A stretch of DNA of 64,000 bases, taken from assembly GCA_051294905.1 (NCBI GenBank), contig CM119383.1:10044001-10108000 (forward strand), in the 5' to 3' direction. Origin of the DNA: Botryllus schlosseri. Its lineage: Eukaryota. A program made the translations under genes and the position numbers. This document shows positions 1 to 64,000 of the stretch, piece by piece (the first letter of the stretch is position 1; every line of letters starts with the position of its first letter). Below the pieces are notes generated by a model, which was given only the letters and a program-made list of their open reading frames with translations, had not been told where the DNA came from and did not search any database.

Positions 1-143
1 AATATGACGATGGCGAGCAGTGAAGAAAGTATCGCAACAGCTATGTTGTTCGTCGCCCCGTTGGACGTATCTTGACCGGACAAATTACTTTGAAAACAGG
101 AGGCATCATCACAAGCAGCAAAGGTACCGGTGACGTTAGTCAT
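1..143 (-). CDS. N-terminus of a probable class A GPCR (or other membrane protein), truncated by the window edge
   Basis: The minus strand from ATG at 143 reads MTNVTGTFAACDDASCFQSNLSGQDTSNGATNNIAVAILSSLLAIVI. It has a short polar N-terminus with N-glycosylation sequons (NVT, NLS), no signal peptide, then a hydrophobic helix starting at the edge. There is an in-frame upstream stop. Not in the ORF track. Confidence 0.6.
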   Translation of the reverse strand, partial: MTNVTGTFAACDDASCFQSNLSGQDTSNGATNNIAVAILSSLLAIVI

Positions 144-2623
144 CGCTGAGACGGAGAGCTTTTTATGTCCTTGAACCGAGCACCACCGTGTATCTCAGAG
201 GTAGCGACGGTAATACTCATTGTTCTGTCATTTAGAAAGATTACGCACTAAAAGAAAATTAATAGATATCATATTAAAAATACCAGTTTTCTGAAAACTT
301 TATATGTGCATATTACACTGGCCATTTCATAAATAGTATGGTTTCCAAACAGTGATAGTGCCAAACCTCCGAGCATGATATCATTGTACCTTGCAGATAG
401 ATATGTCTCAGCGGCGATGATACATATATATAAGGTGAAATCCTTCGAAACTGCAAATAAAACGTCGGAGCACATGCCACAGCCACGTCTAATCATCGTG
501 GGATATGACCGCGAACCCAGGAAACTTTATTTACCTCTGTCTTGTGCACACTATACAGGACCAAATTAACGAATATTATAACATATCTCCTGGTAATAAT
601 TACTGTCAGCCGCTCATTGCAACCTGTATACAAAAGCAAAAATAGAATCGATTGTAGTGCCTTGATTGTGGACGCCAAAGATTATTTTCACGCTGATGAG
701 TTCAATGGAGCCGAACAGCTTACCAATAATCCGAGATGCACCTACTCCTCATCATACGGATTGATGAGATAATCCGCTCGGAACTAGAAGGCAGACGATA
801 TTTCATTTGGACATTATACACTTGAATAGTGGCACATATATGGGCAATGGGCATAGAATTTGACCGGAAAAGTCACATAGGGTGCGGGGATCGTTGTTGA
901 ATGGGATTACATTGTATGCGTTGAAATCGCAAAAATGCCTCGCAAGGCATTTTCAGCATATCAATTTGAGCACATTGATCAGTAAGCCTCATTTACAGAC
1001 GCTGATGACGATCATTAGATATGCGATTGAATTTTTAATCAATTTTTAATGCATTTAATGATTCCCGAACTAATCTATTTTCGTTTGGTAACATAGCATT
1101 ATTGCGGTTACAGGTTACAAACATTTACATATACATATCGAATACCGTAAAAACGACGGGACGCCGATTTAGAATGAGCAGAGAATATGCAAAATGTGGA
1201 AAATACTCTTGCAAATCCAACTCGAGTCTTCACAATAAGGTAGCTGAAATCTCTGCGTATAGGCACTTAAAAACAGTAATTCTATCTAATGGTAGAAGTA
1301 CTGTCACTGTCACGGTATAACTATATATGGTCTCGCAGACTTGACTCATGCTCCTGAGTTAGTTCAATTTTACGCACATTACTACATTCTAAAATACTTG
1401 AGGCTACTCCCCACTCGAACACAGTTGGAGCTCGGAAACATCTCGATACGGACGGTAAGTCAGCACAACATGCAACGCATATATGAATTGTAAGACGAAG
1501 CGTCGTTAAATAAACCAAACTCTCGAATTGAATTACAAATCGATGTACGCGAAACAAATATTTGCAAGAAAGCAATTCAATGAGTCACCCTGAAGAGAAG
1601 TCAGCTGGGAATACTTTATCAACAATATCAAAACAAAGTTTCAACCGGTGGTCGGATACATGCGATTTCCTATCAAAATATTCTAAAATGATTTTAGCAT
1701 CATTACGACCATGATAATGCATATTGCATATAGCCCTATATCATACGACTTCAGCGGGATGCATCCGTCTGGATTGAGCGGATGGTTTCAGATCGAACTT
1801 GCATTAATATTACTAATGACAAGAATAAAAATAGATTCATAGCACTGGAAAAGCGCAAATTGTATCCGGCCACGCAACTGAACTGAACGAAGCTAAGTCA
1901 ATTCAGTATACGCATTACACACGCGTCCACTATAGTCGAGTTACTAAGTGACAAGTGGCAACTATGCAGTGTTATAAATAGCTATAAGCATATGGCAAGG
2001 AGCATAAAGGAAATTATACTAAGCAACTCAGTTCATGGATGTCGAATATATTAATTTGGGTTTTTTGATCCTTTGTTCGATCACTTTCTTCGATCGCTTC
2101 GGTAGTGTTCCAGATCGTCTCAACCGGAGTTGCAGTTGACCATCGGTATGATGCGAATTATAACACCAAATAGTACGACACATCACGCCTACAGGCTACT
2201 GCTATCAAGGATGTGGCGAATTGGAAAACACTGTGACTATGACACATTATTATCAACTGGTACCTACTATACCATCTATACCTCTTACCTAACTGACTCT
2301 GCCTGCATTGTTATATGGCTTACGTTAATCAGTTACCATTAGCTAGATAAGCAAATTTTGCACGAATTACTATCTTAACAACTGCGCTCGTGACCATGAT
2401 ATATTAGAGAATATAGCCAATGTATGAATCAACATACTTATATAATCAACAGGAAATCTGCGTTATCTGGTCTTATTGATCCAAATGTATAGTGTATTAC
2501 TGTATTATAGGCTACATCAAATCCAACCCTCCGCAGACCCAGACGATTTGATAACCAACACAATATTTACAATTGACTTCCGACTGGCCGATAGCAGACA
2601 GGTGTTTACTTATGCTTGTAGGA

Positions 2624-2690
2624 CAGGGGTCGGCAACTCGCGACTCTGGAGTCGCATGTGGCTGTGGCTCTTCTCGCCTGACTGTAGCTT
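2624..2690 (+). mobile_element. hAT (Charlie/Buster-like) MITE 5' fragment
   Basis: CAGGGGTCGGCAACTCGCGACTCTGGAGTCGCATGTGGCT is a typical Charlie-type terminus, preceded by TTGTAGGA (central TA). The other end was not found. Confidence 0.45.
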
Positions 2691-4148
2691 TATAAAATGC
2701 CCTGAAATAACACTTGCGTAGTTTACGAAACACGATCTCTGAAGGTGCTGACTTTGAATATGATGTCCGTCTACCGTATCAGCCTCAGATTTTTAGTGAC
2801 CCCGTGCCCCAATTCCCCCGCAAGGTAAATATGCCATTTCGCGATCATGAAAACTAAACTACACCTAACTCGTTTCTAGATATTGGCCTATTGGTAACGT
2901 CTTTCGCAACGGGGTTGAGGCATGGTCAAAATTTCATTTTGCTTGTATCGTACGTATACGTACAGCGTACACTCGTACACATTATTTGCGAAAAGCAAAT
3001 TTTTTAACACATGCCATTCACTTTTCCCCTCTCCATTTTTATTCTTTGACCTGTCTTGAAACCAATCTTTATTATGTCGATTTTATCGCTTAAAGCGCTT
3101 ATGTTCCTTGGTATAATTCACCCCTGCTCCTCTTCAGAAGCAGACGGTCGTAAATAACGCAGAAATAATGTAAGCGTAGCACACGAAGACAGACTTAAGA
3201 CCTAATATGACATGAATTTCCATTTTTCGCCGAGTCAGGGACCGGCAATCTCTTCGACTCGCTGGCTGGAAGAATACTTGACTAGCTTTGGTTGACGGGC
3301 CGGATATACGCTGATCGGACTGGATTTGATATACATGTGAAGTGAATTCTGCATTTGTATTTGGACGTGGATTTAAACAGCAAGACAATTGCAGTAAGCG
3401 AAACAGAATATTCGAACGTTTGTTTCTTCGATTTCATTAACCAGCGAAGGATCATTGTATTATCTCTGAAATCTTTACGTTTTCGTTACTCTCGCAAATA
3501 CAATTTGAGTCTTATTATTTTTAGTCACGGATTACATAAATGCTGTATACTTAACATGAGCGTACGGAAACCGTAACTATATTGTTTCCGTCAACGGGGA
3601 TCAAACAATCGTCTACCGAATGATTACATTTGATGAAAAATGGGTCAAAACGGCTCTGTGATCTTGAGGTTACTGACCCCTGACCCAGGGTATCGATACA
3701 ATGATGTACTGAAAATTAATACACGATATACATGCACTGCCATAAAACCTCATCGCGCTGAGAAAATCAAGTAGGAATGAGATCGGCGGCTCATTCGCGA
3801 TGCATACGAACAGCGTTTCCAGGTAGGCTTTCAGGTTCTGACTTGGAGCAATGTTTAATCGACAACCTATACACAAAAGGACAGCAACAAACTTACATCA
3901 CCACGCCCTGTGTAACCAAATAATGGGACCATAGATGCTATCGCATCGCGATATATTCACCCACCAGTGGTGTTGGCATGAATTTCTCAGACTAAATCGT
4001 CACAAAAAAATATAGTTTCAACAGCGTTAATTGCGTTGCGTACGTATTGCCGCGTCCTGGATTATGAGCCGACTGTCGGTCTGCGGCAGCAATCAATAGT
4101 GAAATATTCTATATTCCAACTTTACCGTCGCACGTCATACTATGCAAC

Positions 4149-4174
4149 GTGTGTGTGTGTGTGGGGGGGGGGGG
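4149..4174. repeat. (GT)n microsatellite followed by a poly-G run
   Basis: Direct reading: gtgtgtgtgtgtgt then about 12 G. Confidence 0.85.
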
Positions 4175-5754
4175 AATTCAATTACTACACTCTGCGAGTA
4201 TAATGTATATTTCTGTCCTGTTATGCAACAACCCTTCTCTTTGCCATTTCAAAGTAAGATATTGATACACATTCCTACGATAGCAAGAAAAGCACGCAGT
4301 AATTGGATATTGCGATATGATATATCGCGACGTGTTATCATGCAGCGACTGAAATGCGTTCGAAAGACACGTCATTGTTCATAATTATTCCTCAATATTG
4401 CGCCTAAGTAAAATTATATTTTGAAGTGATTGTAATCCGAGTCCACAAATAAAGTCCGCTTTCGGCGCCTGTGTCGTATATATAACTCATCTCAGATGGG
4501 TACGGGACCAGCCCTAGCTTGAACCAGTATCCATCGCCCATTGGTAATACTGTATGTACTGTACATTCTCCAGCGACTACACGAATCCTGTCAAAGTATT
4601 CTAGCGATCCATACAGTCGGAACTGCAACCACTAATTACTAAGGCTGTCTAATTTGCACAGCATCAATTAACGGATACATCTGGTCTCCGAAGACATTGA
4701 AATTATCTGTACAACCTCCATCGACCCCGCGTCAAACTATATCGGAAGGACCTACGATGAAGCTCTCGGAGCGACACGTCTGGATCGACCATTTGGCATT
4801 TGACGAATTAAGTTGGTAAACAACCAAAACAAGTCGTGGGCTTACTACAACTTCGTAGTGTGCGATCGAACAACTACCGCTACCTTGCGGTATCAATTAC
4901 ACTGCTTCATTAGCACGCAAACCATAACGTTTTCTCATTTCTCACACGATCCGTCCTCGCGTGTATCAAAATCAGGAATATCTATATACCTGATCAAAAT
5001 CCCCAAATTCATATTTATGATCATCATTTATGCACGAACATTAGCAACAGAATGCAGAAACTTCACAAAACAACCCCAGTAGTTTGAAATCGAATTCTAT
5101 TCGTCGGTCGATCGGAGGATCCTTGAAACGTGGTCGAATAGCTCTTCTTCGGATTGTTGACGACAGTTCTGCTACTGATCGTCTCAGTGTTGCTTGTGCC
5201 ATTAGACATGAACAACGTTCTGGCTTCCCCGTCCTTCTCTTACAGAAACGGTAGTACAAAATTTAGGTAGCATTCATCCACAGTCCACACACAGGACGGG
5301 CAGCCTAAAGGGTTGGGATTAAGTTGGGGGAGATTTTAAAGAGACATAACATTAATAAATCACAATATTGAGGCGACATTATGGATTCATTCAACACAGA
5401 TACGGAAGAACGTGCCTCTTCATATGCCGGTTAAGGCCGAGTAAACAACATTGTATTAGACTGCGTTCATTTCTACTTTTTACATGTGAATCAACCGTGT
5501 CTGTAACTCTTTCGTGCGGTCTTATTCTAAAATTCGATTCTTTGCCAAATAACCGTTCAAAAATCCGTACTAGCGATCCATAGTAAAGAGGCAACGAACG
5601 AACAGCAAGTCACAATTATACCTTGCCATTCCACTTCTAATGCAACACTGAGACGACTTTGTTATGGATATGAAATACAGCTATAGTTATCGAATATGTT
5701 GTAGCAAACTTCACTGTAGCTACACAATATCATTAGTACTAGTAGTGCACTCAC

Positions 5755-5917
5755 TTTGGTTATGGTGCTGAGCTGCGAGTAACGCACCGACGGGGAGGTG
5801 TGACTTGGCGACCCCAAACTGGCGAAGTAGCCCTCGCTCAACGCCGGCGACATAGGGGAGAAGTACATTCGCAAGCCTGGAAGCTCTCTTCGATCTGTGT
5901 TGCATGGGTTTGCAAAC
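5755..5917 (-). CDS. Candidate exon, possibly the cytoplasmic tail of the EGF-TM gene
   Basis: Acceptor ctttcaag, open phase-2 frame (R)FANPCNTDRRELPGLRMYFSPMSPALSEGYFASLGSPSHTSPSVRYSQLSTITK, consensus donor GTGAGT. The phase matches the phase-2 end of the TM exon at 8382. No homology recognised. Confidence 0.35.
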
Positions 5918-6589
5918 CTTGAAAGTTAGATATGAATTTGTGTTTGACAAGTGAAAACGCACGATAATATGTCATGCAGGACCGAAACAGCACTTCGTCA
6001 CCTCCCACCTAAAAAACGCCCGTCTTGGAACTTCACAGGGTGACCAACCAACTGATATGACTGACTTTGACGACGTGCCTTTCACCCACCACTCGAAAGA
6101 GGTAGTTTTAATGTGTAAGTATGTGCGTAGTTAGCAGGCCTTTATTGAGCGCATTATTTCCCCCTGTTGGGGGGGGGGGCATTGATACTGTGTGATCCAG
6201 ATTGTAGGGACAGAATTATTTGGTGGCGACCATTTAGGGCTTAGGCACATATAGACAATGGAAAATTTAGCATAATATCAAAGGTCTCGGACAGCACGCA
6301 ACGGTTATATTCGGCGAAGGTTTGCTCACTGCCGATATTTCTGGCAGACACACTTCGACGAGTGACATGTTCGCCGAAACTTCATAACGGTTGCCCGATC
6401 ATTGGTTATGCGACACAATGAAAAATGACAGTTGAGCAATGAGCATGGGACACCTTCGCATGAGTCACTTCAGCATGTGACATTATCACCCCAAAACCAA
6501 CCCTAACCCCACAACCCGGAAATTAACCCTTATGTATCCTAACCCCAACCATAACCCAAACCCGACCCTAAATTTGGAAAGGAAAGGAC

Positions 6590-6700
6590 GTAGTTTATTT
6601 TTGTCCTTGATGTTTTTGCGGCATATACACCGACTCGTGATATACATACACACGATCTGCGCATATGCATATCATGAGTGTGGGTATTTATCTAAAATCG
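6590..6700 (-). mobile_element. 3' tail fragment of the tRNA-derived SINE
   Basis: Diverged copy of 6930-7030 (tttatttt..ccttgatgtttttgcggcata..acacacgatctg..catatgcata). Confidence 0.7.
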
Positions 6701-6920
6701 AATAGAGCGGGTGCTTACTATTCTAGGTCGCCTTTCTTCGGAAGTGTTCAGTAACGAATGATTTTACTTTATAGCAGTACTCAGGTGGTTTTTGCCGAAA
6801 CAGCCCCTGTGTGATGAGAAGAAGTTTTATTTTCGAAAATTGCTGTAGATTGAGCGTCATTAGTCAATATGCGTTGCGGCGAAGATGCATCGCGCAGAAT
6901 TCTGCGGCTTTGGTAAAGTA

Positions 6921-7240
6921 GTAAGAAGTTTATTTTTCTCCTTGATGTTTTTGCGGCATACACAGATTCATGACATACGTACACACGATCTGTACATATG
7001 CATACCACGAGTGTATGATGTGCATATGCCGCTGGACAGGAAGGTGCAGATATAGCCTTTTACGGCTTTATAAGTCTTGCACCACCCCTCCATGCTATCA
7101 CAGTAATGCATGAGCGCCAAGCAGGGAAGCCATGGATACCAGTGTTACCAATCAGGTCTTTGGTCTGACCCGGCCGGGGATCGAACCCACGACCTATACC
7201 GATCGAGATGCCGGACGCCTTGCCATTACGCTATCTCGTC
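6921..7240 (-). mobile_element. Full-length tRNA-derived SINE
   Basis: The minus strand has a Pol III A box TAGCGTAATGG (7233-7223) and B box GGTTCGATCCC (7187-7177). These are followed by GGGTCAGACCAAAGAC...TGGTATCCATGGCTTCCCTGCTTGGCGCTCA and a tail ending in an A-rich stretch. Further copies lie at 6590 and 47030. Confidence 0.8.
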
Positions 7241-8381
7241 CAATCCTAACCCGGAATTTAACCCACATTCCCATATGTCCGCGGACCACTTCATATTTCT
7301 TGGTGTGTCGCATCGCGGTAATGGCCGGCGCCGAAATGCTCCTTCTATAAATTATAATTATACGTATTTCATTTCTTGGTGGGGAGGGGTGGTCGTATAA
7401 AAAGGAAAATATCTATAGTGACATTAAATCGCGCGATGAGAGATATCAATTTAAATCTCCCTAAAATATTCTTTGATATAATTTATGTTTTTATATATTT
7501 TGGACCCCAATCGAGCTCACCACAATTGCGAGAAGTTTGGGGTGCGGCAGTCATGATGTCCTCCCATAAAATCGGATATGTAGACTCCAGTGTGACCAGG
7601 ATGCCACTTGGGATGTACTGTTGAAAATTTTACGCCAATTTTCAGCAATGACGTATAGACCAGGCTGTAAAAACCAGGACCGAAACAGTACTTCGTCAGC
7701 CTCCCGTCAAATAAAACGTTGGTCTTGGGCCCCAATAGTGTCGTACACCAAACTCCTAGTGGAGGGCGACGGCCCTATCTACCACCTCCAGATGAAGCAC
7801 ATTTTACTGAAGTAGGGGTTCAGTATGTATTGATAGTCGCGCGTGGCGCAAAAATATCATATTCAGGACTGAATTTTGTCTATAATAATGATAATTGGAT
7901 ATATTGCTATTAATTTTTCATCTTTCATCTCATTTATTGGTAGAGATGAGGGAGGCGGTGACTTCAGATAGCGAGCGCGGGACTATTCCGAGCCTATGGA
8001 CAATTGGTAACATATATATTGATGGTTTCGGCCAACACGCGGTGGTCATTTTCGGTAAGGTTTTATTTGGTAACACACTTTGCGAAGTCGCATGTTGGCC
8101 GAAACTTCAGAAATCCTGGTAATCACTGGCGCAGAAAAGCCGATTTAAAAAAATGATGCTTAGATTTTGTTTAACATTTTGTAGAAAATATAATTCATAT
8201 TGATTCGCGAAATAATTATGGGCACTTTCGAGCTCGCCCCCTCCCTTATTGGGGGGTTTGGTGCGGCAGATATGGACCTGTGTATGCGTGCAACGTGCGG
8301 CTTTTAGGTAACCGGATCCGATTCTTCAGAGATATTAAACCATCAAATATAGTATATCATACCAATACCATTCCACTGTAC

Positions 8382-9164
8382 CTGCAGCCAACATATGCCC
8401 GGGTTCGGGTGCGACGCTTCGAATTGGAAAGGTTTTCTAGTTTTTGAACTTTGACCGTCAACCTTGCTATCCGTATAATTAGAAGAATAACAACTACAAA
8501 AACAACTGCAGCGCAGACACCTGTCGAATAGGATAATATATGTGATAAGGATGAAGGAACATGTGTGTGTAAGTAGCGATGACCTATGTTATATATAACA
8601 AATGCTTGCGTTGGTAAAACTCTCAATATAGGACAATGTGCATCTCAATGAGTCAAAGAAACTTTCACACCATTTATAGCTCACCCACGATAGCCGACAC
8701 TTTCGCGATACTCTCCGCTGTCTCACAGTGATCGCCACGGAACCATAACTCTGACGTTGAGAGGCACCTAAAAAGGTACGAAAGGAAATCATCTCTGAAA
8801 ACATTTTCTCGAGAAGCCTCATCTTCCTACCGGCATTCCATTCTACCGTGGACGTTGACGATGCATATGCCGTTATTAAGGCAATACCCAGGATTGGTAT
8901 CACATGATAAACCTGCCGCTGAAGTCATATTTACTTCGTCTTGTTTTACGACCGGCGTGGTCTGAAGTCTCGATAATCTTCCCATATCCCTATTCTCCGA
9001 CTTCTCTGTAACAGCGTAGCTGTTCCATACCGATGACCATCCTATCCTGAAAGTAGGTCCCATTCCTAACGGTTTTAGAAAAATCGTCCTCCGTTCTACT
9101 GCCGAGCTTTCACTGATCGGTCGTCGAGGAATACGATGCACCATAAATCCTTCCCCCAACGGCA
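8382..9164 (-). CDS. Single-pass membrane protein with a juxtamembrane EGF-like domain (IMPG2/MUC3-type or ErbB-ligand-like); partial model
   Basis: Exons about 9164-8831, 8767-8685 and 8520-8382, with GT-AG introns and consistent phases (2,1,2). Spliced product: ...CDTNPGYCLNNGICIVNVHGRMECR/CLSTSELWFRGDHCETAESIAKVSAIV/GVCAAVVFVVVILLIIRIARLTVKVQKLENLSNSKRR. The first and last exons were not resolved. Confidence 0.8.
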
Positions 9165-9654
9165 CTTATCTTCGGTAATGAAAGACGTTTCATACTTCCT
9201 CTGACACGTTGAGACAATCACCAGACGCATTCAAGACATATCCCGAAGGGGAATTATTGCTACTCGAAGCTGATCATCTGATCTGTGTGCGCGTGCCTAC
9301 AGCTAACCCAATTGATTGTCTGTAGAATTTGTTGATTATATACCTACCGGATTGATCCGGCTACTCGTAGAAGCTGGCCATTTTGTTTTGTCTCATGCAA
9401 GGTACGGGCGAAATGACCCAACGTGTCGTTAGTTATAGAAGTTTTCTTTTTCCTAGGTTGCGTGGTGTTTGAAGTCCGTAATTTAATGCGATAACTATAA
9501 CTCATAGAGGCCATCTTGCGTGTCTAATATAATACGTAATTATGGATCTGCATTCTGCATACTAGAGTATACGTGGGGATGCAAAATTAATTTTACCGAA
9601 TACCGTCAAATTAATCAAAATAGGGGTACTATATGGTTAGAGATCGCCTATAGC

Positions 9655-9893
9655 TAGGCCAAGGTCAGTGTCTCATTTCAAAGACTAGGCTACTCGACAG
9701 TCGACACCTTCCTATCTTTTCATTGTATCGCAGTCTTGAGGTGTTTTGAAATTATGAAATTGTTAATAGGTTCGATTATCAGCAGCTTTTATCAGTTCAG
9801 TACACCACACAAATTGCGATACAATGAAAAAATAGGAAAGAGTCGAAACGACTCGGAGAATTCTTTGAAATCAGAAACCCGCACCTTGGCCTA
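9655..9893. mobile_element. Palindromic MITE with TA-flanked GGCCAAGG termini
   Basis: The left end TAGGCCAAGGT..TTTCAAAGA..CCTATCTTTTCATTGTATCGCA pairs with the right end TGCGATACAATGAAAAATAGG..TCTTTGAAA..ACCTTGGCCTA. A half copy lies at 55907-56030. Confidence 0.7.
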
Positions 9894-9896
9894 GGC

Positions 9897-10891
9897 CAGG
9901 GGTGGGCAATTATTTTCCTCGGCGGGCCAAATGAGAAAAATAAATACGTTGGCGGGACGAGTGAAAATTGTTAGCTATATTCTCCAGGGTGTTTTCATTT
10001 TATTTCCAAATTACATTGTTATTAAAAGCTGCTCAGTGAATGTGTTGATATTAGGTAAGGAGAAAGTGACGGTTAATTAAAAAAATATTTAATTGCTGTC
10101 ATCATTCGAAATAGTATTAAACGCGAGTTTTTTTTCAATAAACTTCTACTTCGCGCCACCCTCGTGATGCTTTCACGTCTCCCAATTCCAGAACCACTGC
10201 ACTGAAATGTATATGCAATGGTACAAAGCTAATTCTATTAATCGCTGCCTTCCTAGCAGTGTGTAGTTTAAATAGCCTTATGTTGAGCGAAGCTTGCAGT
10301 TTTTCTGAACTTCGCCCTCCCTTGACCGAGTGTTTCGTGCTTTTGTCGTAAGACCGAATTTATAAGTCCTTATTCTCCGCGACATGCTCGGCAAAACGGA
10401 CGGGTTTACCCCTGACTCCAGTATGCGAATATTTAGTGCTCTAAATTCTAAACCTTAACCTTCTTTGAATTTCAGTTTTCAGTTTTCATTTTTTGGCATG
10501 CCCATTAATCCTTTATGGGTGATAGATCTGATGAGTTATGTAGTAATCACGAGTACTGGTTGACTTGTTTTACGAATTAGGTAGTTGAAAATATATCCCA
10601 TAACAAATTGAAACACATACCGTATTGGGTATTGTGACAATGGCAACAAGGATGGTTTGGACTAAACTATATGGGAAGACGAGTCATCCCATGTCAGGTA
10701 CGGAGGTAGCGGAATCGTGGCATATTAATGAACACTTGAACAGGCTTCAAAGTAAACGAATTTCTTGTTCATTTGATAGATTTTATGGTTTTAGTCATTT
10801 AAAAAGCAATTAAGTTTTATGTTTTGAATTCCAAGCAACCTTTCGCTGGCCGCACAGAATAGCTTCGCGGGCCGCAGTTTGCCCAGGTCTG
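9897..10891. mobile_element. hAT (Charlie/Buster-type) non-autonomous element
   Basis: TIRs CAGGGGTGGGCAA and TTGCCCAGGTCTG; 8-bp TSD GCCTAGGC/GCCTGGGC. Confidence 0.8.
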
Positions 10892-10992
10892 GCCTGGGCG
10901 ATGCAAATAGGAGGCATGCACAGTTGCACACTGAATGAAAATGAAAAAGAAGATAGTATAGAAAAGCAAGCGACCAATGAAATGGGATGCCA

Positions 10993-11972
10993 TAGGGATG
11001 GTGTGAACCTCTGAAAGGTTCAGGTTCGTGTGAACGCGAACGTGAAACTCATGACGTCACGTGACGTCATATTGCTAATTCTAACCCGATATTTCAGTGA
11101 AATGATAGCCTATATTAATGTTCACGATACCAATCGACGACTCGGGCCACATAATGCCACAATGCTGGAGCTGAAGTACATATTGACGTTCTAATTGTCG
11201 CTAAATGTATCAACTGGGGAAATCAAATGATATAATAATCTCATAAAATCAATATCTTCCGTCACTTTGCCAACAATTTCGACGAGGACTTGTAAGGGAG
11301 TATAAGCTTAGGCTACGCCTTAACGGTCTAGGCCAGACCGGATAATGTATTCGGCGTTTGAGTATTTCTACATTTATATTGAGCAGAGTGTAAAACCGGG
11401 TTCTATACTTGCGACCGATATTACCCCATTACCAAGTTTTGCAGCAGTAGCCAACACCCCAATCGCATGGATTTGGTTTTTATGATACAGTAAACATATG
11501 AAGTCAAGATTGACCCCGCATGCTTGCTAGATTTTTCACATCAGACAACGATATCAATCTCATTGATTCGTTGAATAAGCATCATTGGCTGACTACATGT
11601 AGTGTATTTCGCTCTTGATGTTGTGTGATTGCGGGTCAAGCTCACAGCAGAGAGTCACTAAATATTCACTAACGGAATTCTGGATATTTCGAGCAAACTT
11701 TTGTAACAAAGCAAGTAAAATTATTGAGATTGTCATGTTGCATGCTCGTTTAGTGTTGATTTTTTATGCTGCCAACGCCGTGCCCAGAGTGGCCCACATA
11801 TAGAAATGTAATACTTTTCAACCAAGGATGTTATAATGAAGTGAAAATTGTAGTATATGAAAAAGGTTCACAGTGCAGAACCTCCCAAGGTTCGTTTGTG
11901 AACGTGAACCTCTAAATTTCCGACGTTCACACACAGAACGCGAACGTGAACCTCACGTTCACACCATCCGTG
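10993..11972. mobile_element. MITE with (T)AGGGATGGTGTGAAC-type TIRs and subterminal GTGAAC repeats
   Basis: GGATGGTGTGAAC at about 10996 and GTTCACACCATCC at about 11957; clusters of GTGAAC/GTTCAC at both ends; TSD degenerate. Confidence 0.65.
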
Positions 11973-13509
11973 ACATGTCACGGAAGGCGAGATCGATAGG
12001 TCAGCTAGTCGTGGTTCGGTAATCTTGAGGGCGGACTAGTATTCATTTAGTATAAATTGCATGTATTACGACTTGGATGTGGACATGCTCATTGCTCATA
12101 TGTATTTATACAAACATTCATATAAGCATTTCGAGGGTACAAAAGGACCCCATCTCCTCTCTTAGGCGTTTGTATGAATGCAAATCTAAGATTATTAAAA
12201 TCTGGATGCTAGAAATCGTTTATACCTAAAGCACTCACAAATGGCTGCACAACTTCGAAATTTGGGTCTGTTAGAATATCATCACCGTCATCGGCATATA
12301 GCTTAATATATCTATGACAGTATGTAGCGGACTCGCTCTCTCTTTGATAAATATTTTGATATCGTGAATTCGTGAGGTAGGCTACTACCGTGCATGGTCG
12401 GGTCGTGGTCATTTTGACCCCCTACTCGCCGCGTCATGAGCATCGCATTGAATAATGTCATTATCGTGCCGATGAAAATACTAGCACGCCGGAATCCAAA
12501 TAGTAAGTTTCGTTTTTGTGCCCTTGGGAAGACTTCACTTTCAGTCAGTTTTTGCCACGGATACTTGGAGGTACTCTATAAATCCCCGTTTCTCCAAACA
12601 AATTTAAGTTCGCCCGATTTCTGGTGATAACTATAACAGAGTAGGCTATATCTTATTCAAGGGGAATTGAAACTTTCATCAGAACTTGCTTGATTTACTA
12701 ACCATTTCGCGTTACGGGTAGTATACACGCCTACGATTCTCATTGAAGGAATGAATTTTTGTGATATAGCATAGTTGAGTTTTTCACTAGTGACTTGATT
12801 CACGTTTCTCGCAGATTACACTAGTCAACACATATTTTTATGCAGACAAAGTAAGAGTGGTTTTGAGGGTTCTGAAGGGCACTGATTCCGAATATGACCT
12901 TAGTTTTTTTTCAAATTGGCTCTTGTTTTGGAGATAACCCATGGGGCTATTTTGACCACAATCTCCCATTTTCGCTGTAATGACGAGATAGAAAAATCGG
13001 CTCAGTCGCACTATAAAGTTTAGAAATTCAATCTACTTGTTATCTTTACACACAAAAGACTCTTTTAAATCAAAATACAGCAACAGCACTATATTTAGGG
13101 GTATTATATTTATCATAGTCATACACTTTCACGGATATCATGTAGCCTACATAACTGTACTCCAGCCACGTATATAAGTATTTACATGGATACTCAAATA
13201 GCGTGGCATTAATTCAATCAGTTTTACGTCAACCACCTATTGTAAATTTGAAATAATCAGTTGGAATATAATATTATTCAAGGCTGTGTCAACAAAAATA
13301 GTGCATTGAACGCTCTCGTATTCGAAATTTCATGCTGGTGACGTCATATCTTGTGCTACGATTGTTGATATACGCTGTTCTTTTCAATTCTCTACTAGTT
13401 GCTGACGATTACCCCTGACGAGTGTCAGTCGAAAATATTCGGGTTCATTTCAATATGAATATACTATTCAATTATTATAAAGCATATTTGTTTTTTGTGC
13501 GATTTTCGC

Positions 13510-14208
13510 CTGTAAGCAATTTAGTGCAGTTTCTCGAAAGGTTCCAGCAATGGTCTGCCATAATATATTCATCTCATCTGCCCTAATATCTTTCTGTTGT
13601 TGTTTTGATGTCTGGGTGGAACCTCTCCACACACTTGCAATCAACAAGATCATCAGGAAATATATCAAGATGACTGAACAGAAAGTGAACTTTTATGCTC
13701 GTTTAAAGTTTTTCATATGCAGATACGAATTTTCGGACCAACTGTTTGTAGTTGGGTGCTTTTTGATCAGTGATCCTCTAAAAGTTTTATGTACAACATC
13801 TTAGGATAAATGCCATGCAGTGAACTCCTTCCTAATATGAAATTGGAATCTTTCATCCGTATTCGAATCGGAAATCTATCAAAGATTCCAGATTTAAGCT
13901 TCTCGTTTGGTAGGGATACTATAGGTATACCCACTTTGTTGAGTTCAGCGGAAAATTATCCATTTACAAGTCAAAAGAAATGAGACTAATATGATTATTG
14001 TAGTTATGCTTTTCAAGGACAAATTTTATAGATTTAGACTCCTTTTTAATCTTGGTAGAATGACCATTGATACAGGAGAATATGTATTTCCGTAGTGCGA
14101 AAGTACAATTTTTAGGCTTGACAAATTGCTTTTTTGACTAACAAATATGTCGCACCTGGTCCTGTTAATATTGATAGAATGACTGTTAACGACTTGCGGG
14201 TTCTTCAT
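13510..14208 (-). pseudogene. Chapaev3-like transposase relic with stops, frameshifts and an internal deletion
   Basis: Frame-hopping translation gives SLKIVLSHYGNTY, GHSTKIKKESKSIKFVLEKHNYN, QSGYT, LPNEKLKSGIFD, KAPNYKQLVRKFVSAYEKL*TSIKVHFLFSHLDIFPDDL..ERFHPDIKTTTERY*GR*DEYIMADHCWNL. This matches, in order, the recalled family motif SIKVHFLHSHLDFFP..GERFHQDIK.ME.RYQGRW...MADYCW. Confidence 0.8.
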
Positions 14209-14291
14209 AAGTAATTATATATTTATGAGCAGTATAAAATTAGAAGTCTTCATAAGTAATTATATATTTATGCGCAGTATAAAATTAGAAG
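14202..14291. repeat. 45-bp tandem duplication (2 copies, 1 mismatch)
   Basis: tcttcataagtaattatatatttatg(a/c)gcagtataaaattagaag occurs twice in tandem. Confidence 0.9.
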
Positions 14292-15118
14292 AAACTACAA
14301 TTTTCTTTCGATCAAGCGAGATATTCAAGGGTAAATACGGTAATTTTGGGCTTTTTTAGGGGTATAAATACCTCCTGATTGAGAGTAAATCTGGAAAAAC
14401 TAATGTGATATTCGTAATTGGCAACCTCGAAAACCCCAGAAACGGCTCTCAGATGTTCTGCCCAAATAAATCTTTCATTTCGCTGACCAGTATTTCGGAT
14501 CCGCTGGCGCGCGCTCAGGTATGTTCGATTCACATGTTATCGCGCGTTATGACTGGGTTAGGTCTGTGACAGACACGCAGGCGGAAAAGTCAAGAGCACC
14601 GCTACCATCAATCAACTGTAATGTGTTCTGAATACTGTACCGCTTTAGCGAGTACAATCCAAATAAAGCGAAATCGATATGTCCTATGAGGACATGCACA
14701 CTGGCCGAATTAGTCGCAATTGATGAAACTATACATCCATCCATTTACTAGTATTTACGGTGAGCACGTCAATTTGCTCAATTTCCAATACATTCCCAAT
14801 AGGCGCTAGTATCGGTGATTAGCTCGTAGAGTACCGCTGGGTGATTCGGAAACACCGAAGACAATCCAGTATTATTTGACCATGCCCATGCCCATGTCGT
14901 TTCCCGCGTGACAGTCCAGCGGCTTGATCACGACTACACAGAAATTTCATTTCCATCAACGTGCGAAGATTTGCACTGCATGTTCAGGATGCTGGATGCG
15001 ATTAATCAGGTTTCAAGGTAGGAAAAAGTACAGAAACTTGCTTGTTGATAATATTAACCCTTAGTGAAAATTGACGTACAATTCCAGTACCTGAAAAATG
15101 TCTCTCATTAATCTAATG

Positions 15119-15287
15119 CAGTGGTTCCCAACGTGGGCGATATCGCCCCCCAGGGGGCGATTTGGCGATCTAGGGGGGCGAAAATGACGAAGGGGGCGAC
15201 AGGGGGGCGAAAATGGACAAAGGGGGCGACGGGGGGCGAAAATAGCGAAGGGGGCGATAGGGGGGCGATGACGCGTAAAACGGCTGA

Positions 15288-15318
<31 letters not shown>

Positions 15319-15516
15319 GTCATCCACCTAGCAATGCGGAGCGAAAAAACGTTATTTTCAGCTCTGAGCGGAGAAAGATGACCTTTTTTTTTTTGAGTCA
15401 ACCCGCCGGTGATTACAGTCTGTATGCCCAATTATCGGTGCACAAAATTTGGGGGGCGATGATCGGTGTTGACCTTGAAAAGGGGGCGATGGGTCGAAAA
15501 AGGTTGGGAACCACTG
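15119..15516. mobile_element. Young hAT (Buster/Charlie-type) MITE
   Basis: TIRs CAGTGGTTCCCAAC and GTTGGGAACCACTG; perfect 8-bp TSD ATCTAATG; subterminal GGGGGCGA repeats; internal poly-T module. Confidence 0.92.
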
Positions 15517-16178
15517 ATCTAATGGAATCATGACGATTAATACTCAAATCACAGAGTTCACTCCTCTCAATGAGCATGAGCAGTGAGCACAGATTACACA
15601 CCTGTTAAGTCAAGTCTGTTAAGGAGTCGATCGGGATTAACTGTAACTGTAGCAGTCCACGGATACCTACTAAACACAGCACAGCACATAGAGGACTTGT
15701 GGCACCCTTAGGGCCCGAATTTTTCATGTAATACGCATCGTCTGCTAATCTAAACAAGGAGAGCCACACAGCGAAAGAATGACAGCAAAGTTATCATGCC
15801 GTACGTTAGTAACTGGGGAGGCTTCGAAACAAAAGCAAAATCGATAATAACCTCAACAAAACGCTTAAAAGTTCCGCAAATCGCCGGGAATTCAATATCA
15901 CCAAGCCAGCTGAAAAAGAACACTAGTCTCCAAACGCTGACGATGAAAAAAAAGAAGTAAATATACTCTTCATGATCACGAAACTTGCTATATATATGTT
16001 GAATTTGTTTCATGCGACGGGATTTTCGCGACACAGGCAATCCGACGAATACAATTATTACCTATCGCGACGAGGCCCGTCAATCATTTTCAGGCGCGGC
16101 CGTGCCTATCGCCGGGGCACCCGACGTGAAATCGAACTCAAGAAACACACGCCAGACTGGGGGGGGGGGCTTTGCTGT

Positions 16179-19100
16179 TCATTGTTCCGTGGAACCGCTG
16201 ACTAAAACTGGGAAACTGGACACGGGACAGGCGGTGGGCGACCGAACCAAGTCGGACATGTTGGACGCCCCGGCGGTAAACTGTGGCGCCGAGCGGGCCC
16301 CCAGGTCTTTTTTCAAATCCGAGGGGCGCTGCGTTTTTTCTCCATTGTCGTTACGCCTCGTGGGTGTATTTTCACCGAAACCACCTCTGCCCGAAATCGC
16401 GCCTGCTCCGGTCGCCTGGACGCTGTCGATTCCATCGTGGGCCGGCGGATCGGATTTTGAAATGTCCGTATCGGCTGTGACACGCTGTCCTTTCTTTGAG
16501 ACGGGCTTTGCCGTCGGCGGACACGTGGGATTCCGGCAGTCGACCGGCATGGCGCGGGCCCGGGCCGCCGACGGCAGTGGCGCGTGGGGCTGCGTGTCGT
16601 CCTGCCCCGTTGATTCGTTTTCGACACGCAGGGTGTGGATCAGCTCGCGTACGAATAGAGACTGTTCCGCGATTTCCGTTTGTTGCGCATCGTCGCTTTC
16701 GCCGACGTCACTCCGATATATCCTGGAACAATATTATAGAAGATATCAGTGAAATGAATTCTTTTATAATTAATATAAAAATATATAAATATATGCTCTA
16801 CCCAAGGGGTTCCCAACATACGAGTCTCGACTCCAATGAGGCCGTTTGCCTTTTCTCTAGCGTGGCGGGGATGAAAATTAAATACCAATGACTACTACAA
16901 GAATGGATGGTATCGACAGCTCATTTCTGAAAATTTTACTTCAATTTACAACATAGAAAAGACCTCTGAAGAATGTGAACGGAGCGAACAAGTAATCAGA
17001 TCAGTTGAAGCGTCATTCTAAAGCGCCACCTACTATGCCTTAAGGTTGGTGTGTGGACAGTGGATACCACTAGGACGATTAAGGTGCTGCGTACATAGAA
17101 ATTAACAGGACAGGAATTTCTCCTTCCAGGAAAACTACAAGTGACCGGTAGTGCTATGTGCTTGGGGTGTATTTAATTTGTCAATGTCGCCAGCACTACT
17201 CGATTGGATATAGATCGAAATCGTTTCAAAAGACCTTTATACGTTGCTATAGTATTGACAGACAGAGGTCGGCCAGTTCATTACTGCTTATAAAATTTGC
17301 TATTACTACGCACACAGTCACCGTCATCGGCTTCCACAATCCACATACGCCGTGTGTGGGCGAAGATGCTGACCATTTTTCTAGTAATCAGCACACCAAA
17401 TTAAGAGTGGGGTTGCGGAATATTTTCAAATCGAAATTTGGGGTCACGACCATAAAAAGGTTGGAACCCCTGCTCTGCCCACCCCAGTGGTTTGGATAAC
17501 TTTCACTTCCGCTGGAACAGGAACTTGGTAAGGCAAAACTGCTTACCTCTCTGAATCTCTGTATATTACGTATAGCCTAATACTGTTCTGTACTATCGTG
17601 ACCTTAAACTTAGACACGACTCTCAAGTCATTTTCTAAAAATCGAAAATTACTCAACTTGACACGAGTGCATTTGTGTGTCGACTCGACTTGTACTCGAG
17701 TCATTATATATTACTTGACTCAAGTCTCGTGTATCAGGACCGATACATAGAAAAATAGGCGCAGAAACCTGTTTGAATAAACAGTTGAGAGTGAGAAAAA
17801 TGAGTATGCCTATATTATGAATGCGAGGTCTTCGATATCACCCCAAGAGTTGAACCTGTCTTGAATTCAATAATGAACAGTGAACTCTTATGACTTGAAC
17901 AGGAAGATAGATACCCTTTTCACCAAGTTCATATCATAAAGGTTTGTGATGATGTAATATGATGAAAGTTCAATCATTCTCTCTACTAATCAAAATTATG
18001 CTAGCTTGAGAAAAAAATCACCTCATAGGTCCGCCAAACCAGATTCTGTTGTGTAAAGCAGCAATGTAACAAATTGGCATTGCAAACTTGGTAAAACCAA
18101 CCGACATTTTAATGGCGGTCTAAAAATCAATTATTTTCTTGTAACGTTTTTTCTGTACATTTTTTAGACCAAGTTCTATGGTAGTGAGATAGAAACATGT
18201 TGCTTCCGCAGCTTTTAAGCCCAAAACTAGCTTTCTAGCATAAGCGGTTATCAAGACATGGCAAAATTAGCTATTTTCAGCTCGTTCGGTGAAATTGCAC
18301 GGCCACTAGAGGGTGCAGGAAGATGAAATGATGATAGAAGTAATTCATTCGAGATTTCGGACCACATATCAAATTCGTTGCCCCACATCAAATCAATTCA
18401 GAAGGCCGTGCCATACCTCCGACGAAACTTTCTCTAAGCGAATTACACAGTGGACCGAAAAATATCGCGCAATTCCAACTCAAAACCATCGGCACTCACT
18501 GTGACAATAACAATCTCGGGTCCTCATCTTCCGTTACAGCTGTCGAAGCGTCTTTATCAGTTCCTTTCGCCGCCGTCGCGTAACTCTTGCTTTGATTATT
18601 CATCGATTGAAGGCCGTTCTGTTTCGCGCTCTGGCCGGCCTGGATTTTCGCCGGGATACGATCGAGCTGAAATAGGACATCGGTGAATGCCAGATTGGCG
18701 GTAGCAAAAGACGTGGCAACCTCGTCCTCCGTTGTCTCGTCTGAAGAACCGCTAACAACATCCCAACCGTCGTCATCATCAGACATTATTCTATAGGTCA
18801 TCAACATACCAAGGACGTATCGGCGTGGGATATAACCGCAGGTTTAACTGAATGGCGAATGACAGCGAAAAAAGGACCCGTCAAAAAGTGCGCCCTATCC
18901 GAGCATTCATACGTAACTGCAGACATAGCAGAATGGTAAATACTTAGATAAAGCTCAGACGCGTTATAATGCATTGTACATATATGTAAACAATTTCAGA
19001 CAAAAAACTGTAGACATCGGGATAAACTCTCATTTCGAAAAAGACTACGCGGTACTCCACCCTTGTTACATGTTTGGGTTAGGGCTTCAGCCAGTGGTCG

Positions 19101-22100
19101 GACTCAGCTGGTTCTATAGAGCCGTCAAGAAGCTTTATGAGATCAGTGAATTAATAATACTGGTTACTGTCAACGAATTTTTGTAGCAGAACTGGCTGAA
19201 AAATATGGCAGAATTGTGATAGTAACGACTGAAAAAATTCTGAATCTGACCACTGGTTCAGGCTCTACGATTCAATAAGAACATGCCAATGTGTTGCCTG
19301 AAATAACTTCATTCCTGCCACTCAAATGAACAGTCAGTCAAACGATAAAAACGGCACTTTTAAATGTGTGACTTAAACTGTAAACCAGTCGATCAGTCAT
19401 TCAGTCGATAAACAACCAATTTTGGTGTTCAAATGAGCCGTTACTCAGTTGATATAGGCTGCATATACAAGTTGATTTACAGACGGCAGGAATACACAGA
19501 TCTCCAAGTAACGGATATATTTAATCACATCCTAATCCTGAGATTTGCAGTGGGTAGTGTGCCATAAATTGAACAAGTAATCTCCAGGCAATTTGTAACC
19601 TGTATGTAGGACTGCGCTACCGTAGTACTTTATCCATGCGTGATAGGGATTGCCTAAAACCAACTTCCAAAGGCAGAAAAAATTATTAACTGCAAAAAGT
19701 AGATACATTATCCACACTTCCTCAACAGGACAGGTAAATGTGACATGGTGCTAGGTCAGTGGTTCCCAACCTTTTTCCGCCCACGTACCATTCCGAGGTT
19801 TTATGCAGTGCTCGCGTACCACCTAAATATGAATTACACGCGCCAAAGACAGTAAAAAATGTCTCCACCTTGTTGAGCTCCTGAAGGCAGCGAAACAGAA
19901 AATAAACTAGTACATGATTTCTGTGGTGGATCCATTTGGAATTCTTGTGGTCAAATATGTTAAAACCGAATTTGGTTAGGTAAGAATCCCAATGCGTCAC
20001 GACTGGATCTCTTCCCCGTAGGCCTTCATTGGTGGGATTGCCCCTACCGACGACGACGACCTTACCACGATGACTATGGCTTTGAAAAACTCAAAATCAA
20101 GCCCACCTGAACTAATAACTCCCTTCGGTCAAAAAAAGACGGAATCAACTTGTGTACCACCTGGAAGACCTTCGCGTACCACTAGTGGTACGCGTACCAC
20201 AGATTGGGAACCACTGTGCTAGGTGATAGAACTTCTCACGAACGACTTGAATTTGGATAATTAGAATTATATTTCACCATTTCTCCACTTAAGACTCTGG
20301 AAACAAGACTGAATGCCCACTTCAAAATCAAAACAAGTTACAAGTTTGTAACGTCAGAAATAGGCCACCCCATAACGTCCACATTCAGTCTCGGCAGACA
20401 TTCGAACAAACATACTTTCATACATTCATCAGGCAGAACACTCAAATGACTCAATACCCAGTTAACACGAGTATGTGCCAAACAACGTTGAAATTATCCA
20501 GAATGGTGGGAGCACCTACCCCAGGTTTTGAGTTGACAATAATAAAGAAATCATTATCACGACTACAAGCTCGACAATGTGTTGGAAACCCACATGCTGC
20601 ATACAATAATTCCAGTTTATATTCGCATACCAACAAGTCGAGGCGATTTAATTTGATATGAATGCAGCTGATTAAAGAATTACAGCTGGCAAACATACAA
20701 AAAACATGTCTTTGAACAAGGCCTATGTCACCATGATTAGTGACGCCCAAGTGCCCTGCCTGCTCAGAATTCAACCGCACTCAACTGTGTCATCTTCTGT
20801 CTTAATTTTCCGAGGTCCTTGCAAAGCTACCATGTTCTGCAATTCAATTGTGAAAGGCAGCGGTACGGGTGGGGGAAGCGGTATGACATCCTGATCCGGC
20901 CCGTTAAAAGAAGTGCCGTAGTGACGAGTGGATTCATTATTGGTTGGTCGGCGGCCTTTCACCTGTGATCTGCGGAACCTGCGCGTTACTTGAATATCTT
21001 CGGCCATATGGCATCCCATATCCTATCTTGTCAGATAATGTATGTCTATGATATTCGGCGGATAACCGACTAAACAATTATGTCATTGGGCCTAGCTCAC
21101 GTCAGCAGACCAACAATGTGATTAGCAGAGGCTTACCCTATGCAATCTATTGCATTTACAGATTACAATAAATGATAGAATTTAAACTATTATAGAACTT
21201 ACAACATTTGAAACATATAACCTTGAAGTTAATTCCATACTGACAGTTCACCTGCAACAACAAAGACTCACCTTCTAGTACTCCCGACATTACTTTGCCC
21301 ATTCGAGTTGGGATTTCTAGCAAGGCTCCTAGAGAAAGTTCTCTTCCTAGATGACATAACCTACCCTTCCTAGAAACTAACTGCAAATTCCTCACCAACT
21401 ATATATCTGCCCCAGTTCTGAAATGCCTCACCTCAATCTTGCTATGAAAGTTGACTGATATCCTGAATCATGCATTATGACATCATAATCACAGCCATTG
21501 CCAAGAAAATCTGAGGAGCATCATACTATGCAGCTACCGCACTCGCACGTGCTGTTCTGACCAATCGAGTGAGGTAACAGATGGGGAAATAGGATTTCAT
21601 TGATTAGCACTGATTATGAAGCAGACAACATCAATAGTTTTGAAGAGGATAGAGCACAATTGTAATGGAAACATTCAATACTAAATTGGCTATTAACGCA
21701 GTCTACTGATTTGGCGGTTGAACAGTTGATACTGATGACCACATACTTCGATTAGACGTACATTGGGAAGCAACACAGCCAACAAGATCATGACCACAAA
21801 AGAACACAGTACATATAGATGTCAAACAAGAATGAAGCAGCCAGAGAATTTAATCCCCGAAAATGTTATTCCTGATTTCTGACCGACCATCACCACAGCA
21901 ACCATGACAATGGCTACAGCAAGAAAATACGAGACATCATGGTCTAAGACACGGGTCACCAACCTTTTTGAAGTCAAGAGCTACATCTTGGGTAATGATT
22001 AAAGCGAAGGGCTACTAATTTGAAGGGGCAATGGGTCCTTCTCCCTGGTCCTATCGGCGATGCGAAAAATCCAAGTCTGATTTTTGCAGAGGGGTATCAA

Positions 22101-25100
22101 TCAGGTAGTCCATTTCAACAATGAACACCAACACACTCTTGTTTTATACACACAGACCATTGTTTCTATTCCGCCTACAAACCGGAGATTGCGGATTAAA
22201 AGCACATCTCAATAGAATTGGTTTGTCAGCTTCTCCAAATTGCGAATGGTGTAATGAACTAGAAGATGTATCACACTGCTTACTGGATTGTCGAAAGTAG
22301 TCGTCAAAGGAAAGCACTGATTAACAGCAGGGTTGTAATGACTCGAGTCATGACTCGATTCGAGTCCGACTCGAGTCACGATTTTCTGATGACTCGACTT
22401 GACTGGAGTCATTTTCTCAAAATACGGAAATGACTCGACTCGAGTCAATCTGTGTATTGACTCGACTTGGACTCGAGTCATTGCGCATGACTCGAGCCAA
22501 GTCATATGACTCGAGACGCAGACGGCCAATACCGACATTTCATTGTAATTTCGAAGAATAGTCAAGTAACCACAATATTGGGATTTCGTCTATTCGTACT
22601 GGTACTTGAAAATGCAATCAGAAACTGCTAAAAGTGAGGAAAATGAATATATTATAAATGCGAACCATTCGATATCACCAAACAGAGTTATAAAAAGTGG
22701 GTTTAACAAGACTTTAACAGAAAACTGAGCAGTCAACACAATGACTTGGACTCGACTCGAGTCATATTACCGTGACTCGGACTCGACCCTCTTTTCGCTG
22801 ACTTGGACTTGACTCGGTGGTGAATTGAAAATGACTCGACTTGACTCGAGTCAAAACTATAAAAGTGAGATTGACTTGTGACTCGGTGCCTTGTGACTTG
22901 GTTACAACCCTGATTAACAAATGCTCGCATTTCAAAGTACCAACAAAGGATGTCATAGATTTCACTCATGTTGCTTAGACCTAGTCAAGGCAGACAATAT
23001 AGATCAAAATCTGGGAATAGGACCCCTCAAATATATGAGCTCCTCAAAAAGTCGCAATTACGTACAACACAGAAGTCAGGAGGTATAGCGGTTTCCATAA
23101 AGCCACAGCCAACAAATTGCAAATATCGAACTTGCTGACCCTCAATATGAGCACTTCAATTGTGACTCCGATGATCATAAAAGTTGCCTACTCCTCACAA
23201 GAATTGACAGCGGCTTTTCAGGCATCACCTACACACCTACAATTTCATGAGTCACCTCAAAACGATTCCATCATATACTCTACTCATCTTACCGAGCTAA
23301 CTGTCACCACGAGACGCATTCAACGACACCATCAAAACGCATGAAACAATATCAACACACAACGGGTACCTGCTGTCTTATGATAGACGCCCTCTGCCTT
23401 TCCAACTGGAGTTGCGCCTGCAGCTCCTGCAGTTGCGACGACGTTGACACGTTCTGTTGCAGCTGCTGGGCACTGCGTCTCACTCCGCTCAATTGAGATA
23501 GTAGCTCTGGTGAAAATGAAAAAGCATATGTCAACGCCGGTTCAAGGATGAGAGGTCAACCGTTGACCAGAGGAGATTAAAGTGTAACATCACATTACCA
23601 AATAAGTCTCTGACTGACACAATACAGTGAAGTGGTGTCACTCTTATTTTCAATGTGGGATAAATCGACAGTTCAACTGCCTTCAAAGGAAAGATGTAAT
23701 CTACTGCCGCACAGCTAAAATATATCATCAGATTTGGGCATAGCCCGGCTTGCAATTGCAATGAAGGTCACATCTAGAATTCTGGCCCGACACATAAATC
23801 GTGACGTGGGCCTGTGCTCAGAGTTGGGCCATTGCTTATCAAGCTTATTAGTTTTGAGCAAGATTCCAGATAAGCCACCCCATGTGATACCATGATCACA
23901 ATCTTCATAGTTTTATCGTGTCAGTACAGCATTTTTGCATGAAAAAATAAATAAGCACGACAGTAAAGTCAAGTAAAAACTGCATTTACACTAACGTAAG
24001 CCAGAATAAGTCAGCCGTTCAAGCTACTAGCCAGTTTATATTCAGTTTCTTGATACATGGGTTATTTTGTCCAGGATGCAATCATCTTCCAAACTACTCT
24101 CTACCACCCAAATTCCAAAGTGTAAAAAGTAACCGGTTTTGTCCAAAAAACTGTCAAGTAGAAGTGGAACTACTTGTACTACGGAAGTGAGTAATGCAAG
24201 CAGGAAAAACCTACTCGAGTACTACAAATAAGTAGAAGTAATTCATGACTCTGAAAAAATATGGACACCAAGACGAAGTCAAAAAACACAAGAAGAGTCA
24301 ACTCAGACTGCTAGCAGAGCAATCTTCCAAAAAGCAACACACATCTCGAAGATTGATAACATCTCCACGACACACCTACGACATTCAACACAAAACATCA
24401 TTTCACAAACTTGAGTGGATAAAATTACCTGCGATAGGGTCGGAAAACGGTTCTCTAGACTGCGGCAGAGCCGTCGCCGCCGCGTTAGAAACCGCGCTGA
24501 ATCCAGGAACTAGACTGGATGGACCGCTGGAAAAATGCATCCCGGTGTTTCCGTTACGGTGGTGCCGAGGTCCGCGTATGCCGCGCCCCGGATGAAACAT
24601 CCCTACAAGAACGACAATGTGAGGTAGCGGAGCCGTGAATTTGTACCGAGTTACAAGTGGAAATAGAACATAAAAGGTCAAAAACCAAAGTCCATTTGGT
24701 CGAGGTGTCGCATACTCAGCTCAATGTTTAAATTGTTTATAAACCTTTTTGCGACATTACCCCTCGAGCTATAATAATTTTTCATACCCCTGTCCATGAT
24801 TGAAACAGCGCTTTATCAGGCCGCCACCAAGCGCTGGGCTTGAGCCCTCATAGGGTTGTTAACAGAACTTCTAATATTGACCACTTCACATTACCATTCA
24901 CACCAAGGCCACTGAACTATTGTTAGCATAGGTGTAGGTGTGTAGTTGTAGAAGTTTAAAATTTGCTCAGGTCGACAATAACTTTCATGAAATAATTTAC
25001 ATTCAATTTACTCGTTTTCAAATCGCTACACATAATTGTGCAATCTACACGCGAGTAGTTAGAAGTCTACAAGCCCTGAAGACAGGAAACTAAGCTTTAC

Positions 25101-28100
25101 TATCACCGACACACCAGTACACTCCCACTGCGAGTGATTATTTCAACGTCTCGTATATGTCGAACGCATGGACAGCATACTTCTCATGTTTTGTCTCCCT
25201 GCGCCTATCGGGTCTTCCATGTGGGAACGGTGGCTGGTGTTGTGCTCGATGGCGAGATGAGTGGCAAAGTCATCTGTGACGTGGTTTGGTTCTCCCGCGG
25301 GTACCGCGGCGCAAATGGGGCACACCTTTGGAAAATGAAAAGGGTACAAGTTGAATTGGGTGGCTATCGATATTAGTGTGTATATGAGGCATAAATTGAA
25401 TAGGGAACTTTCGTAGATATTGCGTGGTAAGAAACTTTGCTAAACTTAGGAAATTTGCTGAACGAGTCATAAGTGCTGATGCATCAATATAGATAGATAG
25501 AGATAGATAGATGGTAATGTTCTACCAAATCAAAATATACAGCATGCAAATAGAAATATAACAACACGAAATCCGTACCATCCCCTAATTAACTTAATTT
25601 AACTTAATTTCAGCAGTCCTTCAACTTACTGAAACGTGCTCCCCTTGGTGACGGGCACAGTTTTCAGTCAGGTTTTTATTTCTTACCGTACCCCAGGAAA
25701 TCAAATAGCAGATTCCTTCTTTGCTGTACTTATGGTGCCCACTGTATTTTACCGGTTTCGCCAGTTTTATGACATAACAGTTCATGAAGCCGACGCACTC
25801 GGGTTCAACGTATCAAAAATTGCTAAGTTGGCTATACTAAAAATAATTGATGTAGGCTACATTGATGAATTGCTTGATTCATACTTATTATTTCCGCACA
25901 CAATTCTGCCAATAATTATGTGTTCCAATCTTTAGTCATGACGGCACTTGAAAGTTTTCACACACCCCTAAGCGGGGCGTGCCCCCGCTGTTTAAAAACC
26001 TCAATTCCAATTCACAGGTAAAACAGGAACTGAAACCTAGATTTATACCGATATGTCATGAAATACATCATGAAAAAGACATTCAGCAATCATTTCAAAC
26101 AAAACCAAAAAATACAATTTCAGAAGAGACATTCCACCATTATTGTCAACATGCTACACTCTGCGGTCAAGTGTCTACTATGCAATTTTTATTACATCTA
26201 GACTACAGCTAACAGTTAACAGTTTTAAAATCTGATCAAAATACACATAATATTATTATCTATTGCAGTGGTTCTTAACCTTTTTTCCTGCAACGCCCCT
26301 TTTCGAAAATTGCTCAAGTCTGGCGCCGCTCCTCCCCCATATTTTAAGGACGGTAGTAAAAACAAGGGGTAAGAGTTCGGGAGTCCAGTCGGTCTCATCG
26401 AGTTAAGACTTCAACACTATTGGAAGTACTGTAGCGTGAATCGCGCCCGAGGACCACTTGTCTAATTAATACTATAACAATTGTACACGCTGTACTCGGG
26501 ATCAAATCAAGGTTGTTATAACAACCATCGGGTACAGGCTAATACCATCTGGTTCGAATCCGGTGTACACATCCCGAATTCATCTCAGCAACCGGGATAC
26601 GGGAGCGTTAATTGTGTTGAGTTTTGTTTTATTGCCTTCTGCGACTAGTAAATCAACTCAGATAGTGATAAAGATCTTTGCTCACATTGAATTTAGTATA
26701 GCACCCAGGTCCCAGTTATTTACCTTTAACATGAATGTATTACAAACAAAGCAACCCATATTATATAAAGTTGCGGGTCACTACCCTAAACAGTATCCTC
26801 TATGATACGATAAACAAATATTCTGAAAATTTAATTTTGTAGCTCTCAAATACAAATATATTCAGTTAATCATTTTGACCATAAAGCTTCAAGGCATCTT
26901 CAATGTACAAAGGGCTCTCACTATCAAGTGTACAAGTGGTACAAGTGCCTCTATCTTCTGGATACAATACCTAGTTCGAAAATTTTTGTGGAAAATAACC
27001 CGAGATGGCGTGACGGAAGTATATTAACTGAGAATTGGCGATCTAAAAGTACGCACAAATAATTTGACATGAATTATAATAAACCATTGCAATCATGGAA
27101 ACATGTTGCAACTATCATCGTCATATAGCCTACTTCGTGCGCAGTGCGACGAAAAATTTCGAGTTTGGACAAATTTTGTCGAATGTTAATCTGCAATGAG
27201 AACTCAGGGATATATAGACGTGTTGTTCTACTATATAATCACCCTACTGCACCTACTACTGTGACGCCATTTTTTCTTCAGCGCCCGCCTGAGCCCAGCG
27301 CCCCCATATCGCCCTTTGAGCGTTTTCGCCGCCTTCAAAATCAAAATCGTACCTTGGGGGGCGCTGGCGACAAGGTTAAGAAACGCTGATATATTGAATA
27401 ATCCCTAACTTTGGTGAGCTAAGATAAATAACGCGAATTGTCACTGACATCAATTTTTACAAATAACAGCATACCAATTAAGCATTATGAGTCGTCACAA
27501 AACACAATAAAGCCTATTCACTAAAATCATAACACCGCGATTGATCAGGCTTGATCGGAAATATGAGATGAGCTTACAACTTCGGTAGAAGTGTCCAAAT
27601 GCTGCGAGTTCACGTGTTCTTGTAAGTTCGTTACAGTAAATCCAAGTTTCCCACAAATAGGACAGGTCAAAGCAGGTGGATCATCCATAGTCGTACCTTC
27701 GCCTCCATAGAAGAGATCTGTGTGAAATCAGAGCAGGGTTGCAAAAAAGAGATGAAAAGACCAACTTCAAAAAAACATATTTTGTGCTCTACATCAGATG
27801 TCTTACTCAGCAATCATAATGTCACTTCAAGTGGGGATTTAGTCAACAAACATTTCTAAACCTTTACCTGAGCTGTTTATAACTGGGTTAGGGTTTCAAA
27901 AGAGGTGATGGGTAACAGGTTGATACCACTTCATCCAGAATGAAAAGTCGGTAACGTTGACTGTCGGATATTTTTGGGGACAAAATATAGCCTATTTAAC
28001 AGAATCGTGACGTGAAGGATCCACTATCACGTAACGAACACAGTTGGCATTACAATTCTACGAAAGCATAAAAATTATTGAAGCATTCTAGGTTGCAATG

Positions 28101-28664
28101 AATTGCCATGTTGTACCAAGAAAACTGTTTTGCTTTTTTGAAGTGAATTCGAATATGAAGGATTCACAAGACCTATAGAAGGATACCGTATACAGATTGT
28201 GTATTCAATAAATAACACGATTTTCACATCGCCATCAAAATCAAAACAGCCAGACAAAATTCAGTGGAATTTCAAACTATCCAGATAAAATACACAGTGA
28301 AATCTTGGTTTAGAAACAAAATTCAGGATTACAGAATAGCATATATAGCAGGAAAGCTACTCGCTGTATTCAAGTACAAATGAGTTCATTGGTAACAATT
28401 GTGTTTTGTGACTCACCGAAATCTCTTTTTGTTAGAATGCACTGCATCGGGTGCGACGATGAATGGCGCGAAGTGCTGACTTTGTTTTCGAAACATATTT
28501 CACAGAGATCGTAATCGTAACATGTTAGGCACTTGAAGCGTTTCTCTTGAAAGTTACTGGTTAAGCAGTTGTCACAGCTTACACCTAGAAATGAAAGGTG
28601 TAATTCCAGATTATGCACCAGGCAAACGACATAAGCAGTTCATCTTACCTTCGTGACGAGACAT
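16179..28664 (-). CDS. KCMF1: E3 ubiquitin ligase KCMF1 (ZZ zinc finger, Di19-type C2H2 fingers, coiled coil)
   Basis: Minimal model: exons 28664-28649, 28584-28417, 27717-27578, 25325-25181, 24602-24429, 23506-23370, 18666-18500 and 16722-16179. All introns are GT-AG with consistent phases; 1491 nt, 496 aa. Hallmarks: MSRHEGVSCDNC..CYDYDLC, CPICAAVPAGEPNHVTDDFATHL, RRMFHPGRG, DPIAELLSQLSGVRRS, SLFVRELI. Extra candidate exons are described in the findings. Confidence 0.95.
16804..17472. mobile_element. Older hAT MITE in KCMF1 intron 7
   Basis: Ends (A)AGGGGTTCCCAAC and GTTGGAACCCCTG; TSD CTCTACCC/CTCTGCCC. Confidence 0.55.
17620..17730. mobile_element. Fragment of the GACTCGAGTC-repeat MITE family
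   Basis: Cluster of degenerate gactcgac/actcgagtca motifs like those at 22328 and 44273; no TIRs recognised. Confidence 0.45.
19757..20216. mobile_element. Young hAT (Buster/Charlie-type) MITE
   Basis: TIRs CAGTGGTTCCCAA and TTGGGAACCACTG; perfect TSD TGCTAGGT; subterminal CGTACCAC repeats. Confidence 0.92.
21950..22030 (+). mobile_element. hAT MITE 5' fragment
   Basis: CACGGGTCACCAACCTTTTTGAAG preceded by GTCTAAGA. A matching terminus type (TTGGTGACCCC) occurs near 62660. Confidence 0.45.
22328..22912. mobile_element. hAT-like MITE with GACTCGAGTC subterminal palindromes
   Basis: TIRs CAGGGTTGTAA and TTACAACCCTG; TSD ATTAACAG/ATTAACAA; dense GACTCGAGTC/GACTCGAC repeats at both ends. Confidence 0.85.
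25488..25512. repeat. (GATA)n microsatellite
   Basis: atagatagatagagatagatagat read directly. Confidence 0.75.
26266..27388. mobile_element. hAT non-autonomous element in KCMF1 intron 3
   Basis: TIRs CAGTGGTTCTTAACCTT and AAGGTTAAGAAACGCTG; TSD ATCTATTG/ATATATTG; subterminal GCGCCCC motifs. Confidence 0.75.
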
Positions 28665-31257
28665 ATTGCTTAACAATAACTAAAATATGTTTACTGATGT
28701 TACCTGACAAAAACATGGAAGTATTTTCATTAGACTAGACCAGAGTGATTTATGGAACAATTGTCAAAATTGATAAAAATATGGAGCTTAACCTTTTACA
28801 AACACATATATATGTTTCTCACTGGACAGATTTACAATAAGACTGCGTTCGTGTGGCGCTGGTCTGGACCAAAGGTCAACTTCAAATGTAAAGGGGTAGG
28901 GTATTCACGCACGTCACGTTAAGTTTGTGTCAATTTCATGATTTACCAATAATTGTACAGAAATCAAGTAGTTTTCATCAGGAAAATGGTGACAGTCTAC
29001 GTACAAGAAATAGTCTGTGACTAGAAAGTGCGTTACGGGTACGGCAGTACTTCGTATTATTATACTGTATCTGTATCGTAAGCCTATATAAACCGGGACG
29101 CTACAATGTTGGATGGTAACGTATTGATAACTGGCACTGCAGTCTACATTCTATCGAATTTTGACAAACGCAGAATCTAGTCCTCATAACCATGATATCC
29201 GATATACCTGGCCCTAAATATGTAGAGACTTTTCCCGTATCCGAACACAATCAGTCAGATGTCAGATCACTTTGGAACAATGACAACCTCCACAGCCCTC
29301 TACATTTCTTGTTTCCTCGAGCTCTTCCGGGTATGTACTTCTCCGAATCCGGTTAATATTCCTATCCATTCTTCCACCACTGAGGAGTAGAGATTTCAAA
29401 ACAAAGCATCGATAATGCATTATTAGTGCTTGTAAATATCTTCAACAAAAGCTTTAATTTTTCATATTTTTTATTGAATATTCATTCCTATCGATTATTA
29501 TTATATACGTTGGTCTCTTTGAAACAGTGGTTTGCAACCGTTTTATAGTCGAGCACACATACGCCCAAGATCTGCTCTCGGCCAATTTGGGAAGCACTCA
29601 GTACCTTAGCTGAGACTTACTCGCGGCCTATATATAACTTTGGGGAGCTGGTTGCTAAATAAAAGGTCAGCACCTTCGACCAATACACACATCATAATGT
29701 ATGTATAGTGTATACAGACAGACAGACAGTTTTATTGAACAAAATTACAATAAAAATATAATACATGCTACAGCGATACGATCCTTAGGGATTCCCGCGG
29801 ATCATCCAGTCCAACTATGTTGAGTGACTTTGATCCAGTCAGCTGCATTGATGGAGTACCAATTAAGCATTGTTCAATTCGAGTCTCGCGTCATAAATAA
29901 ATATATAAAAATGTAAGCAGGCCGAATAGTGGTATGTTGGAACATCAAATGAGTAACAGCCTAACAGGCAATATACTAAAGGATTGAAAGGACAGAATAT
30001 AACCAAAACAGGAGATAAATAGGGTGAACGGCAATTACAATGTAAAGCAACTAACTTCAATACGGTATATACATCATTGGCCCAGACTAACTCACAGCGC
30101 ATTCGGCAAGCTGCTATTTATAATGAAAAACTACCCACTGGTTGAAAACCACGGTTCCGAAGCAAGCTAGAACCCAACTTCATGAGAAACTTACAATAAA
30201 TAAAATCATACTTTAATAAAGTAGGCATATTTGAATTCGTGCCTTTATTTCATCAGTTCAAAACTCTAAAAGGTTGCGATACGATGAAAAGACTGTGAGT
30301 AGTCATGTTCGCTTACAGTGGATGTCACTACTACGCCAACTCCCCCTCCAAGTCAGTATGAGAGATTGATAGGCCAAATAATCCCAAGTGAAGCTAGTAT
30401 CCAATCAGTATCTAACATGCTTCTATTTTGAATTTAAGAGCAATTGAACAATGAGCATGTTTCATGACTGTCGACAAAATTGTCGTTAGTCATACCGATG
30501 GAGAGCGCTGTGTTAACTAATAATTCGTGCCGGTTACATGGCAATTGGAAGAGGACGGATGCGCAAAATTCCCTGGATTTTGAGAGACAAAACTATAATG
30601 CTTGTGCTCTGGAATACGACGGAATTTGTAAAGTCTCACGAACATTTGAACGATTCCACGTTCCCAACAAAATTACTGTTGACAGTTACCCCATTCGAGA
30701 CCAGCTATGCCGATAACGAACGAAGTATGACTCAAGTTACAGTAGAGAAGGCCTGAAATCAGAACAAATCCCAGCAAGTCTATCTGAATACCACCTAACT
30801 GTCACTAAATCCTCATAAAAACAGGTCTAAAATCATCAACCACAACAATAATATCATGTCGCAACATCTTCATTTCAAGTGGCAACGAAATTTAAAAGTT
30901 TTGAAAAATGGAAAAATAGGTTTCTTCTGTAATAATCAGGCACGAAATACATGTCACAAATCATATCGTCGCGACGTACTCGCCGAGGAGTTTTGTCACA
31001 AGTGAAATCGATACACAGAGATGGCAAAAAAAGTGGAAATAATCAGCAGAGACAAACGTTTATATGCAATCCAGCAAGGTAATATACAAATAAGTTCACT
31101 GTAATATAACACGTCCACGCGTCGGAATTAAAACTCCTTCGATAATTGCACCATGAATGTACTTGTCAAGTATCCGACGCAGGGAGCGCCGCGCACGTTT
31201 GCCAATCAATTCTTCCGGCAGGGACTCTATCCGATTTCGGCAGCACGGATTCAGAGA

Positions 31258-34200
31258 TCAATCCTGATCCATGGTCTCGCCGCCAGAATTCGAGGCTTCG
31301 TCGCCGATGTAATGGTCTCCGTTGGCGTCCGCGTTGCCGCCGAACAGCTCGCGCAATCTGAAACGAAGCACACAGCTTTGAGGCGCGAAGGTTCACCTTT
31401 ATATACAGAGACCAGTAATCAATAGAGGAAGTATTACAAATCGGCAAACCGACTAAGACCTGGAAAAGATGGAAATACTGCGATACTCCATCTCGGTTTA
31501 TATCATACAAGAGTTTTGAAAATTTGGACAGGATTTGAATCAACGATTAAACTTCAATCATTACCACTTTTACGCTCAGAATTGCCCCGAGAACCACGCT
31601 CAATAGCCCCCGCATCACGGTAACCGAATATATTTTCAAAGATGGCACCTACTTGTGGTGTCATCATTACTCCAACCCCATAAGTCGCGAAGATACATAT
31701 TGTAATTTCTCTACCAAATTCCTCCACATAAGGTAGATTTGACTAGTCTTGGAATTTGCTATTTCTACATTTAATTCAGCAGAAATTGACGGCTTCACTT
31801 CTATTGGAGTCGCACTATGACCATCTCAGATAAAATGATATGTCAGTTTGATATTAACATATTGATCCACTCATTTTATGATGACACACAAGCCGTCATT
31901 ATCAGTTCGCCTCACCTTATCAGCATACGCGTGTTGTTGTCCATTTCCGTCCTGACCTCCGCGAAACCGGTTCTGGTCTCTTTCACGCTCGACTCGAGAT
32001 CGACGATGCTCTTCGATGTCATTGATTTGTGAGTGAGAGGCCACGAAGACGGCTTGGGCTCCAGCAGAGATGTGTGGCTGGCGATGCTCAATCTGAATAA
32101 TACCACTAGAGTTTATTTCGTGATTCTAATTCAACCACTATTCTCTTGCAATCATAGGTCGAAATTAAAGGGTCATAGCCAAGTATTCGAGTACACCGTT
32201 TTATGACATCGTAATAGGAATAATGACCAGGCCAGGAAAGTTTAAAAATATAACTTTTCTGCATCATGGAAAATCATGAGTTGAGCCGTATCTTCGAATT
32301 TCCAAACACGACATGCCAATAAAATATGAAAAAAACGGGTAACACTTGATCGACACAGTCAAACTGGACCTCTACTACAACAGAATCAATGCAGTCCAAC
32401 CGCCGAGTGTGTATTTTGCTGCGTCTCATAAGCACGCTCAACTCTGTCCCACCTTGACATGGATTCATCCAACGAGCTCTCGGCTACGTTCAACTTGTTC
32501 CTATATATTCTCTGCATCTGCAATTGCTGCTCGCTGTGGTTGTCGCATTCTTCCTTGAGAGTAAGCAGCCTGGCTTCGGCATCCGCCAGTTTCGTCTGGA
32601 ACTCCTTGATGTTCCTGTCGCAAACATGCCCGTGTTACAATACTTCACAATTTCGAAAATGGCGAGAGTGTCTACTGACGTGAACCAGGCGTTTGACTCC
32701 TTGTGCATTTTCTTACAGCCTGGCACGCTCTTCTCGGTGAAGAGGCTGACAGCCGTGTCGCAGATGGAATACAGCTGCTGCTTGTCGAAGCGGTGCACCT
32801 GCTCTTCATGACTTGAGAGTCCTGCATAACGGATACAGTTTTGAGATGTGTTAGTATTAGAATTTGGGACCGCCAAGTGCTCAAATCATCAAGTGCGGAA
32901 GTCAATATGCAGAATTAACTGGTAACCGTTCAGAAACAGTCAACGCTCGAACAGAGTGAAATCCACAAACGTTTTATGTGCTTGTGCTTCCGGAAGGCCT
33001 TGTAGATGTCCCGCGAACGGTTGGCGATCACCTCCATCTTCTCGACCAGACGGTCGGACTCTCGCGAGCCCTCGTCGACAAAGACCTGCAGAGGCACCTT
33101 GTCCTGCACGACCGCCTTCTCCAGCCTGCGCAGAACTTCGCTGACGTTCTCGAAGTCTGTCCGTAACTGCGAAAAGCACACCGACACATCAGAGATGGAT
33201 GGATAGCAGTGGTGGTCAGTAGGGGCTACAGTACAGGTAGCCCTCTTTTCAAAATGCAAACATTTATAGGAGAGTTAACACCACCGTTTATTCGCCTTTT
33301 TTCCTTATTGCTCACACTTACGTCCATGAGCAATACATATTAACTGCATTGCTACGGCGTACTGAAAAGATTTGTCCTTATTTTAAAAATCGATGTTTTA
33401 TAAAACTACATTGTTTTTATTTAAAAGAAATGTCCATATTCATGAGGGGTGCCCATATTCTGTCTCAGTGTCAGTGCTCACGGCGGGTCACAATAGTCCC
33501 ACAGACGATACAAATAATGGAAATGAGGCCGTGATTACGTCTGAACAAGAGTGATGACCTTTTTTTCGTAGTCAGCAGCTTTCTAAATAGGCCGTGAACA
33601 ATGAGCATACTGAGCAGACCATCAGTTTAACTCGGAGTTTTTGGATGTCCTCAGTTTCTGATTACTAAATGGAAATCGCTACTACGTAGTAGTCTCCTAC
33701 TTGTAATTTAGCAGAAAGTTATGCGCCACCCACCTGTCGCAATTGCTTGTTTCTCTCGGTTATCTGCGGGAAGAACAGCTTGAGTTCATTGACCTCGGTC
33801 GGCGCCGGTGCCAATTTACAAATCAGCCTCAAAAGTGCGGTTTCACGGTTGTAGCTGGAACAACAGAGAGGCTAATAAGTATTGAGTACGGAAATTAAAA
33901 TACCAACTATCTCAAGCAGTTGCGGTGACGGCAACACCACCCAATGCGACTAATGACAAAGTACTTTTAATTGTACCCTAAGACACATAAGAGTCTATTA
34001 CAGCCTGTTCACCCGCAAGACAATTCGAAATACTATAAAAAATTCAATTGGTAATCGGCTGGTTACTATTCAAGACGTATACGGAGAACAGAAACTGAAA
34101 ATGTGACGTACTGTTCTTCGAAAATCTCCAACGACGCCTTCAAGCAATCCACTTTGCTTTGCACCTCCGACGCCAGTACTTTTGTCCTGCTGACCCAAGA

Positions 34201-37200
34201 ATGAAGGTGGTTTCTGCGAAATCAAAATGAAAACCTCAGGACACAAACACACGATGGAGATAAAACGGGAAAGAAAAACAAACTCAAAGGCACATCTCCG
34301 AGTCCACAACGATAACCCGCACCGAGCAATAAACCCGCTGCCCTATTGATTTTCATAGACTGATTTTGCAGTTTACGTGAACCCAAGCTCGGAAACAGAT
34401 GTACGACAGGCACCTTGAATCACTGGGTTGAGTCAACGTCCTCGCATATAATTCAATTGGCGAGCCAACAGAAGAATACAAAGAGTGGACAACGCCACAC
34501 GGGTTTGTACATTAACACGATCCCATGTGGGAATCCAATGCAAATTTACTACTGTTTGCTTGACAGGCGTCAGAAATAACTTGGCACCTTCGTTAAAGAT
34601 TAACAGAATTTCCATAATTTCGCACACTCACACAAACCACTTGACGCCGAGCCGCACGAGAGTCTGTACGAGGAGCAGGTATTCGACGGACTTCTTGATG
34701 TCAAACAGCGTGCTAGAGCATACTTTGACGAAATTGGCGTCAGTTTCCAGCGAAGATTGGGAGTGCTGTTTGTCCTTGGGCGGTTTGCCTAACATGAAAA
34801 ACAATTTGATAGATTTCAGAAAAGGAGCGTGGCGAGGTCAAGACCGAGGTGATCTGTACACTTATATTGAGTTACTGTGTTGGCCCGTCAAGTTACATTC
34901 GTCACAGATGCATCGCCATTTTCAAACGCCATTTTATTGACAGTGTCAGAATGCTTGCCGGCATAGAGCCAGTTTCTTGCAGTCATTATGTATTTGCATT
35001 AAACAGCGTCTAATACATTATTACTTGAAGTCAATCCCAGCAAGCATGCTGAGACCAATAAAACTCAGAATGCATCCACAACAGATTTGATCTGCCTAAT
35101 AATACCACAATCACTTTACACTTGTTACTGAATCAAGCCCAAGGACGGAAAGAATACAGTGCAAATAATAATTCACGAATACACAGGTCCTTCACATAAT
35201 ACCGAAAAACAACTGAGTTGATGCAGTTCCGGGGTGCCAAGGGACAGGTCAAAATGAGTCAGCTATTCAAATTTACAATTGCAAATACAGAGGCAATTGT
35301 TACAAGAAATATTCAACGGAAGGGTATCATCAATACACACGTATATCGTCACACAAGTTTTCGTTGACTAGTTTGGAATTCCCTGTACGCACGTCAGGAG
35401 ACCCTTTCGAACACAACATTATTAACTTTATCAATCATGACTCTTTCCAAGAAATCGACACGGTTTCAATTTCCTTCGTTTGAATGACCCATGACACAGT
35501 CGGCGTACGTAGAAAGCTAGCAACTGCGACCAGTCGGACCCGAGAAATGAGAAATGTTGTATTATGAGTCACAGCGCTTACGTACTTCGTCTAGCTGTCC
35601 CATTCATGCCGATACACAGTCAGCAAGGCATGATTGCGTACATGATTGTGCATATTTGCAAAGGGCAATGCGGCGGATATGCACACGAAACAAGACAAGA
35701 AGAATTCTTACGCAAAGCAAACAGTGTAACTACCTTCACTTGCTACATAGCACAATCAACGTCAAAGATCAACTTACGTCAAAACAGATCGCGGACAATG
35801 CAAAATGCAATTCCAAAGATCAATGCAACCATGCATTCACAACAGCAATAGAAACGATGCATGCGTAGTACGCGGAAAATTTCAATTGTGAAGTACGGAG
35901 TCGGAATATTGCCTTTACCATAGTGGCAATAGTCTTGTGTACAATAGCAAATACAAACAAGACGTTAAAACCCACTTTAACTCACAATGTAAACATGGAA
36001 TCTTGAAAAATGCTCGCAAAAATGGAAGAATAAACATCGAGCAAGTGTAGAAACTGTTACCACAACTACTATTAGGTTAGCTCGGCTCAAATGGTTTGTT
36101 ATGGCAGTTGGTACTACATGACCGCGCGCAAATACAGTTGAACATAACAAAGATAAATACGTTTGCTATTAATAAGCATCCATCGAAAAATCCCGGCAAA
36201 AATATTGGTCTGAACTACAAATCAAACAAAAACAAGGTGCGCCACCATGTTTAAAATTCAGTGCCCCAAAGATTCAAATTCATAAAAGATCGAAGGAATC
36301 TTCCAGTTTTCGATGCAATCATCACACCGCACCAACATATGTTAACACTCAACACAGATAAAAAGTAGCGCAAAGTACTCACAGGTGTGTGGTATATGAA
36401 TCGATTGAAAATCCGCCACGTTCGTGCTCACGAGAATGAGGGGCTTCGTCTTTGTGGTTCGCGGGTATTTCTTCACGGGCTGGAACGCTTCGACTTGCAG
36501 CAGCTCGCCGTCAAAGTACAGCGTCTGATGGCTCGACCTGATGTCGGTCTGTTCCGCGATGAGCTCTTGCAAAGACGCATGCCTGCGACGAACGAGATTA
36601 TTCAATTTGAAACGGGAAGGGGATGTCTTTCTATGCTAGAAAATATCGTTTGATCCAACGGTTCCCGCTGACGAATTTTCAAGGCATCAATCCATATTTG
36701 AGTGTAGAATCGAGCCTGTGCTAGAGCATCGTTCCATCAACTGTATATAAATCTTTAAAATATATTTGTTGGTCTATCAAGCTACGCAGTCACCATTGGA
36801 TAGAAACATCCACATTATTTCATAAGGGGACTGAGGATGGTAAAAATCCAACACTCGACTAATTCGACTTGTGTGTCGTCATTATTGTGTCATATTACAG
36901 CAAACACCAAGTACTCCAGTTGTGAACCGTGTATAAAACGATAAGGAAGTTGAGTTAACTTATTAATGCGATTTACAGCCCTTTGTACTTCCGTGAACAA
37001 TGACATCGACCACATATGACTTTGGGCAACAACAGGACTACAATTGTTCTTCAAGGTTCGAAGTTACACTGAGTGACCCTGGACTCATCCAACCTGTCAT
37101 AGCAAAGGGAATCTCGATTCTGTGGTGTTGAGTACTTCAAATAACTGTCAGCTTTGTTTGAGAAAATATATTTGAATTGCAATATCGATACATAAAAGAA

Positions 37201-40200
37201 TAAGAATCATACTTTACTTGAGTCCTAGATACACCTGGCCCCTAAAGTAGACATTGTTTGCCAAAGTATTGGAAAGATAGCGATAAAAATAATACTAGTC
37301 TCCTTATGCCCTACCTAGATTATGCAAATACGGAGGCTGTCAAATTAGTCATTGCTGGTACTTGAGCATAAGTGGAAGTAACCCCGTAAATTTCCACTAA
37401 ACTACACATAGAAGTAGCAATATCAAACTACGAAAAAGAGTAAGTATTCTAGGTCTAGTTTTGGTTAAAAAACTTAGACAGGAGTGTACTGCGCTCTAAA
37501 TATGATGCGGTCTCTAATTAAAGATAAAGGTGTCAATACCTTTTTGCAGCAACCATTTTCCTGAAAAAGTCACCGTATTCGATCCGCAGACCATTTACAT
37601 GAGTGTTACTTTCCACTCCGGCGTTCTCTGCGGCGTCGAGGTTACGCTTCATAACTCTGGCAAGCATCACTTTCTCGATGCAGTCGCGCAGGGAATTTCA
37701 GTTGTCGGCCGATATTATGAAGCAAGTGTGTCCTACATACCACCACGGTAGTTTACGTACGGAAAGCAGGCGTACGGCATCAGTACTTTTTTGCAAAGAG
37801 TTATGAAACGATGATGCGTGACCTCAACACCACAGAGATAATTGTAACGCTTGTGTGAATCTTTTACTTGCGGATTTAATACGGTGCTTTTTTGAGGAAA
37901 ATGGTTGGTGCCACGAAAATCTTCACACTTCAATCTTTAATTGAGACCACATCATATGTAGAGTGCAGTTCTCCTTTTAGTAGACAAAATTTCTAAGATC
38001 CTAGCTACTCGAGTGATAGTGCAAATAGGCAAAACCTATTTGAGTACAGGTACTCCGAAAAAGTAGAAGTACCCCGTTTCTGACCACCTTTGGGTTAATA
38101 TAACAGGTGAAAATAAAGAGCGACTCACGTGCTAGCTTCGGAAATGTAAATTTTGTGCAAAGCACCGGACGGGGCGCTGTAGACGTCCACGGCGCGCTTT
38201 TCCAGCAGCTCGTTGACTTCCGCGAAATACTGCTCAAAAGTCCAAATCTGATGCGGGTTACACTCCAAAATACCGGCCAGTATTGGTGTGAAGTACGTCT
38301 TGAAACCTCTGCAACGCAAAACGATATTTTGCCGCAAAGCTTATATACTGAAAGTCGGAAAGTTTGCACTGCAACGCAACACAACACGATAGTTCACAGC
38401 ACACCAAACCTTACAGTACACAACACTTACACGGAAAGCCGGCAGGTTTTCGGTAATTCCCTGCTCCAATCGATCTGGCCGTTTTCGTATTGCTGGACGC
38501 CGGATATGACGCCAGAGGGTTTTTCGGTCGTTATCCGAAACCTGAAACGTGTACAGCGTTCGTGAAGATCAAGAGAGTGCCCGATTCACACCTGCGACTA
38601 GGGCCAAACAAAATCAAGCACCTGAGCGATTGCATTCTGAATTAAGCATAGGGATGCCAATCGAACATTCCAGTATCGCTCATAACATCATAACAATATG
38701 GGTAATTCTGAATGTTCAAATATGAATCTATGATGCCGCCAAAAAGAAAATGCCAGTTCTACTACGGCCCACGTAAAGATGATTTTGCATCTCTTTGACC
38801 GCACCAATCACATGCGCTTTCTGTCGATGCAGTGGGATTCATCGCTATTTCACAGAAATGTCCACTAGGGGTGTTCAAAAATGACTTTTTTTCTCAAATC
38901 GTACTGGCTCCTTGACAAAAATTTTCGACGCCAATAACTCCGCTTCTACTGGTCGGAATTGACCCAAATTTGGTGAACACCCTTTCTATTGACATCCTAA
39001 TACTTTCATGGGGTGAACAGGAAATTTTCAATTTATTTTCAGATAATAAATAGAAACTTTCTTCTCCTGTAGCAATGCGGCTACTGGCTGGAATTGAACC
39101 AAATTTGGTGTGTAGGCTTAAACTAGGTAATCTAACAATTTTATCAAGTAGCCAGTAGAGTACGATTTGATAAACACCCCCAACATATAAAGCCTCCCAG
39201 AACATGTTTTGGATGCTGCGATAGGACCAAGCTCCCACGATGAAAGAAAGCATAGAGACTATAATTTGAAATATTCGCGTTTCTTTCAATATGAATATAT
39301 TTTATAATTAAATATTGAAGTTCGGTACCTTCCAGAGTCTCTTCAGAGACAATAACTGTCGTTAATTAAATAAACTGTGTGAAGTGTGATGCAAGTGGCA
39401 TATATTTTCAGTTCCTGAATAAAAGGTTCTCACGACTGGACTCGAATCATTACAATTATTACACAATTTGAATTGAAGTACTCAAATTGTTATGTGCATC
39501 CCTACTCGTGATAAAACCAAGATTAAGTAGACCTACATAGTTTCTTTATTGCGTCGAGCGCCCCCGTACGGGCGAAACGGCAATTGACCGGTGGCAACGT
39601 GATACAGCGTCACTCCCATGCTCCAAAGATCGACTGTAGCCGCGAACGTTTTTCCCGCCGGTTTCCTCAGCACCGCACGCTCGTATATATCCGGATGCTA
39701 CAACGAAAATGCCGTACTGCAAACGTGCGCACTCGTGTTTTCGTAATATCGATTACCAAGTACTCTTCCGTGCCGTATAGCGATACGAATTGTTCATTGT
39801 CATCAAGCTCTCTGGCTGCTCCAAAATCTGTTAATTTATAAACGGGCGAGCCGTCCGGTTCCCAAGATCTCATGATGTTTCCCGGTTTCAAATCGCGATG
39901 AACGATCCCCTTCTCCCGGAGATGGTTCATGCCCGCGCCTGAACACGGATAATTCAATAACACCTCGATTTAGTGGCTGGAATTTACCAAAGAGGTACGC
40001 AATACAATATAAGAAGAGCTTCTTGGAGGTACAGAACTTCAATATATACAATTGAATAGTATATTCATATTGCAATGAACCCGAATATTTTCGGCTGACA
40101 CTCGTCAATTTCATGCTGTTGAATTTTGGGATACGATTGTTGATACAAAATGTTCTTTCCAATTCTCTACTAGTTGTTGACGATTATCTCTGATGAATGT

Positions 40201-42250
40201 CATCCAAAAATAATATAAAAAACAATATACTATTCAAATACAATATAACAGTGTAAGCGAAATAAATGAAATGATATTAAAGCATTTCTATGTATAAAAT
40301 GCATTTTGGTCATGATTTATACTATCAGCTAACCACACAAGGTAGATGGTGAGTATCGAAATTTAAAAATATCCCACAGACATGACCGTACACATACCTG
40401 ACTAGCTGTACCTGACTAAGATCTTGCCAATACCAAAATAAAAAACATTTACTTTTTCCAGTAGAGGTGTGGAAAATAATTCACTAGTGGTAATAGTAAA
40501 ATTATACTCGTGCCTGTGAGCAATGCAAATAATATCAGCTGCGGTTCCTGTGGCGCAATGATTCCTAAATAACCAGGTGGGAATTCCATTAAGGTAATTA
40601 ATCCAATATGCATAGTAGATGATACAATCAACTCAAGGTGAGGTAATCAACATTGAAAAAAGTACAATAAAATGCACTATCGCAGTAAAATTCTTGGATA
40701 CATGGATAGTGCTGAGTGCGAGAATCTTTACTAATGAACAAAATATATCCATACTAAAATTACAAAATGAAATACGAATACAAAACTATTGTCTACAGAC
40801 AGATACCAAAAGGAATAATGTTTCACTTGTGCAAAAGTTCAAGAAAAAAAAATCTGTATACACTACTTTCACAGGAGAAAATATCACCAAATTTACCGTA
40901 TCTAAATCAAAGAAACAATACGGTATGACATTATATGATTAACATTTGCATAGAATTGGTCATGCACCTTTCAAGTCTACAGTAGAATTTACTGAGAATA
41001 GGCCTACACTGAAATGATGATACAATGGGTTTAATCTTACTTATATCTCGTAAAACAAGCTTGAAACCATCTTCGGGAAGACCGTACATATTTTCCGGGT
41101 CATCGAGCATGTTAAATAAACTCCCGGCAGTGCATAATTCCATTATAATAACACTGTTCTTGGATGTTACCTGCAAGTCATAAACAAATGAAGTACACCT
41201 TCAGAAGGGTAGGGTATGCATGGAATTCATTAATATTGCAGAGACTCATATTATGCAGAGGGCCCAGGCAAAATACCAATAATGTCAAGCAAGGCTCTGG
41301 CACTTGTTCGTAAACAACGACAACAATTCTATGATGCACTTTCCATGACCATTTGTCATCAGTTGCTATGAGATACCTGGGTGTCCTGCCGCTTGCACAA
41401 TACGAAACTCAACCTCATCACATCCATGATTAAGATTCATAGGTAGGCCTAAAGCAGTATCAGTAATGTATTTAACTCAGAAACAATTATATTGGTGCTT
41501 ATGCAAAGCCAGATTTATTCAAGGCAGAGAAGTATGAATTTTTATCAAATGGTCTCATCAATAAATCAGCTGTTAAAAAGCATTGGTCACTATCCTTAAC
41601 TAGGCCTACTACTGGTAACTATAGTTCAATATGATACTTTCTATACGAATTTGATGGAAAACATGATAATTAGGCTTTACAACTTGCCCATTAAGGAGCT
41701 AAAAGTTTGCTTTTAGCGTATGTCATAGGTGTTAGACTATGAGAACTGGCGTAATATTGGCATTTCATTTCAGAGGCTGAAATTGAATTTTAAAAACTGA
41801 AAACCACTACACTATTCAATCAGTGCTTTACTCGTATTCTAGTGGAGTATGCAGCTATACCTGTGCTCACAGGCCAGCCCTATAGTTTGAGTACATGGCT
41901 ACATGCTAGCCCGAGTGAGTATGCTATCTTCATGTATGATTTTTAAGTCCAGATACCATACCTCTTCTTCGACGGAATAAAGTCGTACAATGTTTCTGTG
42001 GCTAACTTTCTTCAAAACGTCGAATTCTCTTGTCCTTATTTCGGCGGGACGTGCCATATAATTGAACGAGTTGAAGACTTTGATGGCGTATTCATCGCCA
42101 TTTCTCTGAAGATACAAGTCATACACCATTATTTAAATTGGGAAAATAGTTCATATCTCTTACTCGATGTCTTCCTTTGTACACCGAACCTGTGGCCCCT
42201 TGACCAAGAACATCATTGGTCGACCAGACGTAGTTGGGTGTTTGTCTCAT
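31258..42250 (-). CDS. TBK1: TBK1/IKKepsilon-family serine/threonine kinase (kinase, ubiquitin-like, scaffold/dimerisation and C-terminal coiled-coil domains)
   Basis: 16 exons: 42250-42164, 42105-41962, 41170-41041, 39938-39757, 39697-39537, 38541-38431, 38308-38129, 36582-36383, 34788-34632, 34189-34112, 33854-33734, 33166-32971, 32821-32680, 32614-32453, 32092-31916, 31357-31258. Phases are consistent; 2328 nt, 775 aa. Motifs: [68 protein letters not shown]. Probably the unduplicated pro-orthologue of TBK1 and IKBKE. Confidence 0.95.
37449..38004. mobile_element. Foldback MITE with imperfect inverted arms of about 210 bp, in TBK1 intron 7
   Basis: 37450-37660 is the diverged reverse complement of 37790-38004. 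The ORF track shows the same pseudo-peptides (NHFP..LCGVEVT) on opposite strands. Confidence 0.8.
38868..39181. mobile_element. Small MITE or Helentron-like non-autonomous element
   Basis: Ends GGGGTGTTCAAA and TTGATAAACACCCC; internal duplication GGAATTGA(C/A)CCAAATTTGGTG near 38955 and 39090. Confidence 0.45.
40013..40250. repeat. Copy of a dispersed repeat family of about 290 bp (GAAGAGCTTC..CAGAACTTCAATAT); this copy is internally inverted
   Basis: Other copies at 13230-13500 (-), about 39300-39350 (-), 47995-48150 (+) and 50834-51120 (+). Confidence 0.75.
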
Positions 42251-43906
42251 TGACTGGCCTAAGCCACGGTTCATAATAAGATTGACTATAGAGTCAACAG
42301 TCTTTACCGCCCTGAGCTGCAACTAACACGACGCACATTCGTCGAATGCGCCGTTAGGTTCTCATTATACCCTAGTCTCTCTGCGTCGATATAGTGAAGT
42401 GATAGTTATAAATGTATATAATTCATATAAAGATCAAGCCAGACAGATATGGTACCTCACCTACAAGCTTTCTGCCCATGAAACCAAAAACCAAACAGTT
42501 CCTGAAATTGCAGAAACGAACAGGCCTCCGTCGCTTGTCGCTTCTAAATATATGAGCTCACTCGTATACGAAGTCTTGCTCTATGGTCGAGATTTGCGTC
42601 ATAGACCGTGCGAGTAAATATAGGAAAAGTCGAAACCGAGTTCACCGTTTCACGTAGATTAGACATAACACAACTCTGTAAAATCACATAGCATTACCGA
42701 GAAACTGTCACAGAGAGAAAGCAAGTTATGGTCTATATCTAACTGCATTATTTTGAGGACAATTATTACATGCGCTCAGTCAGGTAGTAGTACTTGCTAG
42801 CTATTCGATGGACCAGACATCTTATTTTCGGGTCATCGTGAGTCAACCACTACTGACTTGCGTGGTTATCATAGACACGTCGTCCCAGGTACAATGTATT
42901 ACGAATGCAGCAAAATATCGAAAGCTAGGGTTCAAATGTAACCTATTGGCCGCCCCGCGTCGGTCGCGTCAATCTCTACTTACTAACTCGACAATACCTG
43001 CTGAGCTACTAAACTTTGCCGTACGCGTGAATAATGCTAAAATGGAACGATTACGGCATAATCCGAATTGCCACAATCACCCCGATTTCAGTACAAGCGC
43101 CGCCGACAGCAGCTTCGCCTAGTTATATTCTGAAACAGACACTCTTCACGCCACAATCAGGAAAATTTATAATCGCGCTACCCGTGACCTCCCGTACACA
43201 ATACTCTCGACATATAAACGCGGATAGGATGGATTTCAGCTTCCGTCAGTTTAGCAGTAGCCTAGTACTGAATTCCGGATCGGCGCTGATTTGCATTCTG
43301 TATCAGGTTGATCTTACAACCGCATACGGACTCCCACGTAAGATTATCAGATCCAGGACTTGACACCATGAGACTACCAAGTCTCCAATCCATGCGTTCT
43401 CAGAAAAGAAATGGGAACAGCACACGTCAACTATGTAGCTATGCTTCTTCCTACAAAGTCGGCAACATCGTGGATTTTATTTTAATCGCAAACAGACAAA
43501 AAACGCAATTAAATATTGCTAACAAAATATAGCTACAAACATACAGAAAAATATAGACGTGCATGCACGGGTGTAGCAAGTATGAAAATGGAGGTGGGGC
43601 GATATACAATTAACGTGGCGTCACGAGTTTCTGTTGTAACGCAGTGAAAACGAATGTCATAATGCCCAGATTTGAAGGGGGCATTCGCCCCTGGTTATGC
43701 AACGCAGTCATCGGCAAAAGCACACAAATAAGACAGCAACACGCGTCGCATCTATCACACAACTACAAATCTTACACGACAGCAGATAACATTAAAAAAA
43801 CATACCGAACAGAGCAACGATAAAATGTGAAGTAATAGGAAAGGAAGGGAAAAAAACGTGAAGCATCGACATAAGAACCCTGCAATTGCACTCGATTCGT
43901 AATAGG

Positions 43907-44153
43907 CAGAGGTGGTCAGTACCAGACAAAGTCAACTGTTTCCAACTACTGAAGAAAGATTTGTCTGCCTGCACTGCTGACTCGAGTGTATATGATTTTA
44001 CACTTTTTTTACTTCTACTCAAATGATTTTCGTAGTTTTAGGCAAAGTGGATCCAGAATACTTTTTACTATTTGGAAAATGTTACTTGTACTCGAGTAGA
44101 AATTTACCATTGATATACCCGAGTAGCAACGTTGAATACATTGACCACCTCCC
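43907..44153. mobile_element. AGTA-rich hAT-like MITE
   Basis: Ends CAGAGGTGGTCA and TGACCACCTC; internal TACTCGAGTA/TTTTACT motifs. Related copies at about 24100-24250, 46020-46200, 48688-48892 and 63467-63910. Confidence 0.55.
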
Positions 44154-44272
44154 ACAATACGTAGAGCTGGGCAAAATCGAGTACTCAAGTGAATCGATTC
44201 AGAATCGGGTATCAGATTTTGAGTCGAGTATCACTCGTGACGACATCACAATAGTATGATGGGGGGAAGTTC

Positions 44273-44743
44273 CAGGGTTGTAACCAAGTCACAAGCCAAT
44301 CTCACTTTCATAGTTTTGACTCGAGTCAATTCAGCACCGACTACAGGTAGAGGGTCGAACCCGAGTTGTAGTATTGCGACTCGAGTCCGAGTCATTTCGG
44401 TCACCATTTAGTTTTTAGTTCAATCTGGTTCAACTTATTTAAACTCTTCTTGGGGGATATCGAATGGCTCGCATTCATAATTTCTTGACTTTCCTCAGTC
44501 CTAACAGTTTCTGGCCCTATTTTCCAAGTATCAGGACAAAATACCAATAAGGTGGTGACTTTACTATTCTTCGAAGTTACAATGAAATGTCTCGTCTTGG
44601 CCGTCCTAGTCTTGAGTCATATGACTTGGTTCGAGCCATGCACAATGACTCAAGTAAAAGTCGAGCCAATTCTAGCGTTTGAAAAACTGACTCCAGTCAT
44701 GTCGAGTCACCAAAAAATGGTGACTCAAGCCATTACAAGCCTG
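44273..44743. mobile_element. GACTCGAGTC-family MITE, opposite orientation to the copy at 22328
   Basis: TIRs CAGGGTTGTAA and TTACAAGCCTG; internal sequence is the diverged reverse complement of 22328-22912; TSD degenerate. Confidence 0.8.
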
Positions 44744-44931
44744 GAAAGTATAAAATTAAAGATTGTGTATTACCTATTTCATTAAACCTTGTGACAATGC
44801 TATGAGTTGCTCACGACTTCGCAGATATGTCATTAGCACTCCCATGCGTAGCTCTGTATTACTTGTTTTCAATGCCGTGATACGACCAATTGAGTTTTAC
44901 AGCCTTCCACTGAGAAAAATGGTATCCAAAC

Positions 44932-45523
44932 CAGTGGTTCTCAACCGCCAGTCTGCCAGATTTACTAGAAATTTACATCCCAATTCCAAAATGCCAAGAA
45001 GTTGGATGCTTGTCCATTGATTAGAGAAATAAACATCACATTTTGAATTTACTGAGAAGTGTGGAACAAATTTTTAGCATGGCGTCGCAATAGAGTTCAT
45101 GGTCTACTTCAGGCGTACGTCACACTGGCAAAAACGTTACAAGAAATTGTCAAAAAGTAGCCTACAACTCGTTTCGGACGGCTTATATGTGAAAGCTACG
45201 TAGACTTTTAACAAACTGCAATTAAGAAACTACAGGCAGTATAATAGAGCCTATAGCAAATTCACATTTCTTCCGAAGGACATCGAACAATCATATTCAA
45301 GTTAATGGTCTTTAACAGGACTTCACGAGCTTCGCCTTGCAGGAACTTCAATAGAACCACGTATCTAGTATCATTGTGGCATCGTTAAACGGAGTCGTCA
45401 ATATTACATTCATGTTGCCGTAATCAATTTAGGGTGAATTTTAGTTCTTGAAGGTGAGCCGGTTCGCAAGATTTGTTTTGGAAGTTTTACTGGTCCGTGA
45501 GGTCAAAAAGTTGAGAACCAGTG
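44932..45523. mobile_element. hAT (Buster/Charlie-type) MITE
   Basis: TIRs CAGTGGTTCTCAAC and GTTGAGAACCAGTG; TSD ATCCAAAC/ATCTAAAC. Confidence 0.8.
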
Positions 45524-45702
45524 ATCTAAACTATAATTCTCATTGGTGGCAAGGAGCGTATGAGTCCAATACTCGAAAAAATAATCTCCACTCGCATCAT
45601 TAGAATGAATACTCAAATCAATATGCCCTGCCCAGCCCTGGTAATAGACCCGGATTTTCACATGATTCGAACTCTACAAACATTGACAAGTCAAGACCCG
45701 CG

Positions 45703-48700
45703 TCACATGATATCCGCATCACTAACGGCGGGAACAACTTCGCCGTCGGCATTTTCGAAAACATAAACCTTCGCTGGACTCTCGTCTTCATCGAGAATTA
45801 ACGTTTCCCGGCTGGTGGCGTCGTCGCCGCTGTTGTTCTCGGCGTCGGCGCCGTTGTACTCGCCCGTTTCCATTTTGAGAATGTACGGGATGATCGAGTC
45901 TATACGCACGTTGCCGATGAGCCCGGCGAAGAAAAGCTCTTCCGTGATGCCACCATCCATGGCGCTGAACGCAGGCAGCTTCAACAGCAGAGAGTGTAAC
46001 CTGAATGGTCAAGTAAACGAGGCTTTTCTACGTTTTCAAGTACTAAAGTAGGTTATGAGTACTTGTACTAACCAATCTTTGTTCTAAACTACTTCCACTT
46101 CAGTGACAAAGCACTAGTGCTACTTATCCAAGTGGTCATTTTCTTAGACTATTTTCACTTCTAATCTTTTCCTAGATTCTGTGACTAACAAGAACATTGA
46201 CTGCATATTAGAACACAATAGCCTTGTTTTCTTCACATATTATTACTTTGTTTATTTTGCTACATCCCCGAAAGTTACTCATTGTTAGTTTTGTTTCGAT
46301 CCTAATGCTTCAATGTCAGTGCAACTATCTGGATAATAAGGATTTAGTCTATATCGTGTCGCAGCACCAAATTTTAAACTTGGTAATAAACTTCTCTCTC
46401 TCTCTCCTTAAAAATTTTACTCTCCATTTCATTATCGTCGTGTCGGTTTCGGGTTATAACTAAATTTATTACAGTCGATCCCATATGAAAACTAATCATA
46501 ATACACGGTGCAGTTAACTGCCAGTGGCCTACCAACAGCCCCAACTAGTACCTGTCCTCATCTTCGGGATGGATCTTCTCTTCAAATTCCCGAAATTCAG
46601 CGAGGCACCTCATCTGAAACTTGCGAACCTGCTCTTTCCTGTTCCCCCGTACGTTATCTGCGCGCACACATAACGATCAGCACGATACCGTCAAATGGGC
46701 AACACAATACAATCCAAACCAGGGTTGAAGAGCAGCATCGTCTTGACAAAGGCAAACTCCCTTTCGTCGAGTTCCATCGCTTTTAGGTCCGCGACCAGTT
46801 CCCGCGTTCGGATGATCTGATGGATGACTTGTCCCACGCGCTCTTTCGTTAGCTTATCTGGAGTTGATACGATCGCTGTTAGACATGGCATCGCTGCGTG
46901 TCTACTGTCCGTCATGCGGCTGTGAGTTTCGTGCTGCGGTTGCCAGGTGACCAATTCATCGCATGACCAGAAGCCAGAGGCGGTGAGGAACTGAGTGCTT
47001 CTAATTTTTCTGTGAGCTTACAGGCCGTTATATATTTTTGTCCTTCATGTTTTTGCAGCACATAGACCCACTCATGATATACATACACACGATCTGTACA
47101 TATGCATACCATGAGTGCATGATGTGCATAAGCCGCTGGACAAGGTAGGTATAGATTTAGCCTTGTGAGGCTTTTCAATTGCTGTACCAACCCGCCATGT
47201 TATCCCGCAAATGCTGAGCGTCAAGCGGGGACGCCACAGGTACCAGTTTTAATGATGAAGTCACAAACATACCCTAAACTACTATCTAGTTTAGAAAATA
47301 CATGTATGCAGCGTTAGTGGAAATCTCTAAAAGACAGCAGCAGTAAAAGTAGTAAAAAGACAAAACCACTTAATTACTCCAAATAAGTAGAAGTACTTCG
47401 ACATTGAAAACATTCTTTCGTTCAATTCATCCTGCCGAATACAGTAAACGCAATTACTTTGCTTCAATCCCTCGTTGAGATGTTGCGTTATCGTTGCGAG
47501 GATAGAGTCGAGCTTCATCTGCTCGCTGCATTGCGTCAGACCGCACGTGAACAGCTGATTCCAACAGGCCCGCAGCAGCGCCGTGTGGCAGTCGTTTCTG
47601 CGAGACACGCATCGATCGTTACTCATAGACACGCATAGATGGTCAGCATTGCTAATCGTACAAAAGTTAATTTATGCGTAATTAGAAGCAGAAGTAGGAA
47701 TCTCAAAGGTATGTCAAATTGATTCAAGTGGAACTAGAAAATGGACATCTGAAAGAACTCAAGTCATTACAAAAAAATGCTACATACTACGGGACAGAGC
47801 CCGTGAAATTAACGATTTCCACGTACCCCAACACCTGAAAAGCGAATATGTTACGCGCCCACTGCGCCGATAAGAAAAGCAACCGGGACGCGGACTCGCA
47901 GATGTACTGCACGTTGAAGTGGTCGGGCACAGGCGTCGGCATTGTGAGTTTGAAATCGCAGTCTACGTCCGACATCAGAGGGCCCTGAACAAATTCGAAG
48001 ACGCTCTACAAGGTACAGAACTTCAATATGCTATTGAATAACATATTCATGTTGAAATAAACCCGAACATTTTCGGCTATTACTCGTCACAGCTAATCAG
48101 CAACTAGTAGAAAACTGATGGGAACATTGCATATAAACATTACCAAATTGAAAATCAACACTCAACTCGAGTTCGAATGGAATCATTGTATCCAGCTCCA
48201 TTCGCAACGCAAAAGACATTCCTAAGATTGCCGGCACTCACTTGGAGATCAATAATAGGTTCATTGTCGTCATTTTCTGCCGTGAAATCGACGACGGGGA
48301 ATTTTTGCGCGGACGCCGGTAACGAGTTGTAAGTCTTGACCAATTCCGTCAAAGCCCTGAAGAGAGAACAATCAAGACAGATTCCGAAACGTAGACAAGG
48401 CGAAACACACACCGGTCCACGTCCATGTCTTTATCGACGTTGTCGGGGTCGCAGCTTTTAATCGTGTCGTGCAAGGAGGATTGCGGTTTCTTCAGGGTTG
48501 CTATCGTCGATACGACGTTGGCCAGCGTGCTCAGGCTGCCTTGCCCCTCGTTTGTCTTGAAGAAAGGGACCGTTACCAAAGTACAATAAATTCGCGGCGA
48601 GAATCACACCTTTTCTAAACACACTAAATGACTCTGAGCTACAGTCGTACATGGTCAAAGATGATAGTGGTAAATAGACGGTAACGACAGAGGTGATCAG

Positions 48701-51700
48701 AAACAAAGAACTTCTTTTTGCATTGCTCAAGTGCGTTTTGCCTACTTGCACCGTTTATTCAAGTGGTGATGATTCCAGACTACTTTTACTTGAGCAAAAC
48801 TAGGCCTAAACACTTACTTTTTACCTACTCAGAAATCACTAATTCTACTTGTAGTCGAGCAGAAATTTATGTTATTTCTACTTGACCAGCTGGCGCCGAC
48901 GAGGTTTTCCGAAAAATTTTGCTTCAATTTTCAAAACTGTAAAACACCACCTCAATGGGATGCGAAACCAGCAAGTAATATATCGTTGGATTGGATTCAT
49001 AATTTCAACGCATAACCAACTACGCCACGAAGCTAGACGAGAGCAGGGCAACCGAGCGTGTATATAATCAAGAAGACGAGATAACCTTGTTGTAAAAATG
49101 TACATGCTTTGGTTGCTTCCTTATCGAGTCCACAACGTATACCTAGTGCGAATAAGTACATGCTATTCCTGGCGACAGAGTTATCTTCTTTCAAACAAGC
49201 CACGAGTGACAGCTTTTGCTCAACTAATTCAATCGATAATATCAATACATGGTAGAACGTTTCACCATAAATACACAGAGGGAAAACCTGAAATTCTGAA
49301 TCCAATGATATATTACTTGTTGGTTTCGCATCCCATTTAGGTTGTGTTTTACAGTTTTGAAAACTTTATCGCATACTATATCACACGATACAGTGATCAC
49401 CAGCGAACTTGGCACTTGGAGAATTTGGTTTAAGAAATCTATTAAAGATTTCATGATTATTATATTACTATTCTCGGAAGGGAAAGTTTTACGTGCCGTG
49501 GTAGACCACATAGTGTGATAGCCTGATATCGAACTCTCCACCAAGTACGCACCCGGATCAAACTTTACGTGATTTGAGGATGTGTGCAAAGTTATGAGGA
49601 GTACGTTACGTCAAGACTGCATAATATCCTCTCAACTGACTAGCTCCAATACGATGCCGGCAAATCGTTACAACCACACACCCCATTTAGAATTACAGGT
49701 CATGCATATCAATATGTACGTCAATACATAATAGTTACCGATAGTCTCGGAAATTTCCGCATGAACACCCGAGAGTCATCCTCGTCCGAGAATTCCGTCT
49801 GACGAACGATTGGCGATCTCTCGCATTGCACGCCTGGCAACGATTACCGTCGAATTTCAATCGAAAGCAATCAAACCCGGCCAGACTTACTTTCCGCTTT
49901 CATTCCCGCCTGAAGACATTTCTGCAGTCGGCAGTACTGGCACCTGTTCCGGTGCGCCTTTGATATTGTGCAGCTGCGCGTGCCGCGGCAATTGTATTGT
50001 AGATTTTTTCGTATGCTCCTCTTGAAGAAGCCTTTGCATCCTTCGCAGCTTTTCGCGCCGTAGTGCCTGCCTGGATAGGGAGAGCGCGATGTCGGTCACA
50101 CTTGAAAGGGGAGATTAGCACAAACTTGGCCAGATTTGGATTTACTATTTCTGGATTTGCTTTGGACATGAAATTTGGACTTCAGAAGTCCAAATTTCAG
50201 CCATTATCAAATGTGGACTAGGGTGCGAGACAAAATTGATTCTAGATATGGATCTCAAATACTAAAGTCATGGAAGTTGAAGTAGATGTTATAAACAGGC
50301 CATTATCGTATGACTGACTCGATAATTTTTTTGGTGACTACAAGGACTTGAGTTTTCTAATTCAAATTCATTGAATGAAGCCAAATGAACGTTGGAAAAT
50401 AACATAAATCAAGTTAATGACTCACTTCAAAAGTATAAAACATCTCGTCTCGATTTAAAAACAGATCACAAATTTGTTCTCCACACAGTATGACTCGTGA
50501 TCACTGGAAAAACGCATTACCTGATGCTTTGTCCCCGCACACGACGCAGACATCTTTGCCTCCCGACGGGCTCTCTGATTTTTGTGCGTCGTGACCGTCT
50601 TGTAACCAAGTTGGCGCGCGGAATAGGTTCTGAGGCTCCACGGAAATTTGTATCGTGCTCTGGTCGCCTCCGACTTGAGACCCGGCAAGGGAGCCAGTTG
50701 ATATCTGAATTTGAGATAGCTGGTCAACGGGTCCAGTAGTCACTAACACTTGTGGATTAAATCCACTTCAACAGATTTTGAAGTGAAAGAAAAATACTTA
50801 CAGCAGATGATTTTGTCCAACAGAAATTTAATCGAAGAGCTTCTTAGAGGCACAGAACTTCAATATAATATTGAATATTATAGGCTATACATATTGAAAT
50901 GAGCCAGAATATTTTTGGCTGAAACTCGTCAGGGGTAGTCGCCAGCAACTATTAGAGAATTGGAAAGAACATTGTATATCAACAATTGTATCACAAAATA
51001 TGACGTTACCTACTCACCAGCATGAAATTTTGAATAGGAGAGCGCTCAATGTACAATTTTTAGAATATACTATTCAATTATACATAGAAATTCAATCGAA
51101 AATTCATTTACACTATTTCTAGTAGTGATCCCGGCCAACTGTTACATAATCGCGAAATATAGTTCAGAAATTGCACTTGTTTGTGGCAGCATTGGTCAAG
51201 AAATCATGTGCTGATAACAAAGCACACTAAAGACGAATAAAATCCCTCACTATGTTTCACTGCTTCACACTTCCTCAACGGGCTACTTTTGATTATTCTC
51301 AAACACAGAAGCACAGCAAGACATAGTTCTTCCCAGGTAATTGGGACAAGGACTAATAGCCTACTACTCAAATAGATAGTTAGAGTTCTAATCCGCCAAC
51401 AAACAACTGTGACCAATACACTTGAGTAACTTGTAAGTACATACATGATTCCACCGCTTTATAACAAAGTTGCAAAGGTACTTTGACAAGAAATGTCGAA
51501 AGTATAAACAATTACCGCAACAGCAGTGCGATCACAGTCACACAAGCCAAGCAGTACAGACCTGGATGAGACCCTTGCTCTGGAGTTCCAGCAGTTTTCC
51601 AGGAGTTAACTGCTCTATCGTAAGAACATTGTTTTGATGAGGATTACCAGACGCTGAAAACGGAAGGAAAACAGATTTTTTTTGTCAATCACCGGGATAA

Positions 51701-54700
51701 ATTATATAAAACAACCCACATGGCTCTGTCACAAAAGCCTGTCCCGTCGAATGATCAGACTGGATCACATACAAGCCCTGGTCATTCCGTGATCCATCCT
51801 GGGTGAGGGCAAACAGAACCATTAGTTTTTCTCCACAAATTCATCACAAATATCAAACGCATCATTTCGTTAATAACCTATTGAAGTACTAGCATAGTGT
51901 TTTTCGTTATATTTCATAATAAATATCCAATTGAGGATCTACAAAAATATTCCAACACTAGGAGAAAGCAATGTACCACAGACACTAGACTGACTAGAGC
52001 ACGAGACTACTTTTTCAGCATGTAAGGCACTTAAGAATGAGCAAGTTTAAATGATGTATCTTCACAATTAGCAACGGTAGGTAACTTTTTTTATGCAATT
52101 ACACAATTTCATGCTGATGACTTTAACTAGGTCCTAGTGTGACGGCCAACCATATGCACACTTCTATATGTTCATAAATGTCGTGAAACAGTACCTAATG
52201 AGACGGATGAAAGGTCAATGGTGCCTGATCAACCAATAGTGCCTTTACAATCAACTGTCAGAATGTGCTCGAAATATTGAGCACTAGTCCTCATTATAAT
52301 TATAATCCATAGTGATCCGTAATTGCCGAGTAGTAATGATGAATAAGCTACACAGAATTATTAATTGCGAGCTTCAGCTGTGCTGGGATTGACCGTGCCA
52401 GATTTGCATGCACAAAATGATCACATTATTTCACAAATTTTATAGCAGTACCATATCCCTATCTTTTTTCAATTGTGAACCATCCTCGTCTTCATGATCT
52501 TCAATGTCTTGTTCAACCACAACCGTTTCTTCTGTCAGATTAAATGAACAGAGTCGTAATTTTTGAAACAAAACGCCGTTACCAAAATTTACATCACACC
52601 TGCCGTACCGACGTATCCTTGACTAGTGCTATGATCTGATTGGATCACGTAGAGGTTTTGATCGTTGCGCGTACACTAGAATTATAGAATACATGATAAC
52701 AATTCACCCTTACAAGAAGCGATGGGAAGGATCCGGGATCTGAATCGAATCTCAGAAATTCAAAAAATTAATTCAAAAACATTCTGTATGGTGGAAGTGG
52801 TGTTGAGACAATTTCTAGATAATTAACATTGCAACGATTATTCACGTTTTGTCAAGATGCGGATTTGCCCCACCACTAGTCTCTGGCATTTTTATGATCC
52901 CTGTTGTGAATCATAGAGCAATCACCTCTGGTCAAAGACTAGGTGTGATACAAACATATACTTTCAAAAATAAGTTGATGCAGGTTGGACCAGCAGTCCA
53001 CAACATAGACAAGCCCGCTAGGTGGACGCAACGCAATTTTGGAGGGGCCGCACCACAGGTTCGCTTGGATCTCGTTAAGTTTTCCGCTTGTATTATCAAA
53101 AAGACAGTAGCAATTTCTTTTTAAAATACAGTTTCCAATATTCCTTTTTGAGTTGCATACATTTGTTGTGATTTCATTTTGGGGTAATTGTGATTTTATG
53201 AAGTTCACAGGTTCACAAAATTTGCTTTGACATTTTGACAGTCCTATAAAGCTGCAAAGATTGAGAGCCACAGTGATACACTCTCATTACAATGTGATGA
53301 GTGCCCAGGGTGGAATTGGTGGAAACGTCACGCAAAACTTTCTGATTAGGGTCTGGTCTACTTTCCTACCCACAAAGTCAGAGATCGTAAAGTGTTCACC
53401 ATGATCACCAATGAATGTTTTCCATGACCACGAACAAAAATTTATAAATGTCAATATATATTGTTTTTGCGTTTGGAGAGGGTTAGGGTCAAAGTTGGGT
53501 TTAGGGTATCCCAAGATTAGGGTTGGAGTATTAGGGTGGGAGGGGGGATATTAGGGTTGTGGGAGGGGGGATATTAGGGTTGGGGTTAGGGGGATATTAG
53601 GGTTGAGGGAGAGGGGATATTAGGGTTGTGGGAGGGGGTATTAGGGCTGAGGGATATTAAAGTTACGGGTGAGGATATTGGGTTGGGGTTAGGGGGATAT
53701 TAGGGTTGCGGGAGGGGATATTAGGGTTGCGGGAGGGGAGATAGTAGGGTTGCGGGAGGGGGGATATTAGGGTTGCGGGACCTCCCGCAACCCTAATATC
53801 CCCTTTCCGCAACCCTAATATCTCCCCTCCCGCAACCCTAATATCCCCTCCCGCAACCCTAATATCCCCCCTCCCGCAACCCTAATATCCCCCCTCCCGC
53901 AACCCTAATATCCCCTTTCCGCAACCCTAATATCTCCCCTCCCGCAACCCTAATATCCCCTCCCGCAACCCTAATATCCCCCCTCCCGCAACCCTAATAT
54001 CCCCTCTCCCGCAACCCTAATATCCCCCCTCCCGCAACCCTACTATCTCCCCTCCCGCAACCCTAATATCCCCTTTCCGCAACCCTAATATCTCCCCTCC
54101 CGCAACCCTAATATCCCCTCCCGCAACCCTAATATCCCCCCTCCCGCAACCCTAATATCCCCCCTCCCGCAACCCTACTATCCCCCCTCCCGCAACCCTA
54201 ATATCCCCCCTCCCGCAACCCTAATATCCCCCCTCCCGCGACCCTAATATCCCCCCTCCCGCAACCCTAATATCCCCTTCCCGCAACCCTAATATCCCCA
54301 CTCCCGCAACCCTAATATCCCCCCTCCCGCAACCCTAATATCCTCCTTCCCTAATCTTTGGATACCTAACCCCAACTTTGACCCTAACCCACTTCCAATC
54401 TCCCTTTCCATCCACCCCAACCCTAATATCCGTCTCTCTAAAGGCACAAGAAAAAAACAATTTATTTTGGCGTTTATAAATTTTTGTTCGTGTTCATGGT
54501 AAACATTTCTTGGTGTCCGTGGGGAACACTTTTCTTCGTGGGTAGGAAAGTGGACCAGACCCTCTGATTAATTACTTAATTATTCTATCCAGAAAAGCTC
54601 TCATCACACAGGATTTATTTTAAAAAATGAGCCTAGATTCCATAGGGGATGACTGCGAATATAGATAGCTGAAACAGGGTGATTTAGCGTAAGCTTAAGA

Positions 54701-55053
54701 GAAGTTGACTGAATCTTGATTCAATCCAGGCTTGCAAGTTAGGCTTGCAAGTTGACGCCTAGTATACTGTCTATATTTTCCTCTGACATGTGAGTGATAA
54801 CTTCAGGTATTTACCAAATTACTGGAGTTACTGTCACCGTGTGTCATTTCATGCGTGAGCTCCATTTCCTCAGTTTCTTCTTGTGTCACCTCATCATTTC
54901 GAATGTCCTGAAAATATATCCATGTAATTTGTAACATCAGGACATGAGAATGGTGAAGGGCCGTACATCCATGCCTTTATTCTTGTCTTTTGATATTCTT
55001 ATCAATCTTTGTATAGTTTCATTATCCATTTCACTCTTGTTGGACACTTCCAT
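45703..55053 (-). CDS. NR2C: Orphan nuclear receptor of the NR2C (TR2/TR4, Hr78) group
   Basis: Exons 55053-54967, 54907-54823, 52531-52452, 51798-51720, 51653-51562, 50719(or 50748)-50521, 50070-49891, 49833-49739, 48555-48413, 48356-48242, 47984-47827, 47597-47458, 46857-46720, 46657-46552, 46000-45703; about 664 aa. DBD: [36 protein letters not shown]: [62 protein letters not shown]. The four most N-terminal exons are supported only by splice signals and phase. Confidence 0.92.
47030..47250 (-). mobile_element. 5'-truncated copy of the tRNA-derived SINE
   Basis: Colinear similarity to 6930-7145, including the tail and central domain; no tRNA head. Confidence 0.75.
48928..49363. mobile_element. 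MITE with TIRs of about 70 bp in an NR2C intron
   Basis: TTTTCAAAACTGTAAAACACCACCTCAATGGGATGCGAAACCAGCAAGTAATATATC at the left, with a near-identical reverse complement at 49295-49363; no TSD found. Confidence 0.75.
50834..51120 (+). repeat. Most complete copy of the dispersed repeat family seen at 40013
   Basis: Colinear with the copies at 13230-13500 (-) and 47995-48150; a short inverted motif (TTGAATA..TATATT / AATATACTATTCAA) lies near its ends. Confidence 0.7.
53349..54562. mobile_element. Merlin-like non-autonomous foldback transposon with telomere-like tandem arrays
   Basis: Termini GGGTCTGGTC and GACCAGACCC; perfect 8-bp TSD TCTGATTA (53341-53348 and 54563-54570). Unique outer arms of about 170-215 bp are reverse complements; the inner arms are minisatellite arrays meeting head to head at 53781-53782. 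No coding capacity. Confidence 0.8.
53520..54345. repeat. 22-23 bp minisatellite GGGATATTAGGGTTGCGGGAGGG: about 11 G-rich units, then about 25 inverted C-rich units
   Basis: Direct reading. Each unit holds one TTAGGG/CCCTAA hexamer; the strand switch is at ...GTTGCGGGA-CC-TCCCGCAAC... Confidence 0.95.
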
Positions 55054-56753
55054 GCATTTCAGACTTGTCAAAGAAATCTCTACACAAAATATTCACAACA
55101 AGAAGATATATAATATATATAGTTAGGCTACCGTATTGATTTACTGTAATAGTGTGGTATTCGTCTATTCGACGGGTATAGCCGATACGTATAATGTAGA
55201 GTATATATCTCACAAACGTCTAGATTACGAGGATATTTTTCACACAGTTATGCTCCCATATTACTTGTAGTTTCTTCCCTTCGTACCTTACTATATACCA
55301 GTGTCATCATAACACCTAACACGTATTGTATAAGACGAAACGAAACCAATATAGCCAATGCGAGCATAACTTCTGCGTACATGGTACCATAACTTTGATC
55401 TTCGCATCCCTTACTACGACACCAATATGCAAGTCAAAAACAGACTGCACTGCTGCAAACATTGATGAATAGTTAACAAACAACTACACAACATACAACA
55501 CTAATTTGTAAGTTTCCCCCCGCAAATTAAAAACAAAGTTAAGTCACGGTTCAGGCGACTGCGTGGTCAAAGAGCAAAGTTTATGTTTAGTGACCCGATA
55601 GCAGATCTCACGGGCAAATTTGCGCATGCGCGGAACTCACGGATATTCGTTACGTTACAAATAAACCACTAGCGGGTCGTACGCATTGTTGTGTAGAGTT
55701 ACTGGGGTCGTACCGCGAGGTAATTTACAGCAATTTACGCTGTAAATGGGTGTGGTGGTACTATATACACTATATATTAATCGCTTCTGTCTCCTGACTT
55801 CTACACGAGACGACATAGATTACTGTCGCTTGCGTCTTATATTCTCTGCATTACTTTTCATTCAGTGTGCAGGTGTGCACTGTGCATGCCTCTTCTTCAC
55901 TTCGCCTAGGCCAAGGTGCGTATCTGATCTTAAAGACCACTCCAAGTTGTTTCGACAATTTCCTATCTTTTCATTGTATCGCAGTTTTGTGGTGTTTTGA
56001 AACGGCGAAAATATTAATAAAACTGATTGATTGATTGTCTTCAACTTACATCTTCTGTTGCCATCGGCTACTGAGCACTGACTTGCTCCAAATTTTATAT
56101 AGCCTAGTCTATTTGCTGCTAGCCGTTACCTAGCATTATTATTATTCATTTCTGATAATATGCATTTTACAACCAATTCATGTTGAGAGAGGTGTATCTG
56201 TTTCCTGTAGGTGTGATCACAGTATAATCGGCGGTTTTGTAACTTTTATCCACTCAAGAGACACAAAGTATAGCCTACAATCCGATACACAAGACACATC
56301 CACCTCGGCCTAACGCCCGGTGTAACCGTGCTCGATGGCAGTAGGCTATTTCTTTTAGGACGCTATTCCTTGCTCTTTCGATTCGCTTTTCTTGTATTCG
56401 TCCTTCGTTGAGTCTTATTTCCCTGCACTTTGGATGCAAAGTCGCCGTAAGAACAGCGATGTAGGGTAGAGGACCCAAGATAAACCTTCGACACATATAA
56501 CCTCGAATGTCATTTTGTATCGACCATTCGTAATTCATAAGCGATAGGCTACCGAAATGATATAGCATTGTCTGCGTTTTTTGCAGTTTTATTGTTGCTG
56601 TTTTTTGGTATGCATTTCGATTTGATGTGAAAAAAAGTCTCTCCAGTACTTTCATTTTATGTCCACTCGCGCATCATCTTTTAAGATCCGAATACGAGGA
56701 CACTTTTCGTAAGTTGCAAAAGAGACATGGAAATCGGGACTTTATCCAGATAC

Positions 56754-57718
56754 CAGTGTTGGGATCAAGTCACTACCTTCGAGTCACGAGTCATTTCGAG
56801 TCATTGCAGATTTTGACTCGAGTCAAGTCAATCGATTTTCGAAGGTGACTCGAGTCAAGTCAAGTCACTCGATTTTTCGAGGTGACTCGAGTCAAGTCGA
56901 GTCAAGTCAAGTCAAGTCACGAGTCAAGTCACAATTCAAGTCATGTTGCCTTTTCCAAGTATGAGGCATTCTTACATCATTGCATTTTGCTGGCTGTCTG
57001 AAACACAGACTGAGTGGTCATTGATTCTGGACCTATGAACGAATATAGAGTTAAATATAAACTCAAGAAGGCGGTTTATCGCTCACATATATACGTATAA
57101 ATGCTAAACTACGTGAGTAATTGCATAGCCTCGGATTATAGTTACCAGCTTAAATAGAGAATAGAGAAACAAATTGATAAGATGCGATACATTACCCAGT
57201 ACCGATTTACAAACTGACATGATACAATTCTAGCCTGCGCCAATGGTTTGAGGACTATATAAACTATATTGGAATTCAATTTCAATAAAACAAGAGGTTT
57301 GGTCAAGATAAGAACAGAGAACAGAAATTCACATTTTGCTATTAGATTACTGTACTACACTAGTTTACGACAGCGATGACTTCATTTGCGGTCAATTAAT
57401 TTGTGAGATAACAATGGAGGCTCAGTAAAAACGCACGATCATTGAATGATTGGTCGTTCTCATGGGTTACACCAGCGTTTCGCGTACAATCCGAACATAT
57501 GCAAGACACAATGATTTTTATCGACATCGATTGCTTGATGACTCGAAATTGACTCGTAAATTTTGCTCCGAGTCACGAGTCAATCCACATTTTTGATACG
57601 CCGAGTCAAGTCAAGTCAAGTCATTTTAGCAAAGTGACTCGAGTCAAGTCAAGTCATACGAAAAAGGTGACTCGAGTCTGACTCGAGTCAAGTCATGACT
57701 CGAGTCATCCCAACACTG
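56754..57718. mobile_element. Young hAT MITE with GACTCGAGTC and (AAGTC)n subterminal repeats
   Basis: TIRs CAGTGTTGGGAT and ATCCCAACACTG; perfect TSD CCAGATAC. Confidence 0.92.
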
Positions 57719-58109
57719 CCAGATACTGCTGATCGACCAGTAGGTTATTGACTAAAAAGGTCAAATTATTACCGCGTGGATGTCTTAAATCCGAATTCGC
57801 ACTGACACTTTCCGTTGCGTGAACCGCAGCGGCAGTTCTAGAAAAAGCAAGTCGAGAAAAAAATTAATATAGTTAGGCTACATGCCGAATTTCTTACATC
57901 CGACTTAGATACATGTGATTTCAATGCATTATGAATTGCATTAAAACTGCAAAACGCACTTAAAATAAACTATTTTATGGCCATTCATTGCATACGGATG
58001 CAGGTAGATGCCTAGCTAAGCATATTTTCCATCAAGGCCGCACATTTAGTGGCGACGTCACACAGAAAAACAAATAAATAAATCCAACCCATTGGTACTC
58101 AATATAGTT

Positions 58110-58122
58110 TAATATATAAAAG
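58110..58122 (+). promoter_or_regulatory. Possible TATA box upstream of the homeobox gene
   Basis: TATATAAAAG about 400 bp before the ATG at 58521; motif only, in AT-rich DNA. Confidence 0.2.
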
Positions 58123-58520
58123 GTAGAGGACCGGCCTGTTTTATGTCGCCGAATGACTATGGAATGCGTGAACCTGCCTATAGTCACAGTTAGTGACATT
58201 AATGAATTCCTCAATATACATCACAGACCGATAAATTCGCCACGAAAAACTTACCCCTTATAAAGGGATATGAGGATTAGCCGGTGCAATGTAATCGCAC
58301 CCTCGCTTGTACCGTAATTATACAGTCTGGTTAAAGGAAAGTCAATAACATGATAAGAGATGATGATCAAGTGATTCCAATAGTGAGCTTAGAAAAAAGG
58401 CAACCAGGTTACAGCGTGTGGGCGCATATATATACAAATACATCTACGCGATTTAACCATTGCAAGAGATAATCTTATTTACACATTGCGAAAGAAGTAA
58501 AATACATCCGAATACTTCTG

Positions 58521-61500
58521 ATGTCGGATCAAAGAAAAGAGAGACACAGTCAAACGGTCGCTGAAATGGAAGAAGTTGATGGAATTACTACAAGCTCTTC
58601 CCGGCGACCATTTTTGATAGAGAATATTTTGACTCAAACCCACAAAGAAAACCAAGATTGTGGAAAAGTAACAAATGAAGATCAACGCGTTGAAGGATCA
58701 TTGAAATCTGGAGAAATGGCAACTGTTGGAAAACATACTTTACAATCTGATGCCGAAAATTTTCAGAATATTGTTCCTCCTTCCATTTATGACTATCTAC
58801 CGTTTACCGGGCTGCTGACGCCTACCCCTGATGCCGTTGCGGCTTGGACATCATGCGTAAAGGCGATTAATTCTGGCATTGCCCCATACGGAAGAAGGGA
58901 GCACCAATCATTCTTACTACCTCAACAAAATATGGTTCAGAGTACGGCACCTTGTATACAAAATACTTCCTTATCGGCATTCAGAGGCTTGAATACAATA
59001 CGCTCATCCATGGGATATCCAACACACATCAATGTCTCTGCGCCTGGATACCCGGCAGAACAAAGTCAAATCAATCGAATTTCGTACGGATACCCGGCAT
59101 TCGCGATTCCACAGAATAGTGGTGTAGCAAGGAATATTGCAAGTAAGGATATACTATTTCTTCAGTTCATTGCGGGTTCGAATTATTGCAATCAAGAAAA
59201 AGAAAGTCCTATCTATGAATTAGTAAGCTTGCAGCGCAATCACTAACAGAGTACCACAACCCGGGCCTCGCTCATAACACATAAACATAAATAACACATA
59301 TTGAGATAAATCATAACAGCAACTGCAATAAATACAATGTGGCCACGACAGCTGGTGATCTGAGATTCAGAGAAACAGTCATGCTAAACTACAACAATAA
59401 CATATTCTATGCGCGTTACCCACGATAATACTAAATATTGGGTGGCATCAGAGGTGGCTTTTGGGGTGGGCGAGGTGGGCGATCGCCCCCTCCCCTCTTT
59501 GGTCAATCATCAAATATCTGCATTTGTTAGAAAAGTCCCATATACCGATAATCATCAAGTCTCTGCATGTGGTAGAGGTACTTAGTTTTGATGCAGTCTA
59601 TCCTTGCAACCATGCAATAATAGATACGGCCCAATCCAGCGCCTGGCTCAAATCTTGACGTGGTGCGCTGGCTCATTACTAATGTCAGCCGATAGCTTCC
59701 TAGATTAGTGTGGGTCTATTTAGCCTGCAGCATTTGTATCGCTATTCTATTATTTCACGCTACATGCCATACATCTTCAACTTGAAGGCATGAGCTATTT
59801 AATTAACTGGTTCACTTCTTTTATATTTCGACAATGTATGATAAAAGAAGACTCGGGAGCTAGAGCAATTCAACATTCCGGCCTGCCTCAAAGCCCTGTT
59901 ATATAGGCTTACCATACGTCCTCTTTTAAGAGGATTTGTCCTCTTTTTTGACTTTTTTGAAAGTGTCCTCGGAGGACGCCCTTTTGTCCTCTTTTTTAGG
60001 ATTTAGAGCAGATTTAGAGCAAATTGCGAGTGATATGCCACATATTAGCACAGACGTGAAGCTCCGACGGGTGAAAAACGGTGATTTTAGCTCTGAGCGA
60101 AAAGATGACCTTTTTTTTCTTTTTTCTTTTTTTCTTTTTTTTTTTTAGTCATCCATCTGGCGATGTAGGGAGAAAAACGGTATTTTGAGTTCTGAGCGGA
60201 AGAGATGACCTTTTTTTTTTTTTTTTTTTTCTTTAGTTAACCAGTCACAAAGTGGGAAAAATTAACCGGTGTTTGAGAATTCTACTCCGATTTTGAAAGT
60301 TGGAAATTTATGAAAAAGTGTCCTCTTTTTAGATTTCCAAAATATGGTAAGCCTACTGTTATACTGTCATATACACATCACGTAATCCCGTTTCATATGG
60401 CACACTAATATTAAGTTGATAATTCTAAATTCGGTATACACAGATAGCATATTAAAACAAACTTCATCTATTCAAATCTGAAAATCAGAGATAACTGTGG
60501 TTGTCTAGGTCTTATCCGATGCACAATAATAATTTCAAGTCAGCACTACATAGGCACTGGGCAGATACTTTCCATAAATTTCCTCAAGACGGCCTTGTGG
60601 AATAGACGGGACCATGCAGGATCGGGAATTTACCACTGGTGAAATGTAGGCTCTATTCTTCAGGCCTCTCATTATCGCGACAACATACTGGACGCGGTTT
60701 CGGTAAAACGCTGATATGGTCTTATATATAAGATTGACGATATTATATCAAAATATCGATGTTGTGTTATCTTAAAACACCCAATTCTCAGCTATCATCA
60801 TTCAATTGTCAAGAGCCATGTGAGAATGGCCATATGAGATCCCATATCCTACCTTGCAGAATAAATTTAATTGTCAAATTGCCAATAGCTTACTAACAAA
60901 AACATATGTTTAGAGAGGTTTTGTGGGGGTTTGTGAAAGAAAGTTTTTTTTTTCTAATGTATCCCCAAAACAGAATTGGAACCTCGTCGCGGAATCCATT
61001 TTTCCTGTGATATACATAATCACTTTTCCAGAATAACTTCAAGATGAGCTGCATGACTAGTCTAGCTGTGATATGATGATTAAAAATTATGTTTCTAAAT
61101 TTTGGCGTCACATGATGCCATCATACCAAAACTTGTCATCGGAAGCGTCACGCGTTTAACTTACATTTTCCGCCATACTTATCTTTGTGGAAATGGATTT
61201 TCAAGACACGGCCACGTATTTCAAGAAATGCCCCCGCAGAAGTCGATCTGAAATAATAAAAGTCTACCCAATTTCTACATATAGTATGATGGTATTTTGA
61301 AGAAAGTTCATTTTGTTGCTGTTCTCCACTATAGCCCATTGTTGATATCATCTGTGTAAGAGAGATGACGGTTGTAAGATAATTGAGCAAAATTTCAGCT
61401 AAAACTTGAGGGGTCCATGGGAGTCCGTGACTGTCCAAAAGGAGTCCGCGAAGACAAAAAGGTTACGAACCCCTGATCTAGAACTTACTATATAGGCCTG

Positions 61501-63216
61501 GGTTGACCAAGAATAATCGCAATGCTTCTCAGGATCATCACCAAATATTTTCAACATTGAACTTTATTATCTTTACACATTTCTATGAGGAAGTGTTTTT
61601 CTCTTTGGATTGTTGACTTTATGACCTCATGTCACGATGATGTCACCTATGGTCTAAATTTTAGTTCAGTGTTAGTTTCAACATGAAGCAAATATATTCT
61701 TAAGCACGCTGTCTTCTGTTGAGTGACACCAAAAAGTAACACGCAGCGGGAAACTTTCCTCGCCTAATAAAAACCGCATCTCCAAGGACAAGCTTGTGTA
61801 TTGACTCAGATGATCGAAAAGCAATTTGTAATGCTAATGAAGCGTGGGTCCTACGCAAATCGCCTGCACGAAAGGCACAATATGCTCAGGGAAATGTAAA
61901 GGACAATTCGCACTGATGCATGTAATTACCTCCCATAGCCAGTATTATTATTCAACGAAAGACTCATCGCTATGAGAATTACCACTAATTGACATAAAGA
62001 AATGATTTGTTAACATCGTAGATGCTAGTCTCATATCCTATTAGTGGAATTATTCTACTTCAATGAATGATCATAGCATGTTCTGGAGTAGATAGCTCAT
62101 TAAACTAAGCCTATTTTAGTGCTTGAGATGTGTTGATGTCAACACGGCATCGAAATGCGAATAATACCTTAATAACTATTATTAGGAAGATTTCTCTCGA
62201 AAGCTGACACTTATGCACAATGTATGACGTACAATCCATCAGTTCAGATTAGTTTAGGCATCCCGCAGACACGTGTAGGTCATAGGGTTTGTGTACAGTT
62301 TACATACATGCTACACATACATATCGCCGACGTTACAGCAGAGCATGTAGGCCTACTTAATATAAATTTGCTTCATAAGAAATGTATACAATTTTCAAAT
62401 CGCCTCGGTTTTGGCAGTGTCTTGGCTATTGCGCATCAAGGCAATATGCCCATTAATTCATCTGAGTCTCCATCGACGGAATGAAGTTTCCATCACCGAA
62501 GTCGTTTCAGCTGGTGAGGAATAGTGATATTGGGCATAGGCGAATTGCTTATTTTGAAACAATAACGCCAATATATTTCAAAACTGAAATCAATTTCAGC
62601 ATTTCGAAATGCTCCACTCGCGGGTCGCAAAATATGACCTGGCGGGCCACGTGTTGGTGACCCCCTCTAAACGAACCTATAGGTAGGGTGGACTAAAAAT
62701 CTACGGGTCGTATCCAAAAGATAATTTTGCGCTTCTTCACCAGGGCTAAGACTCATCAAGGCAACCCAGCGTGTATTCGCAAGATGAAAGATCAGATATT
62801 CGTCAAATAAATTATTTAGGATTTTTAAAACTTCATTCCAGTCGATTATATCATTTCGGCGTTATCGGTCAGTTTCGCTATTTGGTAAGTTAACGTAAAC
62901 GCCATCACCTCAATCTCACCATGACTGTGACATTTTAAAAACTACTGTGATACAGGAAGACGTCACTGATTTACAAGATGCGATCTTAACCGTATCCATA
63001 AACTCCTTTACAGCGCAGCCAATGTACCTGACGCCGACCGAGGCTTTCCACAACAGCCAACTGGTGTCGACGAGTTACTCCAAGAAAAGAAAAGCGCGGA
63101 CTGTCTTTAAAGAGGACCAACTGCGCTTTCTCGAAGATAAATTTCGCACGAAGAGATACCTGTCCAACGTCGAAAGGGAAGAGATCGCAAAATTATTGAA
63201 TTTGGACGATACAAAG
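58521..63216 (+). CDS. ANTP-class NK-like homeobox transcription factor, closest in my reading to Bsx/Bsh; 3' exon outside the window
   Basis: Exon 58521-59142 has an eh1 motif PFLIENIL and a phase-1 donor GTAAGG. Exon 63014-63216 follows the acceptor ctttacag and encodes KRKARTVFKEDQLRFLEDKFRTKRYLSNVEREEIAKLLNLDDTK. The donor falls between homeodomain positions 44 and 45, an intron position common in NK-like genes. The recognition-helix exon was not found before base 64000. Confidence 0.85.
59904..60355. mobile_element. Young hAT (Blackjack-like) MITE in homeobox intron 1
   Basis: TIRs TAGGCTTACCATA and TATGGTAAGCCTA; perfect TSD CTGTTATA; subterminal GTCCTCTTTT repeats; internal poly-T module. 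Confidence 0.9.
61390..61475. mobile_element. hAT MITE 3' end fragment
   Basis: GGGGTCCATGGGAGTCCGTGA..AAAAAGGTTACGAACCCCTG followed by ATCTAGAA; left end not located. Confidence 0.45.
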
Positions 63217-64000
63217 GTATATCTATAAATGACGTATTCATTCTGACATGTAATTGTAATCGATGTATGTACATGTACATTGTAGTATAGCTTACGACTA
63301 CGGCAATAACGTATTATGGACCTTATCCGTTATGAGTTTTGATTGCAGTATTACAACTATCCCCTGGTGCTAAGGTGTATACCAAGCTGAACGATAGTGT
63401 GACGTATTCGACATGACATAGGGACGCATTTATGGTGTGCACCAGTTCGCCTCAGATATTATTCTGTAGAGGAGGTCAAGTAGAAGTAGAGGTAAGGACG
63501 TATATTTATACTCTCAATTACAAGTAGAAGTAGCGATTTCCATGACATTCGAAAATACTTAAGTAGAAATAGAAAATGAAAGATTTGAAAAGTAGTTTTG
63601 GTCGAGGTGTCGCATTCTTTAGTAAAAAATGTAATAAGCGTAAAATTACTGATGACTCCACCAATACAATAATTTTCCGGAAATTTATAGGGCCTATTTG
63701 ACTACCATGATACAGGGCTTTATCGCCCAAGTGATATGACAATTTCCCTTACAAGACTACTACAAACCGATCACAAAACCAATTTGTACTTTACTAAAGC
63801 CGAAGTGCAAAAAGTAAGAAGGTAGTATAGGTAAAACCTGCTCGAGTATACTCTGATAAAGAAGAGGTACTTCATTTCTAACCAGCTCTGACGAAATCAA
63901 GACACCTCTTGGCACATGGCCTGTTTAAAATATGTTTTGAATTGTTGTTGTTCTTTAGCCGTGACGTCACTTAACTTTAATTGTGAATTGGCAGTGGATT

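What the first reader, a model, noticed from the sequence alone, without database searches (positions are those of the whole stretch)
53349..54562. Merlin-like palindromic transposon built from telomere-motif, G-quadruplex-prone arrays
Seen: GG termini, a perfect 8-bp TSD, no internal spacer or ORF, and arms made of a 22-23 bp unit with one TTAGGG and three to four G-tracts, in NR2C intron 2. Established: Merlin/IS1016 elements have GG ends, 8-9 bp TSDs and often tandem repeats in their TIRs; TTAGGG is the usual animal telomere repeat; head-to-head telomeric arrays normally signal chromosome fusion. Inference: here the TSD shows that a mobile element, not a fusion, placed the inverted telomere-like array. 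The family could seed interstitial telomere-like sites, recruit telomere-binding proteins, and form G4, i-motif, cruciform or long dsRNA structures.
Basis: partly seen in the sequence, partly recalled or inferred. Interest (0 to 1): 0.7.

Follow-up and report, generated by a model that had tools for sequence, protein, structure and literature searches.

The report
Foldback jumping gene with telomere-like repeats
This is a real 1.2-kb jumping gene with no enzyme gene of its own, whose two inverted arms are built from a 23-base repeat that holds one telomere-type motif; such repeat-armed "foldback" elements are a known kind, and its assignment to the Merlin group fits but could not be proved here.

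Summary
Window 53349-54562 is one 1,214-bp unit. It is flanked by a perfect 8-bp duplication (TCTGATTA) and has GGG termini that match at 24 of 25 bases. Its outer inverted repeats are about 120 bp long and 79% identical. A G-rich array and a C-rich array of a 21-23-bp unit meet head to head across a 2-nt loop. No ORF lying wholly inside the element exceeds 52 aa.

It is not a true palindrome, because the arms are 432 and 782 bp. It contains no tandem TTAGGG hexamers, only one TTAGGG per unit.

The flanking duplication and the inverted ends show transposon insertion, not chromosome fusion.

The Merlin hallmarks are met: GG ends, an 8-bp duplication and long inverted repeats that carry tandem repeats. 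Mutator-type foldback elements (duplications of 8-11 bp) also fit these marks, and earlier scan notes report both kinds in this genome. No second copy or enzyme-bearing partner could be fetched. My estimate is Merlin about 0.45 and Mutator about 0.3.

The element holds 31 of the window's 32 TRF1-type half-sites and 22 of its 23 G-quadruplex motifs. Any binding or structure is untested.

The scan has already noted this family on other DNA of the same genome (s1-274176 and several first-stage notes). Verdict: a tidy new member of a known kind, of modest interest.

The parts
53341..53348 (.). Left copy of the 8-bp target-site duplication, TCTGATTA
   Evidence: Identical to 54563-54570 and cannot be extended on either side
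53349..53468 (+). Left outer terminal inverted repeat (unique sequence, starts GGG)
   Evidence: blastn against the reverse complement of 54453-54562: 79% over 120 columns, E 1e-26. The first 25 nt match 24/25
53469..53535 (+). Left subterminal zone with irregularly spaced TTAGGG motifs (degenerate units)
   Evidence: Units L0-L3. Left 53480-53537 matches right 54332-54390 at 88% in inverted orientation
53536..53780 (+). Left G-rich array of 21-23-bp units (about 11 copies). The outer units are older and carry CpG-to-TpG variants
   Evidence: TRF period 23, 80-84% matches; unit list; 6 CG against 18 TG; 7 G4 motifs
53781..53782 (.). Centre of symmetry: a 2-nt CC loop with no spacer domain
   Evidence: Pairing from the centre outward at offset 2 gives 21 perfect pairs
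53783..54351 (-). Right C-rich array (G-rich on the minus strand), about 25 units, with a 158-bp higher-order repeat x3.6
   Evidence: TRF period 23, 25.3 copies, 91% matches; period 158, 94% matches. 15 G4 motifs on the minus strand. A 68-nt exact inverted match joins 54007-54074 to 53713-53780
54352..54452 (-). Right subterminal zone with degenerate TTAGGG-motif units. It includes about 60 bp with no counterpart in the left arm
   Evidence: Units R0-R2; alignment
54453..54562 (-). Right outer terminal inverted repeat (ends ...CCC)
   Evidence: See the left inverted repeat
54563..54570 (.). Right copy of the 8-bp target-site duplication, TCTGATTA

Best explanation
A non-autonomous cut-and-paste DNA transposon of foldback build was inserted as one unit within or just upstream of a minus-strand NR2C-like nuclear-receptor gene.

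**Shown here**
- Matching GGG-initiated ends, an ~120-bp outer inverted repeat, a perfect 8-bp target duplication and no coding capacity.
- Arms filled by inverted arrays of a 23-bp unit, whose conserved core is ATATTAGGGTT.

**Inferred**
- A transposase made elsewhere in the genome binds the conserved terminal ~25 bp, and probably the TTAGGGT-type motifs that recur at irregular spacing in both subterminal zones. It cuts the element out and pastes it into a target opened by an 8-bp staggered cut.
- The arrays are amplified subterminal units. They grow and homogenise by unequal exchange and by conversion between the arms.
- The family is most likely a Merlin derivative (about 0.45), otherwise a Mutator-type foldback (about 0.3).
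- The likeness to telomeres is one hexamer per unit. It need not reflect any telomere function.

The confidence given (0.85) is for 'real non-autonomous foldback-type DNA transposon'. It is not for Merlin membership.
For: - **Insertion signature:** duplication and ends. The flanks are unique in the window, so this is not part of a larger repeat.
- **Non-coding:** no ORF over 52 aa inside the element and no Rfam match.
- **Foldback:** as single-stranded DNA it folds end to end into one hairpin, -387 kcal/mol.
- **Array dynamics:** the right array's higher-order repeat copies are 93-95% alike. A 68-nt exact match joins the inner left arm to an internal part of the right arm. The older outer left units carry TG where the right array has CG.
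- **Core conservation:** positions ATA+TTAGGGTT match at 0.92 or better in both arrays, while positions 9-16 fall to 0.42-0.75 in the left array.
- **Motif outside the arrays:** TTAGGG also recurs 4 and 3 times in the two non-array subterminal zones, always pointing inward.
- **Merlin fit:** GG ends, 8-9-bp duplications, inverted repeats of 24-462 bp and tandem repeats in several Repbase Merlins. Merlin1m_CI has a 155-bp inverted repeat with a 21-bp repeat. MERLIN2_CB has inverted repeats built of 17-bp repeats (PMC8101967).
- **Not hAT:** four hAT-type elements in the same window have 8-bp duplications but CAG/TAG ends.
- **Earlier notes (unchecked):** they report Merlin transposases and further telomere-like foldback copies in this genome.
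Against: - Only one copy was seen, so the duplication length rests on a single case.
- No enzyme-bearing partner was found, and no empty site or read support could be obtained (closed; blank).
- GG(G) ends, long repeat-filled inverted arms and an 8-bp duplication also fit Mutator. Earlier notes report intact NOF/Rehavkus-type foldback elements in this genome.
- Binding of a transposase to the TTAGGGT motifs is pure inference.
Confidence: 0.85

Rival explanations
1. The element is a non-autonomous member of the Mutator superfamily (a foldback, NOF/Rehavkus or other MULE lineage) and is mobilised by a MULE-type transposase, not by Merlin.
For: - Most foldback elements are assigned to Mutator. 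The non-coding foldback Tetris has 8-9-bp duplications in its complete copies and 9-10 bp in rearranged ones (PMC4079207).
- MULE duplications span 8-11 bp, and Spectre gives 8 bp. Rehavkus has inverted repeats of 26-400 bp plus a minisatellite (PMC6446971).
- Earlier notes (unchecked) report intact NOF/Rehavkus foldback elements, and a 4-kb non-autonomous foldback with a 9-bp duplication, in this genome.
Against: - The one duplication seen is 8 bp, the low end for Mutator. The foldback elements noted in this genome have 9 bp.
- The GG terminus is the stated constant of Merlin.
- No link to any MULE transposase was shown.
Confidence: 0.3
2. The element belongs to another superfamily that gives about 8-bp duplications: hAT, P, Zisupton or Novosib.
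For: hAT and P give ~8-bp duplications (PMC3706591). hAT-type elements with 8-bp duplications are frequent in this window. P-type foldback elements are noted in this genome.
Against: - Ends are GGG, not the CAG/TAG seen in all four hAT-type elements of the window.
- The ~120-bp outer inverted repeats are much longer than the hAT norm (my own knowledge).
- The P foldback noted in this genome has a 7-bp duplication.
- Zisupton and Novosib ends were not checked.
Confidence: 0.1
3. It is not a mobile element. It is a relic of a telomere-telomere fusion or an interstitial telomeric insertion, or an inverted-duplication artefact of assembly.
For: The G-rich strands point 5' to 3' towards the centre from both sides, the orientation of a head-to-head fusion. 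Long palindromes are prone to assembly error, and read support could not be checked.
Against: - A perfect 8-bp duplication sits exactly outside matching inverted ends.
- There are no tandem TTAGGG hexamers.
- The outer 120 bp is unique non-telomeric sequence.
- The arms differ in length and sequence (79% outer identity, 432 against 782 bp). That is not what a technical inverted duplication produces.
- Earlier notes list similar elements at other places.
Confidence: 0.03

Closest known systems
Non-autonomous Merlin elements with repeat-bearing inverted ends (Repbase Merlin1m_CI of Ciona intestinalis; MERLIN2_CB of Caenorhabditis briggsae), as tabulated in PMC8101967 S1 Table
   Same: GG terminus, 8-bp duplication, inverted repeats over 100 bp, tandem repeats of about 17-21 bp inside or forming the inverted repeats, and no transposase.
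   Different: Here the arrays are far longer (about 36 units) and meet head to head with no middle domain. The unit carries a TTAGGGTT core.
Foldback transposons (Drosophila FB; Tetris of D. virilis; sea-urchin TU elements)
   Same: Long inverted arms with an outer unique domain and inner tandem repeats, arrays of variable length, no coding capacity in most copies, and duplications of 8-10 bp (Tetris: PMC4079207). The 8-bp duplication of TU elements is from my memory and was not checked.
   Different: Those are assigned to Mutator or left unassigned. Tetris has a middle domain and 220-bp repeats. None is reported with a telomere-type motif in the unit.
Interstitial telomeric sequences and head-to-head telomere fusion sites
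   Same: Inverted G-rich and C-rich blocks containing TTAGGG, with G strands pointing at the junction.
   Different: No canonical hexamer tandems. A 23-bp unit, unique inverted ends and a target-site duplication are present.

Membership tests
Merlin superfamily | Inverted ends begin with 5'-GG | tested here: met
   Both ends begin GGGTCTGGTC; criterion from PMC8101967
Merlin superfamily | 8- or 9-bp target-site duplication | tested here: met
   Perfect 8 bp, TCTGATTA, one copy only
Merlin superfamily | Terminal inverted repeats within 24-462 bp | tested here: met
   Outer inverted repeat ~120 bp at 79%. Inverted similarity continues through the arrays
Merlin superfamily | Ends shared with an autonomous element encoding a DDE_Tnp_IS1595 transposase | not testable with these tools
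   No other copy or partner could be fetched. Merlin transposases in this genome are known to me only from unchecked earlier notes
Merlin superfamily | Uniform duplication length across many copies | not testable with these tools
   Single copy in the window; no access to the rest of the genome
Mutator / foldback (MULE, NOF, Rehavkus) | Long inverted ends, often with tandem repeats or a minisatellite | tested here: met
   criterion from PMC6446971 and PMC4079207
Mutator / foldback (MULE, NOF, Rehavkus) | Target-site duplication of 8-11 bp, typically 9-10 | tested here: inconclusive
   8 bp is inside the published range but at its low end; one copy only
Mutator / foldback (MULE, NOF, Rehavkus) | Ends shared with an element encoding a MULE-type DDE transposase | not testable with these tools
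   As for Merlin
hAT superfamily | 8-bp duplication with short inverted ends starting CAG/TAG | tested here: not met
   Duplication length fits but the ends are GGG. Four hAT-type elements in the same window show CAG/TAG. The terminal rule itself is from my own knowledge
Telomere fusion / interstitial telomeric sequence | Tandem canonical TTAGGG hexamers without transposon ends or target duplication | tested here: not met
   No TTAGGGTTAGGG in the window; inverted ends and duplication are present

The most novel reading that the evidence does not exclude
The family is a mobile carrier of double-strand telomere-protein binding sites. Each copy delivers about 30 YTAGGGTTR half-sites in two inverted blocks. 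TRF-type Myb proteins, or a Myb-bearing transposase, bind them. The element either uses a telomere protein for its own transposition or seeds interstitial telomere-like chromatin, fragile G4/hairpin sites and intronic dsRNA wherever it lands.
Probability: 0.08. Interest if true: 0.7.

Novelty: new member of a known kind. Interest (0 to 1): 0.3.

Why it matters
Repeat-armed non-coding transposons are a known route by which minisatellites and satellite seeds are spread.

This family adds a case in which the spread unit carries a full TRF1-type half-site and strong G4 and hairpin potential. It sits in or next to a nuclear-receptor gene.

If many copies exist, they would explain dispersed telomere-probe signals and interstitial 'telomere-like' hits in this genome without any chromosome fusion. 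Repeat annotation and karyotype inference should take that into account.

A firm link to Merlin would also give that little-studied superfamily a clear foldback derivative.

Tried and rejected
- **Exact-pattern scans:** All were blank.
- **Reaching other copies through ORFs:** the word protein search with the 75-aa ORF that covers the left inverted repeat found nothing. Exact look-ups of two ORFs inside the element found no record.
- **Reaching the same locus in other assemblies (for an empty site):** exact look-ups of flanking ORFs at 56278-56655 and 58521-59243 found no record. The word search with the 241-aa ORF found no hit.
- **Literature:** a full-text search for the terminal and unit strings gave only unrelated primer or barcode hits. 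Feschotte's 2004 Merlin paper is not held.
- **Earlier findings:** the search by sequence was blank.
- **Rejected readings:** hAT (wrong ends); telomere fusion (duplication, inverted ends, no hexamer tandems); assembly inverted duplication (arms differ).
- I did not type the Ciona Merlin transposase printed in a paper's supplement into a script, so the window was not searched for Merlin transposase remnants with it.

Full report
**What is there**

Window 53349-54562 (1,214 bp) is bounded by TCTGATTA at 53341-53348 and again at 54563-54570. The bases beyond differ on both sides, so the duplication is exactly 8 bp.

Both ends read GGGTCTGGTC[T/C]ACTTTCCTACCCAC, matching at 24 of 25 bases. With up to three mismatches this string occurs only at these two places in 64 kb, against 0 expected from shuffles.

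The outer ~120 bp of the two ends align in inverted orientation at 79% with indels (E 1e-26). Inside them lies a short zone where TTAGGG recurs at irregular 14-39-bp spacing. Left 53480-53537 matches right 54332-54390 at 88%.

Then come the arrays. The G-rich run at 53536-53780 and the C-rich run at 53781-54351 both have period 23. The right run has 25.3 copies at 91% matches and a 158-bp higher-order repeat x3.6. The arrays meet across a 2-nt CC loop followed by 21 perfect pairs.

No ORF wholly inside exceeds 52 aa, and no Rfam family matches. The flanks are unique within the window.

- The arms are 432 and 782 bp, so the element is a foldback rather than a perfect palindrome.
- The outer inverted repeats are ordinary unique sequence, not telomere-like.
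- There is one TTAGGG per unit, 14 on the plus strand and 26 on the minus strand. No two are ever in tandem.
- The unit (consensus TTAGGGTTGCGGGAGGGGGGATA) has three G-runs, or four if the G6 run is split.

**Array history**

- The right array is young or recently homogenised. Its higher-order repeat copies are 93-95% alike, and all units keep the CpG (26 CG, 0 TG).
- The outer left units are older, with 6 CG against 18 TG and several GTGGG or GAGGG variants.
- The innermost 68 nt of the left arm (53713-53780) is an exact inverted copy of 54007-54074, which lies inside the right array and not next to the centre. I infer exchange between the arms from this.
- Across units, the core ATA+TTAGGGTT matches at 0.92 or better in both arrays. 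Positions 9-16 drop to 0.42-0.75 in the left array. With about 12 older units this is suggestive only.

**Structure potential**

- As single-stranded DNA the element folds end to end into one hairpin, -387 kcal/mol (no shuffle control is given at this length).
- It holds 7 canonical G4 motifs on the plus strand and 15 on the minus strand. Only one other occurs in the remaining 62.8 kb.
- It holds 31 of the window's 32 matches to YTAGGGTTR. TRF1 dimers need two copies of this half-site, in any spacing or orientation (PMC3241663).
- All of this is sequence potential. Nothing about binding or folding in the cell was tested.

**Gene context**

- A zf-C4 exon at 49901-50071 on the minus strand (Pfam E 2.4e-25) has NR2C2/TR4 as its best solved relative (E 3.6e-26, against 3e-23 for RXR).
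- The preceding exon ends [10 protein letters not shown] at 50519-50548.
- The element therefore lies about 2.6 kb upstream of that exon in gene sense, inside an upstream intron or the 5' region. 'Intron 2' could not be verified without transcripts.
- If the element is transcribed with the gene, the RNA would carry the G-rich array first and then its C-rich complement (inference).

**What it is**

A perfect duplication placed exactly outside matching inverted ends, with no coding capacity, is the signature of a non-autonomous cut-and-paste transposon inserted as one unit. That rules out a telomere fusion relic. The unequal, diverged arms argue against a technical inverted duplication.

The build is an outer unique domain, inner tandem repeats and no middle domain. 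This is the foldback build known from Drosophila FB and Tetris and from other organisms (PMC4079207).

**Which superfamily**

The published Merlin hallmarks are all met: 5'-GG ends, 8-9-bp duplications and inverted repeats of 24-462 bp. Repbase Merlins with repeat-bearing inverted ends exist. Merlin1m_CI has a 155-bp inverted repeat with a 21-bp repeat, and MERLIN2_CB has inverted repeats made of 17-bp repeats.

These marks are not exclusive:
- MULE duplications span 8-11 bp and include 8-bp cases.
- Rehavkus has inverted repeats of up to 400 bp plus a minisatellite (PMC6446971).
- Most foldback elements are placed in Mutator.

hAT is unlikely. Four hAT-type elements in this same window (15119-15516, 19757-20216, 56754-57718, 59904-60355) have 8-bp duplications but CAG/TAG ends.

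With one copy and no partner, I put Merlin at about 0.45, Mutator at about 0.3 and other superfamilies at about 0.1. That it is a real non-autonomous transposon I put at about 0.85-0.9.

**Earlier notes of this scan (unchecked leads)**

- The same genome carries several telomere-like foldback elements of 0.8-2.5 kb at other places (s1-236846, s1-278775, s1-278783, s1-258762, s1-286637, s1-234311, s1-278726).
- One was followed up. s1-274176 is 1.16 kb with about 30 copies of a 23-bp repeat, and was judged a real, recently inserted, non-coding element of a known kind. The scan has therefore found this family before on other DNA, and my reading agrees.
- Notes also report Merlin/IS1595 transposases, intact NOF/Rehavkus Mutator foldback elements with 9-bp duplications, and P-type foldback elements with 7-bp duplications. 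One agent guessed a sea squirt genome. These notes raised my weight on the Mutator rival.
- I could not read those sequences and so did not test them.

**How it most likely works**

*Shown:* the insertion footprint and the anatomy.

*Inferred:*
- A transposase supplied in trans recognises the conserved terminal ~25 bp.
- The inward-pointing TTAGGGT-type motifs, present both in the non-array subterminal zones and in every unit, are candidate subterminal binding sites.
- Amplifying them would raise the element's draw on the enzyme.
- The arrays then change length by unequal exchange.
- The telomere likeness may be coincidental.

**Limits**

- All scans of public collections and all ORF-based look-ups were blank.
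- I found no paper that describes these ends or this unit. The library does not hold Repbase or most subscription journals.

Noticed in passing
window 15119-15516, 19757-20216, 56754-57718, 59904-60355: Four short elements with perfect 8-bp target duplications and CAG/TAG-initiated inverted ends. Two share CAGTGGTTCCCAAC. They look like hAT-type miniature elements, and three of them also carry internal tandem repeats (29-bp unit at 15172-15268; 37- and 33-bp units at 56821-56905 and 57609-57678).
   Followed up: partly
window 49901-50071 and 50519-50780, minus strand: Two exons of a nuclear-receptor gene. The zf-C4 exon's best solved relative is NR2C2/TR4, and the upstream exon ends with the first zinc-finger half, [10 protein letters not shown]. 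The start-codon exon was not located.
   Followed up: partly
window 53346-53351: The left junction itself spells TTAGGG: TTA from the duplicated target plus the GGG terminus. The right junction does not mirror it, and the uninterrupted target has no such motif, so this looks like chance.
   Followed up: yes
window 58521-59246, plus strand: A 241-aa ATG ORF with an eh1-like FLIENIL motif, which might be a first exon of a homeobox-type repressor gene. It has no Pfam match and no relative in the word search.
   Followed up: partly
window 53389-53440 and 54480-54530: Each outer inverted repeat holds two copies of a loose CCAYGRNCAC-like motif (for example CACCATGATCACC and TCCATGACCACG on the left). 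These are possible further protein-binding sites, seen by eye only.
   Followed up: no
window 16012-16891: A cluster of overlapping G+C-rich ORFs (up to 246 aa) on both strands with no Pfam match. This may be a CpG-island-like stretch rather than a gene.
   Followed up: partly
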